Below are positions 1 through 64,000 of a stretch of 64,000 nucleotides of DNA, in pieces. The DNA comes from an uncultured delta proteobacterium. GTDB taxonomy: Bacteria; Desulfobacterota; Desulfuromonadia; Desulfuromonadales; CAWBQR01. Both the position numbers and the translations under genes were made by a program. A model generated the notes under the pieces. The model had not been told where the DNA came from and made no database searches. It was given only the letters and a program-made list of their open reading frames with translations. Location of the stretch: contig CAWBQR010000020.1 in the NCBI GenBank assembly GCA_963791005.1, positions 47,322 through 111,321 of the forward strand, read 5' to 3'. Numbering within the stretch: position 1 is the first letter of the stretch; each line of letters starts with the position of its first letter.

Positions 1-2
1 AG

Positions 3-950
3 AAGTCCTCTTTTCCCGGCATCGAAGGGGCTCTTTCCCCCTTTCTGGAGGCCCTGCCGGACGGAGAGTCGGCCGCGCCGGCGCCGGCCAATGTCCCCGT
101 CGCCCCGGCCCCCGGCCGAAACGGTTGGGCCTCTTCACTCCCGGTGGCGTACGTAACCCGGGTCTTTCGGGCCGTCCCATACTCCCACCCAGACGCCTCG
201 GCGCTGATGGTCCTGGCCCGGCTGCTGCGCGCCGGCTACCTGCACCGTGAAATCCGGGAAAAGGGCGGCGCCTATGGCGGGATGGCCACCTTCGATCCCG
301 AGGCGGGGCTCTTTTCCCTTCTCTCCTACCGGGACCCCCAGCTGACCCGCACCCTCGAAGTCTACCGGCAGGGGGCCGCCTGGGCCGCGGAGGGGAATTT
401 CAGCGCGGAGGAGATCAAGGAGGCGATCCTGGCGGTCTTCAGCGACCTCGACCGGCCCCTGTCGCCCGGCGGCAAGGGCTCCCGGGAATTCGCCTACCTG
501 CGCCAGGGCCTGACCCCCGAGATGCGCCGCAAACTGCGCGAGGGTGTTCTGGCCACCGACGGAGAAAAGCTCTCTGAGGTCGCCCGCCGCTACCTGCTGG
601 ATGGATGGGACGGCAGCGCCGTCGGCGTCATCGCCGGAGAAGAGGCCCTGAAAAAGGCGAACGAGGAGCTGGGGCGAGAGAAGTTGGAGGTGGAGAGGAA
701 TCTGAGGGACGAGGGACGAGGGACGAGGGACTGGGGACTGGGGACTGGGGACTGGGGAGTGGGGAGTCGGGAGCGGGAGTGGGGAGCTGGGAGCGGGAGT
801 CGGGAGTCGGGAGTCGGGAGTCCTTATCCACCGACCAGTGGCAAAAAACCAGTCCATGATCCCCAGTCCCTGCCTTTTGCTAGCCCCTGCCTCTTTTGGT
901 CTGTCTCGTCGGCTCGGCGTTCCAGGGGTCGTCGGGCCAGGGATGCTTAG
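3..950 (+). CDS. M16-family (insulinase/PreP-like) metallopeptidase, C-terminal portion; 5' end outside window, true 3' end uncertain
   Basis: Frame is open from base 3. ORF 144..950 (...LARLLRAGYLHREIREKGGAYGG...LLSYRDPQL...) looks like the C-terminal domain of M16C peptidases. Codons after ~704 are read-through of a heptamer array and overlap the hrpB 3' end, so the real stop is probably near 700. Confidence 0.7.
   Translation, partial: KSSFPGIEGALSPFLEALPDGESAAPAPANVPVAPAPGRNGWASSLPVAYVTRVFRAVPYSHPDASALMVLARLLRAGYLHREIREKGGAYGGMATFDPEAGLFSLLSYRDPQLTRTLEVYRQGAAWAAEGNFSAEEIKEAILAVFSDLDRPLSPGGKGSREFAYLRQGLTPEMRRKLREGVLATDGEKLSEVARRYLLDGWDGSAVGVIAGEEALKKANEELGREKLEVERNLRDEGRGTRDWGLGTGDWGVGSREREWGAGSGSRESGVGSPYPPTSGKKPVHDPQSLPFASPCLFWSVSSARRSRGRRARDA
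704..820. repeat. Tandem heptamer array, 17 units (GAGGGAC x4, TGGGGAC x3, TGGGGAG/TCGGGAG variants, two 6-nt units)
   Basis: Unit-by-unit reading of bases 704-820. Lies between the convergent M16 peptidase and hrpB genes. Confidence 0.95.
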
Positions 951-3367
951 GGTAGCGACCCTTCATCTCCTTCCTGACCTCGGGGTAGACGTCGTTCCAG
1001 AAGCTGCGCAGGTCGCGGGTGACGGCCAGGGGGCGGCCGGCGGGGGAGAGGAGGTGGATGAGGACCGGCACCGTGCCGTCGACGACGGTCGGGGTTTCGG
1101 CGAAGCCGAAGAGCTCCTGGAGCTTGCAGGCGAGGACCGGGCCGTCCTCGGCTTCGTAGTCGAGGCGGATGTTCGAGCCGCTCGGCACCTCCAGCCGCTC
1201 GGGGGCGAGGCGCGCCAGTTCCTGCTGGCGCTGCCAGCCGAGAAGGGACCTTCAGGGCGGCGACCAGGTCGACCTTGCGCAAGGCATCGAGGCTGGTGAC
1301 CCCGGCGAGATAGGGCGCCAGCCACTCCTCCAGGCTCGCCAGCAGCGCCGCATCGGCAAGGTCGGGCCAGTCGCTGCGCCGGCGGGCGACCAGCATGGCC
1401 CGCGCCCGCAGCTGGCGCGCCGCCGGGCTCCAGTCGAGGAGCTCCAGACCGCCGGCGACGCAGCAGCGCCAACAGCGCGGGGACCGTATCCCCGGGCCCG
1501 GCCGCCGCCGGCCGCTCCTGCAGGGGAAGCTCGCCGAGGCGGCGCACCTCGCGGGCCACCACCCGCCCGGCGCGGTCGTCCCAGTCGACCTCGCGCTGCC
1601 AGGAAAGCGCGGCGCCGAACAGTTCCTCCACCGCCTCCCGAGAAAGCACGTTCGCCAGCCGGATCTCCCCCTCCCCGCCCGGCCTGCCGGCCACCTCCAC
1701 CGCCACCAGCCACTCCCCCCCCTTGACCGCCGAGCGCGGCGAAAGCCGGCCGCCGAAACCGCCGCTGAACAGGTAGCGACCGCTGCCGGGCTCGCGCTGC
1801 CGGCCGATGCGGTCGGGAAAGGCCAGCGCCAGCAGCCGCCCGACGCTTTCGGCATCGGCGGCCGGTTCCCTCCCGGCGACGCCCAGCTTCTCCCGCCAGT
1901 AGCGCGCCGCCCGCGCCGCGCTCTCGTGGCCGCGGCGACGCAGCAGCTCCAGCCGGTCGAGCAGGTCGCTGTCGCTCGCCCGGTCCGGGCCGCTCGCCGC
2001 CGGCGCAGGTCCCGCTCGGCGAGAAGGGCGGCGAGGTCGGCGCCGAGGCCGGGGGTCCCCGCGGCCTGGGCGGCGAGCAGCAGCCGGGCGAGGCGCGGAT
2101 GGGCGGGGAGCTGCGCCATGCTGTTCCGCCGAGGGCGGTCAGCTGTCCGGCCTCGTCGAGGGCGCCGAGAGTCTGCAGCAGCGAACGCGCCCCGGCCAGG
2201 TGCCCGGCCGGCGGCGGGTCGAGCCAGGCGAGCTGCTGCGCGTCGGCCACCCCCCAGCGGGCCAGCTCCAGGGCGAGCGGCGCCAGGTCGGCGCTGCGGA
2301 TCTCCGGCGGCGTGAAGGGCAGGAGCGCCCCGTGGGTCCCCTCGCTCCAGAGCCGGTAGCAGAAGCCCGGGGCCGAGGCGCCCGGCGCGGCCGGCGCGCT
2401 GCTCGGCGCTGGCCCGGGAGATGCGCACCGTCTCCAGGCGGGTCATGCCGCGGGCGGCGTCGAAGCGCGGCCGGCGCTCCAGCCGGCGTCGATGACCACC
2501 GCCACCCCCTCGATGGTCAGGCTGGTCTCGGCGATGTTGGTGGCCAGCACCACCTTGCGCCGCGGGCCGGGCAGGATCGCCCGCTCCTGCTCGGCGAAGG
2601 GGAGATCGCCGTAGAGGGGGCGGACATCGACCTTGCCGTCCGAGGTCGGCCAGCGGCCGTGGCGCAGCGGCGGATCTCGAAGAGCCCGGGGAGAAAGACC
2701 AGCAGGTCGCCCTCCGTTTCGCCCGAGCGCCCGCCGCACCGCCGCCGGAACGGTGTCCGCCACCCGCCCCTGCCGGGTCCCGCGCCGAGGTAGCGCACCT
2801 CGACCGGGTAGCTGCGCCCGGCGCTGCTGATCCGCGGGCAGTCGCCGAGCAGCCGCGCCACCGGCTCGGCGTCGAGGGTCGCCGACATGACCAGCAGCTT
2901 CAGGTCCTCGCGCAGGCCGAGCTGGGCGTCGCGGCACAGGGCCAGGGCGAGGTCGGAATTGAGGTTGCGCTCGTGGAACTCGTCGAAGATCACCAGTCCG
3001 ACGCCGGCGAGCTCCGGGTCGGCCTGCAGGCGGCGGGTGAGAATCCCCTCGGTGACCACCTCGATGCGGGTCGCTTTCGACACCTTGCGTTCGTAGCGGA
3101 TGGCGTAGCCGACCGTCTGCGCCGACCGTCTCGCCGCGCTCTTTCGCCATAAAGCGCGCGGCGTTGCTGGCCGCCAGCCGCCGCGGCTCGAGCATGAGGA
3201 TGCGAGCGCCGGCCAGCCACGGCTCGTCGAGAAGCGCCAGGGGCACCCGGGTGGTCTTGCCGGCGCCGGGCGGGCGCCTCGAGGACCGCCGCCGGGTGGG
3301 CGGCAAGGGCTTGGCGGAGTACGGTGAGAACGGCGTCGATGGGCAGGGGTGAGGGCATAGTGGGCAT
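880..3367 (-). pseudogene. hrpB: ATP-dependent RNA helicase HrpB, reading frame broken several times (as sequenced)
   Basis: Collinear minus-strand fragments: N-terminus MPSPLPIDAVL (frame of 2990..3436), DEAH-type box VIFDEFHERNL and VMSATLD (2517..3083), HrpB C-terminal domain ...KEMKGRYPKHPWPDDP (880..1188). The middle part is recoverable only by switching frames. Confidence 0.85.
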
Positions 3368-3464
3368 GAAGATTATGAATTGATGGAGGAGTAATTTCGT
3401 GAACGGTGATCCGTTATCCGTGAACCGAAAAATCACAATCCAGTTCCCGCTTCACGGCCCGCAA

Positions 3465-3576
3465 CTCACGGTTCACGGTTCACGGTTCACGGTTCACGGC
3501 TCACGGCTCACGGCTCACGGCTCACGGCTCACGGCTCACGGCTCACGGCTCACGGCTCACGGCTCACGGCTCACGC
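3465..3576. repeat. Tandem heptamer array, 16 units (CTCACGG x1, TTCACGG x4, CTCACGG x10, CTCACGC x1)
   Basis: Direct reading. The last unit contains the stop codon (3571-3573) of the M20 peptidase gene. Inverted copies (CGTGAAC) sit at 3398-3404 and 3419-3425, upstream of the hrpB start. Confidence 0.95.
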
Positions 3577-4707
3577 CTCCCGAAGGACCTCCACCAGCAG
3601 CTCGGCCACCCGGACCATGTCGTCGACGCTGACCGACTCCTCCACGGAGTGCACCTGGGTCATGCCGGTGCCGAGGATGACCGTCTCGATGCCGTGGCCG
3701 TTATAGATGTTGGCGTCGGAGCCGCCCCCCGCGCCACGTACCTCGACTTTCCTTCCCAGGCGTTCGGCGGCCGCCTCCACCAGGCGGACGACGGGAGCCT
3801 CCCGGTCGATCGCCATTCGCGGGTACTCGGCCGTTACGTCCACCTTCACCTCGGCTTCCAGGCGCTCCCCGTCGACCTCCCGGGCCAGGCTCCGGGCCGC
3901 CTCCCGAAAACAGTCGACCATGTGCTCGGTCTGGCGGGCCAGCTTCTCAGGGTCGTGGCTGCGCGCCTCGCCTTCGATCACCACCCGCCTGGGGACGATG
4001 TTGGTCGCCTGCCCTCCTTCGATGGTGCCGATGTTGGCGGTGGTTTCCTCGTCGATGCGCCCCAGGCGCATGACGGCGATGGCCCGGGAGGCCACCTCTA
4101 TGGCGGAGAGGCCCTTCTCTGGGGCGATGCCGGCATGGGACTCCCGACCGGAAACCTCGATTCGAAGCTTGTTGGCGCCCGGGGCCTTGTGGATGAGGAG
4201 GTCCACTCCGGAGGTGTCCAGAGCCAGACCCCGGCGGGACCGGATCCTTCCCGTGTCGAGGAGCTTGGCGCCGACCAGGCCCACTTCCTCGGCGATGGTG
4301 ACCACCACCTCAATCGGCCCGTGGGGAATCTCCCTCTCCCGGACGACCTCCAGGGCCTCGATGATCTCGGCGATCCCCGCCTTGTCGTCGGCGCCGAGGA
4401 CCGTCTCCCCGGCACTGGTGAAAACCCCGTCCCGCAGGACGGGCGCCACCCCGTCGGCAGGCTCGACGGTGTCCATGTGGGCCGAGAGCATCAGCGGTTC
4501 TCCGTCCCCTCCCCGCGCGGGGAAAAGGGCCACCAGGTTGCCGCTCTGCCCGCCGGACCTCTTTCCGGCGTCGTCCATCGAGACCTCGGCCCCCAGGCGG
4601 CGGAAGCGGTCGAGCAGATATCGGGAAATCTCTCCCTCCCGAAAGGAGGGGCTGGCGATGGCCGCCAGCCGGGAGAACTCGTCACTCAGGCGGTTTCTGT
4701 CGATCAT
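3571..4707 (-). CDS. M20-family peptidase (PepT/tripeptidase-like)
   Basis: Intact ORF with M20 hallmarks SAHMDTV, GADDKAG, EEVGLVGA and GGSDAN. Start placed at ATG 4707, which follows GAGGAG; ATG 4728 is the alternative. Confidence 0.85.
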   Translation of the reverse strand: MIDRNRLSDEFSRLAAIASPSFREGEISRYLLDRFRRLGAEVSMDDAGKRSGGQSGNLVALFPARGGDGEPLMLSAHMDTVEPADGVAPVLRDGVFTSAGETVLGADDKAGIAEIIEALEVVREREIPHGPIEVVVTIAEEVGLVGAKLLDTGRIRSRRGLALDTSGVDLLIHKAPGANKLRIEVSGRESHAGIAPEKGLSAIEVASRAIAVMRLGRIDEETTANIGTIEGGQATNIVPRRVVIEGEARSHDPEKLARQTEHMVDCFREAARSLAREVDGERLEAEVKVDVTAEYPRMAIDREAPVVRLVEAAAERLGRKVEVRGAGGGSDANIYNGHGIETVILGTGMTQVHSVEESVSVDDMVRVAELLVEVLREA

Positions 4708-4840
4708 CTTTCTCCTCGTTCGAAACATAAAAAAATTTTTTCCGACCGCAGATTCACGCGGATAAAATCGAAAGACCTCTCACATGGGACTTCGGCCCAC
4801 CCGAATCCATAAAAAGCATCTCTCGCACGATTCCTTCCCG

Positions 4841-4919
4841 TCGCTGGAGCAGGCGGAGAAAAACCTGATTTTGGCCTTCCTCTGTGCCTCTGCGCCTCTA
4901 GTGAGCGAAGCGAACGGCC
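4841..4919. repeat. Dispersed palindromic intergenic element, copy A (inverted relative to copy B at 53119-53228)
   Basis: The reverse complement of 4841-4919 (ggccgttcgcttcgctcactagaggcgcagaggcacagaggaaggcc...) aligns base for base, with few mismatches, to 53124-53205. Confidence 0.8.
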
Positions 4920-5175
4920 GAGAAAAAGAATTAATCCGGGGAAGAGCAAGTAGACGTACACAGCCAAGATATCATTCTGTATCGCGTCTGGCGTTTCATT
5001 TCAACACAATACCGCCACAGGGGAGCAGAAAATAAAGATTTTTTCTTTCCCCGGGCGGCATTCGAGTGCTGGACAAAGGGGGGGCGACCTGTTAACATGA
5101 GCCCGCGCTTTCTCAAGGCCGGGGGATTCCCGCCCTTTCCATTCAATCCAATGTATTTCCCGAGGGTAAACATAA

Positions 5176-6489
5176 ATGAATATCGACTTTAATCCCCCCA
5201 ACCGCGCCGACGCCCCCCCAAGGCGCTCCCGCTGGCCCTTTCTCCTGCTGATCCTGACGCTGGCCGCCGCCGCCGGCGGCTTTTTTCTCAATACCCGGCT
5301 CCCCGTCACCGATTCGGAAGCTCGTCCCGAGGCAGCGCAAGCGTCGCCCTCCCCTCCCCCGGCGCCCGAGGTCCGCAAAGAGGTCGTCAAGGGGGAATTC
5401 AATTCCGGAGACACCATTGCCGGCCTTCTGGGCCGGTACTTCTCCCCCCAGGAGATCCACCAGCTCGCCACGGAGAGTCGCAAGGTATTTCCGCTTTCCG
5501 GCATCTGCGCCGGCCAGTCTTATCAAATCTGCCTCACCAACGGGGCCTTCGACAGGCTGAGCTTCGATATCGACCAGGGCGACCAGCTCGTTATCCGCAA
5601 AGAGGAAGACGGGTTCAACGTCTCACGGATTCCCATTCCTTATACCGTGAAGGAACAGCTCGTCTCCGGCGAGATCTCCTCCAGTCTCTTCGAAAGCGTG
5701 GAGAGCATCGGCGAGACTCCAGAGCTGGCCATGTCCCTCGCAGACATCTTTGCCTGGGACATCGACTTCATCCGGGACATCCGCTCCGGGGATTCCTACA
5801 GGATCCTGCTCGAAAAGCGTTTCCGGGACGGGAAACCGGCCGGATACGGCCGCATCCTGGCCGCCGAATTCACCAACCAGGGCGACACTTACCGGGCCTT
5901 TCTCTACCGCGACGGCGACAACCCGCCCGCTTATTACGATGCCGATGGCAACAGCCTGCGAAAGGCCTTCCTGAGGGCGCCTCTATCCTTCACCCGGATT
6001 TCTTCGGGGTACTCCATGCACAGGTTTCATCCCATCACCAAAACCTGGAAGGCGCATCCGGCCATCGACTATGCCGCCCCCGTCGGCACTCCGATCAAAA
6101 CCGTCGGAGACGGCACGATCTACGAGATCGGCTACAACCGCTTCAACGGCAACTACATCAAGATTCGCCACAACAACGGCTACGTATCGATCTATCTCCA
6201 CATGTGCCGTTTCTCCAGGGGGATGCGACGGTACAAACGGGTTTCCCAGGGGCAGGTGATCGGTTATGTCGGCGCCACCGGCCTGGCCACCGGCCCCCAT
6301 CTCTGCTTCCGCATGCGGAAGAACGGCGCGCCGGTGAATCCCAACAAAATCAGGAGCGCGGCGGCGGCGCCGATTTCGAAAAAGCACCTGTCCGAATTCG
6401 AAAGCTCCATCAGGCCACTCATCGCCGACCTCCGGGGAGGCGAGGTGCTGCAGGCCAAGGCGGAGACCTCTCCCGGAGAGGGACAGTAA
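5176..6489 (+). CDS. M23-family peptidoglycan metalloendopeptidase with N-terminal membrane anchor
   Basis: 437-aa intact ORF. Hydrophobic segment WPFLLLILTLAAAAGGFFL; M23 motifs HPAIDYAAPVGTPI and ATGPHLCF. The usual HxH reads HLC here. Confidence 0.85.
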   Translation: MNIDFNPPNRADAPPRRSRWPFLLLILTLAAAAGGFFLNTRLPVTDSEARPEAAQASPSPPPAPEVRKEVVKGEFNSGDTIAGLLGRYFSPQEIHQLATESRKVFPLSGICAGQSYQICLTNGAFDRLSFDIDQGDQLVIRKEEDGFNVSRIPIPYTVKEQLVSGEISSSLFESVESIGETPELAMSLADIFAWDIDFIRDIRSGDSYRILLEKRFRDGKPAGYGRILAAEFTNQGDTYRAFLYRDGDNPPAYYDADGNSLRKAFLRAPLSFTRISSGYSMHRFHPITKTWKAHPAIDYAAPVGTPIKTVGDGTIYEIGYNRFNGNYIKIRHNNGYVSIYLHMCRFSRGMRRYKRVSQGQVIGYVGATGLATGPHLCFRMRKNGAPVNPNKIRSAAAAPISKKHLSEFESSIRPLIADLRGGEVLQAKAETSPGEGQ

Positions 6490-6550
6490 TTTCTGAATAC
6501 AGGTGGTTTGAAGATTGTGCCCGACTTTAGGCACGTTGCAGATACCCAGG

Positions 6551-6629
6551 GTGAGGTGTGAGGTGTAATTCTTCAACCACATCCAAGGCATTGGTCTTTC
6601 CCCTCACCCCTGACTCCTCACTCCTCACG
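6551..6629. repeat. Inverted heptamer arrays: (GTGAGGT)x2.5 at 6551-6568 facing (CCTCACN)x4 at 6602-6629; can fold as a long hairpin after the M23 gene
   Basis: Direct reading. The arms are reverse complements at the unit level and are separated by a 33-nt spacer. Confidence 0.8.
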
Positions 6630-6653
6630 GTTTAATACCCTCGGAGGGTCCAC

Positions 6654-7965
6654 ATGGCGCTCAAACTCGGAGAAATGCTCATTCGGGAGGGTCTGCTCAC
6701 CTCCGCCCAACTCGAAGAGGCGCTCAAATACCAGGTCATCTTCGGCGGCAAACTCGGCACCAACCTGATCGAGATGGGACTGGTTGAGGAGAACGCCCTT
6801 GCCAGGGTCCTGAGCCGGAAGCTTGGGGTCCCCTGTGCCGAAGAATCCGAGCTGATGAGAATTTCACCCGAGGTCATCAAGCTCATCCCGAAGGATATCG
6901 CGGCCAGGTACAAGGTCATCCCCCTGCGGCTGGAAAATCGAAGACTCACCCTGGTCATGGCCGACCCCACCGACCTCAAGGCGATCGATGAGAATCGCCT
7001 TCCGGACCGGCTTTCTGGTCCGGCCGGCCCTGACTCCGGAGGTGCGCCTCATCCTGGCTCTGGAAAAATACTACGACATCGAAAGAGGCATCCGCTATAT
7101 CAACGCGGCAAAAAAATCTTCGGCCAGCCCTGCCCACCGGCCAGCCCCCCCCCCTCCCCAACGGACACCGGTAAAGGCGGCACCCTCCCCTGCCCGACCC
7201 ACGCCTGCCCGGCCGACCTCAGGGATCCAGCCTCCTCGCCGGCTGGCTGCGGAGCCGGGGGCGACGCCGAAGGCCACGCCTTCTCCCTCACGGGCCCCCG
7301 CAGCGAAACCGGCGCCCCAGGTCAGGCCCGCCCTCCGGCCAGCTCCGCAGGCCCGGGCTGCGCAGGTGTCCCCTGTGGCGGGATCCCTCGCCCAGTCCCT
7401 CGCCGCGGCTGAAATGCCCCCGGACGAGTCACCGGCCGAAATCGTCATTCCGATCCTCGAACCCATCGCCGAAGAGCGCCTCACTCTCGAATCGGTGTTG
7501 CGGAAATTGACCGAGGCCCGCGACCGGGACGACATCGCCGAAGTCCTTGCCGGATACCTGGGGCAGGAATTTCCCCGCGGAGCCCTCTTCCTGGTGCGGG
7601 GCAACGCCGCCATGGGATGGAAGGCCGTGACGGGAGCGCGCCTGATCCCCGGATTCGAGGGGCTCGAAATCCCCCTGGATGAGCCTTCGGCCCTGAAGAC
7701 GGTGACCGACAGCAAGAGCTTCTACCTCGGCCCTCTTGCCCGGACACCCTTCAATTCCATGATGATTCAGGCCTTCGGCGATGGCGTTCCCGATACGGCC
7801 CTCCTGGTGCCGATGCTGATGATGGGCCGGGTGGTCGGCATACTGTACGTTGACGGCAAAAACCTCAATCTGGGCGAGAGCCTCCCCGACTTGCAGAACC
7901 TGACGACCAAGGCGTCCATGGCCTTTGAAATCCTGGTATTGAAGAGCAAGATATTATCGATGTAA
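6654..7965 (+). pseudogene. MshEN (T2SSE_N)-domain protein with Pro-rich linker and GAF-like C-terminal domain; one frameshift near 6986 (as sequenced)
   Basis: ORF 6654.. begins MALKLGEMLIREGLLTSAQLEEALKYQ. The domain continues in ORF 6988..7965 (IAFRTGFLVRPALTPEVRLILALEKYY). An extra A in 'gagaatc' explains the break. Confidence 0.75.
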
Positions 7966-8010
7966 TTTCTTCGCCACCCCTTCGAGGGTTCCGGGGACGG
8001 AGAAGGGCAC

Positions 8011-8346
8011 ATGAACACTATCCGATTTACCCTGCTGCTGACGCTGGTCCTCCTGGCCGGATGCCGGACGATGGACCGGCCGGCGAGAGCCGCGGAGGAA
8101 GCTCCCAAAACCGCGATCGAAGGGACCTCCTTCGCATTCACCGGCACCGTGGTCTTCGTACCCCTTGAAGGCGGCTTCTACGGCATCGTCGGCGACGACG
8201 GGCGGCGTTACGATCCGCTCAACTTGCCCGAAGCCCTGCGGCGCGACGGGGTTAGAGTCCGGGTCAAGGCCCGTCTACCGCAGCGCGGGGCGAGCTTCCA
8301 CATGTGGGGCAAAAGAATCGAAATCGTTGAGATAAAGACCCTGTAA
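8011..8346 (+). CDS. Small lipoprotein, unknown function
   Basis: 111-aa ORF with a signal peptide and lipobox LLAGC. Its stop overlaps the next start by 1 nt. Confidence 0.6.
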   Translation: MNTIRFTLLLTLVLLAGCRTMDRPARAAEEAPKTAIEGTSFAFTGTVVFVPLEGGFYGIVGDDGRRYDPLNLPEALRRDGVRVRVKARLPQRGASFHMWGKRIEIVEIKTL

Positions 8347-9428
8347 TGAGCGAAGACAACGTCATAAGCCTCTTCAAGAAAGGCAACCGGCTGTTCAAGG
8401 CGAACCGCTGCGCCGAGGCACGCATGGTGTTCGAGGAAGCCCTTTCCCTCGACGGAGACAATCCCTACGTGCTCACCGGCATGGGGGACGTCCTGAGGAA
8501 AATGAGGGAATTTTCCAAGGCGGGCGAATATTATTGCCGGGTGCTCGACCGGGAACCTCACAACCTTTTTGCCCTGCGGGGCATGGGGGACGCCTGCCGG
8601 GAGCGGGGAAGGTTCGAGGAAGCCATAACCCGGTGGGATGAATACCTGCGAATCCGGCCCAACGACATTTTCGTCCTGACCAGGATTGCCGACAGCTACA
8701 AGATGCTCGGCCGAATCCGGGACGCAGAGGACTATTACTACCGCAGCCTTCACCTCAACCCCCGTGACCGCTATGCCCTGATGGGGATCGCCGACCTGTT
8801 TCAAAAAGACGGTCAGGACGCCCTGGCCATCGAATATTATGAAAAACTGGTGACGCTGGGGGGGGATTTCATCCACATCCTCACCATCCTTGGTAACCTC
8901 TACCGTCACCGCGGCGAGTTCAACAAGGCCCGGGAGTACTACACCAGGGCTCTGGAACAGGAAGAGGACAACCAGTACGCCCTCTACGGTCTGGGAGAGG
9001 TCTGCCGGTGGAACCTGGACTATGCCGGGGCCATTGCCTACTGGGAAAGGATCCTGGAAAAGAAGCCCGGAACGGTGAAGATGCTCACCCGCTTGGGGGA
9101 CCTCTACCGAAAGGTGGGAGACTTCGAGGCCTCCGAAAGGACCTTTCTGAGCGCCCTGGAGCGGGAACACGACAAATATGCCCTGATCGGGCTGAGCAAG
9201 CTATACTGTCTGAAAGGGAAGGTGGCGGCCGCTTTGACGTGGTACGAACGGTTGCTGGGAAAGGAAGGGGAGGACCTGCGGTACTTTATCGAGCTCGGGG
9301 ACCTTCTTGTGCAGACGGGCAGGAAGAAGGAAGCCGCGGCCTTCTACCGCGGGGTTCTCGCCCTGCAGGGGAACAACCCACAAGCCTGCCGGCTCATCGA
9401 AAGCCTGCTGGAAAAACTGGGGCACTGA
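8346..9428 (+). CDS. Tetratricopeptide (TPR) repeat protein
   Basis: 360-aa intact ORF with about 34-aa repeats (A..Y/F...L...P.N..AL.GLG) repeated throughout. Confidence 0.8.
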   Translation: MSEDNVISLFKKGNRLFKANRCAEARMVFEEALSLDGDNPYVLTGMGDVLRKMREFSKAGEYYCRVLDREPHNLFALRGMGDACRERGRFEEAITRWDEYLRIRPNDIFVLTRIADSYKMLGRIRDAEDYYYRSLHLNPRDRYALMGIADLFQKDGQDALAIEYYEKLVTLGGDFIHILTILGNLYRHRGEFNKAREYYTRALEQEEDNQYALYGLGEVCRWNLDYAGAIAYWERILEKKPGTVKMLTRLGDLYRKVGDFEASERTFLSALEREHDKYALIGLSKLYCLKGKVAAALTWYERLLGKEGEDLRYFIELGDLLVQTGRKKEAAAFYRGVLALQGNNPQACRLIESLLEKLGH

Positions 9429-9486
9429 AGGGTCTGAAGGAACGTCCTCCTCCGATCCCCAACCGGCCCGGGAGCAGCGTCACCTC

Positions 9487-10074
9487 TTGAATTACCTCGT
9501 TCACCTTTTTCTCTCCGACCCCGCCCCCCCGTGCCTTCTGGGCACCCTGATGGGCGACTTCGTCAAGGGCCGCATACAAGACGGCTGCCCTTCCGAGATC
9601 CGATGGGGCATCGAACTGCACCGCAAGGTCGACCTCTTCGCCCACCACAGCCCGGATTTCCGCAACAGCCGGCTGCGGATCGACGATTCCTTCGGCTATT
9701 TTCGCGGCATCATGGTCGACGTCTTCTACGACCATTTCATGGCCAGGTCCTGGCGACGTTATTCAGAAGCGCCCCTGCCCACCTTTGCCGGGGACATCTA
9801 CGACCTCCTCCAGCGGCATCTTGACGACCTTCCCGACGGGCTGCAGAAGGTGGCGCCACGCATGATCGCCCATGACTGGCTCACCTCCTACCGCGACGTG
9901 GAGGTCATCGGGCGGGTCCTCAAACGCCTCTCCACCCGACTGCGGCGGCCGAATCCGCTTGGGCGCGGGCTGGTGGAACTGGAGAAGAACTACCCGGAGA
10001 TGGAGGAGGATTTCGACCGGTTCCTGGCTGCAGCCCGCAAACACGTCGAGGAGCTGCGCCGCGCCCGCCACTGA
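9487..10074 (+). CDS. acpH: Acyl carrier protein phosphodiesterase
   Basis: Translation LNYLVHLFLS...LMGDFVKG...HRKVDLFAHH...DVFYDHF...WLTSYRD parallels E. coli AcpH (MNFLAHLHLA...). TTG start at 9487 is in frame with ORF 9307..10074. Confidence 0.75.
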   Translation: MNYLVHLFLSDPAPPCLLGTLMGDFVKGRIQDGCPSEIRWGIELHRKVDLFAHHSPDFRNSRLRIDDSFGYFRGIMVDVFYDHFMARSWRRYSEAPLPTFAGDIYDLLQRHLDDLPDGLQKVAPRMIAHDWLTSYRDVEVIGRVLKRLSTRLRRPNPLGRGLVELEKNYPEMEEDFDRFLAAARKHVEELRRARH

Positions 10075-10076
10075 AC

Positions 10077-10409
10077 CTAACGCACCTGAAGCTGCTGGAA
10101 CAGCCCCCGGATGACTTGATCCTTGTGAAACAGCTTCTCCCGCAGGCGGCGAATCAGCTCCTGCTGGCCAAGGATGTACTTCTGCTGGGCCTCGATGGTC
10201 CGCTTCAGCTCCCCGACCTTCTCCTTCGCCGCATCCCTCTCCTTTTCGACCGCCGTGCAATCGGTCGTTTTTTCTTTCTCGCTCTGTTCTTTCTTCTGCG
10301 GGGTAACCAGATAAGGATAGGGCCTGTCGAACCGGAAATCCTCTTCCAATCCGAAGGCCGGAGGCGCCAGAAACAGCAGGGCCAGGGCGACCCTCAGCAC
10401 TCTTTTCAT
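10077..10409 (-). CDS. Secreted coiled-coil protein, unknown function
   Basis: Start at ATG 10409 (MKRVLRVALALLFLAPPAFG, signal peptide) preceded by AAGGAG. C-terminal half is heptad-like (ELKRTIEAQQKYILGQQELIRRLREKL). Confidence 0.55.
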   Translation of the reverse strand: MKRVLRVALALLFLAPPAFGLEEDFRFDRPYPYLVTPQKKEQSEKEKTTDCTAVEKERDAAKEKVGELKRTIEAQQKYILGQQELIRRLREKLFHKDQVIRGLFQQLQVR

Positions 10410-10498
10410 TTCCTGTCTCCTTAGAATCGGCATGCCGCGAAGGCGGCAACGGGGCCCCTTTCCACGGGCCAACCTTCCCGCCCCCCCACCCTGAGGGG

Positions 10499-11338
10499 TC
10501 ACAGAAAATGCTCGAAAATCCCAGTCAGCTTTTTCAGGTGCCGCCTCTCCTCGTCTGAGAGGACCTCGAACACCCGCCGGGAGTTCTCGTCTTCCAACTC
10601 CCGCCTCAGGGTGAGGTAGCGGTCGTAGGCGTTGGTCTCAAGGGCAATGGCCAGCTCCAGGATGTCCCGGACCTGCCGTCCCCGCGTCCATTCGAGGGCC
10701 TTGGAAACCGCCATCCCCCCCTCCATAAGCCGGTCCCTCTCTCCGGTCTCGACGATGCCGCGGGGAAAGTCGGCTTCGGCAGGTTTTCCCGCCAGGGCCT
10801 CGTAGAGGGCGACGAGGGTCGCCTTGTGGTGTTCCTCGGCCTCGACCAGTTCCCGGAATAGGGCCGAAAGCTCAGGGTCCTGCACCCTGGCGGCAAGCTC
10901 ACTGTAAAATGTGCGGGTTCCTTCCTCCAGCTTCCAGGCAAAGGCGGCCTGCTTTTCGGGTTTGGAAAAGGAGCTGAAAAAGGCAAGCTCCTGTTCGGGG
11001 GTTCCTTCGGCGCTCCCCCCTTCCCAGGCGCGAAACCCTCCGGCCATACTGTAAACTTCGCGGAATCCGGCGTTCTGGAGGGCCGAGGCCGCAGCCCGGC
11101 TGCGGACCCCGGCAGCGCAATAGGCGATGGTCAAAAGGTCGGGGTCGAGCTCCCCGAGCCGGTCCTGGAGGTCGTCCACGGGTATCAGCCGGGCCCCCGG
11201 CAGGTGGCCCTCCTCGTATTCAGAAGGCCGTCGCACATCCACCAGGTTGTATGTTTCCGGGGCATGGGCGCCCACAAACTCCCGCACCCGGGCGGGGGAC
11301 CAGGAGGAAACCGGTTTGAAGTAGTCCAGCAGGCTCAT
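10499..11338 (-). CDS. Rhodanese-domain sulfurtransferase fused to a ferritin/rubrerythrin-like four-helix domain
   Basis: 279-aa intact ORF. Rhodanese active-site loop YCAAGVRS; C-terminal half has paired EEHH and ERRH helices. The start lies 21 nt after the stop of the upstream radical-SAM gene. Confidence 0.75.
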   Translation of the reverse strand: MSLLDYFKPVSSWSPARVREFVGAHAPETYNLVDVRRPSEYEEGHLPGARLIPVDDLQDRLGELDPDLLTIAYCAAGVRSRAAASALQNAGFREVYSMAGGFRAWEGGSAEGTPEQELAFFSSFSKPEKQAAFAWKLEEGTRTFYSELAARVQDPELSALFRELVEAEEHHKATLVALYEALAGKPAEADFPRGIVETGERDRLMEGGMAVSKALEWTRGRQVRDILELAIALETNAYDRYLTLRRELEDENSRRVFEVLSDEERRHLKKLTGIFEHFL

Positions 11339-11359
11339 CCGCTTAACACCCTCTCTTTC

Positions 11360-12696
11360 TCACGAGGCCTGCAGCGGCCAGTCGGTTTCATACCCCGGGG
11401 GATAGAAATTCTCCCGGGTGCGGTTGAAGTACCCGTACTGCAGTCGGGGAATGCGCTCCTTGACCCGGTCGAGCATTCGCTGTCATTCCCATCCCCTCGC
11501 CGGCAACGCCCAGGGCCTGCCAGTACATCACCGGATCGAGGCTCAGGTTGCGCATCTGGATCAGGTCGATGCCGGTCTCCTCCACCAGCCGCACAAGCGC
11601 CTCGACCTCATCCTCCCGGTCGGTGACCCCGGGAAAAACCAGGTAGTTCAGCATGGTGAACAGGCCCGCCTTTTTCGCCCGCCGGACCGACTCCATGACG
11701 TCGGCGAAGCGGTAGCCCGCGAGGCCGGTAGTAGGCGTTGTAGAGGGGCTCCTGCACCGAGTTGAGGGAGATGCGGATGGAGTCGATGCCGGCTCCGGCC
11801 AGCCGTTCGACGGCCTCGGGCAGGGAGGCGTTGGAATTGAAGTTGACCGTGCCCCGGGAGGTCGCCCGGCGCATCTCCCGAACGGCGGCCGCAGATGGTG
11901 TCGGCCTGCAGGATCGGGTCGCCCTCGCACCCCTGGCCGAAGGAGACGATGGCGTTTTCGCGCCTGCCGCAGATGGGGCACCGCCACCTGGCAGATCTCC
12001 TCCACCGTCGGAACGAAGCTCAGACGCTCCTGGCTGGACGGGACAGCAGTCCGACTCCTGCAGCGAGATGCACCCCAGGCAGCGGGAATTGCAGGCCGGC
12101 GAGGTGGGCAGCGGCGCCTCCCAGCGGCGGAAGAAGAGGTTCTTGGCGGCGAAGCAGTGGTAGTCGAGGGCGCAGCGCGCGAGCTGCTCGAAGAGGCGGT
12201 TGTCCGGGTTCTCCCGCAGGATACGGCGCACCAGGGGATCGAGCTTGCGGTCGTCGAAATGGTCGGGCTGCCACTGGGTGTTGCGGTCGACCCGCACCGC
12301 CGCGGCGTAGAAGCGCTCCTCCTCGGCGCACCACCCGACGGCGGTGTAGGACCACAGGGGCAGCTGCGACCTTCTTGCGGCCGTAGTCGGCCGCCGGCAG
12401 CAGAGTGCGGGTAAAGGCCGGGGTGAGAAAAGCCGAAACCGCCTGGGCTCCTCCCCCGCCCCACTCCCTGGGCAGAGGGCTCGCGGTGAGCGTCCGGCGC
12501 GTTTTGCGGTCGAAGCCGATGGGGGGCGTGCCGGGGATGGTGAAGAGGCGGCTTCCCGCCGGGAGGGGAATGAGTTCGTCGGCGCGGGGCGCCCGACCGT
12601 CATGCCGTTCATCCCCGCCATGAGCAGGTCGGGGTGTTCGAAGACCTCGCCGCGTTCGTCGGCGACAACGGCGAGAAGGGTTTTTTGTTGGCTCAT
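11360..12696 (-). pseudogene. Radical SAM protein with N-terminal extension; several frameshifts (as sequenced)
   Basis: ORF 11608..12696 carries a canonical CNSRCLGC (CX3CX2C). C-terminal pieces (...FTMLNYLVFPGVTDREDEVEALVRLVEETGIDLIQMRNLSLDP..., then MLDRVKERIPRLQYGYFNRTRENFYPPGYETDW) lie in other frames down to the stop at 11360. Confidence 0.7.
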
Positions 12697-12743
12697 TGGA
12701 AAATCTCTGGAAGGGGTTGAAAATAATTGTTGAACTAGTCAAT

Positions 12744-12795
12744 TTTGAATGTTGAATTTAATTCAAAATTGAAAATTCAAAATTCACAATTTGAT
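12744..12795. promoter_or_regulatory. AT-rich heptamer structure in a divergent promoter region: (TTTGAAT,GTTGAAT) inverted against (ATTCAAA,ATTGAAA,ATTCAAA,ATTCACA,ATTTGAT)
   Basis: Direct reading. This is the only strongly AT-rich stretch between the divergent radical-SAM genes (starts at 12696 minus and 12873 plus). Confidence 0.6.
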
Positions 12796-12872
12796 TTTAA
12801 GAATATCACAGCTTTGCGCCGGCGAGCAATTTCCCCTTCCCAACAACCCGGAGCTCGGCTATCCTTCTTGTC

Positions 12873-14575
12873 ATGCGCACGATCCTGACCACCCTGCACA
12901 GCAAGTTCATCCATCCGAGCCTCGCCCTGCCCTGCCTGGCCGCCTTTTGCGGGCAAGGGTGCGGAGAGCTGCGACCTCCGGGAGTTCACCGTGCACGAGC
13001 CCAAGGGGAACGTCCTTGCCGCCCTGCTCGCCGGGGAGCCCGACGTCGTCGCTTTTTCGGTCTACCTCTGGAACCGGCGGGAGACCCTGGAGCTGGTCGA
13101 CGCCCTGGCGGTGGCGCGACCGGAGGTGCGTATCGTCCTCGGAGGGCCGGAGGTCTCCTTCGACGGACCGGATCTCTTCGGGCGCCATCCCGGGGTGAGC
13201 GCCCTGGTGCGCGGCGAAGGCGAACTCCCCCTGCGGGGCCTGCTCTCGGCCTGGATGCGCGGTGAGGCTCCGGAGAGATCCCGCGTCTGGCCTGGCGGGC
13301 GGGGGAGAAGATCGTCGAGGGCCCCGACGGCCCCCTGCTGGGGGAGCTCGACGCACATCCCCTCCCCCTTCGGCCTCGGCCTGGTCGACCTCTCCCGGGG
13401 GTTCGTCTACCTGGAGACGAGCCGCGGCTGCCCCTACGCCTGCGCCTTCTGCATGAGCTCCCTCGATGAGACGGTGCGCTCCTTCTCGATGGAGCGCATC
13501 CGCGCCGACCTGGGCCTGCTCATGAAGCGGGAGGTGCCCAAGGTCAAGCTGGTCGACCGCACCTTCAACTACGACGCGCCCAGGGCCCGGGAGATCTTCG
13601 CCTTCATCCTCGCGCACAACCGCGCCAGCCATTTTCACTTCGAAATCGGCGCCCACCTTCTGGACGGGGCGACCCTGGAGCTGCTGGAAAGGGTCCCGCC
13701 TGGGATGTTCCAGTTCGAGATCGGGGTCCAGTCGACCCTCCCCGCCACCCTCGACGCCGTCGGCCGAAGGGCCTCGCTGGAGCGCCTGGAGGCCAATGTC
13801 GCGGCGTCTGCGGCGCAGGGGGAACATCCACCTGCACCTCGACCTCATCGCCGGGCTTCCCGGCGAGGGATACCGAAGCTTTCTGGCCTCGGTCGACCGG
13901 GTGGCGGACCTGCGCCCCCATCACCTGCAGATCGAGCCGGTCAAGGTTCTTCCCGGCTCCCCCCTCCGGCGCCGGGCGGCGGAACTGGGCCTTCGCTTCG
14001 ACCCCAACCCGCCCTACACCGTCCTCGGCACCCCGGACCTGTGCTTTTCGGAACTGGACCGGCTTCGGGGCATCAGCCGACTCCTCGACCTCACCTGGAA
14101 CAGCAGCCGCTTGTCCGGAACCCTCGAAGGCCTCCGGGAACATTGCGGTTCGCTCTCGGCGACCCTGGAAGCGATGGAAACCTTCTGGAGGAAAGGAGAT
14201 CACTTCCGACACCCCCTCTCCCAACGGGGCGTCTTCGAGGTGTTCTGGGATTTCATCCGGGAGAAATCCGCCGGGAAAGAACGGGAGGTGCTGAGGGAGC
14301 TCCTGGGCCGGGACTATGCCCTTTGCGAAAGGGTGGCGCCAGGGAACGCCCCCGGCTTCCTCCGCTCGAACCTCTCCAAAGAGCAGACCCGGGCGGTCCG
14401 GGAACGGATGACCTTCGAAATGGAAGCCCTCAGGGGACAGGGCGTCAAGGTACAGCATTTCGCCGCCCGCTTCGAGCTGCTGCCGGGAACGGGAGAAGGA
14501 ACGGTGATCCTCTTTCTCTACCTGACTCGGACGGGAGAAGGCATGGAAGTGCGGGAAATTCGCATCAACCCATGA
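12873..14575 (+). pseudogene. B12-binding-domain radical SAM protein (DUF4080-type C-terminus); at least 3 frameshifts (as sequenced)
   Basis: MRTILTTLHSKFIHPSLALPCLAAF (12873 frame) continues as ...VVAFSVYLWN...SRGCPYACAFC (CX3CX2C)...FQFEIGVQS (12991 frame), then ...IHLHLDLIAGLPGE...LQIEPVKVLPGSPL (13796 frame, stop 14575). Confidence 0.75.
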
Positions 14576-14647
14576 TGCGGAACCTGATAACCTGCTTCGG
14601 TTTGAAAAGAAAAAAGAGTTTTTCGAAAGCTTGAATTCCTATCCACA

Positions 14648-14720
14648 GGGATGAAGGGGATAAAAGGGATGAAGCCCTGACCCAAATCATCTGGGTTTAA
14701 AAAATCCCCTTAATCCCCTT
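14648..14720. repeat. Inverted nonamer arrays: (GGGATGAAG,GGGATAAAA,GGGATGAAG) facing (AATCCCCTT)x2; likely bidirectional terminator hairpin
   Basis: Direct reading. Lies between convergent stops at 14575 (+) and 14774 (-). An inner 5-bp hairpin ACCCA...TGGGT sits in the spacer. Confidence 0.75.
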
Positions 14721-14773
14721 TATACCTGTTACCTCGCCTTAAAGGTATCAGCACTTCCGTTCAATTCGGACAT

Positions 14774-16477
14774 CTACTTCAGCCGCACGATCAATCCGTC
14801 GACGAAGCGCGGATCGATCTTTTCCAGATCCAGGGGACAGAAGCCCTGCTCCCACAGGTCGAGGCAGTTTTCGCCAAAGGCCCCCGCCCCCGGTTCGAGC
14901 GATTCGAGCCAAAGGGCCGTTTCCTCCCGCAGTTCCGCTGAGACTCTCCCTTCCCGGCAGACTGCCCGGTGAAGAGCGGACAGTTCCTCCTCCGGGACCG
15001 GTAGGGGGAGAAACTCCCGGCCGAGGATGCGGTTGGCCAAACCAGTGAGGAAAAAGTCGGAAAGGCCCAGCTCGGCGGCCTCGTCCGGCCGGCATCCTTC
15101 CAAGTCCAGGGCGTCGGGCTCCGGCAGGTCGAAGGGAAGATGTTTCTCGAACAGCCGGCGCTGCACCTCCAATCGGTCGAGCCATTCACCGGCCCGGTGG
15201 AGGTCCCGCAGGAGAGCGAAGGGACGCTCCCCGCCCCGGCTCTCCTCCTCCAGGCGCGCCGGAAAGAGGGGCTTTTTCCGCAGGAGGGCATCGACCAGGT
15301 CCCGGCCGGGACCGGCCAGATAGGGGCCGATTTTTGCGGCCTTCACTTTCTTCGCCCGGAGCTGCAGGTCCAGGGTCAGGCTGAACCCAAGGCGGAAAAG
15401 GGTCTGCAGGTAAACCCCTTCGAAGAGGGATGCGGCCCGGGCCGCATCCCCGCCGGCCAGATGCTCCAGGGCCAGGTTGAGGTAGCGGTGGACCTCGGAG
15501 GCGGCCTCCCGTACCTGCTCCGGCTCCCCCGGGTCGACCCGGTTGGCGCTCACGACCTTGTTCATGAGAAAGGTCAGCTCCCAGGCGTTTTCCGAATCGA
15601 TCCCCCCGGCAAGGACCTCGGCGAGCAGATTTCCCCCCGGAGCGGCAGCAAGGATGAAAGCCGGAGCCTCCACCCCTTCCTCGGCCGGCGCCATCGGCAG
15701 CTTGCGGAACTGCCCGGGGTCGAAGGAATCGGGGGGGAGATAGGCATATACCAGCCGCGCCTCGGCCGGGTCGGGAAAACCGTGGTCCAACAGACGACCG
15801 ACCCGCCCCTGGTAGACCTCCTCCTCCAGAAGGGCCTCCTGCTCCCACCGGATCGCTTCCATCACCCGGATGTAGAAATCGCGCTCGCGCCGAAAGAGTG
15901 TATCGAGAAAGGCCCCGATGAGCTTGGCGCTTTCCGGTTCCCGGTATTCGACGTCGTAGGCCGCCTCCAGACCGCGCGTCGAGGAGGAGTCCTCATCGAG
16001 AAAATCCTCCGGCCCCCGGGTGACAGTGAGGAATTTTTTGAGCACGAGCACCAGAAGGGGAAAATCGGTCTCCTTCGCCGTCCGCAGGACCTTCTCCTCA
16101 TCCCCTCCCTCAAGCAGAAGGGCCAGCCAGCGCAGAGCGGCCCGGCCCTCGAGGATATCCCGTTGCCAGCAGTCGAGGTCGAGGAAGGTGGTGAACTGAT
16201 CGGTGGTCACCATAGCCAGGAGGTCGGGAATTTCCTCCGCTCCCACCTCCTTGAGCAAAAGGTAGATTTCCTGGGCCGGAAGTCGCTGAACCAGCCGCTC
16301 GGCATCGGCCGCCTCGATCAGCAGCTCGTATTTCTGCCGCCCCTGGGCGCCGCGGACCATCGCCAGTCGCTCGGAAAAAGAGAGGGCGTTGAATTCCCGG
16401 CCCGAAAGAGTCCGGGTGTCCCGCAACAGCGTGAGGTGCTTCACTTTCTTTTCACTCGGCAATTCTATTTTGCTCAT
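14774..16477 (-). CDS. Conserved-looking hypothetical protein, 567 aa (possibly DUF6178-like; helical N-terminal region reminiscent of MgtE-N)
   Basis: Long intact ORF with normal amino-acid composition, whereas the antisense 15140..16600 ORF is Pro/Gly/Arg-rich. No catalytic motif recognised; the family name is from memory only. Confidence 0.55.
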   Translation of the reverse strand: MSKIELPSEKKVKHLTLLRDTRTLSGREFNALSFSERLAMVRGAQGRQKYELLIEAADAERLVQRLPAQEIYLLLKEVGAEEIPDLLAMVTTDQFTTFLDLDCWQRDILEGRAALRWLALLLEGGDEEKVLRTAKETDFPLLVLVLKKFLTVTRGPEDFLDEDSSSTRGLEAAYDVEYREPESAKLIGAFLDTLFRRERDFYIRVMEAIRWEQEALLEEEVYQGRVGRLLDHGFPDPAEARLVYAYLPPDSFDPGQFRKLPMAPAEEGVEAPAFILAAAPGGNLLAEVLAGGIDSENAWELTFLMNKVVSANRVDPGEPEQVREAASEVHRYLNLALEHLAGGDAARAASLFEGVYLQTLFRLGFSLTLDLQLRAKKVKAAKIGPYLAGPGRDLVDALLRKKPLFPARLEEESRGGERPFALLRDLHRAGEWLDRLEVQRRLFEKHLPFDLPEPDALDLEGCRPDEAAELGLSDFFLTGLANRILGREFLPLPVPEEELSALHRAVCREGRVSAELREETALWLESLEPGAGAFGENCLDLWEQGFCPLDLEKIDPRFVDGLIVRLK

Positions 16478-16792
16478 CGGTTGAAAAACTCCCGTTATTT
16501 ATCGGAACTGGTAACTCTTCAGAAGGCCCGAATTTTGTTCTCTGGCAAGGCGCGAGCAGCACAGCAACGCAACCAGAGGGCAAAAGGCGGGTTGTGCTGA
16601 ATAGTTACCGGAACTATATCTAAAAACAAAGGAAAGCTCGGAGAGTCCAGCGAAGCTGGAAGTTAACTGCCGCCCTAAAAATCAGATAGAAGCTTTGTGT
16701 TGTGCAAGGGCGTCCTGGAAGTAAGGGTGAACTGCAGATGGCAACCTTTCGACAGAAGATTAGGCCACCACGCGTCAGAAAATGTCGTGGTT

Positions 16793-17947
16793 TTAGGATT
16801 GAATATAGTTCCGTAATTTTTCATCAACGTTTTCAGGGGTAACCTCCAGCTTACGGCAGACCTCTTCGGCCTGGGCCCTCCGGCCGGGGATCTCCATATC
16901 ACTCAACCGCCAGAAAGACTGAAACCTCTTACCGACCTGGAAAAGCGCCCGGCGCTCCGGGGGCAAATCGATAAAGCTCTGCACGACGGCCAGCAACCGT
17001 TCCCGGTCCTGGGGTAAAGTACCGTCAATTTCTTGTAGAAGGTTGAACATATGGTCGCTTTTGATGCGGCTCGATATGTTGGCAAGCCTTTCGATCAGCA
17101 GACGAATCTCCATGGCCTGGATCAGGCCGGTAGAGCGCTTCCAAACCAGGCCCTCGGCGTTTTCGTAGAGCTGGATGCCATCGGCGAGGCGCAGAGTCCG
17201 AAAACGGATGAAGTCGGGATTGATCCGGCTCAGGGCATCGGCCGTTTCGATGGCGTGCTCCTGCCAGAACTCGGTCCCCCCAAGGCCGGTCAGGACGTAT
17301 TCGGAAACCTCCATGCCGGCCTTTCTGGCTTTCAACCCGGCCTTCACATGAATCTCCTTACTCACCCCCTTTTTGACCATCTTCAGGATTCTGTCGGAAG
17401 CGGTTTCCAGGCCGATGTGGACCCGGTTGAGGCCGGCGTCAGCCATTTCTTCCAGGTGTTCATCGCTGATGCGGGCGATGGTGCTCGAGCGGGAATAGGA
17501 CGTGATGCGCCGCACCTGGGGAAAACGCTCCCGGATGGCCCTCAGCACGGTGATCAGGTCCTCCGGCTTCATCACCAGGCTGTCGGCATCCTGGAGAAAG
17601 ACCGACTCCATCCCCCCTTCCAGCCACTGCCTGGCCGCCCAGTAGGCCTGCGTTTCCGCGGATTCCAGGCCTTTGGGCTGAGCTGGGGCCGTCCCCTCCT
17701 GCAGCGCCTTCACCCAGCGGGAAACGGCCTCGATGTCACCCACGATGTCCTCCACCGGCCGAAGGGAAAATTTCCTCTTCTTGTAAACCGAGCAGAACGT
17801 GCACCGGTTCCACGGACAGTTGCGCGTCAGGCGCAGCAGCAGGCTGTACGCCTCGCTGGGGGGGCGGATGGGCCCTTGCTCGAACCCTCGGTAATCTTCC
17901 GTTTTTATCTCTCTCTCCACGACAGGCACCTCCCTCTTTTCCCACAT
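16793..17947 (-). CDS. Radical SAM protein with unusual CX4CX2C cluster motif
   Basis: 384-aa intact ORF, GPIRPPSEAYSLLLRLTRNCPWNRCTFCSVYK. Codons tgt ccg tgg aac cgg tgc acg ttc tgc were checked on the minus strand. Confidence 0.75.
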   Translation of the reverse strand: MWEKREVPVVEREIKTEDYRGFEQGPIRPPSEAYSLLLRLTRNCPWNRCTFCSVYKKRKFSLRPVEDIVGDIEAVSRWVKALQEGTAPAQPKGLESAETQAYWAARQWLEGGMESVFLQDADSLVMKPEDLITVLRAIRERFPQVRRITSYSRSSTIARISDEHLEEMADAGLNRVHIGLETASDRILKMVKKGVSKEIHVKAGLKARKAGMEVSEYVLTGLGGTEFWQEHAIETADALSRINPDFIRFRTLRLADGIQLYENAEGLVWKRSTGLIQAMEIRLLIERLANISSRIKSDHMFNLLQEIDGTLPQDRERLLAVVQSFIDLPPERRALFQVGKRFQSFWRLSDMEIPGRRAQAEEVCRKLEVTPENVDEKLRNYIQS

Positions 17948-18151
17948 CTTGGCAGGATTGACCGTTCAAGGCAAGGGGGGATTAATGTCACGATATTTTC
18001 TTTTTTGACGGTGAATCTGGAAATATGAGACCCTTGGAAATTCAAATTAAGATTCTCCAAATGGAACGGCTGTGCTATCTTCGCAGGAGAAAGACATCCC
18101 GGGAACCTCCTCGCCGATTCGATTTCCGGACCGGGATTGACACAGGTGCCC

Positions 18152-19886
18152 ATGAATCATCTTTCCATTCTCACAGCCCTGGCCGTGATCCTCCTGGGCG
18201 CCCTGGTCGGTGGGCGCCTGGCCGCCCTCTGCCGCATTCCCCGGGTCACCGGGTATCTCCTCGTCGGGTCTTTTCGCCGGGCCTTCCTTTGCCCGGCTTT
18301 CCGGGCTTCCGGTGCTGATCACGCCGGAAGCGCTCAAGGACCTGCGCCTGATCTCCGACGTGGCCCTGGCCCTGATCCTGATGAACATCGGCGGACAGTT
18401 CCGGGTGGAGAAGCCTGCGGCGCTGGAAGAGCCGGATCTTCCTCTTTTCCCTCGGAGAATCGGGCGTCACCTTCCTGCTGGTCGCCGCCGCCGACCTTCG
18501 GGGTCAATCTCGCCTTCCTGCAGAAGTCCGTCGCAGGGCTTTCGATCCTTCAGACCTCCCTGGTTTTCGGCCTGCTTGCTCGGCATCATCGCCGTGGCCA
18601 CCGCACCGGCGGCGACGCTGATGGTGATCCGCGAGTACGAGGCGGAAGGGCCGGTGACCGGCACCGTCCTGACCCTGGTCGGCCTCAACAACCTCGCCTC
18701 CATCCTCGCCTTCGCCCTGGCGGCCCACCTGCTCATCCGTCCTGGCGAAAGCCTGCCTCTGCTCGCCTTCCGGATGCTCGGCCCCATGCTGCTCGGCGGC
18801 CTCCTCGGTTTCCTGCTCTCGATTGCGGCCCAGTGGCTGGAGCTCTCCAGCGAGCGACAAGCTGCTGCTTCTCGGGGGCGTCGCCGCCGTCGGAGGGCTC
18901 TCCCGAGTCCTCGACCTCGACCCCATGCTCGCCAGCCTCGCCCTGGGGATGGTCCTGGCCAACAGCTCCCCCCACTGGCACCGCCTGCTCGAAGTCGCTG
19001 CGCCAGATCGACTATCCCCTTTATGTCGCCTTCTTCGTCCTGGCCGGGGCCAATCTTCATCTCGAAACCCTGACCCACATCGGCCTTCTCGGCATCGCCT
19101 ATGTCGTCGCGAGAACTCTGGGCAAGTGCTGGGGGCCTGCCTCGGCGCCCGCCTGGGGAAATTTCGGCGAACGCGAAGCGACGCTACGTCGGGTTCACCC
19201 TTCTGGCCCAGGCCGGGGTCGCCATCGGACTGGCCGGCACCCTGGCGCGCCAGTGGCCCGAGGGAGGGCATCTCATGGAGACGGTGGTCCTCGGGTCGGT
19301 GGTGGTTTTCGAGCTCATCGGCCCCCTGGCGGTACGTCACGGCCTGGTGCGCGCGGGGGAGGTGCCGATTCTGTCGCTGCTGCAGAAGCGGGCGCCGCAG
19401 GGGACCATGGAGGGACTTCACAGCGTGGTCCATCATTTCCGCTCGTCCCTGGGTCTGCCCGCCGGCCACCGGCTGCGGGACCCGGGAGACATCCTGGTGC
19501 GCCACGTCATGCGCCGCAACGTGGAGACCATCCGCAACGACACCCCTTTCAACGAACTTCTCCGGCTCATCGCCCACAGCCGCTACGACCGATTCCCGGT
19601 GGTCGACACCGAGGGGCGGTTCATCGGCATGATCAATTACACCGAAATCCGCAATCTCCTCTTCGAGCCCTCCCTTTCGCGGCTGGTCGTGGCCGGCGAC
19701 CTCGTCTCCCCCTTCCATCCTGCCATCGGTCCCGACCAGCCTCTGCGGGAGGCCCTGAAGACGATGCAGCTCAACCGGGACATCAGCTACTTTCCCGTCG
19801 CCGACCGCGACCAGCCCGACCGGCTGCTGGGCATCATCAGCCAGAACGACGTGATTGCCACCTTCCGACGCCCCGAAAATGCCTGA
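18152..19886 (+). pseudogene. Cation:proton antiporter (CPA-type) with C-terminal CBS pair; several frameshifts (as sequenced)
   Basis: MNHLSILTALAVILLGALVGGRLAALCRIPRVTGYLLVG (18152 frame); membrane segments in the 18210 and 18823 frames; C-terminus in the 19101 frame with two CBS-like repeats (ILVRHVMRRNVETI..., DLVSPFHPAIGPDQPLREAL...). Confidence 0.75.
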
Positions 19887-20197
19887 AAATCTACTTCCCC
19901 GGCCCTCCTTCAATCCTTTAAAAAATAATAATTTTTCCTCTTCCCTCCCGTTGACCTGGAAAGGGGCCTTGCTACACTTCCGGTCATCGGAAAAAGCATT
20001 TTCACTCGGAAAAATCTGATTTTCAAAGGCTGAAGGAAATCCGATCACAGCCCGAAGGATTGTGGCGCGAAACAGGAATTTGTCTTTGATTTATCCGTAG
20101 GTACCCGCTATTTCCGTGTCCATTTGCCGTTTTCGGTTTTTCCGCTCTGAAAAAAGTACCATCGGCGACGGCCCGGCGCCGGTCCGAAGGAGGCGAG

Positions 20198-20654
20198 ATG
20201 ATTACCCTCAACGTCAACGGGAAGTCGTACAAGGCGGATGTCGCAGAGGAGGTTCCCCTGCTGTGGGTCATCCGGGAGCACCTGGAGCTCACCGGAACCA
20301 AGTTCGGCTGCGGGATCGGCATGTGCGGGGCCTGCACCGTCCACATCGACGGCAAGGCCGAGCGCTCCTGCCAGGTCAAGGCCAAGGATGCCGAGGGGAA
20401 GAAAATCGTCACCATCGAAGGGCTGCCCGAGGACCATCCGGTCAAGACGGCCTGGATCGAGGAGCAGGTTCCCCAGTGCGGTTACTGCCAGCCGGGCCAG
20501 ATCATGCAGGCCTCGGCCCTGTTAAACCAGACCCCCGACCCCTCCGACGAACAGATCACCGAAGGGGATGAAAGGCAACCTCTGCCGCTGCGGAACCTAC
20601 CAGCACATCCGTAAGGCTATCAAAACGGCCGCCAAGAGGAGCAAAAAGTCATGA
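20198..20654 (+). pseudogene. (2Fe-2S)-binding small subunit of an IorA/aldehyde-oxidoreductase-type molybdoenzyme; one frameshift at the G run 20564-20567
   Basis: [11 protein letters not shown] and QCGYCQPG cluster motifs. Removing one G restores ...[32 protein letters not shown], with a stop at 20652-20654 overlapping the next ATG. Confidence 0.85.
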
Positions 20655-22827
20655 CAGCCCAAATGACCCGTCGTGAGTTCCTGGTCAGGACCTCGGCCGG
20701 CGCCGGCCTGACCATCGCCGTGGTGGCCACCCCGTTCGGCTACCGCCTCCTTTCGGCGGCCGAGGCCGCCGAAACCGAGGGGAGCATCTTCTCCCCCAAC
20801 ATCTGGCTGAATGTCGCCGGGGACGGCACCGTCACCGTCATCGTCAACAAATCGGAGATGGGCCAGGGGGTCTATACCTCTCTGCCGATGATCGTCGCCG
20901 AGGAGCTCTCCGCCGACTGGAAAAAGGTCGTCATGACCGAAGCCCCCGCGGCCGACAGGTACAAGGATCCCGTCTGGGGGATGCAGGCCACAGGCGGCAG
21001 CACCAGCGTCCGTCACATGTACGAACCTCTGAGCCTCGCCGGGGCGGCAGGGCGGGAGATGCTGATCGCGGCGGCGGCCAAAACCTGGGGGGTGCCCGAA
21101 GGCGAGTGCGAGGCCGACCGGCAGCAGGGTGAAGCACGCCAAAAGCGGCAAGACCCTCACCTTCGGCGAGCTCGCCGCCCAGGCGGGCAGCGCAGCCCGT
21201 GCCCCAGAACCCGAAGCTGAAGAACCGGGAGCAGTTTGCCATCGTCGGCGAGGCCCTCGACCGTCTCGACGTCCCCGAAAAGGTGCAGGGAAAGGCCCGC
21301 TTCGGCATCGACGCGATGCCCGAGGGGAGGCTCTATGCCTCCATCGCCCGCCCTCCGGCCTTCGGCGCCGAAACCGAAATCCTTCGACAAGAAGGCGGCC
21401 CTTAAAATCAAGGGCGTCAAGCACGTCGCCTCCCTGGAGACGGGCGTCGCCGTCTGCGCGACCTCTCTCGATGTGGCCTGGAAGGGACGCGATGCCCTGA
21501 AGGTGCAGTGGAGCGAGGGGACCCGGCCGAAGATGGACAACGACTCGCTGAAAAAGGACTTCCATGAGCACATGAAGAAGTCGGGGGTGAGCGCCCTCGA
21601 CAAGGGGGATGCGGATAAAGCCCTCTCCGCGGCGAAAAAGACGGTCGAGGCCTCCTATCTCGTTCCCTATCTCTGCCACGTGACGATGGAGCCGATGAAC
21701 TGCACCGCGTCGGTGAGCAGGGATCGCTGCGAAATCTGGGTGCCGACCCAGAACCAGAGCGGGGTGCTGAAAATGGCCCGGAAGATCACCGGGCTGAAAG
21801 CGGAACAGATCCGTGTCCACACCACCTTTCTCGGCGGCGGCTTCGGCCGGCGTTTCGAGCTCGACATGGTGGAGCCGACCCTCAAACTGGCCAAGGAGAC
21901 GGGAAAGCCGGTCAAGTGGATCTACAAGCGCGAGGAGGATACCCGGTACGACTTCTACCGCCCCTCCAGTCTCTGCCATATCACGGGAGGCCTGGACGAC
22001 TCGGGCAACATCGTCGGGTGGAAGCACAAGATCGTCTGCCCTTCCATCTGGGCCAGGGTCAACCCCGGCCGGATGGAAGGCGGCGTGGACCCCTCCGCTG
22101 TGGAAGGGGTGGTCAACACGCCCTACGAAATCCCCAGCATGCAGGTGGAATACGTCCGGATCGACCTGCCCATCCCCGTCGGCTTCTGGCGCTCGGTAGG
22201 CAACTCGATCAACGGCTTCACCATGGAAAGCTTCATGGACGAGATGGCCCACGCCGCCGGGAAGGACCCCCTGGCAGTTCCGCCTCAATCATCTCAAAAA
22301 CCACCCCCGCCCCAAAAAGCTCCTGGAGACGGTGGCCGACAAGGCCGGATGGGGCAAGAGCCTTCCCGAGGGGCAGGGCCATGGGAATCGCCCAGCACTT
22401 CTCCTTCAACTCCTACTTCGCGCAGGTGGCGGAGGTTTCGGTGGACAAGTCCTCCGGCAAGATCACGGTGCATCGCATCGTCTCCGGCGTCGACTGCGGC
22501 CGGGTGGTCAATCCGGCCATCGTCCAGGCCCAGATGCGCGGCGGGTCCCTCTTCGGTCTGAGCGCCGCACTGAAGGAGGAGGTCTCCTTCGGTAAGGGAG
22601 GCGTCGAGTCGGCCAATTTCTACAACTACCCGATCCTGCGCATCGAGGAGGCGCCGCATGTCGAAACCCACATCGTCGTGAGCGGCGCCGAGCTCGGAGG
22701 GATGGGCGAACCGCCGGTGCCCCCCATCGCCCCCGCAGTAGCCAACGCCGTTTTCGCCGCCACGGGAGCGCGCCTGCGGCAGCTGCCGATGACCCCGATG
22801 AACGTTCAGGCGGCCATGAAGAGCTGA
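20651..22827 (+). pseudogene. Molybdopterin-binding large subunit (IorB/aldehyde oxidase-xanthine dehydrogenase family) with Tat signal; at least 3 frameshifts (as sequenced)
   Basis: MTAQMTRREFLVRTSAGAGL twin-arginine leader. Collinear fragments 20651..21220, 21199..21405, 21236..22561 and 21916..22827 add up to ~725 codons. Confidence 0.8.
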
Positions 22828-22865
22828 GCTCCAGGGACCGCTCTATAAGCCGGGAGTTAAAAATT

Positions 22866-23711
22866 ATGGAAGATACGGAGATTTACGAGGAGATCATCCG
22901 CCTGAAGCGGGAGAGGATACCGGCCGCCCTGGCGATCGTCGTCGGCAGCTCCGGATCGGCCCCCCGCAAAGCGGGGGCTAAAATGCTGGTGCGCGGGGAC
23001 GGGTCGATCCTGGGGACGGTGGGGGGCGGAAAAATCGAGGCCGATACCGTCCTCGCCGTCCCCGACGTGCTGAAGGAGGGCGTCCCCAAGACCCTTTCCT
23101 TCTCCCTTATCGAGGAGCAGGGGCTTTGCTGCGGAGGCCAGGTGCAGGTCTACATCGAGCCTGTCGCCTTCCCGCCCCATCTGGTGGCCGTAGGCTCGGG
23201 CCATGTCGGCCAGGCTCTCACCCGCGCTGCCCGCCACGCCGGCTTTGCCGTCACCCTGGTCGACCCCCACCCCGAGGAGGCGGCGGGCAGGGTCGACGGC
23301 TTCCTCCCGGCCGACGTCGTCTGCCCTGTCCCGGAGATTTTCTCCCGGGTGCGGGCGGACCGCGGCACCTACATCCTCATCGCCACCCGCGGCCACAGGG
23401 ACGACTTTCTGGCCGTTCGCGAGGCCCTCTCCACGGAGGCCTGCTTCATCGGGCTGGTCGGCAGCCGGCGCAAGCGAAGCGCCCTGCACTCCTTTTTGGA
23501 GGAGGCGGGAGTTGCCGCCTCCGACGCCGACCGGGTCATATCCCCCGTCGGGCTCGACATCGGTGCCCAGACGCCGGAGGAAATCGCCGTCAGCATCCTC
23601 GCCCAGATGATCCAGCACAGGAGAAGCCATGCCGCAGGTATCCGCGATTCTTCTCGCCGCGGGAAATTCGGGACGGATGGGGCGACCCAAGCCGCTTCTT
23701 CCCCTGGGTAG
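22866..23711 (+). CDS. xdhC: XdhC-family molybdoenzyme maturation factor
   Basis: 281-aa ORF with an XdhC/CoxI N-domain (ALAIVVGSSGSAPRKAGAKMLV) and a Rossmann-like part (LVAVGSGHVGQAL). The last ~27 codons overlap the next gene, so the true stop may be earlier. Confidence 0.8.
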   Translation: MEDTEIYEEIIRLKRERIPAALAIVVGSSGSAPRKAGAKMLVRGDGSILGTVGGGKIEADTVLAVPDVLKEGVPKTLSFSLIEEQGLCCGGQVQVYIEPVAFPPHLVAVGSGHVGQALTRAARHAGFAVTLVDPHPEEAAGRVDGFLPADVVCPVPEIFSRVRADRGTYILIATRGHRDDFLAVREALSTEACFIGLVGSRRKRSALHSFLEEAGVAASDADRVISPVGLDIGAQTPEEIAVSILAQMIQHRRSHAAGIRDSSRRGKFGTDGATQAASSPG

Positions 23712-24228
23712 CCGCTCGGTCATCGAGCGCTGCCTGGAGAGCCTCTTCGCCGCAGGCGTGGAAGACGTGATCGCCGTCATCGGCCCCTCGGGAGAGGCTA
23801 TTGCCGCCGTGCTGAACGATTCGGTCATCTTCGTGCGAAACCTGGCGCCGAAAAGCGACATGGCCGCCTCGGTGCGCCTGGGGGCGCGCCGTGTCGCGCC
23901 AAGAGCTTCCGGGGTCCTGGTTGCCTTGGCCGACCATCCTCTCGTCCGCCCTTCCACCATCCGATCCCTTCTCGAAACCCATGCACGCCATCCCCACCGG
24001 ATAATCATCCCGACTTTCGGCGGGCGTAGGGGCCACCCGGTCCTTTTCCCCGGAAAAATACTCGGTGAAATTTTCGCCCTTCCGACCCTGAAGGAGGTCG
24101 TCCACAGAAACCCCGAGCGCGTCCTGCCGGTCTGCGAGTGCTCCGACCCGGGAATAATCCTCGACATGGACACTCCGGAGGATTATATTCGAATCCTGGA
24201 AATCTGGGAGCAACAGGAAATGGCTTGA
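23629..24228 (+). CDS. mocA: MobA-like nucleotidyltransferase (molybdenum cofactor cytidylyltransferase MocA-like)
   Basis: MPQVSAILLAAGNSGRMGRPKPLLPL is the signature N-terminus of MobA/MocA enzymes. 199-aa intact ORF directly after xdhC. Confidence 0.75.
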   Translation: MPQVSAILLAAGNSGRMGRPKPLLPLGSRSVIERCLESLFAAGVEDVIAVIGPSGEAIAAVLNDSVIFVRNLAPKSDMAASVRLGARRVAPRASGVLVALADHPLVRPSTIRSLLETHARHPHRIIIPTFGGRRGHPVLFPGKILGEIFALPTLKEVVHRNPERVLPVCECSDPGIILDMDTPEDYIRILEIWEQQEMA

Positions 24229-24530
24229 TGCGCGCCCGGCGTCGTTGCTGAGAGCTCGTCCTTCCTCTTACTGACAGAAATTCTTCACCTTTAAAACCCC
24301 GTTGGACACGTATAAATCTGATCGAATCGGAATAAACCGGATTCCAGCGCCCGATTTTTTCTTCAACGAAAAGAAGAGGGGTGGTATTCATGGCCTGGCT
24401 GCTGGTAGAATCCGGAACATAGAAGGCGAAAGCCTTTGCAGCGTTTTCCTGGGAAGCCAGTGCCCGGGTTGCCCGTCCGTAGCCGCCAGGCCAAGGCGGG
24501 TCACCAATCCCCATTCACGGATTTTCGGCC

Positions 24531-25241
24531 ATGTCACTCATCGAGCTGACCGACGTCACCAAGATTTATCCTCTCGGCCACCGGCATGTCACCGCCATCT
24601 CGGGCCTTAACCTGCGACTGGAGCCGGAGGAATTCACCGTCCTGGCGGGGCCTTCGGGAAGCGGGAAGACGACGGTGCTCAACCTGATCGGCTGTCTCGA
24701 CAGCCCGACGGAGGGGAAGGTCGCCGTCGAGGGGCGTGATGTCGGAGGGGACTCGGCCCGGGAGCTGGCCGACTTCCGCCTGCACAAGATCGGCTTTATC
24801 TTCCAATCCTACAACCTCATTCCGGTATTGACGGCGGAGGAAAACGCCGAGTTCACCCTGATGCTGCAGGGGGTGCCCAAGCCGGAACGCCGCCGCCGGG
24901 TGAGGGAACTCTTCACCGATCTGGGGATCGGGGGACTGGAGAACCGCAAACCCAACGACCTCTCGGGAGGCCAGCAGCAGAGGGTCTCCATCGCCCGCGC
25001 CATGGCCCCGCACCCGGCCGTGGTCCTCGCCGACGAGCCGACCGCCAACCTCGATTCCCGAACCGCAGAGGACCTTCTGGCCCTGATGCGACGTCTCAAC
25101 GAGGAGAAGGGGATGACTTTCCTCTTCAGCTCCCATGACCCCCTGGTTATCGCCTATGCCCGGCGGGTCGTCCGCCTGCGGGACGGGCACATGGAGTCGG
25201 ACATCCGACAGCAGGAGCGAGGCAATCTCCGGAACCCCTGA
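24531..25241 (+). CDS. ABC transporter ATP-binding protein (LolD/MacB/FtsE-like), no adjacent permease gene
   Basis: Walker A GPSGSGKTT, signature LSGGQQQRV, Walker B VVLADEPT; 236 aa, intact. Confidence 0.85.
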   Translation: MSLIELTDVTKIYPLGHRHVTAISGLNLRLEPEEFTVLAGPSGSGKTTVLNLIGCLDSPTEGKVAVEGRDVGGDSARELADFRLHKIGFIFQSYNLIPVLTAEENAEFTLMLQGVPKPERRRRVRELFTDLGIGGLENRKPNDLSGGQQQRVSIARAMAPHPAVVLADEPTANLDSRTAEDLLALMRRLNEEKGMTFLFSSHDPLVIAYARRVVRLRDGHMESDIRQQERGNLRNP

Positions 25242-25250
25242 CACAAAAAA

Positions 25251-25278
25251 AGAGCCGGAAATCCGGCTCTTTTTTTTA
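25251..25278. terminator. Rho-independent terminator, bidirectional (A-tract/stem/T-tract)
   Basis: AGAGCCGG-aaat-CCGGCTCT followed by T8 and preceded by A7. Lies between convergent genes. Confidence 0.8.
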
Positions 25279-25316
25279 AACTCATCCCGAGTATCCAACC
25301 CTGTCGAGCGCCTCCC

Positions 25317-26012
25317 CTAGGGAGCCGGAGCGTACTGGGTCAGCACCTGATGGAGCTTCTGCGCGGCCGGGGGGGTCTTGGGCACCTGGCCGGCCAGGAT
25401 GTCTCTGGCGGAAATATCGGGTTTGCCGTAAAACTCGCCGTTGTCGTCCGCATCGATTTTCAAGGCTGCTCCCTCCAGTGAGATTCCGGCAAATATGCCG
25501 CGGCTTCGCGAGTAGGAATAGATCTCCGCTTTGAGCTGGACATCTGTAGCCGCCTCGGCGCTGCGGCCCACGGGCCCGGCAGCCACGGCGGCATCGGCGC
25601 CCAGGGTGTATTTGCCGTGCATGATCCCCTCGACGCTGCGGGGGGATTTGAAAACCAGGAGGATGTCGGTCGAGGACGCTCCGATCTGCCAGCCGACGCT
25701 CCCTCCGTACAGTGAAATGAAGGTCGGAGGGCTCCAGTCGCCGCTTTTTTCACGCACCGCGAGGACGCCGGTCCCGTAACGGCCTCCAACGATGAACCCT
25801 GCCTTGATCACCCCCGGGATAATGGCGATCCCGTAGGCATTTTTAAGCAGTTCGGGGGGAATGGCGTTTTCAGGAACGGACATTATCTGCTGCATGACGG
25901 TGACGGCCTCACCGACTTTCTCCCCAGGTTGTTCGGCTGCCTGACCCCGGACGGGGAGAAAAATCGTCATGGCAACAAGGAAGGTTGCAAAACTGAACGA
26001 CCACTTTTTCAT
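25317..26012 (-). CDS. SYLF (DUF500/Ysc84-like) lipid-binding domain protein, secreted
   Basis: 231-aa intact ORF with a signal peptide. AIIPGVIKAGFIVGGRYGTGVL...GGSVGWQIG...LGADAAVAAGPVGR is typical of the SYLF domain. Confidence 0.75.
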   Translation of the reverse strand: MKKWSFSFATFLVAMTIFLPVRGQAAEQPGEKVGEAVTVMQQIMSVPENAIPPELLKNAYGIAIIPGVIKAGFIVGGRYGTGVLAVREKSGDWSPPTFISLYGGSVGWQIGASSTDILLVFKSPRSVEGIMHGKYTLGADAAVAAGPVGRSAEAATDVQLKAEIYSYSRSRGIFAGISLEGAALKIDADDNGEFYGKPDISARDILAGQVPKTPPAAQKLHQVLTQYAPAP

Positions 26013-26304
26013 GGTTCGGCTCCTTTCGGTCAGTGCAGGTTTCCTGTAGTTCTTTAGTCATTAAATCAGGTGCGGACCGAAAGTCAATTTTGACAAACAT
26101 AGAGAACTTCCGTGCCGAAAGGGGACGTTTCTTACCGGGGAGATGAGAAGTTCTATTTACACCGACGACACATTCGCCAGCAGGGAGGAGGCGGTCGATG
26201 CCTGCCTGGTCTCCGGCTGAAACATTGTCAACGGCCTGGAGAAAACGGCCCTGACGATCGGAATCCGCCGATGCCCCTGCGAACCATAACGAGCCCTCCT
26301 CCTT

Positions 26305-27876
26305 TTAGAAGCCCTCTACATTCGATGCCGGTCTGGCAAGGACCGGAATGTTGTCGAGCACCCTCGCCCGACTCTCCCTGTTTGTGTCGAGGGAGACCCG
26401 GTCGAGCATATACCCCGCCAGCTGAAGAAATTGCATGGCTTCTTTTCTGGCCTTTGCGTATCCGGATGGCCCGACGGGGTCGCGGGAGGGGACATAGACC
26501 AGGGCACGATGGTCGGCGTGCAGAAAAAAGGTCACATACACCCTGGGAAGACCTCCCTTTTTCAGGCCGATGACAAATGCCGAACAATACTGGCTCGGGA
26601 ACCCTTCCAGGGAAAGTTGCGAAGGACCGATGGATTGGTAAACCTCGACGACCTCGTCGGCGTCGGAATATCCGACGATGGGCAGGTTCCAATCGACCAG
26701 AAAGGAAGCGCCGGGAAAAGAGGGGCGGGAGCAGCCCCCCGGAGGCGGGCCGACCCTGGAAGCATGTCTGTCCCTGGCGCCGGTGAGCCAGTCGAGCCGT
26801 GGCAGGCTCCTGATTTCCTCCGTTTCCCCCGAACCTGTTTCCTGCCCCCGTTCCATTTTCGCCGTCACATCGGCCAATCGCTTTTCCGCCAGGGATTTCT
26901 CCGCCGCCAGCCGCTCCCGTTCCCGGCTTTCGAACTCGGCGCGCTCCCGGGTCAGTCGAAGGGCCCGGGTCAGTTCCTCAGCCCGGGTTTCCGCCCCGGC
27001 CTTCGCCGCAAGAAGCCTCTCCACCTGCGCCCTTGCCGCCGGAGCTTCCAACGCCTTTTCCCGGGTCGATCGCAGCGCCCTTGAAAGGTCTTTCAGCTGG
27101 TTTTCCAACAAAGACTTCTCTGCCGCAAGCCGTTCTCTCTCGGAACGTTCCAACTCGAAGTTCCCGACCGCCTCCCGGTAGGAGGCCAGAAGCTCTTCCA
27201 GCTTCGATTCGACCGCCCTTTTCTCGGTCTCCAGGCGTTCACCGTGGTGCCTTTCGGCGACAAGACGCTCTTTTTCGCTACGCTCCTCGGCCATCTTCGC
27301 CTCGGCCAGCCCCACCGCCTCCGTCAACTCCTGCACCCGTTTTTCAACGAGCGCCTTCTCCCGGGACAGGCGCTCCCACTGGGCCCGATCAGCCTCCAGG
27401 CGCTCCCTTTCGGTGCGTTCGACGGCGGTTTTCGCCTCAGCCAGCTGCACGGCCCTTCCCAGTTCCCGCAACTGTCTTTCCGCAAGGATCTTCTCCGCTC
27501 CCAGACGCTCCCGTTCGGCGCGTTCTTCGACCAGCCTTTCTTCGGTCAAGCGGACCGACTCGGCAAGTTCCGCGGCACGGGCTTCGGCCGCAGCCTTCTC
27601 CGCCGCCAGACGCTCGTCCCCGGCCTTTGCGGTCCTCAGCCTCTCGCGTTCGCCGCATTCGGCGGCAAGGCGCTCCTCGCTGAGCCTGACGCGCCGGGCC
27701 AACTCGGCCGCCCGAGCTTCCGCCTCTTTTTTCGCTGCAGCCAGGCGTTCTCGTTCGCGGCGTTCAGCGGCCAGCCGCTCTTCTGCCAGGCGAACGGCCC
27801 GGGTCAGATCGGAGGTCCGCTTCTCCGCCCCCGCTTTTTCGGCAGCGATCCTTTCCTGTTCTTTTTGCAGGATCAC
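26305..27876 (-). CDS. Repetitive coiled-coil protein with C-terminal unknown domain X (523 aa; GTG start overlapping the upstream stop, or the downstream part of a fused gene)
   Basis: About 9 tandem repeats of ~35 aa (..RERLAAEK...EL.RAVRL.EERL....), then a globular domain FLVDWNLPIVG...LVYVPSRDP...AGYMLDRVSL...IPVL. Confidence 0.7.
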   Translation of the reverse strand: MILQKEQERIAAEKAGAEKRTSDLTRAVRLAEERLAAERRERERLAAAKKEAEARAAELARRVRLSEERLAAECGERERLRTAKAGDERLAAEKAAAEARAAELAESVRLTEERLVEERAERERLGAEKILAERQLRELGRAVQLAEAKTAVERTERERLEADRAQWERLSREKALVEKRVQELTEAVGLAEAKMAEERSEKERLVAERHHGERLETEKRAVESKLEELLASYREAVGNFELERSERERLAAEKSLLENQLKDLSRALRSTREKALEAPAARAQVERLLAAKAGAETRAEELTRALRLTRERAEFESRERERLAAEKSLAEKRLADVTAKMERGQETGSGETEEIRSLPRLDWLTGARDRHASRVGPPPGGCSRPSFPGASFLVDWNLPIVGYSDADEVVEVYQSIGPSQLSLEGFPSQYCSAFVIGLKKGGLPRVYVTFFLHADHRALVYVPSRDPVGPSGYAKARKEAMQFLQLAGYMLDRVSLDTNRESRARVLDNIPVLARPASNVEGF

Positions 27877-28469
27877 GAAGCGCTTTTCAGCCGCCTCCTT
27901 TTCAGCCGCCTCCTTTTCGCGGCAGCCGATTCCCTGGAAGATGCCAGGCCGAATCTGATCTTTTCAACGACAAGGCCCAGCGCTTCGACCCGCGCCCGAA
28001 TCAACGCTTCGGCCCGGTCTTTCTCCCTCCCCTCCCGGGTTTGGTCCCGCTCGCCGCCAACCCTGTGCACCAAGGCTTTCCGGAAGGCCTCCGGGCTCAG
28101 AACAACCGGAAGACTGCGCACCATAACCTCCCGAAGGGCTGTACCGTAGTTGAGGTTCACCCCTTCCATGACAAACCCCAGGGCTCTTGCCAGCTCCAGG
28201 GCCGCCGCACGGAGCTTATCCTCCCCGTCCACCCCGGCCGGAAGGGAGCCGTCGGGAACATAGACCAAGCACTTGCGGCTTTCCTTGAGGTAGAGCGCGA
28301 GGTGAACCCGCCTTGTCTCTTCCCTGCGCACCAGGCATACAAAACATTCGCAGACAACCGGCGCGAGGCCCTCCAGGGGGATGGCAACGGGAAGCTGGGA
28401 CCGGTAGACGGCCTCCACTTCCGGCTCGACGGCCTGAATGCCGGGAAACGAACTGTCGAGAACGAACAT
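27873..28469 (-). CDS. Unknown protein with N-terminal copy of domain X and the start of a coiled coil (198 aa from ATG 28469)
   Basis: ATG 28469 follows GGAGG. FVLDSSFPGIQ...LVYVPDGS...LGFVMEGVNL...LPVV aligns with the C-terminal domain of the next ORF. The basic tail KRRRLKRRRLK comes from a duplicated 15-mer. Confidence 0.6.
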   Translation of the reverse strand: MFVLDSSFPGIQAVEPEVEAVYRSQLPVAIPLEGLAPVVCECFVCLVRREETRRVHLALYLKESRKCLVYVPDGSLPAGVDGEDKLRAAALELARALGFVMEGVNLNYGTALREVMVRSLPVVLSPEAFRKALVHRVGGERDQTREGREKDRAEALIRARVEALGLVVEKIRFGLASSRESAAAKRRRLKRRRLKSAS

Positions 28470-28519
28470 AGGGCCTCCGGGAGATGGCCCCGGGCGGCAG
28501 GCGCAAAAAAGCCGGGGCT

Positions 28520-28539
28520 GAAATATCATGGGATATTTC
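28520..28539. promoter_or_regulatory. Perfect 8-bp inverted repeat GAAATATC-atgg-GATATTTC upstream of the coiled-coil locus (operator candidate)
   Basis: Direct reading; 51-70 nt upstream of ATG 28469. Confidence 0.4.
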
Positions 28540-28827
28540 GGCAACCCGGCTGTCTCGGGGAGACCCTGTGGGCTTTCCGCCCCATTCTCGCGAATGGTTT
28601 AGTATTATCGTGTACCCCGTCAGGGTGATATGACGTAATGCAAATTTGATGCTTTGGCAAAAACTCATTGGATGGCTAAGCAAAAATTTCGTCCTACAAG
28701 GCCTGGTGGTTTTTCAGGGGCGAAGGCTTACATCAGGTAGGTCGAGGTCCTGAAAAAACGCCGTAAACGCCGTAGGGCGGCCTTTTTGCGACGCCATCAA
28801 ATTTATTATCAGAAACAGAGGGGTTAG

Positions 28828-29494
28828 TCAACCGGAGAGAGATGTTTTCGGGCCACGGCGCTTTTCCGCGACCACCAGAAATGGCGCCTCCCGACGATTG
28901 GGCGGCTGGAGCTTGAGAACCTGCCAGTCGTGCGACGGAAGATGGCCGAAGAGGGCCTCTACGGCGACGCCCTCCTCCGTTCCTCCGGGATGCCCCGTAT
29001 AGACCGTAACGGCCATGCGGCCGCCGGGGGCGAGAAGGCCGAGGGATTGCCTCAGGGCCTCCAGGGTCGATTCGGTCCGGGTCCTTACCTCGGGTCGCCG
29101 CCGGGGAGAAAGCCGAGATTGGCGACAATTCCCCGCGGTGATTCCGCCAGGTAGCGGGAAATTTCACTGTGGCTGTCGTGAATAAGGTGGACCCCCGGGG
29201 AAAAAGGCGCCCGGGGCTCGGACGGACTTCGGAAAAAGACCCTGGCTCCCGCCCTGCGAGCAGGGACTCGGTCCGAAGAAGGGCTTCACGCTGGATATCG
29301 AAGGCGAGGATGCGTCCCCGGGGTCCGAGGCGATGGAAGAGAAAGAGGGTGTCGCGGCCCGTTCCGGCCGTCAGGTCAAGGGCCAGGTCACCCGGACTCA
29401 GGACGTCTGCCAGGAGCCGATGGGACCAGGAAACCATCCGGGTAAAAGGTCGTTCGGCCGCCGGTTCTCCCTCATCCCGCGGAGCGGACTTCAT
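28828..29494 (-). pseudogene. Class I SAM-dependent methyltransferase (YtqB/MnmM-like); frameshifted (as sequenced)
   Basis: N-terminal part LALDLTAGTGRDTLFLFHRLGPRGRILAFDIQREAL (29494 frame); C-terminal part AVTVYTGHPGGTEEGVAVEALF...WQVLKLQPPNRREAPFLVVAEKR (28828..29016 frame). Confidence 0.65.
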
Positions 29495-29940
29495 CCAGCA
29501 CCCGAAGCTTGAGGTCGATCACCTCACGGGGGGAGAGGCGCAGAAGGGTCGTCAGCTGGCGCATCAGGGCGTCCTCGTAGCGGTCGAGGGTACCGTCGGC
29601 GTAGACGATACGCCAGAGGGATTCCACGAAGTCGAGCTTTTCCTCGGTTGTGAAATTTTCGTTGATTTCCCGGGTAAACTGGTAGAGGTCCGGACTGGAC
29701 TCCCTTTCGCGGCGGGAAATCTGTCATCAACTCGGTCACCGCCTCGGCGGAAATTTCGAAATTTCGTTGCAGCAGGTCCCGGATGAGATGGGATTCGTCC
29801 TCGTTGAAGTCGCTGTCCGTCAGGGCCATCTCCAGAAGAAGGGCGCACGCCGCAATCCGGAGGCGTTCCTGGGGCGTCCGGGGCCCCTGGCGGGAGTTCG
29901 GTTTCGTTCCCAGCAGGCCTTTGAGTCGGTCGAGGATCAT
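29472..29940 (-). pseudogene. TerB-family (tellurite-resistance-like) protein; one frameshift (as sequenced)
   Basis: MILDRLKGLLG...RIAACALLLEMALTDSDFNEDE, then in another frame ...DLYQFTREINENFTTEEKLDFVESLWRIVYADGTLDRYEDALMRQLTTLLRLSPREVIDLKLRVLDE. Confidence 0.65.
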
Positions 29941-30278
29941 TTTTTCCCTTCCCTGTAGTGGATCACCCGGGCGCGTTCCAGTGTGACCATCCCACCGTGG
30001 AGCATCCCGTCGAGCCGGGGAAGAATGGCGTCGATTTTCTCCTGGTTGTCCACCACCTCGATGACCACCGGCAGGTCGGAGGAAAGGCGCAGGAGCTTGT
30101 CGGTGTGGGTTGTGCTGTGGGCGCCGAAGCCCATGGCGCCCTTCAAAACCGTGGCGCCGGCAAACCCCTCGACCCGAAACAATTCCACCAGCGCCTCGTA
30201 CAGGGGCTGATGCTCCCACCGGTCGTTCTCTCCGACAAAGATGCGCATCAGGGTCTGTTCACCTTCCAGTCGCGACAT
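29937..30278 (-). CDS. DUF190 domain protein (commonly paired with crcB)
   Basis: MSRLEGEQTLMRIFVGENDRW...PLYEALVELFRVEGFAGATVLKGAMGFG. Start codon 30278 lies 16 nt after the crcB stop. Confidence 0.75.
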   Translation of the reverse strand: MSRLEGEQTLMRIFVGENDRWEHQPLYEALVELFRVEGFAGATVLKGAMGFGAHSTTHTDKLLRLSSDLPVVIEVVDNQEKIDAILPRLDGMLHGGMVTLERARVIHYREGKK

Positions 30279-30294
30279 ATCGAGTCCTCTCTTC

Positions 30295-30666
30295 TCAGAT
30301 TCTCTTCGCCAGCGAAATTCCGAGTCCGGCAAACACAAGGCAGATGACGATGTTCAGCACAATGTTGGCCCCCGCCGCCAGATAACTGCCGTCCTCAAAA
30401 AGGCGGAACGTTTCGTACGAGAATGTTGAAAAGGTCGTGAATCCCCCCATGAAGCCGGTGGTGATGCCCATCCGGACCTCCGGGGAAAGCACCGTGCTGT
30501 GCAGGGTCGCTTCCATGACCAGCCCGAGCAGGAAGGAGCCGGCGACGTTGACCACCAAAGTCCCGTAGGGCAATCCCCGCCCGACCAGGGTATAGGTCCA
30601 CCCCGAAACCGCATATCGCGACAGGCATCCGAAGGCGCCGAACAGGCCGATATAAAAGATCTGCAT
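30295..30666 (-). CDS. crcB: Fluoride ion channel CrcB/FluC
   Basis: MQIFYIGLFGAFGCLSRY...GTLVVNVAGSFLLG...GFMGGFTTFSTF; four TM segments, ~123 aa. Confidence 0.9.
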   Translation of the reverse strand: MQIFYIGLFGAFGCLSRYAVSGWTYTLVGRGLPYGTLVVNVAGSFLLGLVMEATLHSTVLSPEVRMGITTGFMGGFTTFSTFSYETFRLFEDGSYLAAGANIVLNIVICLVFAGLGISLAKRI

Positions 30667-30712
30667 AAAACCACCCCGCATTGCATTAGGGATCCGGCGA
30701 AAAGTGTCGTTC

Positions 30713-30741
30713 ATTATCCTACCCGGCACCACTGGTGTCAA
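30713..30741 (-). promoter_or_regulatory. Sigma70-type promoter for the crcB operon (TTGACA-N17-GATAAT on the minus strand)
   Basis: Reverse complement of 30713-30741 reads TTGACACCAGTGGTGCCGGGTAGGATAAT, ~47 nt upstream of the crcB ATG. Confidence 0.6.
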
Positions 30742-30793
30742 CCGCCTTCCCAGGATACTCATTAAAAATCGGGCCCAATCTCGCCCTTTCCCC

Positions 30794-30823
30794 TTGAAAC
30801 CCCGCAGAGCACTTTGCTATAAT
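30794..30823 (+). promoter_or_regulatory. Sigma70-type promoter for rpoH (TTGAAA-N18-TATAAT)
   Basis: TTGAAA at 30794-30799, TATAAT at 30818-30823; ~75 nt upstream of ATG 30898. Confidence 0.55.
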
Positions 30824-30897
30824 ATTTAGCACTCTCGAGGACAGAGTGCCAACCACTAAAAACAAACCCCAAAGTCTTTTTTACGAAGGAGCAGACG

Positions 30898-31749
30898 ATG
30901 AGCGCCCTCAGCCTGCCGGCGGTCACCGACGGTTTCGAACATTACATGACCCGGATCAACCGCTTCGACCTGCTCAGCCGGGAGGAGGAGTGCGAGCTGG
31001 CCAGGCGCTATCGCAGCCGGGGTGACCTTGAGGCGGCCCATCGCCTGACCTGCGCCAACCTTCGCTTCGTGGTCAAAATCGCCAGGGAGTACCGGACCTA
31101 CGGCATGAAACTGCTCGACCTCGTGCAGGAGGGGAACATCGGGTTGATGATGGCGGTGAAGAAATTCGATCCGGAACGGGGGATTCGCCTTATCACCTAT
31201 GCCGTCTGGTGGATCAGGGCCTACATTCAGAGCTTCATCATCCGCAGCTGGTCCCTGGTGAAAATAGGCACCACCCAGGCCCAGAAAAAGCTCTTCTTCA
31301 AACTCAACCAGGCCCGGGAGGCCATCCGGCGGATTACCGGCGGCGAAGACGACATGGAAGAGGTGGCGAGGGATCTGGAGGTCCGCGATAAGGAGGTGGA
31401 GGAGATGGCCCTGCGCATGTCCTCCCGCGACGCCTCCCTCGACCTGGAGCTGACCGAGGGAGACGATTACTCCTTGATGGATTCCCTGGCCGACGAGCGG
31501 GAAAATCAGGAGGAGCTGCTCCTCAAAAAGGAGGAGGGCCGCTCCCTCTCCGAAGAGGTAAAAAAGGCCCTGAAGACCCTGAACCCCCGGGAACGGCGCA
31601 TCATCCATGACCGGATCCTCACCGACACCCCGCGGACGCTGCAGGAGCTGGCCGATGACTACGGGATCAGCCGGGAGCGCGTTCGGCAGCTGGAAAAAGC
31701 CGCCCTGTCCAAGATCAGGGGGACGCTTGGGGCCGTCCAAGCAGTCTAA
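30898..31749 (+). CDS. rpoH: RNA polymerase sigma-32 heat-shock factor RpoH
   Basis: 283-aa intact ORF; region 2 (LVQEGNIGLMMAVKKFDP), RpoH box (TTQAQKKLFFKL), region 4 (ISRERVRQLEKAAL). Confidence 0.9.
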   Translation: MSALSLPAVTDGFEHYMTRINRFDLLSREEECELARRYRSRGDLEAAHRLTCANLRFVVKIAREYRTYGMKLLDLVQEGNIGLMMAVKKFDPERGIRLITYAVWWIRAYIQSFIIRSWSLVKIGTTQAQKKLFFKLNQAREAIRRITGGEDDMEEVARDLEVRDKEVEEMALRMSSRDASLDLELTEGDDYSLMDSLADERENQEELLLKKEEGRSLSEEVKKALKTLNPRERRIIHDRILTDTPRTLQELADDYGISRERVRQLEKAALSKIRGTLGAVQAV

Positions 31750-31788
31750 CCTGCCTAGTCTGTCTAACCTGTCCAACAAGTCTGACCG
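31744..31788. repeat. Five degenerate 9-nt tandem units (GTCTAACCT,GCCTAGTCT,GTCTAACCT,GTCCAACAA,GTCTGACCG) starting at the rpoH stop
   Basis: Direct reading. In the rpoH frame the units give stops TAA, TAG, TAA, TGA. Confidence 0.7.
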
Positions 31789-31874
31789 CTCGATTTGCTT
31801 CCTCCCTTTTCTGCAGCTTTTTCCCTCCACATCCCTTATATCCCCGACACCTTTCGACATTATCGTTTTTTAAC

Positions 31875-31904
31875 TTGACGACCGTATACGGTATTAAGTA
31901 GTAT
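31875..31904 (+). promoter_or_regulatory. Promoter-like TTGACG followed by perfect palindrome ACCGTATACGGT (operator candidate), upstream of CoA-transferase 1
   Basis: TTGACG 31875-31880, palindrome 31881-31892, TAGTAT 31899-31904 (18-nt spacer). Same architecture as 34748-34776. Confidence 0.5.
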
Positions 31905-31930
31905 TTTTTGCGCTATATTGTGTCAGGCCG

Positions 31931-31955
31931 CGAAGCGACCCCGCTTCGTTTTTTT
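31931..31955 (+). terminator. Intrinsic-terminator-like hairpin CGAAGCG-accc-CGCTTCG + T7 (rpoH terminator or leader attenuator)
   Basis: Direct reading. Located 180 nt after the rpoH stop and ~30 nt after the promoter-like element. Confidence 0.6.
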
Positions 31956-32135
31956 ATTCCGAGGCAATTCACATTTCCCGAAGCTAGACTTTCCGCCTGA
32001 GAGCCGATTCCAGGGTCCTCACCGGTCTGCACTGAAAATGGGACTTATGGGAATTTCTACCTTTTTTGGACCAAGACCAATGATGGAGCGGCGGGGTTTT
32101 TCGACCGTCCCCAATAAACAACGGAGGAAGTTCAA

Positions 32136-33710
32136 ATGTCCGAACTGCATAAGCGTATCCGAAGAACGAGTCTCCACGACAGGGTCAGGAAGGTCGAAGA
32201 AGTCCTCCCCATGTTCCGCAACGGCATGAGCCTCGGCTGGTCCGGCTTCACCCCCGCCGGCTATCCCAAGGAGATTCCCATCGCCCTTGCCGACCATGTC
32301 GAAAAGAACAATCTTCAGGGGCAGCTGCGTTTCAACCTCTTTATCGGCGCCTCGGTGGGGGTGGAAACCGAGGACCGCTGGGCCTCGCTGGACATGATCG
32401 ACCGCCGCTGGCCCTACCAGACGGGCAAAAATATCCAGAAGGGGATCAACAGCGGCAAGATCCGCATGGGCGACAAACACCTTTCGATGTTCGCCCAGGA
32501 CCTCGGCTACGGCTTCTACACCAAGGACAACGGTGGCCGCCTCGACCTGGCCATCATCGAGGTCTCGGCCGTCACCGAGGACTGCGGGCTCGTTCTCACC
32601 AGCTCCTGCGGGGCCGTCCCCGAGATCTGCCAGATCGCCGACAGGATCGTTCTCGAGGTCAACACGGCCGTCCCCTCTTATGAGGGCCTGCACGACATCA
32701 TCGAGCCGGTCAACCCGCCGAACCGTCCTCCCTTTCTCATCAGCCGCGTCAACGACCGGGCCGGGCGCCCCTTCGTCCCCGTAGACCCCGACAAAATCGT
32801 CGCCATCGTCGAATCAAAGCGCCTCGACAACGGCCGCGCTTTCGGAGAACTGGACGAGACCGCCGAGCGGATCGCCGGCCACATCATCGATTTCTTCCGG
32901 GCCGAGGTCGCCGCCGGTCGGCTGCCGAAGGACCTTCTTCCCCTCCAGTCCGGCGTCGGGAGCATCGCCAATGCGGTCATCGGCGGCCTGGCGAGCGGTC
33001 CCTTTTCCGGCCTTCGGGTCTGGACCGAGGTGCTGCAGGACACGATGCTTGACCTCTTCGACTCGGGCAAGCTCGATTTTGCCTCCACCGTCTCCCTCTC
33101 CTTCTCCAACGAGGGCTTTAAACGTTTTTACGCCAATTGGGAGAAATACAGCGACAAGGTCCTGATGCGGCCCCTCTCGGTGGCCAATCACCCCGAGCCG
33201 ATCCGCCGCCTGGGCTGCATCGCCATGAACACCCCGGTGGAGTTCGACATCTACGCCCATGCCAACTCCACCCTGGTCGGCGGCACCCGGATGATCAACG
33301 GCATCGGCGGCTCAGGAGACTTTCTGCGCAACGCTTATCTCTCCATCATGCACACTCCGTCTGTGCGCCCCAGCAAAACCGACCCCACGGGCATCACCTG
33401 CGTAGTGCCGATGGTCACCCACTGCGACCATACCGAACACGACCTCGACGTCCTGGTCACCGAACAGGGCCTGGCCGACCTGCGAGGGCTCGCTCCCAGG
33501 GAGCGGGCACAGCTCATCATCGACCGCTGTGCCCACCCCGATTACCGCCCTATGCTCCAGGACTATTTCGACCGGGCCCGGCACGAGTGCCTTGCCAAGG
33601 GAGCCGGGCACGAACCTCACCTGCTGTTCAAGGTCTTCAGCATGCAGCAGAGCCTGGCGGAAAAGGGGACCATGAAAATCGACGGATGGGACTCTGCAAT
33701 ACTCCCCTGA
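32136..33710 (+). CDS. Acetyl-CoA hydrolase/transferase family protein (succinyl:acetate CoA-transferase type), paralog 1
   Basis: 524-aa intact ORF, collinear with the paralog at 35029..36612 (GWSGFTPAGYPKE, FIGASVGVETEDRWA, LQSGVGSIANAV, NTPVE.D.YAHANST all shared). Confidence 0.85.
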   Translation: MSELHKRIRRTSLHDRVRKVEEVLPMFRNGMSLGWSGFTPAGYPKEIPIALADHVEKNNLQGQLRFNLFIGASVGVETEDRWASLDMIDRRWPYQTGKNIQKGINSGKIRMGDKHLSMFAQDLGYGFYTKDNGGRLDLAIIEVSAVTEDCGLVLTSSCGAVPEICQIADRIVLEVNTAVPSYEGLHDIIEPVNPPNRPPFLISRVNDRAGRPFVPVDPDKIVAIVESKRLDNGRAFGELDETAERIAGHIIDFFRAEVAAGRLPKDLLPLQSGVGSIANAVIGGLASGPFSGLRVWTEVLQDTMLDLFDSGKLDFASTVSLSFSNEGFKRFYANWEKYSDKVLMRPLSVANHPEPIRRLGCIAMNTPVEFDIYAHANSTLVGGTRMINGIGGSGDFLRNAYLSIMHTPSVRPSKTDPTGITCVVPMVTHCDHTEHDLDVLVTEQGLADLRGLAPRERAQLIIDRCAHPDYRPMLQDYFDRARHECLAKGAGHEPHLLFKVFSMQQSLAEKGTMKIDGWDSAILP

Positions 33711-33733
33711 GGAAACGTCGGTTTTTCCGAAAA

Positions 33734-33757
33734 GCCCCTCCCCGGAGGGGCTTTTTT
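33734..33757 (+). terminator. Rho-independent terminator
   Basis: GCCCCTCC..GGAGGGGC followed by T6. Confidence 0.75.
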
Positions 33758-33796
33758 GCGCCTGCCCGATGAACACACTTCGGGCAAGCTGCGTGA

Positions 33797-33825
33797 TTGA
33801 CAATTCTTCCGGCATCTCGTAACGT
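33797..33825 (+). promoter_or_regulatory. Possible sigma70 promoter for bamD (TTGACA-N17-TAACGT)
   Basis: TTGACA 33797-33802; weak -10 at 33820-33825. Confidence 0.35.
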
Positions 33826-33917
33826 TGTTCCCACCATCGATGACACGGAGATGGCGGCATAGCGCCGCTCCCAGACAGAACCCGTCCAAATCACCGACAA
33901 AAATCAAGGAAACCACA

Positions 33918-34649
33918 ATGCAGCGCTCATTCCTCCTCATCGCCCTGGTCCTCGGCCTGACCGCCTGCTCCGCGACCAAGGTCCCCCCTCCCAACAAGTC
34001 GCCCCAATATTATTTTCAATTGGGTGAGAGGGATTTCGAAGACGGCCTGTACAAGGAGGCCATCGCCGACTGGGAGAAGGTCAGGGACGCCTACTACTCG
34101 CCCGAGCTTACCGCGCTGGCCGAGATGAAAATCGCCGACGCCCACTACAAGAACAAGGAATACGTGGAGGCGGCTGCAGGCTACGAGGATTTTCTGAAAC
34201 AGCATCCCAACCATGCAAAGACACCCCAAATCCTCTTCAAACTGGGGATGTCCTATTACAAGCAGATCCTCTCTCCGGACCGGGACCAGACCGCCACTAA
34301 AAACGCGATGGCCACCTTCGAGAGCCTGCTCAGGATGTATCCCGACTTCCCCGAGAAGAAAACCGTTCAGGGGGATATCCGGGAATGCAAAAACAATCTA
34401 GCCGAACACGAATTCTACGTCGGGCATTTTTACTTTCGCACCGACCACGACCCATCGGCCGTCGGCCGACTGAAGGGGCTGATCGCCGACTACCCCGATT
34501 ATCCCGAACTGGACAAGGCCTACTTCTTCCTGATCCGGGCCTACCTCCAGGAGGGAAAGCGAGACAACGCCCAGGAAGCCTTCCACACCCTTTCCCAGAA
34601 ATTTCCGCAAAGCCAATATCTCTCCAAAGCCAGAGGATTGCTCGGTTAA
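33918..34649 (+). CDS. bamD: Outer membrane protein assembly factor BamD (YfiO)
   Basis: MQRSFLLIALVLGLTAC lipobox; TPR-like body (YYFQLGERDFEDGLYKEAI..., YKNKEYVEAAAGYEDFLKQHPNH...). Confidence 0.85.
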   Translation: MQRSFLLIALVLGLTACSATKVPPPNKSPQYYFQLGERDFEDGLYKEAIADWEKVRDAYYSPELTALAEMKIADAHYKNKEYVEAAAGYEDFLKQHPNHAKTPQILFKLGMSYYKQILSPDRDQTATKNAMATFESLLRMYPDFPEKKTVQGDIRECKNNLAEHEFYVGHFYFRTDHDPSAVGRLKGLIADYPDYPELDKAYFFLIRAYLQEGKRDNAQEAFHTLSQKFPQSQYLSKARGLLG

Positions 34650-34747
34650 TCCGGGCCTCCGCCAGCCTCCGACCATCCTTTTCCCCGGCCGGTCCGCCCG
34701 GAGCCGGGGAGGCTCTCATTACCACAAATGGGACAAGTCTTTTTCTC

Positions 34748-34776
34748 TTGACTTGCCGTTTACGGCATTATATAAA
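34748..34776 (+). promoter_or_regulatory. Promoter TTGACT-N17-TATAAA with embedded inverted repeat GCCGT-tt-ACGGC (operator candidate), upstream of CoA-transferase 2
   Basis: TTGACT 34748-34753, repeat 34755-34766, TATAAA 34771-34776. Confidence 0.5.
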
Positions 34777-35028
34777 TTTACTCGTCCTATAACGGGATTT
34801 TAGGACGGTCAAAATTCTTGCCGCGAACATTCCAAGAGTTCAGGATTATTGGGCTTTTTAATTTCAATCTCTACATCCCAAGCATCTGCGCCCACCCCGT
34901 TGGTCGGGGGCGGGGCACGTCGGTGGTCATCCGGATAAACAATACTGTCTGTTTATTCTAAACCGGTTTTTTACCTGCTACGTTCGGGGCGCGTTTGCGT
35001 TACCGACAAATTCACGAGGAGGAGAGAG

Positions 35029-36612
35029 ATGCCTTACGGAACCCTGGAAAGTCGTATCCGTCGCAAGTCCCTGCTCAGCAAGGTCATGAAGGCTGAAGAC
35101 ACCATCAAGTTCTTCAAACCCGGCATGAACCTCGGCTGGTCAGGCTTTACCCCTGCCGGCTATCCCAAAGAGGTGCCCATCGCCTTGGCCGACTACGTCG
35201 AGCAGAACAGCCTGCAGGGCAAGTGGAAGTTCAACCTCTTCATCGGCGCCTCGGTGGGCGTCGAAACCGAAGACCGCTGGGCCACCCTCGACATGATCGA
35301 CCGCCGCTGGCCTTACCAGACCGGCAAGAACATCCAGAAGGGGATCAACAGCGGCAAGATCCGCATGGGCGACAAGCACTTGGGTCACTTCGCCCAGGAC
35401 GTCGGCTACGGTTTCTACACCGAGAACGGCCGGATGGACGTCGCCATCATCGAGGTGTCGGCCATCACCGAGGACTGCGGCCTGGCCCTGACCTCCTCCT
35501 GCGGCATCGTTCCCGAACTGATGACGGTCGCCGACAAGATCATCCTCGAGGTCAACACCGGAGAGCCCTCCTTCGAGGGGATCCACGACATCATCATGCA
35601 GCAGAAGCCGCCCCACAGGCAGCCCTTCCTCATCACCTCGGCCGAGCAGCGCGTCGGCTCCCCCTATGTCCCCTGCGACCCCGACAAGATCATCGCCATC
35701 GTCGAGTCCAAGCGCCGCGACAAGGGTCGGGCTTTCGCCGAGCAGGACGCAAGCTCCGAGGCGATTGCCGGTCATATCCTCGACTTCTTCCACCATGAGG
35801 TGAAGAAAGGCCGTCTCCCCGAGAACCTGCTCCCCCTGCAGTCCGGCGTCGGCTCCATTGCCAACGCGGTGGTGGGCGGTCTGTGCAAGGGCGATTTCTG
35901 GAACCTCTCCGTCTACACCGAGGTCCTTCAGGACACCATGCTCGACCTCTTCGACTCGGGCAAACTGAACTTCGCCTCGGCCTGCTCCCTCTCCCTCTCG
36001 GAGACCCCGGGTTTTCCCCGCTTCTTCGATGCCTGGGACAAGTACTTCGACAAGATCGTGCTGCGGCCCCTCTCGGTCTCCAACGCGCCGGAGCCGATCC
36101 GCCGCCTGGGGTGTATCGCCATGAACACCCCCGTCGAGATCGACATGTACGCCCATGCCAACTCGACCCTGGTCGGCGGCACACGAATGATCAACGGCCT
36201 CGGCGGCTCGGGCGACTTCCTGCGCAACGGCTACCTGAAGATCATGCACACCCCGTCGATCCGTCCCAGCAAGACCGACCCCCTCGGCATCACCTGCGTC
36301 GTGCCGAAGGCCCCGCACATCGACCACACCGAGCACGACCTCGACTGCGTCGTCACCGAGCAGGGTCTGGCCGACCTGCGCGGCCTGGCGCCGAAGGATC
36401 GGGCCAAGGCCATCATCGAAAAATGCGCCCATCCCGAGTACAAGCCGATCCTGCAGTCCTACCTCGAAATGGCTTCCAGCGAATGCCTGGCCAAGGGGAT
36501 CGGCCACGAACCGCAGCTCTTCGACCGCTGTTTCAAGATGCAGCAGAACCTCGCCGCCAACGGCACCATGCGCATCAAGAACTGGGATATCAAGGTCGAC
36601 CTCTGCGAATAA
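35029..36612 (+). CDS. Acetyl-CoA hydrolase/transferase family protein (succinyl:acetate CoA-transferase type), paralog 2
   Basis: 527-aa intact ORF preceded by AGGAGGAG; most positions are identical to paralog 1 by eye. Confidence 0.85.
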   Translation: MPYGTLESRIRRKSLLSKVMKAEDTIKFFKPGMNLGWSGFTPAGYPKEVPIALADYVEQNSLQGKWKFNLFIGASVGVETEDRWATLDMIDRRWPYQTGKNIQKGINSGKIRMGDKHLGHFAQDVGYGFYTENGRMDVAIIEVSAITEDCGLALTSSCGIVPELMTVADKIILEVNTGEPSFEGIHDIIMQQKPPHRQPFLITSAEQRVGSPYVPCDPDKIIAIVESKRRDKGRAFAEQDASSEAIAGHILDFFHHEVKKGRLPENLLPLQSGVGSIANAVVGGLCKGDFWNLSVYTEVLQDTMLDLFDSGKLNFASACSLSLSETPGFPRFFDAWDKYFDKIVLRPLSVSNAPEPIRRLGCIAMNTPVEIDMYAHANSTLVGGTRMINGLGGSGDFLRNGYLKIMHTPSIRPSKTDPLGITCVVPKAPHIDHTEHDLDCVVTEQGLADLRGLAPKDRAKAIIEKCAHPEYKPILQSYLEMASSECLAKGIGHEPQLFDRCFKMQQNLAANGTMRIKNWDIKVDLCE

Positions 36613-36647
36613 AGTTCACGCTTGATTGCGATGCCAATCCAGTGTCA

Positions 36648-36674
36648 GCCCCCGGGAAACCGGGGGCTTTTTTT
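36648..36674 (+). terminator. Rho-independent terminator
   Basis: GCCCCCGG-gaaa-CCGGGGGC followed by T7. Confidence 0.85.
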
Positions 36675-36737
36675 GTGCCTGAAAGCACGCGGTGACGGTC
36701 TCCGCTGTCGTGAAGCGCCCTTCCCCGAGATCCTTTC

Positions 36738-36766
36738 TTGCAAAGGACGGAATCTTCTAATATAGT
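36738..36766 (+). promoter_or_regulatory. Sigma70-type promoter for yedF (TTGCAA-N17-TATAGT)
   Basis: Direct reading; ~30 nt upstream of ATG 36795. Confidence 0.5.
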
Positions 36767-36794
36767 GTCCTCGAATTCAGCAACGGGAGCCCCC

Positions 36795-37379
36795 ATGAAA
36801 ACCATCGATTGCCGCGCCCAGAGATGTCCCCATCCGGTCGTCGAAACACGCAAGCTGATCCTCTCGGCCCCCGGCACCCCCCTCCAGGTCCTGGTGGGGG
36901 ACGAAACGGCGCGAGAGAACGTCTCGCGCCTGGCACAAAGCCAGGGGTATTCGGTGGAGGTTTCGTCCACCGAAGGCGGCTACGCTCTCGACCTCCAGCC
37001 TGGGCAGAAGAGGGAGGCGGCAGCACAGGGGCAGGCGGTTTCCGGAAACACCGTGGCCTTCCTGGCCTCGGACCAGATGGGCAGCGGCGACCCTGAGCTC
37101 GGCTACATCCTGATGAAAAACCTGATCTTCACCATGGCCGAGGGAGCCGAGCCGCCCGACACCATTCTCTTCGTCAACAGCGGTGTCCGGCTCGCAGCCG
37201 AAGGATCGGAGGTCCTTGATGCCTTGGATAAGCTCGCCTGCCAGGGGGTCGACATCGCCTCCTGCGGGCTGTGCCTCGACTTCTACAACTTCAAGGAGAA
37301 GCTGAAGGTCGGCCGGGTCACCAACATGGTGGAGATCCTGGAGACCCTGCAAAACGCCGGACGCATCATCCGGCCCTGA
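36795..37379 (+). CDS. yedF: Selenium metabolism protein YedF (TusA/SirA-like N-domain + DsrE-like C-domain)
   Basis: MKTIDCRAQRCPHPVVETRK (CPxP motif), then the DsrE-like part ...FLASDQMGSGDPELGYILMKNLI...ASCGLCLDFY. Sits directly upstream of tRNA-Sec. Confidence 0.8.
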   Translation: MKTIDCRAQRCPHPVVETRKLILSAPGTPLQVLVGDETARENVSRLAQSQGYSVEVSSTEGGYALDLQPGQKREAAAQGQAVSGNTVAFLASDQMGSGDPELGYILMKNLIFTMAEGAEPPDTILFVNSGVRLAAEGSEVLDALDKLACQGVDIASCGLCLDFYNFKEKLKVGRVTNMVEILETLQNAGRIIRP

Positions 37380-37402
37380 TTCCTCTTTCCAATCCAACCT
37401 CT

Positions 37403-37498
37403 GGGAGTAGTTCGTAGCCTGGTGGCGCGCCCGGTCTTCAAAACCGGTGGGAGGCGTATCCCGTCTCCGGTGAGTTCGATTCTCATCTACTCCCGCCA
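37403..37498 (+). tRNA. selC: tRNA-Sec (anticodon UCA), CCA encoded
   Basis: 8-bp acceptor stem GGGAGTAG/CTACTCCC; anticodon arm CCGGT-CTTCAAA-ACCGG; 7-bp variable arm GGAGGCG-tatcc-CGTCTCC; T arm GTGAG-TTCGATT-CTCAT; discriminator G + CCA. The D stem pairs imperfectly. Confidence 0.9.
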
Positions 37499-37554
37499 TT
37501 AAAAAAGTTCTTAAATAGCTGGGACTTAGCCTGCCATTCAGGCCTTCTTCTTGT

Positions 37555-37695
37555 GGTTTTACCACAGGAGAGGGCGAAAAGCTCGACGTCAAAGTCGTCT
37601 GGCTCGAAGTGCGCTCCATGCGCAACAAGTGGGCCTCCTGCTCGACCAGCGGACACCTGAACTTCAACGATGAGCTGCTCGCCTTCGCCCCCTCC
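37555..37695 (+). pseudogene. Remnant of a DUF45/YgjP-type (M48-like) metallopeptidase gene
   Basis: Only ~40 codons are recognisable: ...EKLDVKVVWLEVRSMRNKWASCSTSGHLNFNDELLAF (the ..M..RWGSCS..G.I.LN..L.. block). There is no start and the HExxH part is missing. Confidence 0.55.
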
Positions 37696-37865
37696 CTCTC
37701 GCAAAAATCCCCCTTCCTCCCCTTGACATCCGGTTCCCCTGCGCAAGAATTTCCGCATGCCCCGACAAATCACAAGAAATTTCCTTTCGTGCCTGGAATT
37801 TCTTTCCGGCACGGATTGAGGCTGGTTTCCACCAGGGGCCACATCTTCCGGGGAGACGGACAAGA

Positions 37866-38796
37866 ATGCCGGTTTCTTCACCTTTGCTGCCCGCATCGAC
37901 CCAGGCACAGGGCATCTTTGACCTGTTCCAGTTCGTCCTGATTGTGGCGATTGTCATCCTGCTGATCGTCGCGGGTTTGATTACCTTCATCATCCTGCGC
38001 TACCGTCGCCGCCCAGGCGACGGCCTCCCACGCCAGGACTTCGGGGACCCCCGCCTGGAGACCTTCTGGACCGTCATCCCGCTTATGATCGTGACCGCCA
38101 TGTTCTTCATGACGGTCCAGACCATGAACAGGGTTCATCCCCAGCCTCTCGGCCAGAAGCCGGAGCTCGAAATCGTGGCCCACCAGTGGTGGTGGGAGGT
38201 CCACTACCCGAAGTCCGGGGTCGTCACGGCCAACGAAATCCACATTCCCGTCAGGTAAAAACTATCCTGTACCGGCTTGACCTCGGCTGACGTGATCCAC
38301 GACTTCTGGGTGCCCCGGCTTGGCCCGAAAGATCGACGCGATCCCCGACGCATCCCAATTTTGCCTGGATTTCGGCCGACGCGCCGGGGACTCTACCTGG
38401 GCACCTGCGCCGAGTACTGCGGCGCCGAACACGCCTGGATGCGCATCCGGGTCATCGCCCAGACGCCGGAGGACTTCGCGGAGTGGACTGCGCATCAGCA
38501 GCAGCCCGCCGCCTCCCCGTCGGCGGCAGGCCACGCCGGGCGGGGAGCTGTTTCTGGAGCTTACCTGCATGCAACTGCCACCCATCGCCGGCACCAGCGC
38601 CAAGGCGACATCGGCCCCGACCTGACCCACCTCGGCAGCCGCCAGACCCTGGCTGCCGGGGTCTTGAAAATACCCCGGGCAACCTGACGCGCTGGCTCGC
38701 CGACCCCCAGACCATCAAGCCGGGCTGCAACATGCCCAACCTGCAGCTCGAGCCAGACGAGTTGAGCGCCCTGTCCGCCTACCTCGAGGAGCTGAA

Positions 38797-38800
<4 letters not shown>
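37866..38800 (+). pseudogene. ctaC: Cytochrome c oxidase subunit II fused to a cytochrome c domain (caa3 type); several frameshifts (as sequenced)
   Basis: TM helices and HQWWWEV (37866 frame); CuA region LTSADVIHDFWVP...YLGTCAEYCGAEHAWM (38277 frame); C-terminal cyt c part ...GPDLTHLGSR...NMPNLQLEPDELSALSAYLEELK (38483 frame). Confidence 0.85.
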
Positions 38801-40482
<1,682 letters not shown>

Positions 40483-41036
40483 ATGATGGACAAGAACAAG
40501 ATGGCGATGATCCTGTTCATTGCCTCGGAAGCGATCTTCTTTCTCGATGCTGGTCGTCGCCTACGTCTTCTTTCACCTCGGCCCGCAGACGGGGCCGCGG
40601 CGCCGCCGAGGAGCTGAATCCCTACAAGACCGGGGTCTTATCCGCCTGCCTCTTCTCCAGCAGCTTCACCATCTGGCGGGCCGGCTGCAACCGGGAGTCG
40701 AGCCGGCGGCGCACAGCTGGCTGGCTCATTGCGACGATCGTTCTGGGGATGGTCTTTCTGGTCGGCCAGGGGCTGAGTAGCGACGACCTGATCCACCGCA
40801 ACGTGACCATCAGTCGCGACCTGTTCGGCACAACCTTTTTCACCCTGACCGGGTTTCACGGGCTGCATGTCATCATCGGCCTGATCATGCTGAGGATCCT
40901 TCTGGGACTGACCCTTTTCGGCCGAGCCGAGGAGCCGCGCTGGGACGCCATGGAAAGCGTCTCGCTCTACTGGCACTTTGTCGACACGGTCTGGGTCGTC
41001 ATTTTCGCCGTCGTCTACCTATGGGCGTTTCTATGA
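40483..41036 (+). pseudogene. ctaE: Cytochrome c oxidase subunit III (possibly fused to subunit I); two frameshifts (as sequenced)
   Basis: MMDKNKMAMILFIASEAIFF.. then ..LNPYKTGVLSACLFSSSFTIW...TFFTLTGFHGLHVIIGLIML...LYWHFVDTVWVVIF. No unambiguous stop separates it from subunit I. Confidence 0.8.
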
Positions 41037-41913
41037 CCACGCTGGAACTCTTTCAAACAGCCTGGAGTTGGTATCCCTCGGTGATTGCCGGGTGCCTTCT
41101 TCTGCTCCTGTCTGTATCTGGCGGCCACCAGCCCGCTCTCGCCGTCCGCCTGCCGCCTGGTTCGGCGGGGGTGCTGGTGCTCTTTTGGCCCTGGTTTCGC
41201 CCTTCGACACCCTGGGCGACGACTATCTGTTCAGTGCCCACATGATCCAGCACCTGCTGCTGGTGCTGGTCGCCCCTCCGCTGCTGCTGCTCGGCATCCC
41301 CCGCACTTCGGCCCGCCTGCTGGAGCCCCGTGGATCGCCCGGCTCGAAGCGGATGCTCTCCCGGCCTCCGGTGGCCTGGCTGCTCGGGATCGGCACCTTG
41401 TGGATCTGGCATCTGCCGGTTCTCTACGCCGCCACCCTGGCGACGAGCGGATCCACATCGCCGAGCACCTGAGCTTTCTGGTCACCGGGGCTATTTTCTG
41501 GTGGCCGGTGCTCTGCCCGCTTGCCGACCATCGTCCTGCAGCCGGGACCGGCGATTATCTATATCTTCAGCGCGGGGTTGCCAATACCATCCTCGGGATC
41601 ATTCTGACCTTTGTCCCCGGTCGGGCTCTACCCGCGCTATCTGCACCCCGAGGATGAGCTGGGAGCCCTCTCCCTCATCCGACACGGCTGGGGGCTGTCG
41701 GCGGCGGCCGACCAGCAACTGGGCGGATTGTTCATGTGGGTCGGCGGCGGCCTGGTTTTTCTGGTCGCCATCTTGGGCATCCTGCGGCGCGGGTATCTTT
41801 CGCAAACGGCCGAAAATCCTCTATCGCCGCCCACCGGGGAAAGCGCTCCTCGACGTCGTGCGCCGAACGAGCCAGAAAACGGAAATCGGATAAACACGGA
41901 TAAAATCGGATAA
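41033..41913 (+). pseudogene. ctaG: Cytochrome c oxidase assembly factor CtaG (caa3/Bacillus type membrane protein); at least 4 frameshifts (as sequenced)
   Basis: MTTLELFQTAWSWYPSVIAGCLLLL; FDTLGDDYLFSAHMIQHLLLVLVAPPLLLLGIP; HIAEHLSFLVTGAIFWWPVL; DQQLGGLFMWVGGGLVFLVAIL. The fragments are collinear. ATG overlaps the ctaE stop (ATGA). Confidence 0.75.
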
Positions 41914-41916
41914 AGG
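41887..41916. repeat. Three tandem decamers CGGATAAANN
   Basis: cggataaaca cggataaaat cggataaagg. The 12-mer CGGATAAAATCG also occurs at 4759-4770. Confidence 0.85.
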
Positions 41917-41994
41917 CAAAGGCAGAAGCTGTATTTACAGCCTAACACTTTGGGCTATTGATCTTTGGTCTTTAACTCCGCGAAAATCCGAATT

Positions 41995-42008
41995 GATCAG
42001 ATCTGATC
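41995..42008. promoter_or_regulatory. Perfect 14-bp palindrome GATCAGATCTGATC upstream of the Rieske/cytochrome b genes (operator candidate)
   Basis: Direct reading; 41 nt upstream of ATG 42049. Confidence 0.35.
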
Positions 42009-42048
42009 CGCGTGCAAATGCTTTTTCTGATAGAAAAGGGAAAACGCC

Positions 42049-42297
42049 ATGAAGCAAGCCGGCACCGAATCGACGGAAGAAAACCGGGGCAGGAGAGGGG
42101 CCCTGCCTGAACCGACAGAGGAGTGGTCCGAGCCCCAGCCCGCCGCCATTCCGCCGCCGACCTACTGGCCGGTCACCCTGGCCTTCGGCACCACCCTCGC
42201 CGGGCTGAGCCTGGTGACTTCCTATTTGTTTTCTGCTCGTCGGCGTTCCGCTGATGATGCTGGCCCTGTCCGGCTGGGTCGGGAGTTGCGGCGATGA
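42049..42297 (+). pseudogene. Small membrane protein preceding the Rieske gene; frame disturbed near its 3' end
   Basis: MKQAGTES...PPTYWPVTLAFGTTLAGLSLVTSYLF, then a second hydrophobic segment (LLVGVPLMMLALSGWVG) readable only in another frame. Confidence 0.45.
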
Positions 42298-42820
42298 CGT
42301 GCCCCACTTCCGAATGGAACCAGGCCTCCCGCGAGGGGCAGGCCTCGCGGCGGAAATTTCTCACATTGCTGAGTCTCGCCCTGGGGGCGCTGGGCTCGAT
42401 GCTCGCCGGCGTGCCGGTGGTCGGTTTCGTGCTGGGCCCCATGTTTCGCAAACCGAACCGGAGCTGGGTGAGCATCGGCGCTGTGGACCAGTTTAACTCC
42501 GGCGAAACCGTGTCGGTCCGGTTTCGGGAACCGTCGGCGACCCCATGGGCGGCGCCACCGGGGAGACGGCGGCCTGGGTGCGGCGCGAAAGCCAGGGCGA
42601 CTTTATCGTTTTCGTCGTCAACTGTACCCATCTCGGCTGCCCGGTGCGCTGGGAGGCCGAGGCCAAGCTCTTCTTGTGTCCCTGTCACGGCGGCATTTAT
42701 TACAGCGACGGCAGGGTTGCCGGTGGCCCGCCGCCCCGTCCCCTGCATCGCTACAAAACGCGCATTCGCAGCGGTCAGCTGCAGATTCAGACCCGGCCGA
42801 TCCCGATCACGACCACCTGA
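42294..42820 (+). pseudogene. Rieske (2Fe-2S) protein of a cytochrome bc-type complex; one frameshift near 42540
   Basis: Tat-like SRRKFLTLLSLALGALG leader (42294 frame); cluster boxes CTHLGC and CPCHGG (42545 frame). Confidence 0.85.
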
Positions 42821-42851
42821 CTCGGCAGGGTAACCGCTCACGAGGAGAGGT

Positions 42852-44248
42852 ATGAGGATTTTGCGCCGCATGTGGCAGTGGCTGGATGATCGGACCGGCA
42901 TCGTCGCGCTTGTCAAGCCGCTGGCGGTCCATCCGGTTCCGCCGGATACGGGGTGGTCGTATATCTTCGGCAGCGCCATCCTGGCGGCGTTTGTGCTCCA
43001 GGTGGTGACAGGCATGGCGCTGGCGACCGTCTATGTGCCCTCCGCGGGCGGAGCCTACGAGAGCCTCCAGTTCATCAACAACCAGGCCGCATTCGGCAGG
43101 TTGCTGCGGGGGGTCCACTATTTCGGCGCCTCGGCGATGATCCTGCTGGTCGGCATCCATATGATCCGGGTTTTCCTCACCGGCTCCTACAAATTCCCCC
43201 GGGAGATGAACTGGATCAGCGGCGTCTTTCTCCTGTTTCTGACGGTGGCTCTGGGCTTCACCGGCCAACTGCTGCGCTGGGACCAAAATGCCGTCTGGAC
43301 TGCCGTCGTCGGGGCGGAGCAGGCGGGCCGCGTCCCGTTGTTCGGTAGCGCCCTGGGGCACTTCTTCATTGGCGGAAACCATCCTGGAAGTGCCACCCTC
43401 AGTCGCTTTTTCACGCTCCATGTCTTTGTCCTTCCGGCGCTTCTGCTGCTGATCGTCGGTTTTCACCTCACCATGGTGATCCGTAACGGAATTTCGGAAC
43501 CTCCCCACCCGGATCGTCTTGTCGACCCCGCCACCTACCGGAAGCAGTACCACGCCATGCTCGAGCGGGAGGGGGTGCCCTTCTGGCCGGATGCAGCCTG
43601 GCGGGATGCGGTTTTCGGCTTCGTGGTCATTGCCGGGGTTTTCATGGCTGCGGCCTTTTTCGGGCGCCGCCCCTCGACAAGCCGCCGAATCCTGCCACCA
43701 TCCAGGCGCTTCCGCGCCCAGACTGGTATCTTCTGTGGTATTACGCCGTACTGGCGCTTCTTCCCCACAAGGCGGAAAGTTACATCATCGTCTTCGGGCC
43801 GCTCCTCGCGGTACTATTTTTGCTGCTGTTGCCACTGTGGGCGAATCGGGGACACCGTCATCCGGGTAAACGCCCCTGGGCGGTCGGCAGTGTGCTGCTG
43901 ATCGTCGTCAGTATCGCAGCGCTTTGGTATGCGGGCATTCATGCCAACTGGTCTCCGCGCTTTGATGCCAAACCTCTGACGGACCAAATCATTGGGACCA
44001 CCAGCGGGCCGATTTACCAGGGCGGGCAACTCTTTTCCGAACGCGGCTGTCTTTTCTGCCACACCATATCGGGCAACGGCGGCAAACGGGGGCCCGACCT
44101 GACCGCGGTGGGCAACCGCCTGACGAAGGACCAGATGGTAATCCGCATCCTGAACGGGGGGTACAATATGCCCGGATACGGCGGAATTCTGGGGTCGGGA
44201 GAGGTCAAAAGCCTCGTCGCCTTTCTCCAGTCGCGAAAAAAAGACTGA
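42852..44248 (+). pseudogene. Cytochrome b fused to subunit-IV-like region and a C-terminal monohaem cytochrome c domain; one frameshift near 43655
   Basis: Cyt b N-part with FGRLLRGVHYFGASAMILLVGIHMIRVF and RFFTLHVFVLPALLLLIVGFHL. After the shift ...PDWYLLWYYAVLALLPHK..., then CLFCH haem site and NMPGYGG. Confidence 0.85.
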
Positions 44249-44482
44249 CTCTCGCAGCCTCCTCCCCGGGGGGGGGCGGCGCTCAACCGGCGTCCCCGCC
44301 TGCCGTCCCCTTTCCGGCGACACCCTTCGCCCTGCAGGGAGCAAGGCTGCATCTTCCGGCCGCAGACAGGGCAGAAGATGCCCCCTCTCCCGCCAAAACG
44401 GGCCCCGAATGCTTGTCTTTCTCGAAAAATCATGCCACTATACGCACCGTTAAAAATCTGACATGCACGAGGAGGAGATTTT

Positions 44483-45436
44483 ATGGATCGCAATCTGGCA
44501 CTGGAACTGGTACGGGTTACCGAGGCTGCGGCCCTGGCCTGCGGGCGGTGGGTCGGCAAAGGGGATAAAATGGCTGCCGATGACGCGGCCACCAGCGCCA
44601 TGCGTCGCACCCTCGACTCGGTGGGGATAAACGGGACGGTGGTCATCGGCGAAGGCGAGATGGACGAAGCTCCCATGCTCTACATCGGGGAGAAGGTCGG
44701 CAACGGCGCCCTGCCGGAGGTCGATATCGCCGTCGACCCCCTCGAAGGCACAAATATCTGCGCCAAGGGGACCCACGGGGCCATCGCCACCATCGCCCTC
44801 GCCCCTCGGGGATGTTTTCTGCACGCCCCCGACATGTACATGGAAAAGATCGCCGTGGGTCCCTCGGCCCGGGGCGCCATCGATATCAACGCCACCCCCG
44901 GCGAAAACCTCAAGCGGGTGGCCGAGGCGAAAAAATGCTACGTGGAGGACCTGACGGTGGTCATCCTCGACCGGCCGCGACACGAGAAGATGATCGCCGA
45001 GGTCCGCCAGGCCGGGGCGCGAATCCTCCTGATTCCCGACGGCGACGTGGCGCCGGCGGTGGCCGCCGCCGTCGAGGGAAGCGGGGTCGACATGCTCCTG
45101 GGCATCGGAGGGGCTCCTGAAGGGGTCCTGGCGGCCGCAGCCCTCAAATGCATGGGCGGCGACATGCAGGGACGCCTCGTTTTTTCGAGCAACGAGGAGA
45201 AGGAGCGCGCCCGGGGTATGGGCATCGATGACTTCGACAAGGTCTACCAGACCGAGGAGATGGCCAAGGGCGATGTCTTTTTCGCCGCCACCGGGGTCAC
45301 CAGCGGCGACCTGCTCCAAGGCGTTCGCTACTTCTCCGGAGGGGCGGAAACCCATTCCATCGTCATGCGGTCCAAAAGCCGCACCGTCCGCTTCATCAAG
45401 GCCCAGCACCAGTTCAATTTCAAACCGGTCTATTGA
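44483..45436 (+). CDS. glpX: Class II fructose-1,6-bisphosphatase GlpX
   Basis: 317-aa intact ORF; LELVRVTEAAALA..., VDIAVDPLEGT, LLGIGGAPEGVLAAAALKC. Confidence 0.9.
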   Translation: MDRNLALELVRVTEAAALACGRWVGKGDKMAADDAATSAMRRTLDSVGINGTVVIGEGEMDEAPMLYIGEKVGNGALPEVDIAVDPLEGTNICAKGTHGAIATIALAPRGCFLHAPDMYMEKIAVGPSARGAIDINATPGENLKRVAEAKKCYVEDLTVVILDRPRHEKMIAEVRQAGARILLIPDGDVAPAVAAAVEGSGVDMLLGIGGAPEGVLAAAALKCMGGDMQGRLVFSSNEEKERARGMGIDDFDKVYQTEEMAKGDVFFAATGVTSGDLLQGVRYFSGGAETHSIVMRSKSRTVRFIKAQHQFNFKPVY

Positions 45437-45491
45437 GGGGAGTCATCAGCCATTTTCCGGCTCAGGAGCCTCTCGGTCCCGATGAGTTTTC

Positions 45492-45528
45492 AGGGCAGAG
45501 GGTTAATCTGCCCTCGATTTGTCTTTTT
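45492..45528 (+). terminator. Terminator hairpin AGGGCAGA-gggttaa-TCTGCCCT followed by a T-rich tract
   Basis: Direct reading, 56 nt after the glpX stop. Nested inside a longer inverted repeat (45463-45479 / 45548-45564). Confidence 0.65.
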
Positions 45529-45666
45529 CGCAGCAGGTTCATGCCTTGGTCCGAGAGGCTCCTGGTCCCGCCCGCAAAGGGAAAATTAAGCCTTGTCAAG
45601 CAGGAGGCTGATTGTTAGAATTTTCACCATCTTTTTGAATTATCCGGCATACATTGGGAGAGACTC

Positions 45667-46494
45667 ATGGCGATCATCACAATCTCGCGAGAGATGGGAA
45701 GCGGTGGCATCCCCATTGCTCACAAGACGGCGGAAAAACTCGGCTATACCCTGATCGACGGGGAGGCCATTGCCAAGGTCGCCCCTTCCTACGGGCTGAC
45801 TCTGGAGGCCCTCGAAAAAGCCGACGAGAAGCCACCGGCATTCGTGGAGAAACTCGATGAGCAGAGCGAGGTGGACCTTCACCAGATCGAGCTGATCATC
45901 CTGGACTACGCACTCAAGGGCAACGTCATCATCTATGGTCGCGGTGGGCAGGACCTGCTGAAAAACATCCAGAGCGTCCTGCGGGTACGGGTCATCGCCC
46001 CGTTCGAACTACGGGTGGAACGCTGGGCCGAAAGGGAATGGCTCGACCCCGACCTGGCCCGGGTCCTGGTGCAGAAGAAGCGACCAGCAGCGCGCCGGCT
46101 TCATCAAATATTACTTCGACCGCGACTGGGAAGACCCCATCAGCTACGACCTTGTCATCAACACCGAACGCCTGTCCGAAGAGGCTGCCGTCAAAGTGAT
46201 CTGCGACGCCGTCAAGGACAAGAATCTCGTCGAGCAGAAGGGGCAGTCCAAGCAAATCCTCTCCGACCTCATCCTGCGGAAAAAAGCCGAGGTCGCCGTC
46301 CTTGCCTCGCCTGTGGTGGAGGCCCACCACATGGATATCGAAGTGGATGAAGAAAGGCCACCCTCTCCGGCCATGTCCACAGCGAGCAGGAGCGCCGGGA
46401 GGCGCTGCGGCTGGTGGGCAAGGTGGAGGGAATAAAGGACATCGTCGACCACCTCAAGGTCATCGAATACCGGACCTACCCCGGAGAGAGCTGA
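45667..46494 (+). pseudogene. Cytidylate-kinase-like (AAA) family protein with C-terminal BON domain; two frameshifts (~46083, ~46357)
   Basis: MAIITISREMGSGGIPIAHKTAEKLGY... ; after shift 1 ...QQRAGFIKYYFDRDWEDPISYDLVINTERL; after shift 2 ...TLSGHVHSEQERREALRLVGKVEGIKDIVDHLKV. Confidence 0.7.
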
Positions 46495-46526
46495 TCCCCG
46501 CCCGCTCGCCCCAACCGAAGACCTGG

Positions 46527-46560
46527 AAAACCGGCCCCCAAGGGCCGGTTTTCCTTTTTT
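46527..46560 (+). terminator. Rho-independent terminator
   Basis: CCGGCCC-ccaa-GGGCCGG followed by TTTTCCTTTTTT. Confidence 0.8.
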
Positions 46561-46661
46561 CCCGGGGGGAATGCGCTTGTCCGCCGGCACCCTTCGTGTT
46601 AACATGGGGCGCTTTCCCGGTTCACCGGGATTTCCATACGGTACAAGGAGAATTTTGAATC

Positions 46662-47409
46662 ATGGCAGGACACAGCAAGTGGGCGAACATCAAACACCGC
46701 AAAGGCGCACAGGACGCCAAACGCGGAAAGGTTTTCACCAAGCTCATCAAGGAAATCACCGTGGCGGCCAAGATCGGCGGGGGCGACCCGGAAGGTAACC
46801 CGCGCCTGCGCACCGCCGTCGATAAAGCCAAAGCCGAAAACATGCCCAAGGACACCATCGACCGGGCCATCAAGAAGGGCACCGGCGATATCGAAGGGGT
46901 GAATTACGAGGAAGGGATCTTCGAAGGATACGGTCCCGGCGGGGTGGCGGTCATCGTGGAATTCATGACCGACAACCGCACCCGGACCGTCGCCGACGTG
47001 CGGCACATCTTCAGCAAGCACAACGGCAGCCTCGGCGTGAGCGGCTCCGTCTCCTTCCTCTTCGATCGCAAGGGCCTGATCGCCTTCGACACGGAGAACG
47101 GATTTCGACGCCATCTTCGAAGCGGCCCTGGAGGCCGGCGCCGAAGACGTCAAGGACGAGGGCGATGCTTACGAGGTCATCACCGACCCCTCCGACTTCA
47201 TGGAGGTCCGGGACGTGCTCGCCGGCAAGGGGCTGAAATGGGAGACGGCCGAAATCACCATGCTCCCCCAGACCATGGTCAAGCTGGAGGGCAAGCAGGC
47301 CGAGCAGATGCTCAAGATGATGGACAAGCTCGAGGACAACGACGACGTCCAGAACGTCTACGCCAACTTCGACATCTCCGACGAGGAGATCGCCAGCTTG
47401 ATGGGTTAG
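46662..47409 (+). pseudogene. yebC: YebC/PmpR-family transcriptional regulator; frameshift near 47100
   Basis: [28 protein letters not shown]... The middle part [17 protein letters not shown] is readable only after shifting frame; the tail is in the 47200..47409 frame. Confidence 0.9.
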
Positions 47410-47415
47410 AAACCC

Positions 47416-47476
47416 GGTGACTGGTGACTCGCCGTCGTCTGGCGGCTATGGACGGGCAAGCTCGTGACTGGGGACT
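47416..47476. repeat. Heptamer pairs GGTGACT GGTGACT ... CGTGACT GGGGACT flanking a 33-nt spacer
   Basis: 47416-47429 and 47463-47476, between yebC and ruvC. Confidence 0.7.
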
Positions 47477-47500
47477 GTTCCGGTTCCAGAGACAGGCGAT

Positions 47501-48032
47501 ATGAGAATCTTGGGTATCGACCCCGGCACGCGGGTCACCGGTTACGGCGTGGTGGAAAAACGCGGGAATCGTCTGATCCATATCGATAACGGCGCCCTCT
47601 ACACCCGAAGCGGCGACGAACTCGCCTTTCGCCTCAAAACCATCCATGACGGGCTCTGTCCGAATCATCGGGGAATATACCCCCGAAGCGGTGGCGGTGG
47701 AACAGATTTTCGTCGCCAAGAACGCCCTCTCCGCCCTGAAACTGGGCCATGCCCGCGGAGCGGCGCTTCTGGCCGGGATGAACGCCGGGCTGCCGGTTTT
47801 CGAATACACCGCCCTGCAGGTGAAAAATGCCGTGGTCGGCTACGGCAGGGCGGCCAAGCTCCAGGTGCAGCAAATGGTCCGGGCGCTGATCAACCTCCCC
47901 GAAATCGCCCAGGAGGACGCCTCCGACGCCTTGGCCGTGGCCATCTGTCATGCCCACAGCATGGACCTCGGCAACCGGCTTCGGGCCTTCGAAAAGCGCA
48001 CGCTGAATCCCTTATCCTCCATTTCCGGCTGA
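47501..48032 (+). pseudogene. ruvC: Holliday junction resolvase RuvC; one frameshift near 47656
   Basis: [18 protein letters not shown] (catalytic D), then [22 protein letters not shown]...[14 protein letters not shown] in the 47646 frame. Confidence 0.9.
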
Positions 48033-48035
48033 CCG

Positions 48036-48636
48036 ATGATTGCACTTCTCAAGGGGCAGATAGCCTTCAAATCGATAGACCATCTGATTCTCGAGGTCGG
48101 CGGGGTCGGCTACCGGCTGCTGATCCCCCTGTCGACCTTCTACGCCCTGCCGGACGAGGGCCCGGTTCGCCTTCACGTCCATACCCACGTGCGCGAAGAC
48201 GCCATCCATCTCTACGGCTTTCTGACCTCCGGGGAAAGGGAGATGTTCGGGACCCTGCTTTCGGTTTCCGGCGTGGGGCCGAAACTTGCGCTCAACGTCC
48301 TTTCCCACATCCCGGTCCCCGACCTGAATCAGGCCCTGGGCTCCGGGGACGTGAAGCGCCTGTCGGGTCTTCCCGGAATCGGCCGGAAGACTGCCGAGCG
48401 CCTCGTCCTGGAGTTGAAGGAAAAGGCGCGGAAGCTCACTGCCGGCCAGGAGAGCGCCCCTGCCGCTGCGCCGGGCGGTTCCGGAAACGGACCCCTTCGC
48501 AGACATCCTCTCGGCCCTGGTCAACCTCGGCTACAAGGAAAACCAGGCCCGGAAGGTCCTGGAGACGATGGAAATCCCGCCAGGCATAGCCCTGGAGGAC
48601 GTGCTCAAGGGAGCGCTGAAGATCCTCGTTAAATAA
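48036..48636 (+). pseudogene. ruvA: Holliday junction branch-migration protein RuvA; one frameshift near 48487
   Basis: MIALLKGQI...[15 protein letters not shown]...[13 protein letters not shown]...[17 protein letters not shown]. Domain III ([19 protein letters not shown]...) lies in the shifted frame, stop 48634-48636. Confidence 0.9.
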
Positions 48637-48704
48637 CTGGGGGATTAATTGGGGGCTAGGAACTGGCAGATATTGCATCTTGTGTCTTAGCTCCTGATTC
48701 TTCA

Positions 48705-48739
48705 CCTAAAACTTAAAACTGGAAACTTAAAACTGATTC
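48705..48739. repeat. Five heptamer units CCTAAAA CTTAAAA CTGGAAA CTTAAAA CTGATTC ending 1 nt before the ruvB ATG
   Basis: Direct reading. Confidence 0.75.
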
Positions 48740-48740
48740 T

Positions 48741-49766
48741 ATGCCCGACCGCCTGATCTCACCCGGATCCTCCGGCGACGATGATTCCTTCGATGCCTCG
48801 CTTCGGCCCCGGAGCCTGCGAGAGTATGTCGGCCAGTCCAAGGCCAAGGAGAACCTCCAGGTCTTTATCGACGCCGCCCGCGGCCGGCAGGAGGCCCTGG
48901 ATCACGTCCTTTTCTACGGCCCCCCCGGGCTGGGGAAGACCACCCTGGCCAACATTATCGCCAGCGAGATGGGGGTCAGCATAAAAAGCACTTCGGGGCC
49001 CGTCATCGAAAAACCGGGAGACCTTGCGGCGATCCTCACCAACCTCGAGGCCGGGGACGTACTCTTCATCGACGAGATTCACCGCCTCTCCCCCGTGGTT
49101 GAGGAGATTCTCTACCCCGCCATGGAGGATTACCAGCTCGACATCATGATCGGCCAGGGACCTTCGGCAAGGACCATCAAGCTGGACATACCCCGCTTCA
49201 CCCTGGTCGGCGCGACCACCAGGGCCGGCCTGCTCTCCTCGCCCCTGCGCGACCGTTTCGGCGTCATCAGCCGCCTGGAATTCTACAGTCACGAGGAGTT
49301 GGCGGTCATCGTCAAGCGCAGCGCGGGAATCCTGCGCATCCCCATCGACGAGGCGGGCGGGTTCGAGGTCGCCAGGCGCAGCCGGGGCACCCCCAGGATC
49401 GCCAATCGCCTGCTGCGGCGGGTGCGGGATTTCGCCCAGGTCAAGGGCGATGGCACCATCCACAGGGAGATCGCCGACCTGGCACTGAATCGCCTGGAGG
49501 TGGACGGCCGCGGTTTCGACCACATGGACCGGCGGCTGCTGCTCACCATCATCGACAAGTTCTCCGGCGGACCCGTCGGTCTCGAAACCCTGGCGGCGGC
49601 GGTTGGCGAGGAGAAAGACACTATCGAGGACGTGATTGAACCCTTCCTCATCCAGCAGGGCTACCTCAACCGGACCCCCCGGGGACGGACGGCCACCCGC
49701 CTGGCCTATGAGCATTTCGACCGCCTTTTGCCTGGACAGGGGCCCGCGGGAAGTCTTTTCTCCTGA
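48741..49766 (+). CDS. ruvB: Holliday junction DNA helicase RuvB
   Basis: 341-aa intact ORF, Walker [10 protein letters not shown], Walker B FIDEIHRL, sensor regions conserved. Confidence 0.95.
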
Positions 49767-49865
49767 CCCCCAGGGGGGGCTTCGCCGGCTCCACCGTATC
49801 CGCGGACCGTCCCGTCGAAAGGGCTTCGCCCAGCCCCTGAGATTCTTGCCCTTTATAAAGACTCT

Positions 49866-52220
49866 ATGGACCCACAAACCCGCCACCTTTTCATCGCTCA
49901 ACTTGCCCACTGGGCCGAAGCCCTGATCGAGCAGGAACGCTCCCCATTCCGAAAGGTGGAGGTCCATCCAACCCTTCTGACCGGCAAGGGGGAGCTCTCC
50001 CCGCCCCTGGTTTTCTGGATCAACCGCGAGAGCTTCATGGCCGGCGGAGTCCTCCTCTTTCCCGATGGGGCTGAAAACGACCAAATCGAAACGGGGCTGG
50101 CGTGCAGCGCGGCTCTGGGTCTTCAACATTTCGTGACCTGGTCCTCGCAGGAAATCACCTTCTGGAACACCTTCGGCGGGACCCCTTCTTCACAGCGGAC
50201 ACTCCCCCTGGGTCGCCGGGCGTCCACCTCGGAATTTCGCCAGGCCCTGACGGCAATCATCAGGGAGCTGAAACTGCTTTCGGTCACAGGAGCCATCCCC
50301 CCCGCTCAGCTCTCTTCCCATTACCTGGCCAACCTCTGCCTGGGCGCTCTTCGGGCTGGGGCCCCCTTTCTGGAGGAGACCCATCGTGTGGCCCGGAGCC
50401 AAGAATTACTCGCGGGAGGAAACCGAACATCCCCTCCCATTGCGACCGAGGCTGCGCGAAAGGGGATGATGAGTCTGGTTCGTCTCCTGGCTCTTGTTTT
50501 CCATGATCGGCTGCCGGACAACGTTCAGCCCGAGGGCCTGGAAAGGGCCATGCGTTTTTCTGTCGACACCCTGCCTTCGGAGGTCCGCGAAGAGCTGAAA
50601 TTCTCTTCGGCAGAACTGCCGCTTCCTCCGGAAAGCGCCGTCCGCTATCACCATCTGTTCCGTCGGCTGGGCCAGCTGCGGTGCGGAGAGGACCGCCAGC
50701 GAGCGGGACGCGTTCTCGAACTCCTCCAGGAGCATGGAGCCTCCTCCCTGGGTGGCCATCCCCTTCCCTTCCCTCCCGCAGCATCGGATGCCGGACCGAC
50801 CCTCCTGGTCAACCCCGACCGTCTCTACCCCCACGGGGGGGAGCTGGTCGAGGTGGCCCCGCCCCCCATCCTCGCCTTCAACACCCTTTTGCGAAACCTG
50901 CAGGGATTGCCGCCGGCCCGGGCGCGGGGCTCCGACCTCTTCGCCCTTGGGACGATTCCGGAGCCGAAGACCGTCATAGGCGCCTTGACCAACAGCGCCC
51001 CCCCCAAGAGGGAGAGCCGGCCCACCCTGACCGCCATGCTTCGGGCCTCCTGGCCGACACGCCGCTTCGGCCTTCCCGCCGGCTCTCCGTGCTGGGTCTG
51101 GGAGTTGCTGCACCTTTTGGGCATCGCCGCGGAGGGCGCATCCCTGGGTCTGGACCTTTCGGACCAGTGGCTGACCGCCGATTTCGGCATTCCGATCGCC
51201 GACTTGCTGAAGGAACAATTCACTCTCGAACTTCTGGAGCGTTCTGCGGAAAACCGGGTGCGGATGCGCCTCATCAAGGGCGTCTTGCCGGAAAAGGCCA
51301 CCTTCTTCATCGGCCCCGACGGCCCCCGTGAAATACCCCGGGAACGGCTGAGAAACGAGCATCGCTCCTTTTTCCCCCTGGCCCTGACCCTCCCCGAACC
51401 GCTCTTCCGCCTCCTGGAAGAGGGGGCCCTGCGCATTCCCCGGGAGGGGAATGTACCCCAGGCAAGGCAAGAAGAGCTCCGCCTGTTCCTCCAATCTACC
51501 CTGGCCCGCTACCTCGGGGCAGTCCTCGGAAAGTCCCCTGTATCCCTTGTCAGGGCCGGAAACCTTCCGAAAGGGATCCTCCCGTCCGGAATGCCTCTTC
51601 CGTCCGAGGAAATCCTGAAGGACCTGGCATCTCTTTCAGGAGGGAGCCGCACAGCCGGAAGGGTGGAGATCGATGCCCTTCTTGCAAACCGCCTCGGAGT
51701 CGACCTGGCTACCGCGGCCCCGGCCGGCGACCTCTCCGGGCGTCGCACCCCTGCGGCCTCTTCGGCGAAAATCTCCCCCGAATCCGAAGCAGCGGAAAAG
51801 ATTGTCCAGGAGGTTTTCGTGGACGGGCTGCCCCATTTCCCCGAGCAATACCTGTATGACTACTATCGCCCTCCCCTTCGGGAATACACGTTCACCGGCC
51901 CCCTGACCTTGGAGGACGAGTTTTTCGGGAAAGTCGCCCTTTGCGACTCCATGGGCGAGGCCCTCCAGGTCGAGGGCGGCGAGACGGCTCGCGCGCTCCT
52001 GCTGGTCTCTCACAGCGGCCGTACGGCGGTGAGCCTGCCCGAGGACCGGGGGCTGACCGCGGCCATCCTGGAGCGCTATCTCAAGGATCTTGAACTGCTG
52101 CGCAGCAACCTGGCCAGAGCCACCCACATCCGGATCCCCGACCCCAAGGCGGCGGATTCCCTGGTCTGCAAGATCTGGGAATCTCTTTCCCTCCCCCCCT
52201 GGGATCTGGTCAAGGGCTGA
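49866..52220 (+). CDS. Large hypothetical protein, 784 aa, no recognisable motif
   Basis: Uninterrupted 2.35-kb ORF with balanced composition, while the antisense ORFs are Gly/Arg/Pro-rich. Same strand as, and 100 nt after, ruvB. Confidence 0.6.
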   Translation: MDPQTRHLFIAQLAHWAEALIEQERSPFRKVEVHPTLLTGKGELSPPLVFWINRESFMAGGVLLFPDGAENDQIETGLACSAALGLQHFVTWSSQEITFWNTFGGTPSSQRTLPLGRRASTSEFRQALTAIIRELKLLSVTGAIPPAQLSSHYLANLCLGALRAGAPFLEETHRVARSQELLAGGNRTSPPIATEAARKGMMSLVRLLALVFHDRLPDNVQPEGLERAMRFSVDTLPSEVREELKFSSAELPLPPESAVRYHHLFRRLGQLRCGEDRQRAGRVLELLQEHGASSLGGHPLPFPPAASDAGPTLLVNPDRLYPHGGELVEVAPPPILAFNTLLRNLQGLPPARARGSDLFALGTIPEPKTVIGALTNSAPPKRESRPTLTAMLRASWPTRRFGLPAGSPCWVWELLHLLGIAAEGASLGLDLSDQWLTADFGIPIADLLKEQFTLELLERSAENRVRMRLIKGVLPEKATFFIGPDGPREIPRERLRNEHRSFFPLALTLPEPLFRLLEEGALRIPREGNVPQARQEELRLFLQSTLARYLGAVLGKSPVSLVRAGNLPKGILPSGMPLPSEEILKDLASLSGGSRTAGRVEIDALLANRLGVDLATAAPAGDLSGRRTPAASSAKISPESEAAEKIVQEVFVDGLPHFPEQYLYDYYRPPLREYTFTGPLTLEDEFFGKVALCDSMGEALQVEGGETARALLLVSHSGRTAVSLPEDRGLTAAILERYLKDLELLRSNLARATHIRIPDPKAADSLVCKIWESLSLPPWDLVKG

Positions 52221-52230
52221 AAACGCACAA

Positions 52231-52263
52231 TTTCCCGGGGCGCTTTTTCTTTTCCCCGGGAAA
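52231..52263 (+). terminator. Stem-loop TTTCCCGGGG-(13 nt)-CCCCGGGAAA after the 784-aa ORF
   Basis: Perfect 10-bp inverted repeat 11 nt after the stop. No T tract follows, so terminator function is uncertain. Confidence 0.45.
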
Positions 52264-52304
52264 GTGGTAACATAGGGCATTTTCCACTCTCATCAGGCGA
52301 CCCC

Positions 52305-52844
52305 ATGAATATTCTCCTTCATATCTGCTGCGCCAACTGCGCCATCTATCCAGTGAAAGTCCTCCGGGAGCAGAATCACCGGCTGACCGGGTATTTCTTC
52401 AATCACAACATCCATCCCTACCAGGAATTCCGGCGGCGTCTGGAAACCGTACGGGAATACGCCGAGAAGGTGGAACTGAGCGTGATCACGAAGGAGGATT
52501 ATCTCCTTGAGGAGTTCCTCTCCAAGGTGGCGGCAAGTCCCCGCGACCGGTGCGATTACTGCTACCGCTCGAGACTGGAGGATACCGCGAGGACAGCCGC
52601 CGAGCAGGGCTTTGAGGCCTTTTCCACCACGTTGCTCTATTCGCGCTACCAGAATCACGAGATAATCCGCGCCTTCGCACAGGAGCTGGAAACCCACTTC
52701 GGCGTCAGGTTTCTCTACGAAGATTTTCGCACCGGGTGGCGCGAGGGCATCGAGACATCCAGGGCCATGGGCCTCTACCGGCAGCAGTATTGCGGCTGCA
52801 TCTATTCCGAAAAAGAGCGCTATTGTCCGCGCAGCAGGAACTGA
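52305..52844 (+). CDS. queH: Epoxyqueuosine reductase QueH (DUF208)
   Basis: MNILLHICCANCAIYP...RCDYCY...YCGCIYSE, the Cys pattern typical of QueH. Confidence 0.85.
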   Translation: MNILLHICCANCAIYPVKVLREQNHRLTGYFFNHNIHPYQEFRRRLETVREYAEKVELSVITKEDYLLEEFLSKVAASPRDRCDYCYRSRLEDTARTAAEQGFEAFSTTLLYSRYQNHEIIRAFAQELETHFGVRFLYEDFRTGWREGIETSRAMGLYRQQYCGCIYSEKERYCPRSRN

Positions 52845-52846
52845 CC

Positions 52847-53056
52847 GTGCAACCTGGAAAGCTTCTGATCATCGCCGGCCTGCTTCTCCTGGCGGCCGGG
52901 CTCTTTTTCACCTTCGGGGGCAAGATCCCCTTTCTGGGCAAACTCCCGGGGGACATTCGCATCGAACGGAACAACTTTTCCTTCTACTTCCCCCTGACGA
53001 CCTGTATCCTTATCTCGCTGCTCCTCTCGCTCATCTTCTGGCTTTTTCGGCGTTAG
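52847..53056 (+). CDS. DUF2905-family small membrane protein
   Basis: GTG start 52847. ...LLIIAGLLLLAAGLFFTFGGKIPFLGKLPGDIRIERNNFSFYFPLTTCILISLLLSLIF. Confidence 0.7.
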   Translation: MQPGKLLIIAGLLLLAAGLFFTFGGKIPFLGKLPGDIRIERNNFSFYFPLTTCILISLLLSLIFWLFRR

Positions 53057-53118
53057 CTCCCGCGCCGCTGTTCGTGGCCGGGAAAGTAAAACCAAATACG
53101 CTAAATCCTCAAAGCGTC

Positions 53119-53228
53119 CTCTCGCCCGCTCGCTTCGCTCACTGGAGGGCACAGAGGTCGCAGAGGAAGGCAAAAAACCTGGTTTATCTCTGCGACCTCT
53201 AGCGACTAAAAGGAGCGGGCGACAGAGG
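53119..53228. repeat. Dispersed palindromic intergenic element, copy B (~110 nt, folds as a long imperfect hairpin)
   Basis: Outer inverted repeat CCTCTCGCCCGCTC / GAGCGGGCGACAGAGG; inner perfect 12-bp repeat GAGGTCGCAGAG (53154-65) / CTCTGCGACCTC (53188-99). The core 53124-53205 matches the reverse complement of 4841-4919. Confidence 0.8.
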
Positions 53229-53360
53229 CCTTTAAAAACTTTGGGGGGTTCCCCAGGCCACCTCCCCTGCTCGGAAAATACCTTTGACGATGATTGCGGG
53301 CGCCACCTCCTGTGTTATCATATAACTTGCTAAAATGACTCAAACTTACCGGAGGAGACC

Positions 53361-53666
53361 ATGATTGAGCTCATCGAGAAGACCCTGCTCACCGGCATAG
53401 GCGCCCTTTCACTGACCCAGAAAAAGGCCGAGGAACTCGTCCAGGAGTTCAGGGACCAGCTCAACCTCAGCGAGGAAAAGGGCAAGGAGTTGCTGAACAA
53501 GCTCCAGCAGGCAGCGGAGGAAAACCAGGAAAAACTTGAAAAGCTGGCCCGGCAAGAGGTCGTGAAAACCTGTCAGAACATGGGCCTGGTCACCATGGAG
53601 GAGTTCGAGAAACTCCACAAGAAGGTCCAGCAACTCGAAAAGCAGCTCAAAGCCCAGGAAAAATAG
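53361..53666 (+). CDS. Phasin-like coiled-coil protein (COG3937-type)
   Basis: MIELIEKTLLTGIGALSLTQKKAEELVQEF...; 101 aa, sits upstream of ubiB. Confidence 0.6.
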   Translation: MIELIEKTLLTGIGALSLTQKKAEELVQEFRDQLNLSEEKGKELLNKLQQAAEENQEKLEKLARQEVVKTCQNMGLVTMEEFEKLHKKVQQLEKQLKAQEK

Positions 53667-53690
53667 TCCGCCATCGGAACTGCCTTCCAC

Positions 53691-55383
53691 ATGCTGTCTT
53701 TTACCCGAATCAACCGCAATATCCGTTCCATCCGGCGCTACCGCACGGTCCTGGGGATATTGATCAAGTACGGCTTCGGCCAGGTGGTCGAACAGCTCAA
53801 TATCAACTATTACCTTGAGTTGGGCCGTCGAATCGTCACCCTGGGAACCGCCCCCAAGGAGATCGAACGCCTGACCCAGCCGGTCCGTCTGCGCCTGGCC
53901 ATGGAGGAGCTCGGCCCTACGTTCATTAAATTCGGTCAGATTCTCTCCACCCGCCCCGATCTGATCCCCAGGGAGTACGCCGATGAATTCCGCAAACTCC
54001 AGGACAAGGTCCCCTCCATCGGCCTGGAAGAGGTGCAGAACCAGATCCGGAAGGAATTGGGACATCCCGAGGAGGAACTGTTTGCCGAATTTGCGCCGGT
54101 TCCCATCGCCGCGGCCTCCATCGCCCAGGTGCACCGTGCCAGGCTCCACAGCGGCGAGGAGGTCGTAGTCAAAATCCGCCGGCCCGGCATCGAGCGGGTG
54201 GTGGAGACTGATCTGGACATCCTGATGGGGCTGGCCTACCTCATCGAGCGCCACATTCCCTCGGGGGATATTTATGACCCCGTCGGCATCGTCAAGGAAT
54301 TCCGGCGAACGATCAAACGCGAAATGGATTTTTCCCGTGAGGGACATACCATCGACCGGTTCGCCTCCAATTTTGCCGAGGACCCCGTGTTTCACGTGCC
54401 GCGGGTTTTCTGGGACGTCACCGGCGAAACGGTTCTGACCATGGAGTTTGTCGAAGGCATCAAGGTTTCGGACTTCGACGTCCTGCGGGAAAAGGGTTAT
54501 GACCTCAAAGCCATCGCCCGAAACGGCGCCGACGCCTTTCTAAAGCAGGTCTTGGTCCATGGCCTTTTTCACGGGGACCCGCATCCGGGCAATATTTTCA
54601 TCCTCGAAGGCAATACCATCTGCATGCTCGACTACGGCATGGTGGGCAGACTCAGCGACAACCTCAAGTTCCAACTGGTGGACCTGCTGGTCGCCATCCT
54701 GCAACAGGACGTCGAAGGGCTCATCGACCAGCTGCTGTATTCAGGGGAGTTGACCGACGAGGTGAACACCCGCAGCCCTGCGCCGCGACCTGGCGGAATT
54801 CATCGACGCCTATTTCGAAATCCCCCTTCAGGAGATGAACGCCGGCCGTCTACTGGGCGAGTTCGTGGAAATCCTCACCCATTACCGCATCCGCTTCCCT
54901 TCGGACCTGATGCTGCTGGCCAAGGCCCTGGTGACCATGGAGGGGCTCGGAAGACAGCTCGACCCGGATTTCAACATGATTGGGCACCTCAAGCCATTCA
55001 TGGAGAAACTGGTTCGGGAAAAGTTATCTCCCGCCTCCCTCTCCCGGGAGACCCTTCACATGGTTCAGGCCTACGGCGCCCTGGTAAAAAATCTGCCCAA
55101 GGACATCAAAGAGTTCATCAACCGGGTCAACAGGAACAAGTTCAAAATCGACCTGGAGCACCGCGGCCTGGAGAGGCTGATCTCTGACCTGGATAAATCG
55201 AGCAACCGCCTCTCCTTCAGCCTGCTCATCGCGGCGCTTATCGTGGGCTCGTCCCTTATCATGCAGACGGAAAAAGGTCCTATGCTCTTCGGTTTTCCGG
55301 TGCTGGGCTTCCTCGGCTACTCCATCGCGGGCTTTCTGGGACTTTGGCTTGCCATCGCCATCCTCCGGTCCGGCCGTCTATAA
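53691..55383 (+). pseudogene. ubiB: ABC1/UbiB-family atypical kinase; one frameshift near 54776
   Basis: LGPTFIKFGQILSTRPDLIP, AAASIAQVHRA, HGDPHPGNIF. C-terminal part with two TM helices lies in the 54835..55383 frame. Confidence 0.85.
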
Positions 55384-55404
55384 CCACACGAGGTGTGGCT
55401 CAAC

Positions 55405-55430
55405 TGCAACACCCCCTTGCATTTCTGCAA
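55405..55430. promoter_or_regulatory. Overlapping inverted repeats TGCAA-N7-TTGCA-N4-TGCAA (enhancer/UAS candidate)
   Basis: TGCAA 55405-09, TTGCA 55417-21, TGCAA 55426-30; ~75-100 nt upstream of the sigma54-type promoter. Confidence 0.4.
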
Positions 55431-55502
55431 CAATTTCCTGTATCAAAATTCCACTCCCGAATTTTTTTGTTTGAATTCAACGCATTGCTTCCGGAGACTT
55501 AG

Positions 55503-55518
55503 TGGCAGGGAAATTGCA
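55503..55518 (+). promoter_or_regulatory. Sigma54-type promoter TGGCAG-N5-TTGCA upstream of lpxC
   Basis: Matches TGGCAC-N5-TTGCW with correct GG/GC spacing and one mismatch; 66 nt upstream of ATG 55584. Confidence 0.5.
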
Positions 55519-55583
55519 TTATTACGTTTTTTGGTAATACATCAATGATTTGACCTGACAGTTCAAGGAGGATATTCCCTACC

Positions 55584-56513
55584 ATGATTTCCCAGCGTAC
55601 CCTGGCCCAGCCCCTCATGATATCCGGCATCGGTCTTCATTCCGGGCACCGCATCAATATGACCCTGCGCCCCGCCGATGCCGGCACGGGCATCGTATTC
55701 CATCGAACGGAAGGGAACCGCACCGTTTCCATCGAGGCCGTCTCCGCCAACGTGGTCGACACCCGTCTGGCCACCGTCCTCGGGAAAAACGGGCTGACCG
55801 TTTCCACGGTCGAACATCTCCTGGCCGCCCTGGCCGCGTTTGGCGTCGACAACCTCCATATCGACATCGATGGCCCCGAAGTTCCCATCATGGACGGCAG
55901 CGCCGACCCTTTTGCCGCGCTCCTTGAAAAGACCGGGGTGCGCCGACTTGCCCGCAGCCGGAAATTTCTCGCGATTCGAAAGCCCATTTCCCTGGTCGAC
56001 GGGGAAAAGAGAATCAGCCTGATTCCTTCGCGGTTTTTCCGGATTACCTTCGACATCGCCTTCGACCATCCCTGTATCTCGCTTCAGCATCGGACCTTCA
56101 AGTTTTCGCCCGAGGCCTTCCAGAGGGATATCGCACCGGCGAGGACCTTCGGCTTTTTGAAGGAGGTCGAATATCTCAAATCCAAGGGTCTGGCCCGGGG
56201 AGGTTCCCTGGACAACGCTGTCGTCATCGGGGAGGATTCCATCCTCAACCCCGACGGTCTGCGCTTCCAGGACGAATTCGTGCGCCACAAGATCCTCGAT
56301 TCCATCGGTGATTTCAGCCTGCTGGGTTATCCCATCCTGGGCCATATCAAGGCGTACAAGACGGGTCACGACATCAACCATCGCATGGTGGAAACCATCC
56401 TGGCCTCTCCCGACTGCTGGAAACTGGTTGAATTCACCGAAGCGGACCTGACGGAAGCTTCCCGCGCAAGCAGCCTCGGCTTCGCTTCCGATTTCGCCTT
56501 TTCGGAGGCCTGA
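55584..56513 (+). CDS. lpxC: UDP-3-O-acyl-N-acetylglucosamine deacetylase LpxC
   Basis: 309-aa intact ORF; QRTL..P....GIGLHSG, TVEHLLAAL, GHIKAYKTGHDINH. Confidence 0.9.
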   Translation: MISQRTLAQPLMISGIGLHSGHRINMTLRPADAGTGIVFHRTEGNRTVSIEAVSANVVDTRLATVLGKNGLTVSTVEHLLAALAAFGVDNLHIDIDGPEVPIMDGSADPFAALLEKTGVRRLARSRKFLAIRKPISLVDGEKRISLIPSRFFRITFDIAFDHPCISLQHRTFKFSPEAFQRDIAPARTFGFLKEVEYLKSKGLARGGSLDNAVVIGEDSILNPDGLRFQDEFVRHKILDSIGDFSLLGYPILGHIKAYKTGHDINHRMVETILASPDCWKLVEFTEADLTEASRASSLGFASDFAFSEA

Positions 56514-56537
56514 CCGCCCAGGCTTCAGGGTCTAAAA

Positions 56538-56562
56538 AGGCAGCCTTTTGGCTGCCTTTTTT
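56538..56562 (+). terminator. Rho-independent terminator
   Basis: GGCAGCC-tttt-GGCTGCC followed by T7. Confidence 0.85.
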
Positions 56563-56713
56563 TCATCTACCCGCTCATCCTTGCATTCCAACCGGGTTTC
56601 GACCTAAAATCAAACTTTTAGTATGTGCAGTCCCGAGGAGAGAATGCCCTCTTCCCCCGAACAGATAACCAGGGAAATGACCGAAATCCCGGAAGCGCCG
56701 CCGAGAATGGATA

Positions 56714-58894
56714 ATGATAGCCTTCATCATTGTCCTGGTGCTTCTTCTGTCCCGTTTCGAGCCCGAACTCTTTGAACTGACCTCCAGGATTCCGGTCTCC
56801 AACAGCATTCTCATCCTGGCCCTCATCAACCTCAACATCCTGTTCATCATCCTCTGCCTCTTTCTGGTCTTTCGCAACATCTTCAAACTCATCCTCGAAC
56901 GGCGCAGGGGCATCCCCGGCGCCCGGCTGCGGACCAAACTGGTGGTGGCCTTCGTCGCCCTTTCCCTGGTCCCCACCATGTTGCTTTTTTTCGTCTCGGC
57001 GGGCTTCATTACCAATTCCATCGAAAACTGGTTCAATGCCCAGATTGAATCCTCCCTCCAGGAATCCCTGGAGGTGGCCCAGACCTATTACAAAAATTCC
57101 GCCACCAACGCTCTGTACTATGCCGACCAGATCTCCCGGATCATCAAAGAGGAGAAGCTGCTCAACGAAGAGAACCTGCCCAAGCTGAAGGATCTGATCA
57201 AGCAAAAGCAAACCGGAATACAATCTGGGCGTGGTGGAGGTCTTTTCCTCGACCTTCGAGGAACTCGTCAGGGCCTCCAACCCCCAGGTCCCGCCGCCGA
57301 ATTTACCGATCCGGGCTCGGACAACATCCGCGAGGCGCTGCAGGGAAACCGTTTTACCCGCATCACCCCCATCGGCAAAGCGGACCTCATCCGGGGCATC
57401 GTTCCGGTCTATTCCAACTGGAATCCCAACGACGTGGTCGGGGCGGTGGTCGTCAACTATTACGTGCCCTACTCTCTGGTCAACAAAATGAAGGAGATTT
57501 CCACCTCCTTCGAACAGTACAAGGACGCCAAGGCTCTCAAGGGCAATATCCAGAAGGGCTATGTCGTCGTGCTGCTCCTCATCGCCCTGATCATCATTTT
57601 CCTCGCCACCTGGTTCGGCTTTCACCTGGCCCGGGGGATTACCGTGCCGATTCAGGAGCTGGCCGAGGCCACCGACCGGGTCGCGGGCGGTGACCTCGAT
57701 GTCCACATCGACGTGCGCAGCGACGACGAGATCGGCTCCCTGGTGAATGCCTTCAACAAGATGACCGCCGACCTGCGCCGGGGACAGCAGGCAATCAACC
57801 AGGCCAACAGGGAGCTTCGGGGCTCAAACATGGAGCTGGACCAGCGCCGCCGCTACATGGAAATCGTCTTGCGCAACGTCACGGCCGGAGTCATCTCCGT
57901 CGACAAGCAGGGGAGCATCACCACCATAAACAAATCTGCGGAAACACTTCTGAAGATAAAAACTCCCCGGGTGCTGGGAAAAAATTTCCGACAGGTGGTC
58001 AGTTCCGAGCACCTTCCGATGATCAAGGAATTTCTCAAGGAGCTGATGGACTCGGAGAAAAACTCCATCAGCAAACAGGTCACACTGACGGTGGCCGACA
58101 ACAAGCTCACCCTCCTGGTCAACGTGACCACCCTGCGGGATGAAAACGGGGAATTCATGGGGACCGTGGTGGTTTTCGACGATCTGACTCACCTGATCAA
58201 AGCCCAGCGCATGGCCGCCTGGCGGGAGGTGGCCCGACGGATCGCCCATGAAATCAAAAACCCCCTCACCCCGATACAGCTCTCGGCCCAGAGACTGCGC
58301 CGGCGGTATCTGAACCGCTTCTCCGCGGAAGACAACGTCTTTGACGAATGCACCAACATGATCGTCAAGCAGGTGGACGAGCTGAAAAACCTGGTGAACG
58401 AATTTTCCAACTTTGCCAGGATGCCCGCCAGCAACCCAACGCCGAACGACCTGAACGAAATCGTCTCCGAAGCCCTGGTTCTCTTCCAGGAAGGGCACAA
58501 GGACATCGTTTTCTCCTTCCGTCCCGATCCCAGGGTTCCCCTTTTCAATATCGACAGGGACCAGATCAAGCGGGTCGTAATCAACCTCCTCGACAACGCC
58601 GTCGGAGCTGTTGCCGGGGATGGGGCGATTGAGGTGGAAACCCGTTTCAACAATGCCCTGCAGATGGTCACCTTTTCTGTAGCCGATACCGGCTGCGGCA
58701 TTCCTCCCGAGGATAAACCGCGGCTTTTCGAACCCTATTTTTCCACCAAGAAATCCGGCACGGGTCTCGGACTGGCTATCGTTGCCACCATCGTCTCGGA
58801 CCACAACGGCTACATCCGGGTCAAGGACAACCACCCCAGGGGAACCCGGTTTCTGGTTGAACTCCCGGTCAACGGGAACAACGTAAAGCTCTGA
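56714..58894 (+). CDS. ntrY: NtrY-like sensor histidine kinase (TM-HAMP-PAS-HisKA-HATPase)
   Basis: 726-aa ORF; H box HEIKNPLTPI, N box LLDNAVGA, G boxes DTGCGI and GTGLGLAIV. The N-terminus may extend to ATG 56675 if a 1-nt indel is assumed. Confidence 0.8.
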   Translation: MIAFIIVLVLLLSRFEPELFELTSRIPVSNSILILALINLNILFIILCLFLVFRNIFKLILERRRGIPGARLRTKLVVAFVALSLVPTMLLFFVSAGFITNSIENWFNAQIESSLQESLEVAQTYYKNSATNALYYADQISRIIKEEKLLNEENLPKLKDLIKQKQTGIQSGRGGGLFLDLRGTRQGLQPPGPAAEFTDPGSDNIREALQGNRFTRITPIGKADLIRGIVPVYSNWNPNDVVGAVVVNYYVPYSLVNKMKEISTSFEQYKDAKALKGNIQKGYVVVLLLIALIIIFLATWFGFHLARGITVPIQELAEATDRVAGGDLDVHIDVRSDDEIGSLVNAFNKMTADLRRGQQAINQANRELRGSNMELDQRRRYMEIVLRNVTAGVISVDKQGSITTINKSAETLLKIKTPRVLGKNFRQVVSSEHLPMIKEFLKELMDSEKNSISKQVTLTVADNKLTLLVNVTTLRDENGEFMGTVVVFDDLTHLIKAQRMAAWREVARRIAHEIKNPLTPIQLSAQRLRRRYLNRFSAEDNVFDECTNMIVKQVDELKNLVNEFSNFARMPASNPTPNDLNEIVSEALVLFQEGHKDIVFSFRPDPRVPLFNIDRDQIKRVVINLLDNAVGAVAGDGAIEVETRFNNALQMVTFSVADTGCGIPPEDKPRLFEPYFSTKKSGTGLGLAIVATIVSDHNGYIRVKDNHPRGTRFLVELPVNGNNVKL

Positions 58895-58943
58895 GCTTCC
58901 CCTCTCCAGGAAGGGAAGGACTCTTTCAGACAGGAAAACAGTC

Positions 58944-60308
58944 ATGAAAACTATCCTCGTTGTCGACGACGAACAGAGTATCCGTGAAAGCCTGATGGGA
59001 ATCCTCCAGGACGAAGGATTCAGGACCCTCTTCGCCCAGAACGGAGAGGAAGGCCTAGCCCTTTTGAGGGAGGAAAGCCCGGACCTGATCCTTCTGGACA
59101 TCTGGATGCCGGGGATCGATGGTATCGAGACCCTCCGACGGATCCGAGAGACCTATCCCGAGCAACTGGTCATCATGATGAGCGGCCACGGCACCATCGA
59201 AACCGCAGTGAAGGCGACCAAGCTCGGCGCCTATGACTTCATTGAGAAGCCCCTTTCCCTGGAGAAGGTTCTGCTCTGCATTCAGAACGCCATGAAAATC
59301 GGGCAACTGGTGGAGGAAAACCGTTCCCTGAAGGCCAAGCTCGCCAAAGAATATGAAATGATTGGCGACAGCTCCGCCATCCGGAACCTGAAGAGCCAGA
59401 TTGCAATTGCCGCTCCGACCTCCGGCTGGGTTCTCATTACGGGGGAAAACGGAACGGGCAAGGAGTTGGTGGCCCGGGCGATTCACAGTCTCTCACAACG
59501 CAGGGAAAACCCTTTTATCGAGGTGAACTGCGCCGCCATACCCGAAGAGCTGATCGAATCGGAGCTTTTCGGCCATGAAAAAGGCGCCTTTACCGGAGCC
59601 CTGGCCCTGCGCAAGGGAAAGTTCGACCTGGCCCACGAGGGAACGTTGTTCCTGGATGAAATCGGGGACATGAGCCTTAAAACCCAGGCCAAGGTCCTGC
59701 GTATCCTCCAGGAGCGCAAATTCGAGCGGGTCGGAGGAAGCAGGACGATTGAGGTCGACGTCCGGGTCATCGCCGCCACCAACAAGAATCTGGAGGAGGA
59801 AATTAGGGCCGGCAATTTTCGTGAAGACCTCTATTACCGCCTGAATGTTCTTCCGTTCCATGTCCCCTCCCTGCGGGATCGCTCCGAGGACGTCCCCAAA
59901 CTGGCCAACCATTTTCTGGCCTTTTTCTGCAGCAAGGAAAGCCGGGAGACCAAAACCTTCTCTCCGGCAGCCATGGAAGCCCTGCTGAACTACTCCTGGC
60001 CGGGAAATGTACGGGAGTTGAAGAACCTCATCGAGCGGCTGGTCATCATGACCCAGCACCAGGTCATCGAAGAAAAGCATCTTCCTCCATCGGTCTTTTC
60101 CAAACGGCCGGGAGGCCGGGTCCTTCCTCCTGCCGGCGGGGAAACCGCGACTTTCAGGGAGGCCAAGGAAGATTTCGAGAAGGGGTATCTCCTCCAGAAG
60201 CTCGAAGAAAACGACTGGAACATCTCCCGCACGGCCGAAGCCATCGAAATGGAGAGGTCCAACCTCCACCGCAAAATCAAATCCTTCGGAATCGAACTCA
60301 AGAAATAG
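58944..60308 (+). CDS. ntrX: Sigma54-dependent response regulator (NtrX/AtoC-like)
   Basis: Receiver (DLILLDIWMPGIDG), AAA+ (GENGTGKE, GAFTGA, DEIGDM), C-terminal HTH; 454 aa, intact. Confidence 0.85.
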   Translation: MKTILVVDDEQSIRESLMGILQDEGFRTLFAQNGEEGLALLREESPDLILLDIWMPGIDGIETLRRIRETYPEQLVIMMSGHGTIETAVKATKLGAYDFIEKPLSLEKVLLCIQNAMKIGQLVEENRSLKAKLAKEYEMIGDSSAIRNLKSQIAIAAPTSGWVLITGENGTGKELVARAIHSLSQRRENPFIEVNCAAIPEELIESELFGHEKGAFTGALALRKGKFDLAHEGTLFLDEIGDMSLKTQAKVLRILQERKFERVGGSRTIEVDVRVIAATNKNLEEEIRAGNFREDLYYRLNVLPFHVPSLRDRSEDVPKLANHFLAFFCSKESRETKTFSPAAMEALLNYSWPGNVRELKNLIERLVIMTQHQVIEEKHLPPSVFSKRPGGRVLPPAGGETATFREAKEDFEKGYLLQKLEENDWNISRTAEAIEMERSNLHRKIKSFGIELKK

Positions 60309-60381
60309 GAAGTACCGCCCGGGATGGGAGGCGCCAAGCAGTAAGAAAACAAGACGGAAAGCTTCTCAGTATCCATGACGC

Positions 60382-60411
60382 AAAAAAGCCCCGCCGAAGA
60401 GGCGGGGCTTT
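60382..60411. terminator. Terminator shared by convergent ntrX and csp genes
   Basis: GCCCCGCC-gaaga-GGCGGGGC with A6 on one side and TTTCAATTT on the other. Confidence 0.8.
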
Positions 60412-60437
60412 CAATTTCGTCATTTTGTGGAAGCCCG

Positions 60438-60638
60438 TCAGGGGCGGACCACATTTTGGGCCTGGGGGCCCTTGGGACCCTGGATGATGGTGAAGGAAAC
60501 CTCCTCGCCCTGGGCAAGGGTTTTAAACCCCTCCATTTCGATGGCTGAGAAATGAACGAAAACGTCCGGCCCGCCATTCTGCTCGATAAAACCGAAGCCT
60601 TTGGCATCATTGAACCATTTTACCGTACCTTTTGTCAT
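60438..60638 (-). CDS. Cold-shock protein (CspA family)
   Basis: [20 protein letters not shown]...DVFVHFSAI: RNP1/RNP2 motifs; 66 aa. Confidence 0.95.
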
Positions 60639-60856
60639 CTTCTTCCTCTCCTGTTCTCATGAAGCTCCGACATCCCCCGGAATATCCCCGGGAAAACCAT
60701 GGCCTCCCATACTGTACCGGTTTTAACGAAAAAATCAATGAGTATCTGTTAAAAAAATCATTAATTGCCGCGATCCCGCCGGGCAAAAAGGTATTGTGCT
60801 CCGGGAAAAGCGTCCTCATTCCGTCTCCCGGAAAGAGCCTCCCCCGGCGGTTTCCC

Positions 60857-61102
60857 TCAGGCGCGAGCAGGATTTCCGGTCGAAGTCTCCTTCGCCAACC
60901 GGGACAGGCAGGCGGCACAGATAGTGGCGGTATCGATTTCGCAAATATTTTTCCGAATCTGATACCCCGGACCGGGCGTCGCCCCCTGGTATTTTCCGCA
61001 CCAGGCGCAGTACTTGAGCAAAAAACCCTCCAGTGAAAATTGATGGCGTCGCCATCCCATCAGTTGTTGCGAAAGCATCAAAATTCTTCCGGTTTCCCGC
61101 AC
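60857..61102 (-). CDS. Possible small zinc-ribbon protein (CxxC...CxxC)
   Basis: 81-aa ORF with YCAWCGK and ICAACL pairs and acceptable codon usage; no homology recognised. Lies between pepA and csp. Confidence 0.3.
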   Translation of the reverse strand: MRETGRILMLSQQLMGWRRHQFSLEGFLLKYCAWCGKYQGATPGPGYQIRKNICEIDTATICAACLSRLAKETSTGNPARA

Positions 61103-61130
61103 AAACTCCCCCGGAAACAGCTCCGTTTCC

Positions 61131-62624
61131 TCAGGAGAGGTATTCGATCAGCAGGCGCACGCCTACGCCCGTCGCCCCACGGGGAAGATAGGAACGGCCC
61201 TTGTCCTCCCAGGCGGTGCCGGCGATATCGAGATGCGCCCAGGTAAATCCCTCGGCAAATTTCTGAAGAAAGGCCGCGGCGGTTATGGTCCCGGCGGGGC
61301 GGCCTCCGATATTCTTGACGTCGGCAATCTCGCTCTTGAGCTGGCCGGCGTAATCCTCCCACAGGGGCAGCTGCCAGAGCCTTTCACCCGTTGCATCCCC
61401 CGCCTTGATGAGCTGCCGGAGCAAACCTTCGTGATTTCCCATCACCGCAGTCGCATGGTGCCCGAGGGCGATGATGCAGGCGCCGGTCAGGGTCGCGAGG
61501 TCGATAACCACCCGGGGATTGAAACGCTTTGCGAAGGTCAGGGCATCGGCGAGTATGAGCCGTCCCTCGGCGTCGGTGTTGAGCACTTCGATGGTCTTGC
61601 CCGAGAGGGAGGTCAGAATGTCCCCGGGACGAAGGGCGCTTCCCGAGGGGAGATTTTCAACCGCCGGGACAATCCCGACCAGGTTGAGGGGAAGCTTCAG
61701 CAGGGCGGCGGCGAGCAAGGTGCCCATCACGGCCGCTCCTCCCGCCATGTCCATCTTCATTTCGTCCATCTTCTCCGCCGGTTTGAGGGAAATGCCCCCC
61801 GCATCGAAGACGACTCCTTTGCCGACCAGAACGATAGGGCGGGCATCGCCGTTGCCTCCGGCGTACTCCAGGACTATCAGGCGCGGCTCTCGCACGCTTC
61901 CCTGCGCCACCCCGAGCAGGGCGCCCATGCCTTCCTTCTCCAGTTCGTCCTTTTCCAGGACGGTGCATTTGAGGCCCCCCTCCCGGGCGACGGAACGGGC
62001 CTGCTCCGCCATGAATTCCGGGGACTTCACATTTCCCGGCTCGTTGACCAGGTCCCTGGCCATAAGGACTCCGCGGCAGATGCCCTGGGCCCGGGCCACC
62101 CCCTCTTCAGCCTCGCGGAGCTGGGCCTGGGTTTCCACCAGAAGGGTCGCTTCCCTGAGGGGCTGGGGCAAATCCTCCCGCTTTTCCGTCCTGTAGCGGT
62201 CGAATCGGTAAGTGGCGAGAAGCAGTCCCTCCGTCGCCCCTTTGGCCTTGCGCCTGACATCCATCCCCTTGAGGGAACAGGAGGCGAGGTCCAGAACGCA
62301 ACCGTCGATACTTTTTCCCTGCAGGAAGGAGGCCGCCGTGCCGGCGGCCTGCCGGAGGCGGTCGGCGCTCCCCTTTTTCTCCTTCCCCAGGCCGACGAGG
62401 AGGACCCGTTCGGCAGGCAGGCGCCTGCCCGGATGCAGCAGCAGGGTCTGCCCATTTTTCCCGGAAAACTCCTTCTCCCGCACCGCTCGGCTCAGAGCGC
62501 CGTCCAAGGCCTCATCCACCCCCTTGAGAAGGGGCGTGGAGAATTTTCCTTCAAGTGCCCCGAGGATCAGGCAGGGGGTCTTCTGTCTGAGTGGATCGCC
62601 CTTTTTGACCTTGATTCTATCCAT
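61131..62624 (-). CDS. pepA: Leucyl aminopeptidase (M17)
   Basis: 497-aa intact ORF; VGKGVVFDAGGISLKP, NTDAEGRLILADAL. Confidence 0.9.
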   Translation of the reverse strand: MDRIKVKKGDPLRQKTPCLILGALEGKFSTPLLKGVDEALDGALSRAVREKEFSGKNGQTLLLHPGRRLPAERVLLVGLGKEKKGSADRLRQAAGTAASFLQGKSIDGCVLDLASCSLKGMDVRRKAKGATEGLLLATYRFDRYRTEKREDLPQPLREATLLVETQAQLREAEEGVARAQGICRGVLMARDLVNEPGNVKSPEFMAEQARSVAREGGLKCTVLEKDELEKEGMGALLGVAQGSVREPRLIVLEYAGGNGDARPIVLVGKGVVFDAGGISLKPAEKMDEMKMDMAGGAAVMGTLLAAALLKLPLNLVGIVPAVENLPSGSALRPGDILTSLSGKTIEVLNTDAEGRLILADALTFAKRFNPRVVIDLATLTGACIIALGHHATAVMGNHEGLLRQLIKAGDATGERLWQLPLWEDYAGQLKSEIADVKNIGGRPAGTITAAAFLQKFAEGFTWAHLDIAGTAWEDKGRSYLPRGATGVGVRLLIEYLS

Positions 62625-62639
62625 TGTCCATGCAACCTT

Positions 62640-64000
62640 TCATAGTGTGGAATAACGTTCCAAATAGCTATTTTTCCAATACTTCTTTACTCCTTCAGAA
62701 ACATTGAGACATAGGGAGAGAATCGCCGCCACCGCCTCCAGTTCGGCCAGCCCGCGGCCCTCTTCCAGGGCCAGGGTAGTGCGACGACGCAGGACATCCT
62801 CGGGAGACCTGGCAAACTCAAACCCAGCGCCGTAGACGACCTGTACTGCCAGCAGGGAGGAGCCTGGCGCCACCGGTCGTGCCAGGGCTGGATCTTCCTG
62901 AAGCAGCGACAGAAGGTGTCGGGTCCTGGAGCCGTAACGATTCAGCAACTCCACCAGTACCTTGGTGGAAAGTCCATATTTGCCCGAGAGGACGGGAGCC
63001 TCCCTTCGCAGGAAGGAGGCAAAGTGGCCCGTGATCCCTCCCGGCAGAGGGATGCGGTGGGTGATGCTCCGCCCCCTGCCGCGACCCAACCGCTCCGTTA
63101 CCCGGGCCGCCACCTTCGCTGCAACCGTGCGGTACGTCGTGTACTTGCCGCCCCCGACCGAAATCAGCCCCGAAGCCGATTCAAAAATACGGTGTTCTCG
63201 AGATACGCGAAACGCCTTCACCGACTTTTCGGCGACCAGGGGCCTCAAACCGGAGAAAGCGGCCACTACGTCGCTGCGCCGGAGGGTAGTTCCTCGCAGG
63301 TGCCGTCCCGTTTCAGCCAGAAGATAATCGATATCTTCCTCGGCCGGGGATACCGCGTCCGGGTCCCCTGGAAAATCGACGTCCGTCGTCCCGATCAGCG
63401 AAAGCCCCCCCCAGGGAATGACGAAAAAGAGTCGATCGTCACGACCGGCGGTGAGATACAAGGCTTCCTCCCCGTGGTTGATGCGGGGCACCAGAATGTG
63501 GGTCCCACGGGTCGGGCGCAGCTTGCCCTCGGGTTCCCCATCCAGCGCGCAAAGCTTGTCGAGCCAGGGGCCTGAGGCGTTGACCACCACCTCGGCCTCA
63601 ACCTCCAGGTCCTCTCCGGTTTCCCGGTCGCGCAGGAGCGCTCCGCGAAGACGTCCCCTGTCCTTGAGAAACGCCGTCACTTCGAGATAATTTTCCACCA
63701 TGGCCCCCGCCTTGACGGCAGCAAGCACGTTTTCCAGGCAGAGCCGCGCATCATCCATGCGACAATCCCAGTAAAGGGCCACGCCGGAGAGGCCTTCGGT
63801 CCTCAGGGCCGGCTCACGGGCCGTCGCCTCGGTTGCAGACAGAATGCTGTGATGGTGGGTATTGCGAAACATGGCCAGGGTGTCGTACAAGGTCATGCCG
63901 GCCCGAATGGTCAACAGGGAGCGGGGGTCTTGCTCATATACCGGGATGAAAAAAGGAATCGGTCGCACCAGATGGGGAGCGATGGACTGCAGGATGCGCC
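62640..64000 (-). CDS. glpD: FAD-dependent glycerol-3-phosphate dehydrogenase/oxidase, N-terminus outside window
   Basis: Frame open to the window edge; ...NASGPW...GTHILV...LIGTTD...FSGLRPLV...ISVGGGKYTTYR... pattern of GlpD/GlpO. Confidence 0.8.
   Translation of the reverse strand, partial: RILQSIAPHLVRPIPFFIPVYEQDPRSLLTIRAGMTLYDTLAMFRNTHHHSILSATEATAREPALRTEGLSGVALYWDCRMDDARLCLENVLAAVKAGAMVENYLEVTAFLKDRGRLRGALLRDRETGEDLEVEAEVVVNASGPWLDKLCALDGEPEGKLRPTRGTHILVPRINHGEEALYLTAGRDDRLFFVIPWGGLSLIGTTDVDFPGDPDAVSPAEEDIDYLLAETGRHLRGTTLRRSDVVAAFSGLRPLVAEKSVKAFRVSREHRIFESASGLISVGGGKYTTYRTVAAKVAARVTERLGRGRGRSITHRIPLPGGITGHFASFLRREAPVLSGKYGLSTKVLVELLNRYGSRTRHLLSLLQEDPALARPVAPGSSLLAVQVVYGAGFEFARSPEDVLRRRTTLALEEGRGLAELEAVAAILSLCLNVSEGVKKYWKNSYLERYSTL

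Follow-up and report, generated by a model that had tools for sequence, protein, structure and literature searches.

Intermediate filament-like (IF-like) proteins of the crescentin/FilP type have a head and a tail that are short and non-globular, and they self-assemble into filaments independently of any cofactor, and in SMC and Rad50 proteins a globular head is split between the two ends of the chain. The protein described here, encoded on the minus strand of a 64,000-nucleotide stretch of DNA from an uncultured delta proteobacterium (the window, i.e., the whole stretch that was analysed), carries a globular domain, X, at each end of a coiled-coil rod and invites comparison with both. It resembles crescentin, FilP and Scy (PMC2680258) in its presumed cytoplasmic and non-enzymatic nature, its central heptad rod of several hundred residues, the fast-evolving, repeat-rich sequence of that rod and its lineage-restricted distribution. 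However, both its ends are conserved and mutually homologous globular domains of 130 aa, and no sequence homology to the IF-like proteins was detected with Pfam or NCBIfam. SMC, Rad50 and MukB likewise have globular domains at both termini and several hundred residues of coiled coil between them, but the ends of X-rod-X are duplicates of one fold and not two halves of one ATPase, and no SMC_N or AAA match to an ABC-type ATPase head was found in Pfam. Golgins and EEA1, whose parallel dimeric rods bear binding modules at opposite ends and bridge sites tens of nanometres apart, offer an analogy only, without homology: X-rod-X is bacterial and has an apparently novel duplicated fold in place of GRIP, FYVE or Rab-binding modules. 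One family member does give a sub-threshold, compositional match to Golgin_A5.

In the window, the locus appears as two ORFs, here called ORF A and ORF B (Table 1). All the elements listed in an earlier sequence-only reading were found, on the minus strand, including the GTGA stop/start overlap of the two ORFs and a 15-nt duplication at their junction. That reading left it undecided whether these are two coupled genes or one gene that is restored by adding a base to a run of four T. One base added near 27914-27920 indeed joins both frames into a 721-aa protein, although the base belongs 2-3 nt beside the T run and not in it. According to a syntenic contig of a sibling strain (L001; 98% nucleotide identity), which has one extra base at the junction and encodes a single ORF of 711 aa (P0002), the base absent from the window is a C of the minus strand at 27919/27920. 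This deletion shifts the frame, the apparent stop of ORF A and start of ORF B arise 45 nt downstream, and the GTGA overlap is a by-product of the frameshift. A survey of orthologues gives the same picture: essentially all full-length relatives have a single ORF, and among the 151 best representatives of the family, 135 are single proteins of 430-1160 aa that begin and end with an X domain. Thus, ORF A and ORF B read as one protein-coding gene, and the coupled-gene alternative is not upheld. The two-ORF appearance most likely stems from an error of sequencing or assembly, or at most from a mutation that arose very recently in this strain, because the assembly carries many such indels. For example, other frame-breaking 1-nt indels affect the genes for TerB, an rRNA methylase (two indels), a Fer2 protein and a Na/H exchanger; four frame-breaking indels lie within 1.8 kb in three adjacent genes, with further ones elsewhere, and the Pfam domains of the affected neighbours are full length in the sibling and truncated or lost in the window. 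In this indel-rich assembly, any further ORF that looks split or unusually extended is hence best regarded as an artefact until checked.

Upon correction, the gene encodes a product of ~721 aa (~80 kDa) consisting, in order, of an N-type X, a helical, Gly/Pro-containing neck, the coiled-coil rod, a linker and a C-type X, with the stop at 26305-26307. The ATG start of ORF A is consistent with the M1-F2 start found across the family. A promoter and terminator scan of the locus gave uninformative output.

Table 1. Features of the X-rod-X locus, in window coordinates
Feature	Position	Strand	Basis and remarks
Shine-Dalgarno-like GGAGG	28474..28478	minus	read from sequence; 4 nt upstream of the ATG at 28469
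Whole gene, corrected reading	26305..28469	minus	one ORF, ~721 codons; appears in the window as ORF A and ORF B
ORF A	28469->27873	minus	198 aa counted from ATG
N-type X, residues 1 to ~127	28089..28469	minus	signature VNLNYGTALREVMVRS; BLASTP against the C copy, family profile matches, AF2 model
1-nt deletion relative to sibling strain	27919..27920	minus	GCTGCCGC[C]GAAAAGG; sibling comparison, tblastn frames -3 then -2
15-nt tandem repeat, 2.4 copies, 100% match	27883..27918	minus	Tandem Repeats Finder
GTGA overlap	27873..27876	minus	GTG, start of ORF B; TGA, stop of ORF A
ORF B	27876->26305	minus	523 aa, GTG start
Coiled-coil rod, 337 aa	26848..27858	minus	nine repeats rich in E, R, A and L, 35 aa (five heptads) or 45 aa long; translation, repeat layout, periodicity
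In-frame 30-nt indel polymorphism (10 aa, AEFESRERER), window against sibling	26920..26949	minus	CGGGAGCG direct repeats on both sides
Gly/Pro-containing linker from rod to C-type X (GQETGSGE...GPPPGGCSR)	26725..26847	minus	translation; family P+G enrichment
C-type X, 139 aa	26308..26724	minus	BLASTP against the N copy, family profile; tail ...P.SNVEGF conserved in the subfamily

The N-type and C-type X of the window protein share 29% identity over 126 aa (BLASTP, E=5e-15) and their family profiles align with a probability of 99.9% (hhalign, E=5.9e-35). The homology of the two ends proposed earlier thus stands far beyond compositional similarity, and the two were not found to be unrelated domains that are alike in composition only. 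Across the family, identity is 31% among N-type domains, 30% among C-type domains and 22-23% between the types, be it within or between proteins. The two types have distinct conserved positions (for example, A111, R113 and V115 are specific to the N-type) and have been conserved separately since an ancient duplication. The X domains are mildly acidic, because of which DNA or membrane binding was rejected as the primary idea of their function. A pair of cysteines, C-x4-C, is conserved in many of them and might point to a cofactor or redox role instead of pure binding.

An AF2 model of the N-type X built on a 56-sequence alignment has a pLDDT of 94.6 and a pTM of 0.88 and replaces a run with a 2-sequence alignment (pLDDT 47.7). 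X is modelled as an alpha/beta domain of ~130 aa, the N-terminal MFVLDSSFPG forming β-strand 1. Foldseek searches initiated with the model did not find significant matches among 350,542 PDB chains (best E=0.42, TM<=0.34) or in BFVD (best E=0.083, TM<=0.44), and hmmsearch with the 56-sequence profile against PDB sequences retrieved designed helical repeat proteins at best (E=0.0019), with no real match. The weak Foldseek matches in the PDB include 2ph0 and SciW; T3SS-chaperone and Eag (DUF1795, SciW)-like alpha/beta binding domains share with X the order of secondary-structure elements, in which a meander of three strands leads into a long helix, but these matches are insignificant (E>=0.4, TM<=0.34, probability<=0.35) and a sequence signal is absent. 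Among curated families, the ORFs of the window gave RNA_pol_L as the best match in Pfam-A 2025 (E=0.14, 12 bits against a cutoff of 24) and nothing meaningful in NCBIfam r20; neither resource revealed a Walker A/B motif or ABC signature. Ten full-length relatives gave only sub-threshold compositional matches (Golgin_A5, 18 bits; HC2, 30.5 bits against a cutoff of 40), and when 56 X domains were scanned one by one no family was matched by more than two. Neither the curated families nor the solved structures thus appear to contain a detectable relative of X, in agreement with the sequence-only reading, which had recognised neither the domain nor the architecture; no profile search placed X in a characterised family.

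Word-index homology searches gave few proteins, and the family became visible only by exhaustive search of representatives, which yielded 435 clusters (50% identity) at E<1e-3 and 81 at E<1e-30. The hosts are Geobacteraceae, Desulfuromonadales and related ‘Deltaproteobacteria’, and all relatives that carry a name are called ‘hypothetical protein’. Genome contigs searched with the full-length protein gave no match; an alignment of the N domain only was used instead and worked. Some relatives are devoid of a coil and have three to four X domains (one N-type and two to three C-type) on Pro-rich linkers, and each multi-X variant retains at least one module of either type. Neither clustering of neighbours nor inspection of nine family-member neighbourhoods revealed an operon partner shared across lineages. 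The sole conserved arrangement, crcB-DUF190-terB-rRNA methylase upstream, is confined to window-type genomes, whose flanking proteins are still 70-80% identical, and represents lineage-specific synteny; the neighbour genes are of housekeeping type and differ from lineage to lineage. A phage or defence origin was rejected, as there was no match to viral contigs and none for the window protein in PADLOC 2.0. By a simple hydropathy test, which is the basis here rather than a dedicated predictor, no signal peptide or transmembrane helix was found, as noted earlier from the sequence; one segment alone, residues 28-46, scored as hydrophobic (KD 1.89), and it includes E, P and G and forms a β-hairpin in the X model. 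The lack of a signal peptide or transmembrane segment, the lineage-varying housekeeping neighbours and the absence of viral or defence matches suggest a cytoplasmic, housekeeping setting. A search of the literature on Geobacter, coiled coils and the cytoskeleton found no description of such proteins, and X-rod-X, matching no named protein family, is a conserved, previously undescribed and chromosomally encoded family.

The rod has the layout of nine ~35-aa units, some extended to 45 aa, that had been proposed: the units are 34, 35, 45, 35, 45, 45, 37 and 36 aa long, followed by a last partial one, and each opens with an E[RK]ERL-like motif. Its heptad character is likewise confirmed, since strong hydrophobes show a periodicity of 3.5 residues (z=6.8 against shuffles; family median 6.6, with 87% of members above 3). 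Periodicity was scored on strong hydrophobes only, as the Kyte-Doolittle scale, with Ala counted as hydrophobic, gave no 3.5-residue signal and a spurious peak at period 5. If it is a continuous coiled coil, the rod would be ~50 nm long; in the family its length ranges from 162 to 889 aa. Over 135 members, Pro and Gly are scarcest (2.5-3%) midway along the middle region and most abundant beside both X domains. Coiled coil gives way to a long, disordered linker of acidic character in the C-proximal part of the middle region of Geobacter-type members. P0033 shows a one-sided expansion of tandem repeats (9 x 15 aa) adjoining the N domain only. Short linker motifs are also conserved, viz., DPFAFL in Geobacter-type members and RRPPPPGA together with a C-terminal xGF tail in window-type members.

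Taken as a whole, we consider it fairly probable that the X-rod-X protein encoded by this single gene is cytoplasmic and non-enzymatic and serves as a spacer, tether or scaffold, a parallel coiled coil ~50 nm long whose ends bind proteins; such a role is the likeliest, by inference only. The chains would pair as a parallel, in-register homo-oligomer, probably a dimer, because only a parallel homo-oligomer automatically accommodates one-sided repeat expansions and the 10-aa indel between strains. All N-type domains would then be gathered at one tip of the rod and all C-type domains at the other, ~50 nm distant, with every domain flexibly tethered. Since the two types of X keep a common core and have different conserved surfaces, they may be read as modules for protein binding or self-association, and the coil-less multi-X relatives and the mild acidity of the domains back such a modular binding reading. 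The resulting ‘dumbbell’ could link or organise partners at a set distance, with contacts between X domains perhaps adding further assembly. If so, Geobacter, Geomonas, Geotalea and their relatives carry a conserved, entirely unannotated structural protein, and the new domain and the ‘dumbbell’ design would enlarge the small set of coiled-coil scaffolds known from bacteria. Cultured hosts of the family, among them Geomobilimonas luticola JCM 17780, Geomonas limicola Red745 and Geotalea toluenoxydans, are available for deletion, localisation and cryo-ET.

Alternatively, the N-type and C-type domains, as divergent descendants of one self-associating domain, may bind each other, so that parallel dimers are chained into filaments or networks and constitute a new bacterial cytoskeletal element. 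This is unlikely, though in its favour both types are homologous and yet separately conserved, every multi-X variant has at least one of each, flexible linkers flank the rod on both sides and the gene stands alone, a conserved partner gene being absent. However, different conserved surfaces could equally serve two external partners, and the rod length is very variable. A bolder extension, which we regard as improbable, holds that X is a genuinely new fold and that heterotypic N-C contact yields a head-to-tail polymer, or else that dimers bridge two defined cellular sites; X-rod-X would then be a new cytoskeletal or tethering class of Geobacter-like Desulfuromonadia and relatives, with the coil-less multi-X proteins as a second mode of assembly.

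It is also conceivable, but doubtful, that X recognises a surface that recurs on a particle, polymer or condensate in the cytoplasm, and that the protein bridges or scaffolds this target as a multivalent cross-linker. The same logic is known from CcmM, a multi-module linker whose modules bind Rubisco, and the two to four X copies per chain, with either a rod or flexible, Pro-rich stretches between them, and the conserved linker motifs would suit it. But no candidate target gene lies nearby in any lineage looked at, and the N-type and C-type domains are not interchangeable in sequence.

Homologous, distinct but related domains at both ends of a long coiled coil also recall the split-head proteins, and the rod could in principle fold back as an antiparallel intramolecular hairpin, in the manner of SMC and Rad50, such that the N-type and C-type X of one chain form a pseudo-dimeric head. 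Such a fold-back is quite unlikely and already disfavoured: the Pro and Gly minimum at the mid-point leaves no central hinge, one-sided expansions and the strain indel would put the arms out of register, Geobacter-type members have a disordered linker instead of coiled coil on the C-proximal side, and ATPase motifs are absent, the match to NCBIfam SMC_prok_A (E=0.96, 7 bits) involving the coiled coil only.

Finally, it is very improbable that the split seen in the window is real and functional, with translationally coupled ORFs yielding N-X as a protein of 198 aa and the rod plus C-X as another of 523 aa, or with programmed frameshifting or phase variation restoring the full-length product: although the GTGA overlap exists, the ORF B frame is open for 523 codons, a database entry holds the 198-aa product as called and the gene is split a second time, independently, in the Geomonas silvestris Red330 draft, the near-identical sibling is intact, the family is single-ORF throughout, GCG AAA AGG at the site does not provide the X XXY YYZ slippery heptamer of a programmed ribosomal frameshift conserved in orthologues, inspection found no suitably spaced Shine-Dalgarno-like sequence ahead of the GTG, and the indel cluster in three adjacent genes points to the assembly and not the gene as the cause. 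Read in the corrected frame, the 15-nt repeat at the junction translates into (EKEAA)n where the rod begins; the sibling protein P0002 reads AAAEKEAAEKEAAEK there.

The locus at 26305-28469 carries two minus-strand ORFs, A and B, which are read here as one gene, X-rod-X, encoding two copies of a ~130-aa domain (X) at either end of a heptad coiled coil, the rod. The first ~130 aa of ORF A and the last ~135 aa of ORF B share 29% identity over 126 residues (E=5e-15), and these are the only X domains in the whole window. Between them lie nine E/R/A/L-rich units (34, 35, 45, 35, 45, 45, 37 and 36 aa and a final partial unit), each headed by an E[RK]ERL-like motif. The GTG start of ORF B and the TGA stop of ORF A overlap as GTGA, and addition of one base near 27914-27920 joins the frames into a 721-aa protein. 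The sequence-only reading had described this locus accurately in every particular, from the ORFs, the duplication of X and the repeats to the GTGA overlap, the 15-nt duplication and the fusion.

Features of the window at and around the X-rod-X gene, with frame changes and Pfam matches relative to the sibling contig L001
Feature	Position	Strand	Details
ORF A	28469->27873	minus	198 aa, ATG start, GGAGG ahead
Extended ORF A start in ORF listing	28544	minus	TTG
ORF B	27876->26305	minus	523 aa, GTG start
C-x4-C of N-type X (C40, C45)	about 28335-28352	minus	
15-nt tandem repeat	27883-27918		2.4 copies, perfect
X-rod-X gene, frame change	27919/27920	minus	once; one C missing
In-frame indel in rod	26920-26949	minus	30 nt (10 aa)
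C-terminal tail NVEGF	26308-26322	minus	
TerB	29723		frame change once; Pfam match 1-117 of 118 profile positions in L001, 1-48 of 118 in window
rRNA methylase	29257, 29091		frame changes twice; rRNA_methylase Pfam match 1-134 of 137 in L001, none in window
Fer2 protein			frame change once
Na/H exchanger, MoCoBD gene			frame changes repeated
Na_H_Exchanger and CBS Pfam matches			present in L001, no match in window
Indel sites noted within 18000-30000	29723; 29257; 29091; about 20563; 18265-19175; 21121-22375		
Acetyl-CoA hydrolase/transferase paralogues	32136-33692; 35029-36609		about 78% nt identity

An exact look-up places ORF A in the same 90% cluster as the 711-aa single-ORF protein P0002, whose contig (ENA ERZ25039500 contig_33850; locus L001) shares synteny and ~98% DNA identity with the window. 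The junction reads GCTGCCGCCGAAAAGG in L001 and GCTGCCGCGAAAAGG in the window, which lacks one C. The sequence-only reading had restored the frame by adding a base to a T4 run; the effect on the frame is the same, but the site lies 2-3 nt from that run. The only other length difference within the gene is the 30-nt indel, which comprises one 10-aa sub-repeat (AEFESRERER) with CGGGAGCG direct repeats on both sides; repeat slippage is thus still going on in the rod.

Many single-base indels separate the window from L001 beyond the X-rod-X gene as well. Frame changes located by tblastn of proteins called on L001 affect several other genes, and Pfam recovers a sound copy in L001 where domains of the window are shortened or missing. 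Four frame-breaking indels fall inside 1.8 kb and span three adjoining housekeeping genes, which points to error-prone assembly rather than to selection on the X-rod-X gene. A real split gene or a programmed frameshift was also considered, but sequence inspection found no slippery heptamer at the frameshift site and no SD-like sequence at the proper distance ahead of the ORF B GTG. Given these two results and the clustered indels, we regard the split as artefactual, very probably introduced by the assembly, with a genuine and very recent frameshift as the residual alternative. Other odd ORFs in the window should likewise be suspected as artefacts. The orthologue in the Geomonas silvestris Red330 draft (L022:10001-12378, NZ_BLXX01000009.1) also consists of two overlapping ORFs, with the frameshift site in the Pro-rich (CCG-rich) linker downstream of the N domain; in the close relative G. 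limicola (L025) the gene is intact.

The X-rod-X gene belongs, as one gene, to a new conserved family. Searching 1.84 billion cluster representatives with a profile built from both X copies gave 435 proteins at E<1e-3, 81 of them at E<1e-30. Among the best 151 of the 435, 135 are proteins of 430-1160 aa in which one X begins at residue 1 or close to it and a second extends to the final residue or nearly so; most of the single-X matches among these 151 are short and resemble fragments from contig ends. The family layout is that of an N-type X, a flexible joint, the heptad rod, a second flexible joint and a C-type X. Identity between orthologues is 31% for N-N and 30% for C-C pairs, higher than the 22-23% for N-C pairs, which is alike within and between proteins; thus, the internal duplication is older than the radiation of the family, which has retained both copies. 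N-type and C-type X are related with a probability of 99.9% (E=5.9e-35) by profile-profile comparison. Scanning the GTDB species genomes with a degenerate pattern gave 24 loci. Every one belongs either to a MAG of Geobacter, Geobacteraceae, Desulfuromonadales or 'Deltaproteobacteria' or to a cultured strain, namely Geomobilimonas luticola JCM 17780 (whose X-rod-X protein has 860 aa), Geobacter sp. AOG1, Geomonas silvestris or Geomonas limicola. The family is taxonomically restricted, and its carriers include cultured, genetically approachable hosts. 'Hypothetical protein' is the name given to the relatives at NCBI and JGI.

Both X types share a conserved core (F2, S24, G34, C40-x-A-[YF]-x-C45, V-Y, L-V-Y-x-P, A90, F93, G98-F99, M-E, L106), to which the N-type adds an almost invariant VNL[NK]Y[SG]xA[ML]REV[VI]xR helix and the C-type F8, N33, G41, P79 and Q-P. 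A confident AlphaFold2 model built from a 56-sequence alignment (pLDDT 94.6, pTM 0.88) has strands at 2-5, 18-24, 28-30, 38-49, 52-61 and 66-72, followed by a long helix (80-96), a further strand (101-104) and two helices (110-118, 126-134). Foldseek found nothing significant for this model in the PDB (best E=0.42, TM<=0.34) or in BFVD (best E=0.083, TM<=0.44), and the X profile has no real match among PDB sequences. None of Pfam, NCBIfam and PADLOC has a model of X: Pfam and NCBIfam do not match the window ORFs, nor does PADLOC match the window protein; ten full-length relatives gave only sub-threshold compositional matches, and 56 X domains scanned singly gave no consistent family match. Bacterial coiled-coil-rich structural proteins are already known as a general kind; the libraries searched contain no description of the end-domain, of its ancient duplication or of the dumbbell layout. 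X is mildly acidic (median pI 6.3 for N-type and 5.2 for C-type), which counts against DNA or anionic-membrane binding as its primary role. The C-x4-C pair lies on one beta-strand, its first and second Cys being conserved in 58% and 90% of N-type and in 87% and 60% of C-type domains; the window C-type X has lost the second. A metal or redox role for this pair is possible.

The middle region of the 135 members is 162-889 aa long (median 457), with 19% A, 15% E, 10% L, 8% R and 6% K. Strong hydrophobes follow a 3.5-residue periodicity, with z=6.8 for the window protein and a family median of 6.6; z exceeds 3 in 87% of members. Pro+Gly content peaks beside both X domains (15-22%) and is lowest at the mid-point (2.5-3%), a profile that fits an unbroken rod, flexibly jointed at each end and without a central hinge. 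Coiled coils rise 0.148 nm per residue, and the 337-aa repeat rod of the window protein would span ~50 nm. The rod evolves by gain and loss of tandem repeats, as seen in the nine identical 15-aa units of the relative P0033, on the N-domain side only, in NRAELTQ x5 in P0014, and in the 10-aa indel between 98%-identical strains.

We infer, in decreasing order of confidence, that the protein is cytoplasmic and non-enzymatic, that it forms a parallel homo-oligomer with like X domains gathered at opposite ends, and that its role is that of a structural spacer, tether or scaffold, with ends that bind either proteins or one another. One-sided repeat changes are the main argument for the parallel arrangement, since they would be harmless to in-register parallel chains. 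Rival arrangements are a head-to-tail polymer formed via N-C contact and a multivalent cross-linker of a cytoplasmic particle; an SMC-like fold-back is disfavoured because such changes would throw its antiparallel arms out of register.

Three relatives (P0004, P0005 and P0010) lack the coiled coil, and Pro-rich linkers connect their 3-4 X domains, of which exactly one is N-type (not always the first) and 2-3 are C-type; such variants end in an amphipathic-looking tail, [LI]xRI[MLI][GA]SF. The window-type subfamily has RRPPPPGA-F-VDWDL directly ahead of the C domain and a conserved extreme C-terminus, P..[VA][QE]GF or AGNF-COOH (tail-bearing members: P0003, P0015, P0016, P0019, P0029, P0032, P0038, P0040, P0045, P0048, P0135 and P0150); in the window protein the variant is PSFPGASFLVDWNL and the chain terminates in NVEGF. 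These conserved tails look like docking or membrane-targeting peptides. Geobacter-type members instead carry DPF[AG]F[LM] in an acidic, probably disordered linker 20-40 aa ahead of the C-type X; a regex finds this motif in 17/135 members (among them P0007, P0009, P0018, P0020, P0021, P0031, P0033, P0035, P0037, P0047, P0054, P0055 and P0059), and the window protein lacks it. The coil-less variants and subfamily motifs suggest that X serves as a portable module for interactions and that short linear motifs act as additional docking elements.

A crcB-DUF190-terB-rRNA methylase block lies upstream of the gene in window-type genomes, and a Ysc84-domain gene usually comes next; at one window-type locus this arrangement is absent altogether. 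The intergenic gaps are 200-590 nt and the flanking proteins are still 70-80% identical, so that the arrangement reflects common descent and is no evidence for a functional link. Neighbours elsewhere are unrelated to these, namely PLD and MutS2 (Geotalea), EttA and BioB (Geomobilimonas), ArsR, Opp, SpoIID and QueA (Geobacter MAGs) and S4 and CCA-adding enzyme (another). X-rod-X is the fastest-evolving gene of the neighbourhood, at 34-61% identity versus 70-91% for sigma and CrcB. Neither viral contigs carrying the family nor a defence-system match were found. In Geotalea toluenoxydans (L026:8001-12913) the X-rod-X stop overlaps the MutS2/Smr start by 4 nt, which suggests that the two may be co-transcribed in the Geotalea lineage only. 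Elsewhere in the window, a YfiO/BamD-like TPR gene sits between the two acetyl-CoA hydrolase/transferase paralogues, a gene of which the close relative L030 and the other related genomes examined show a single copy within the stretch covered.
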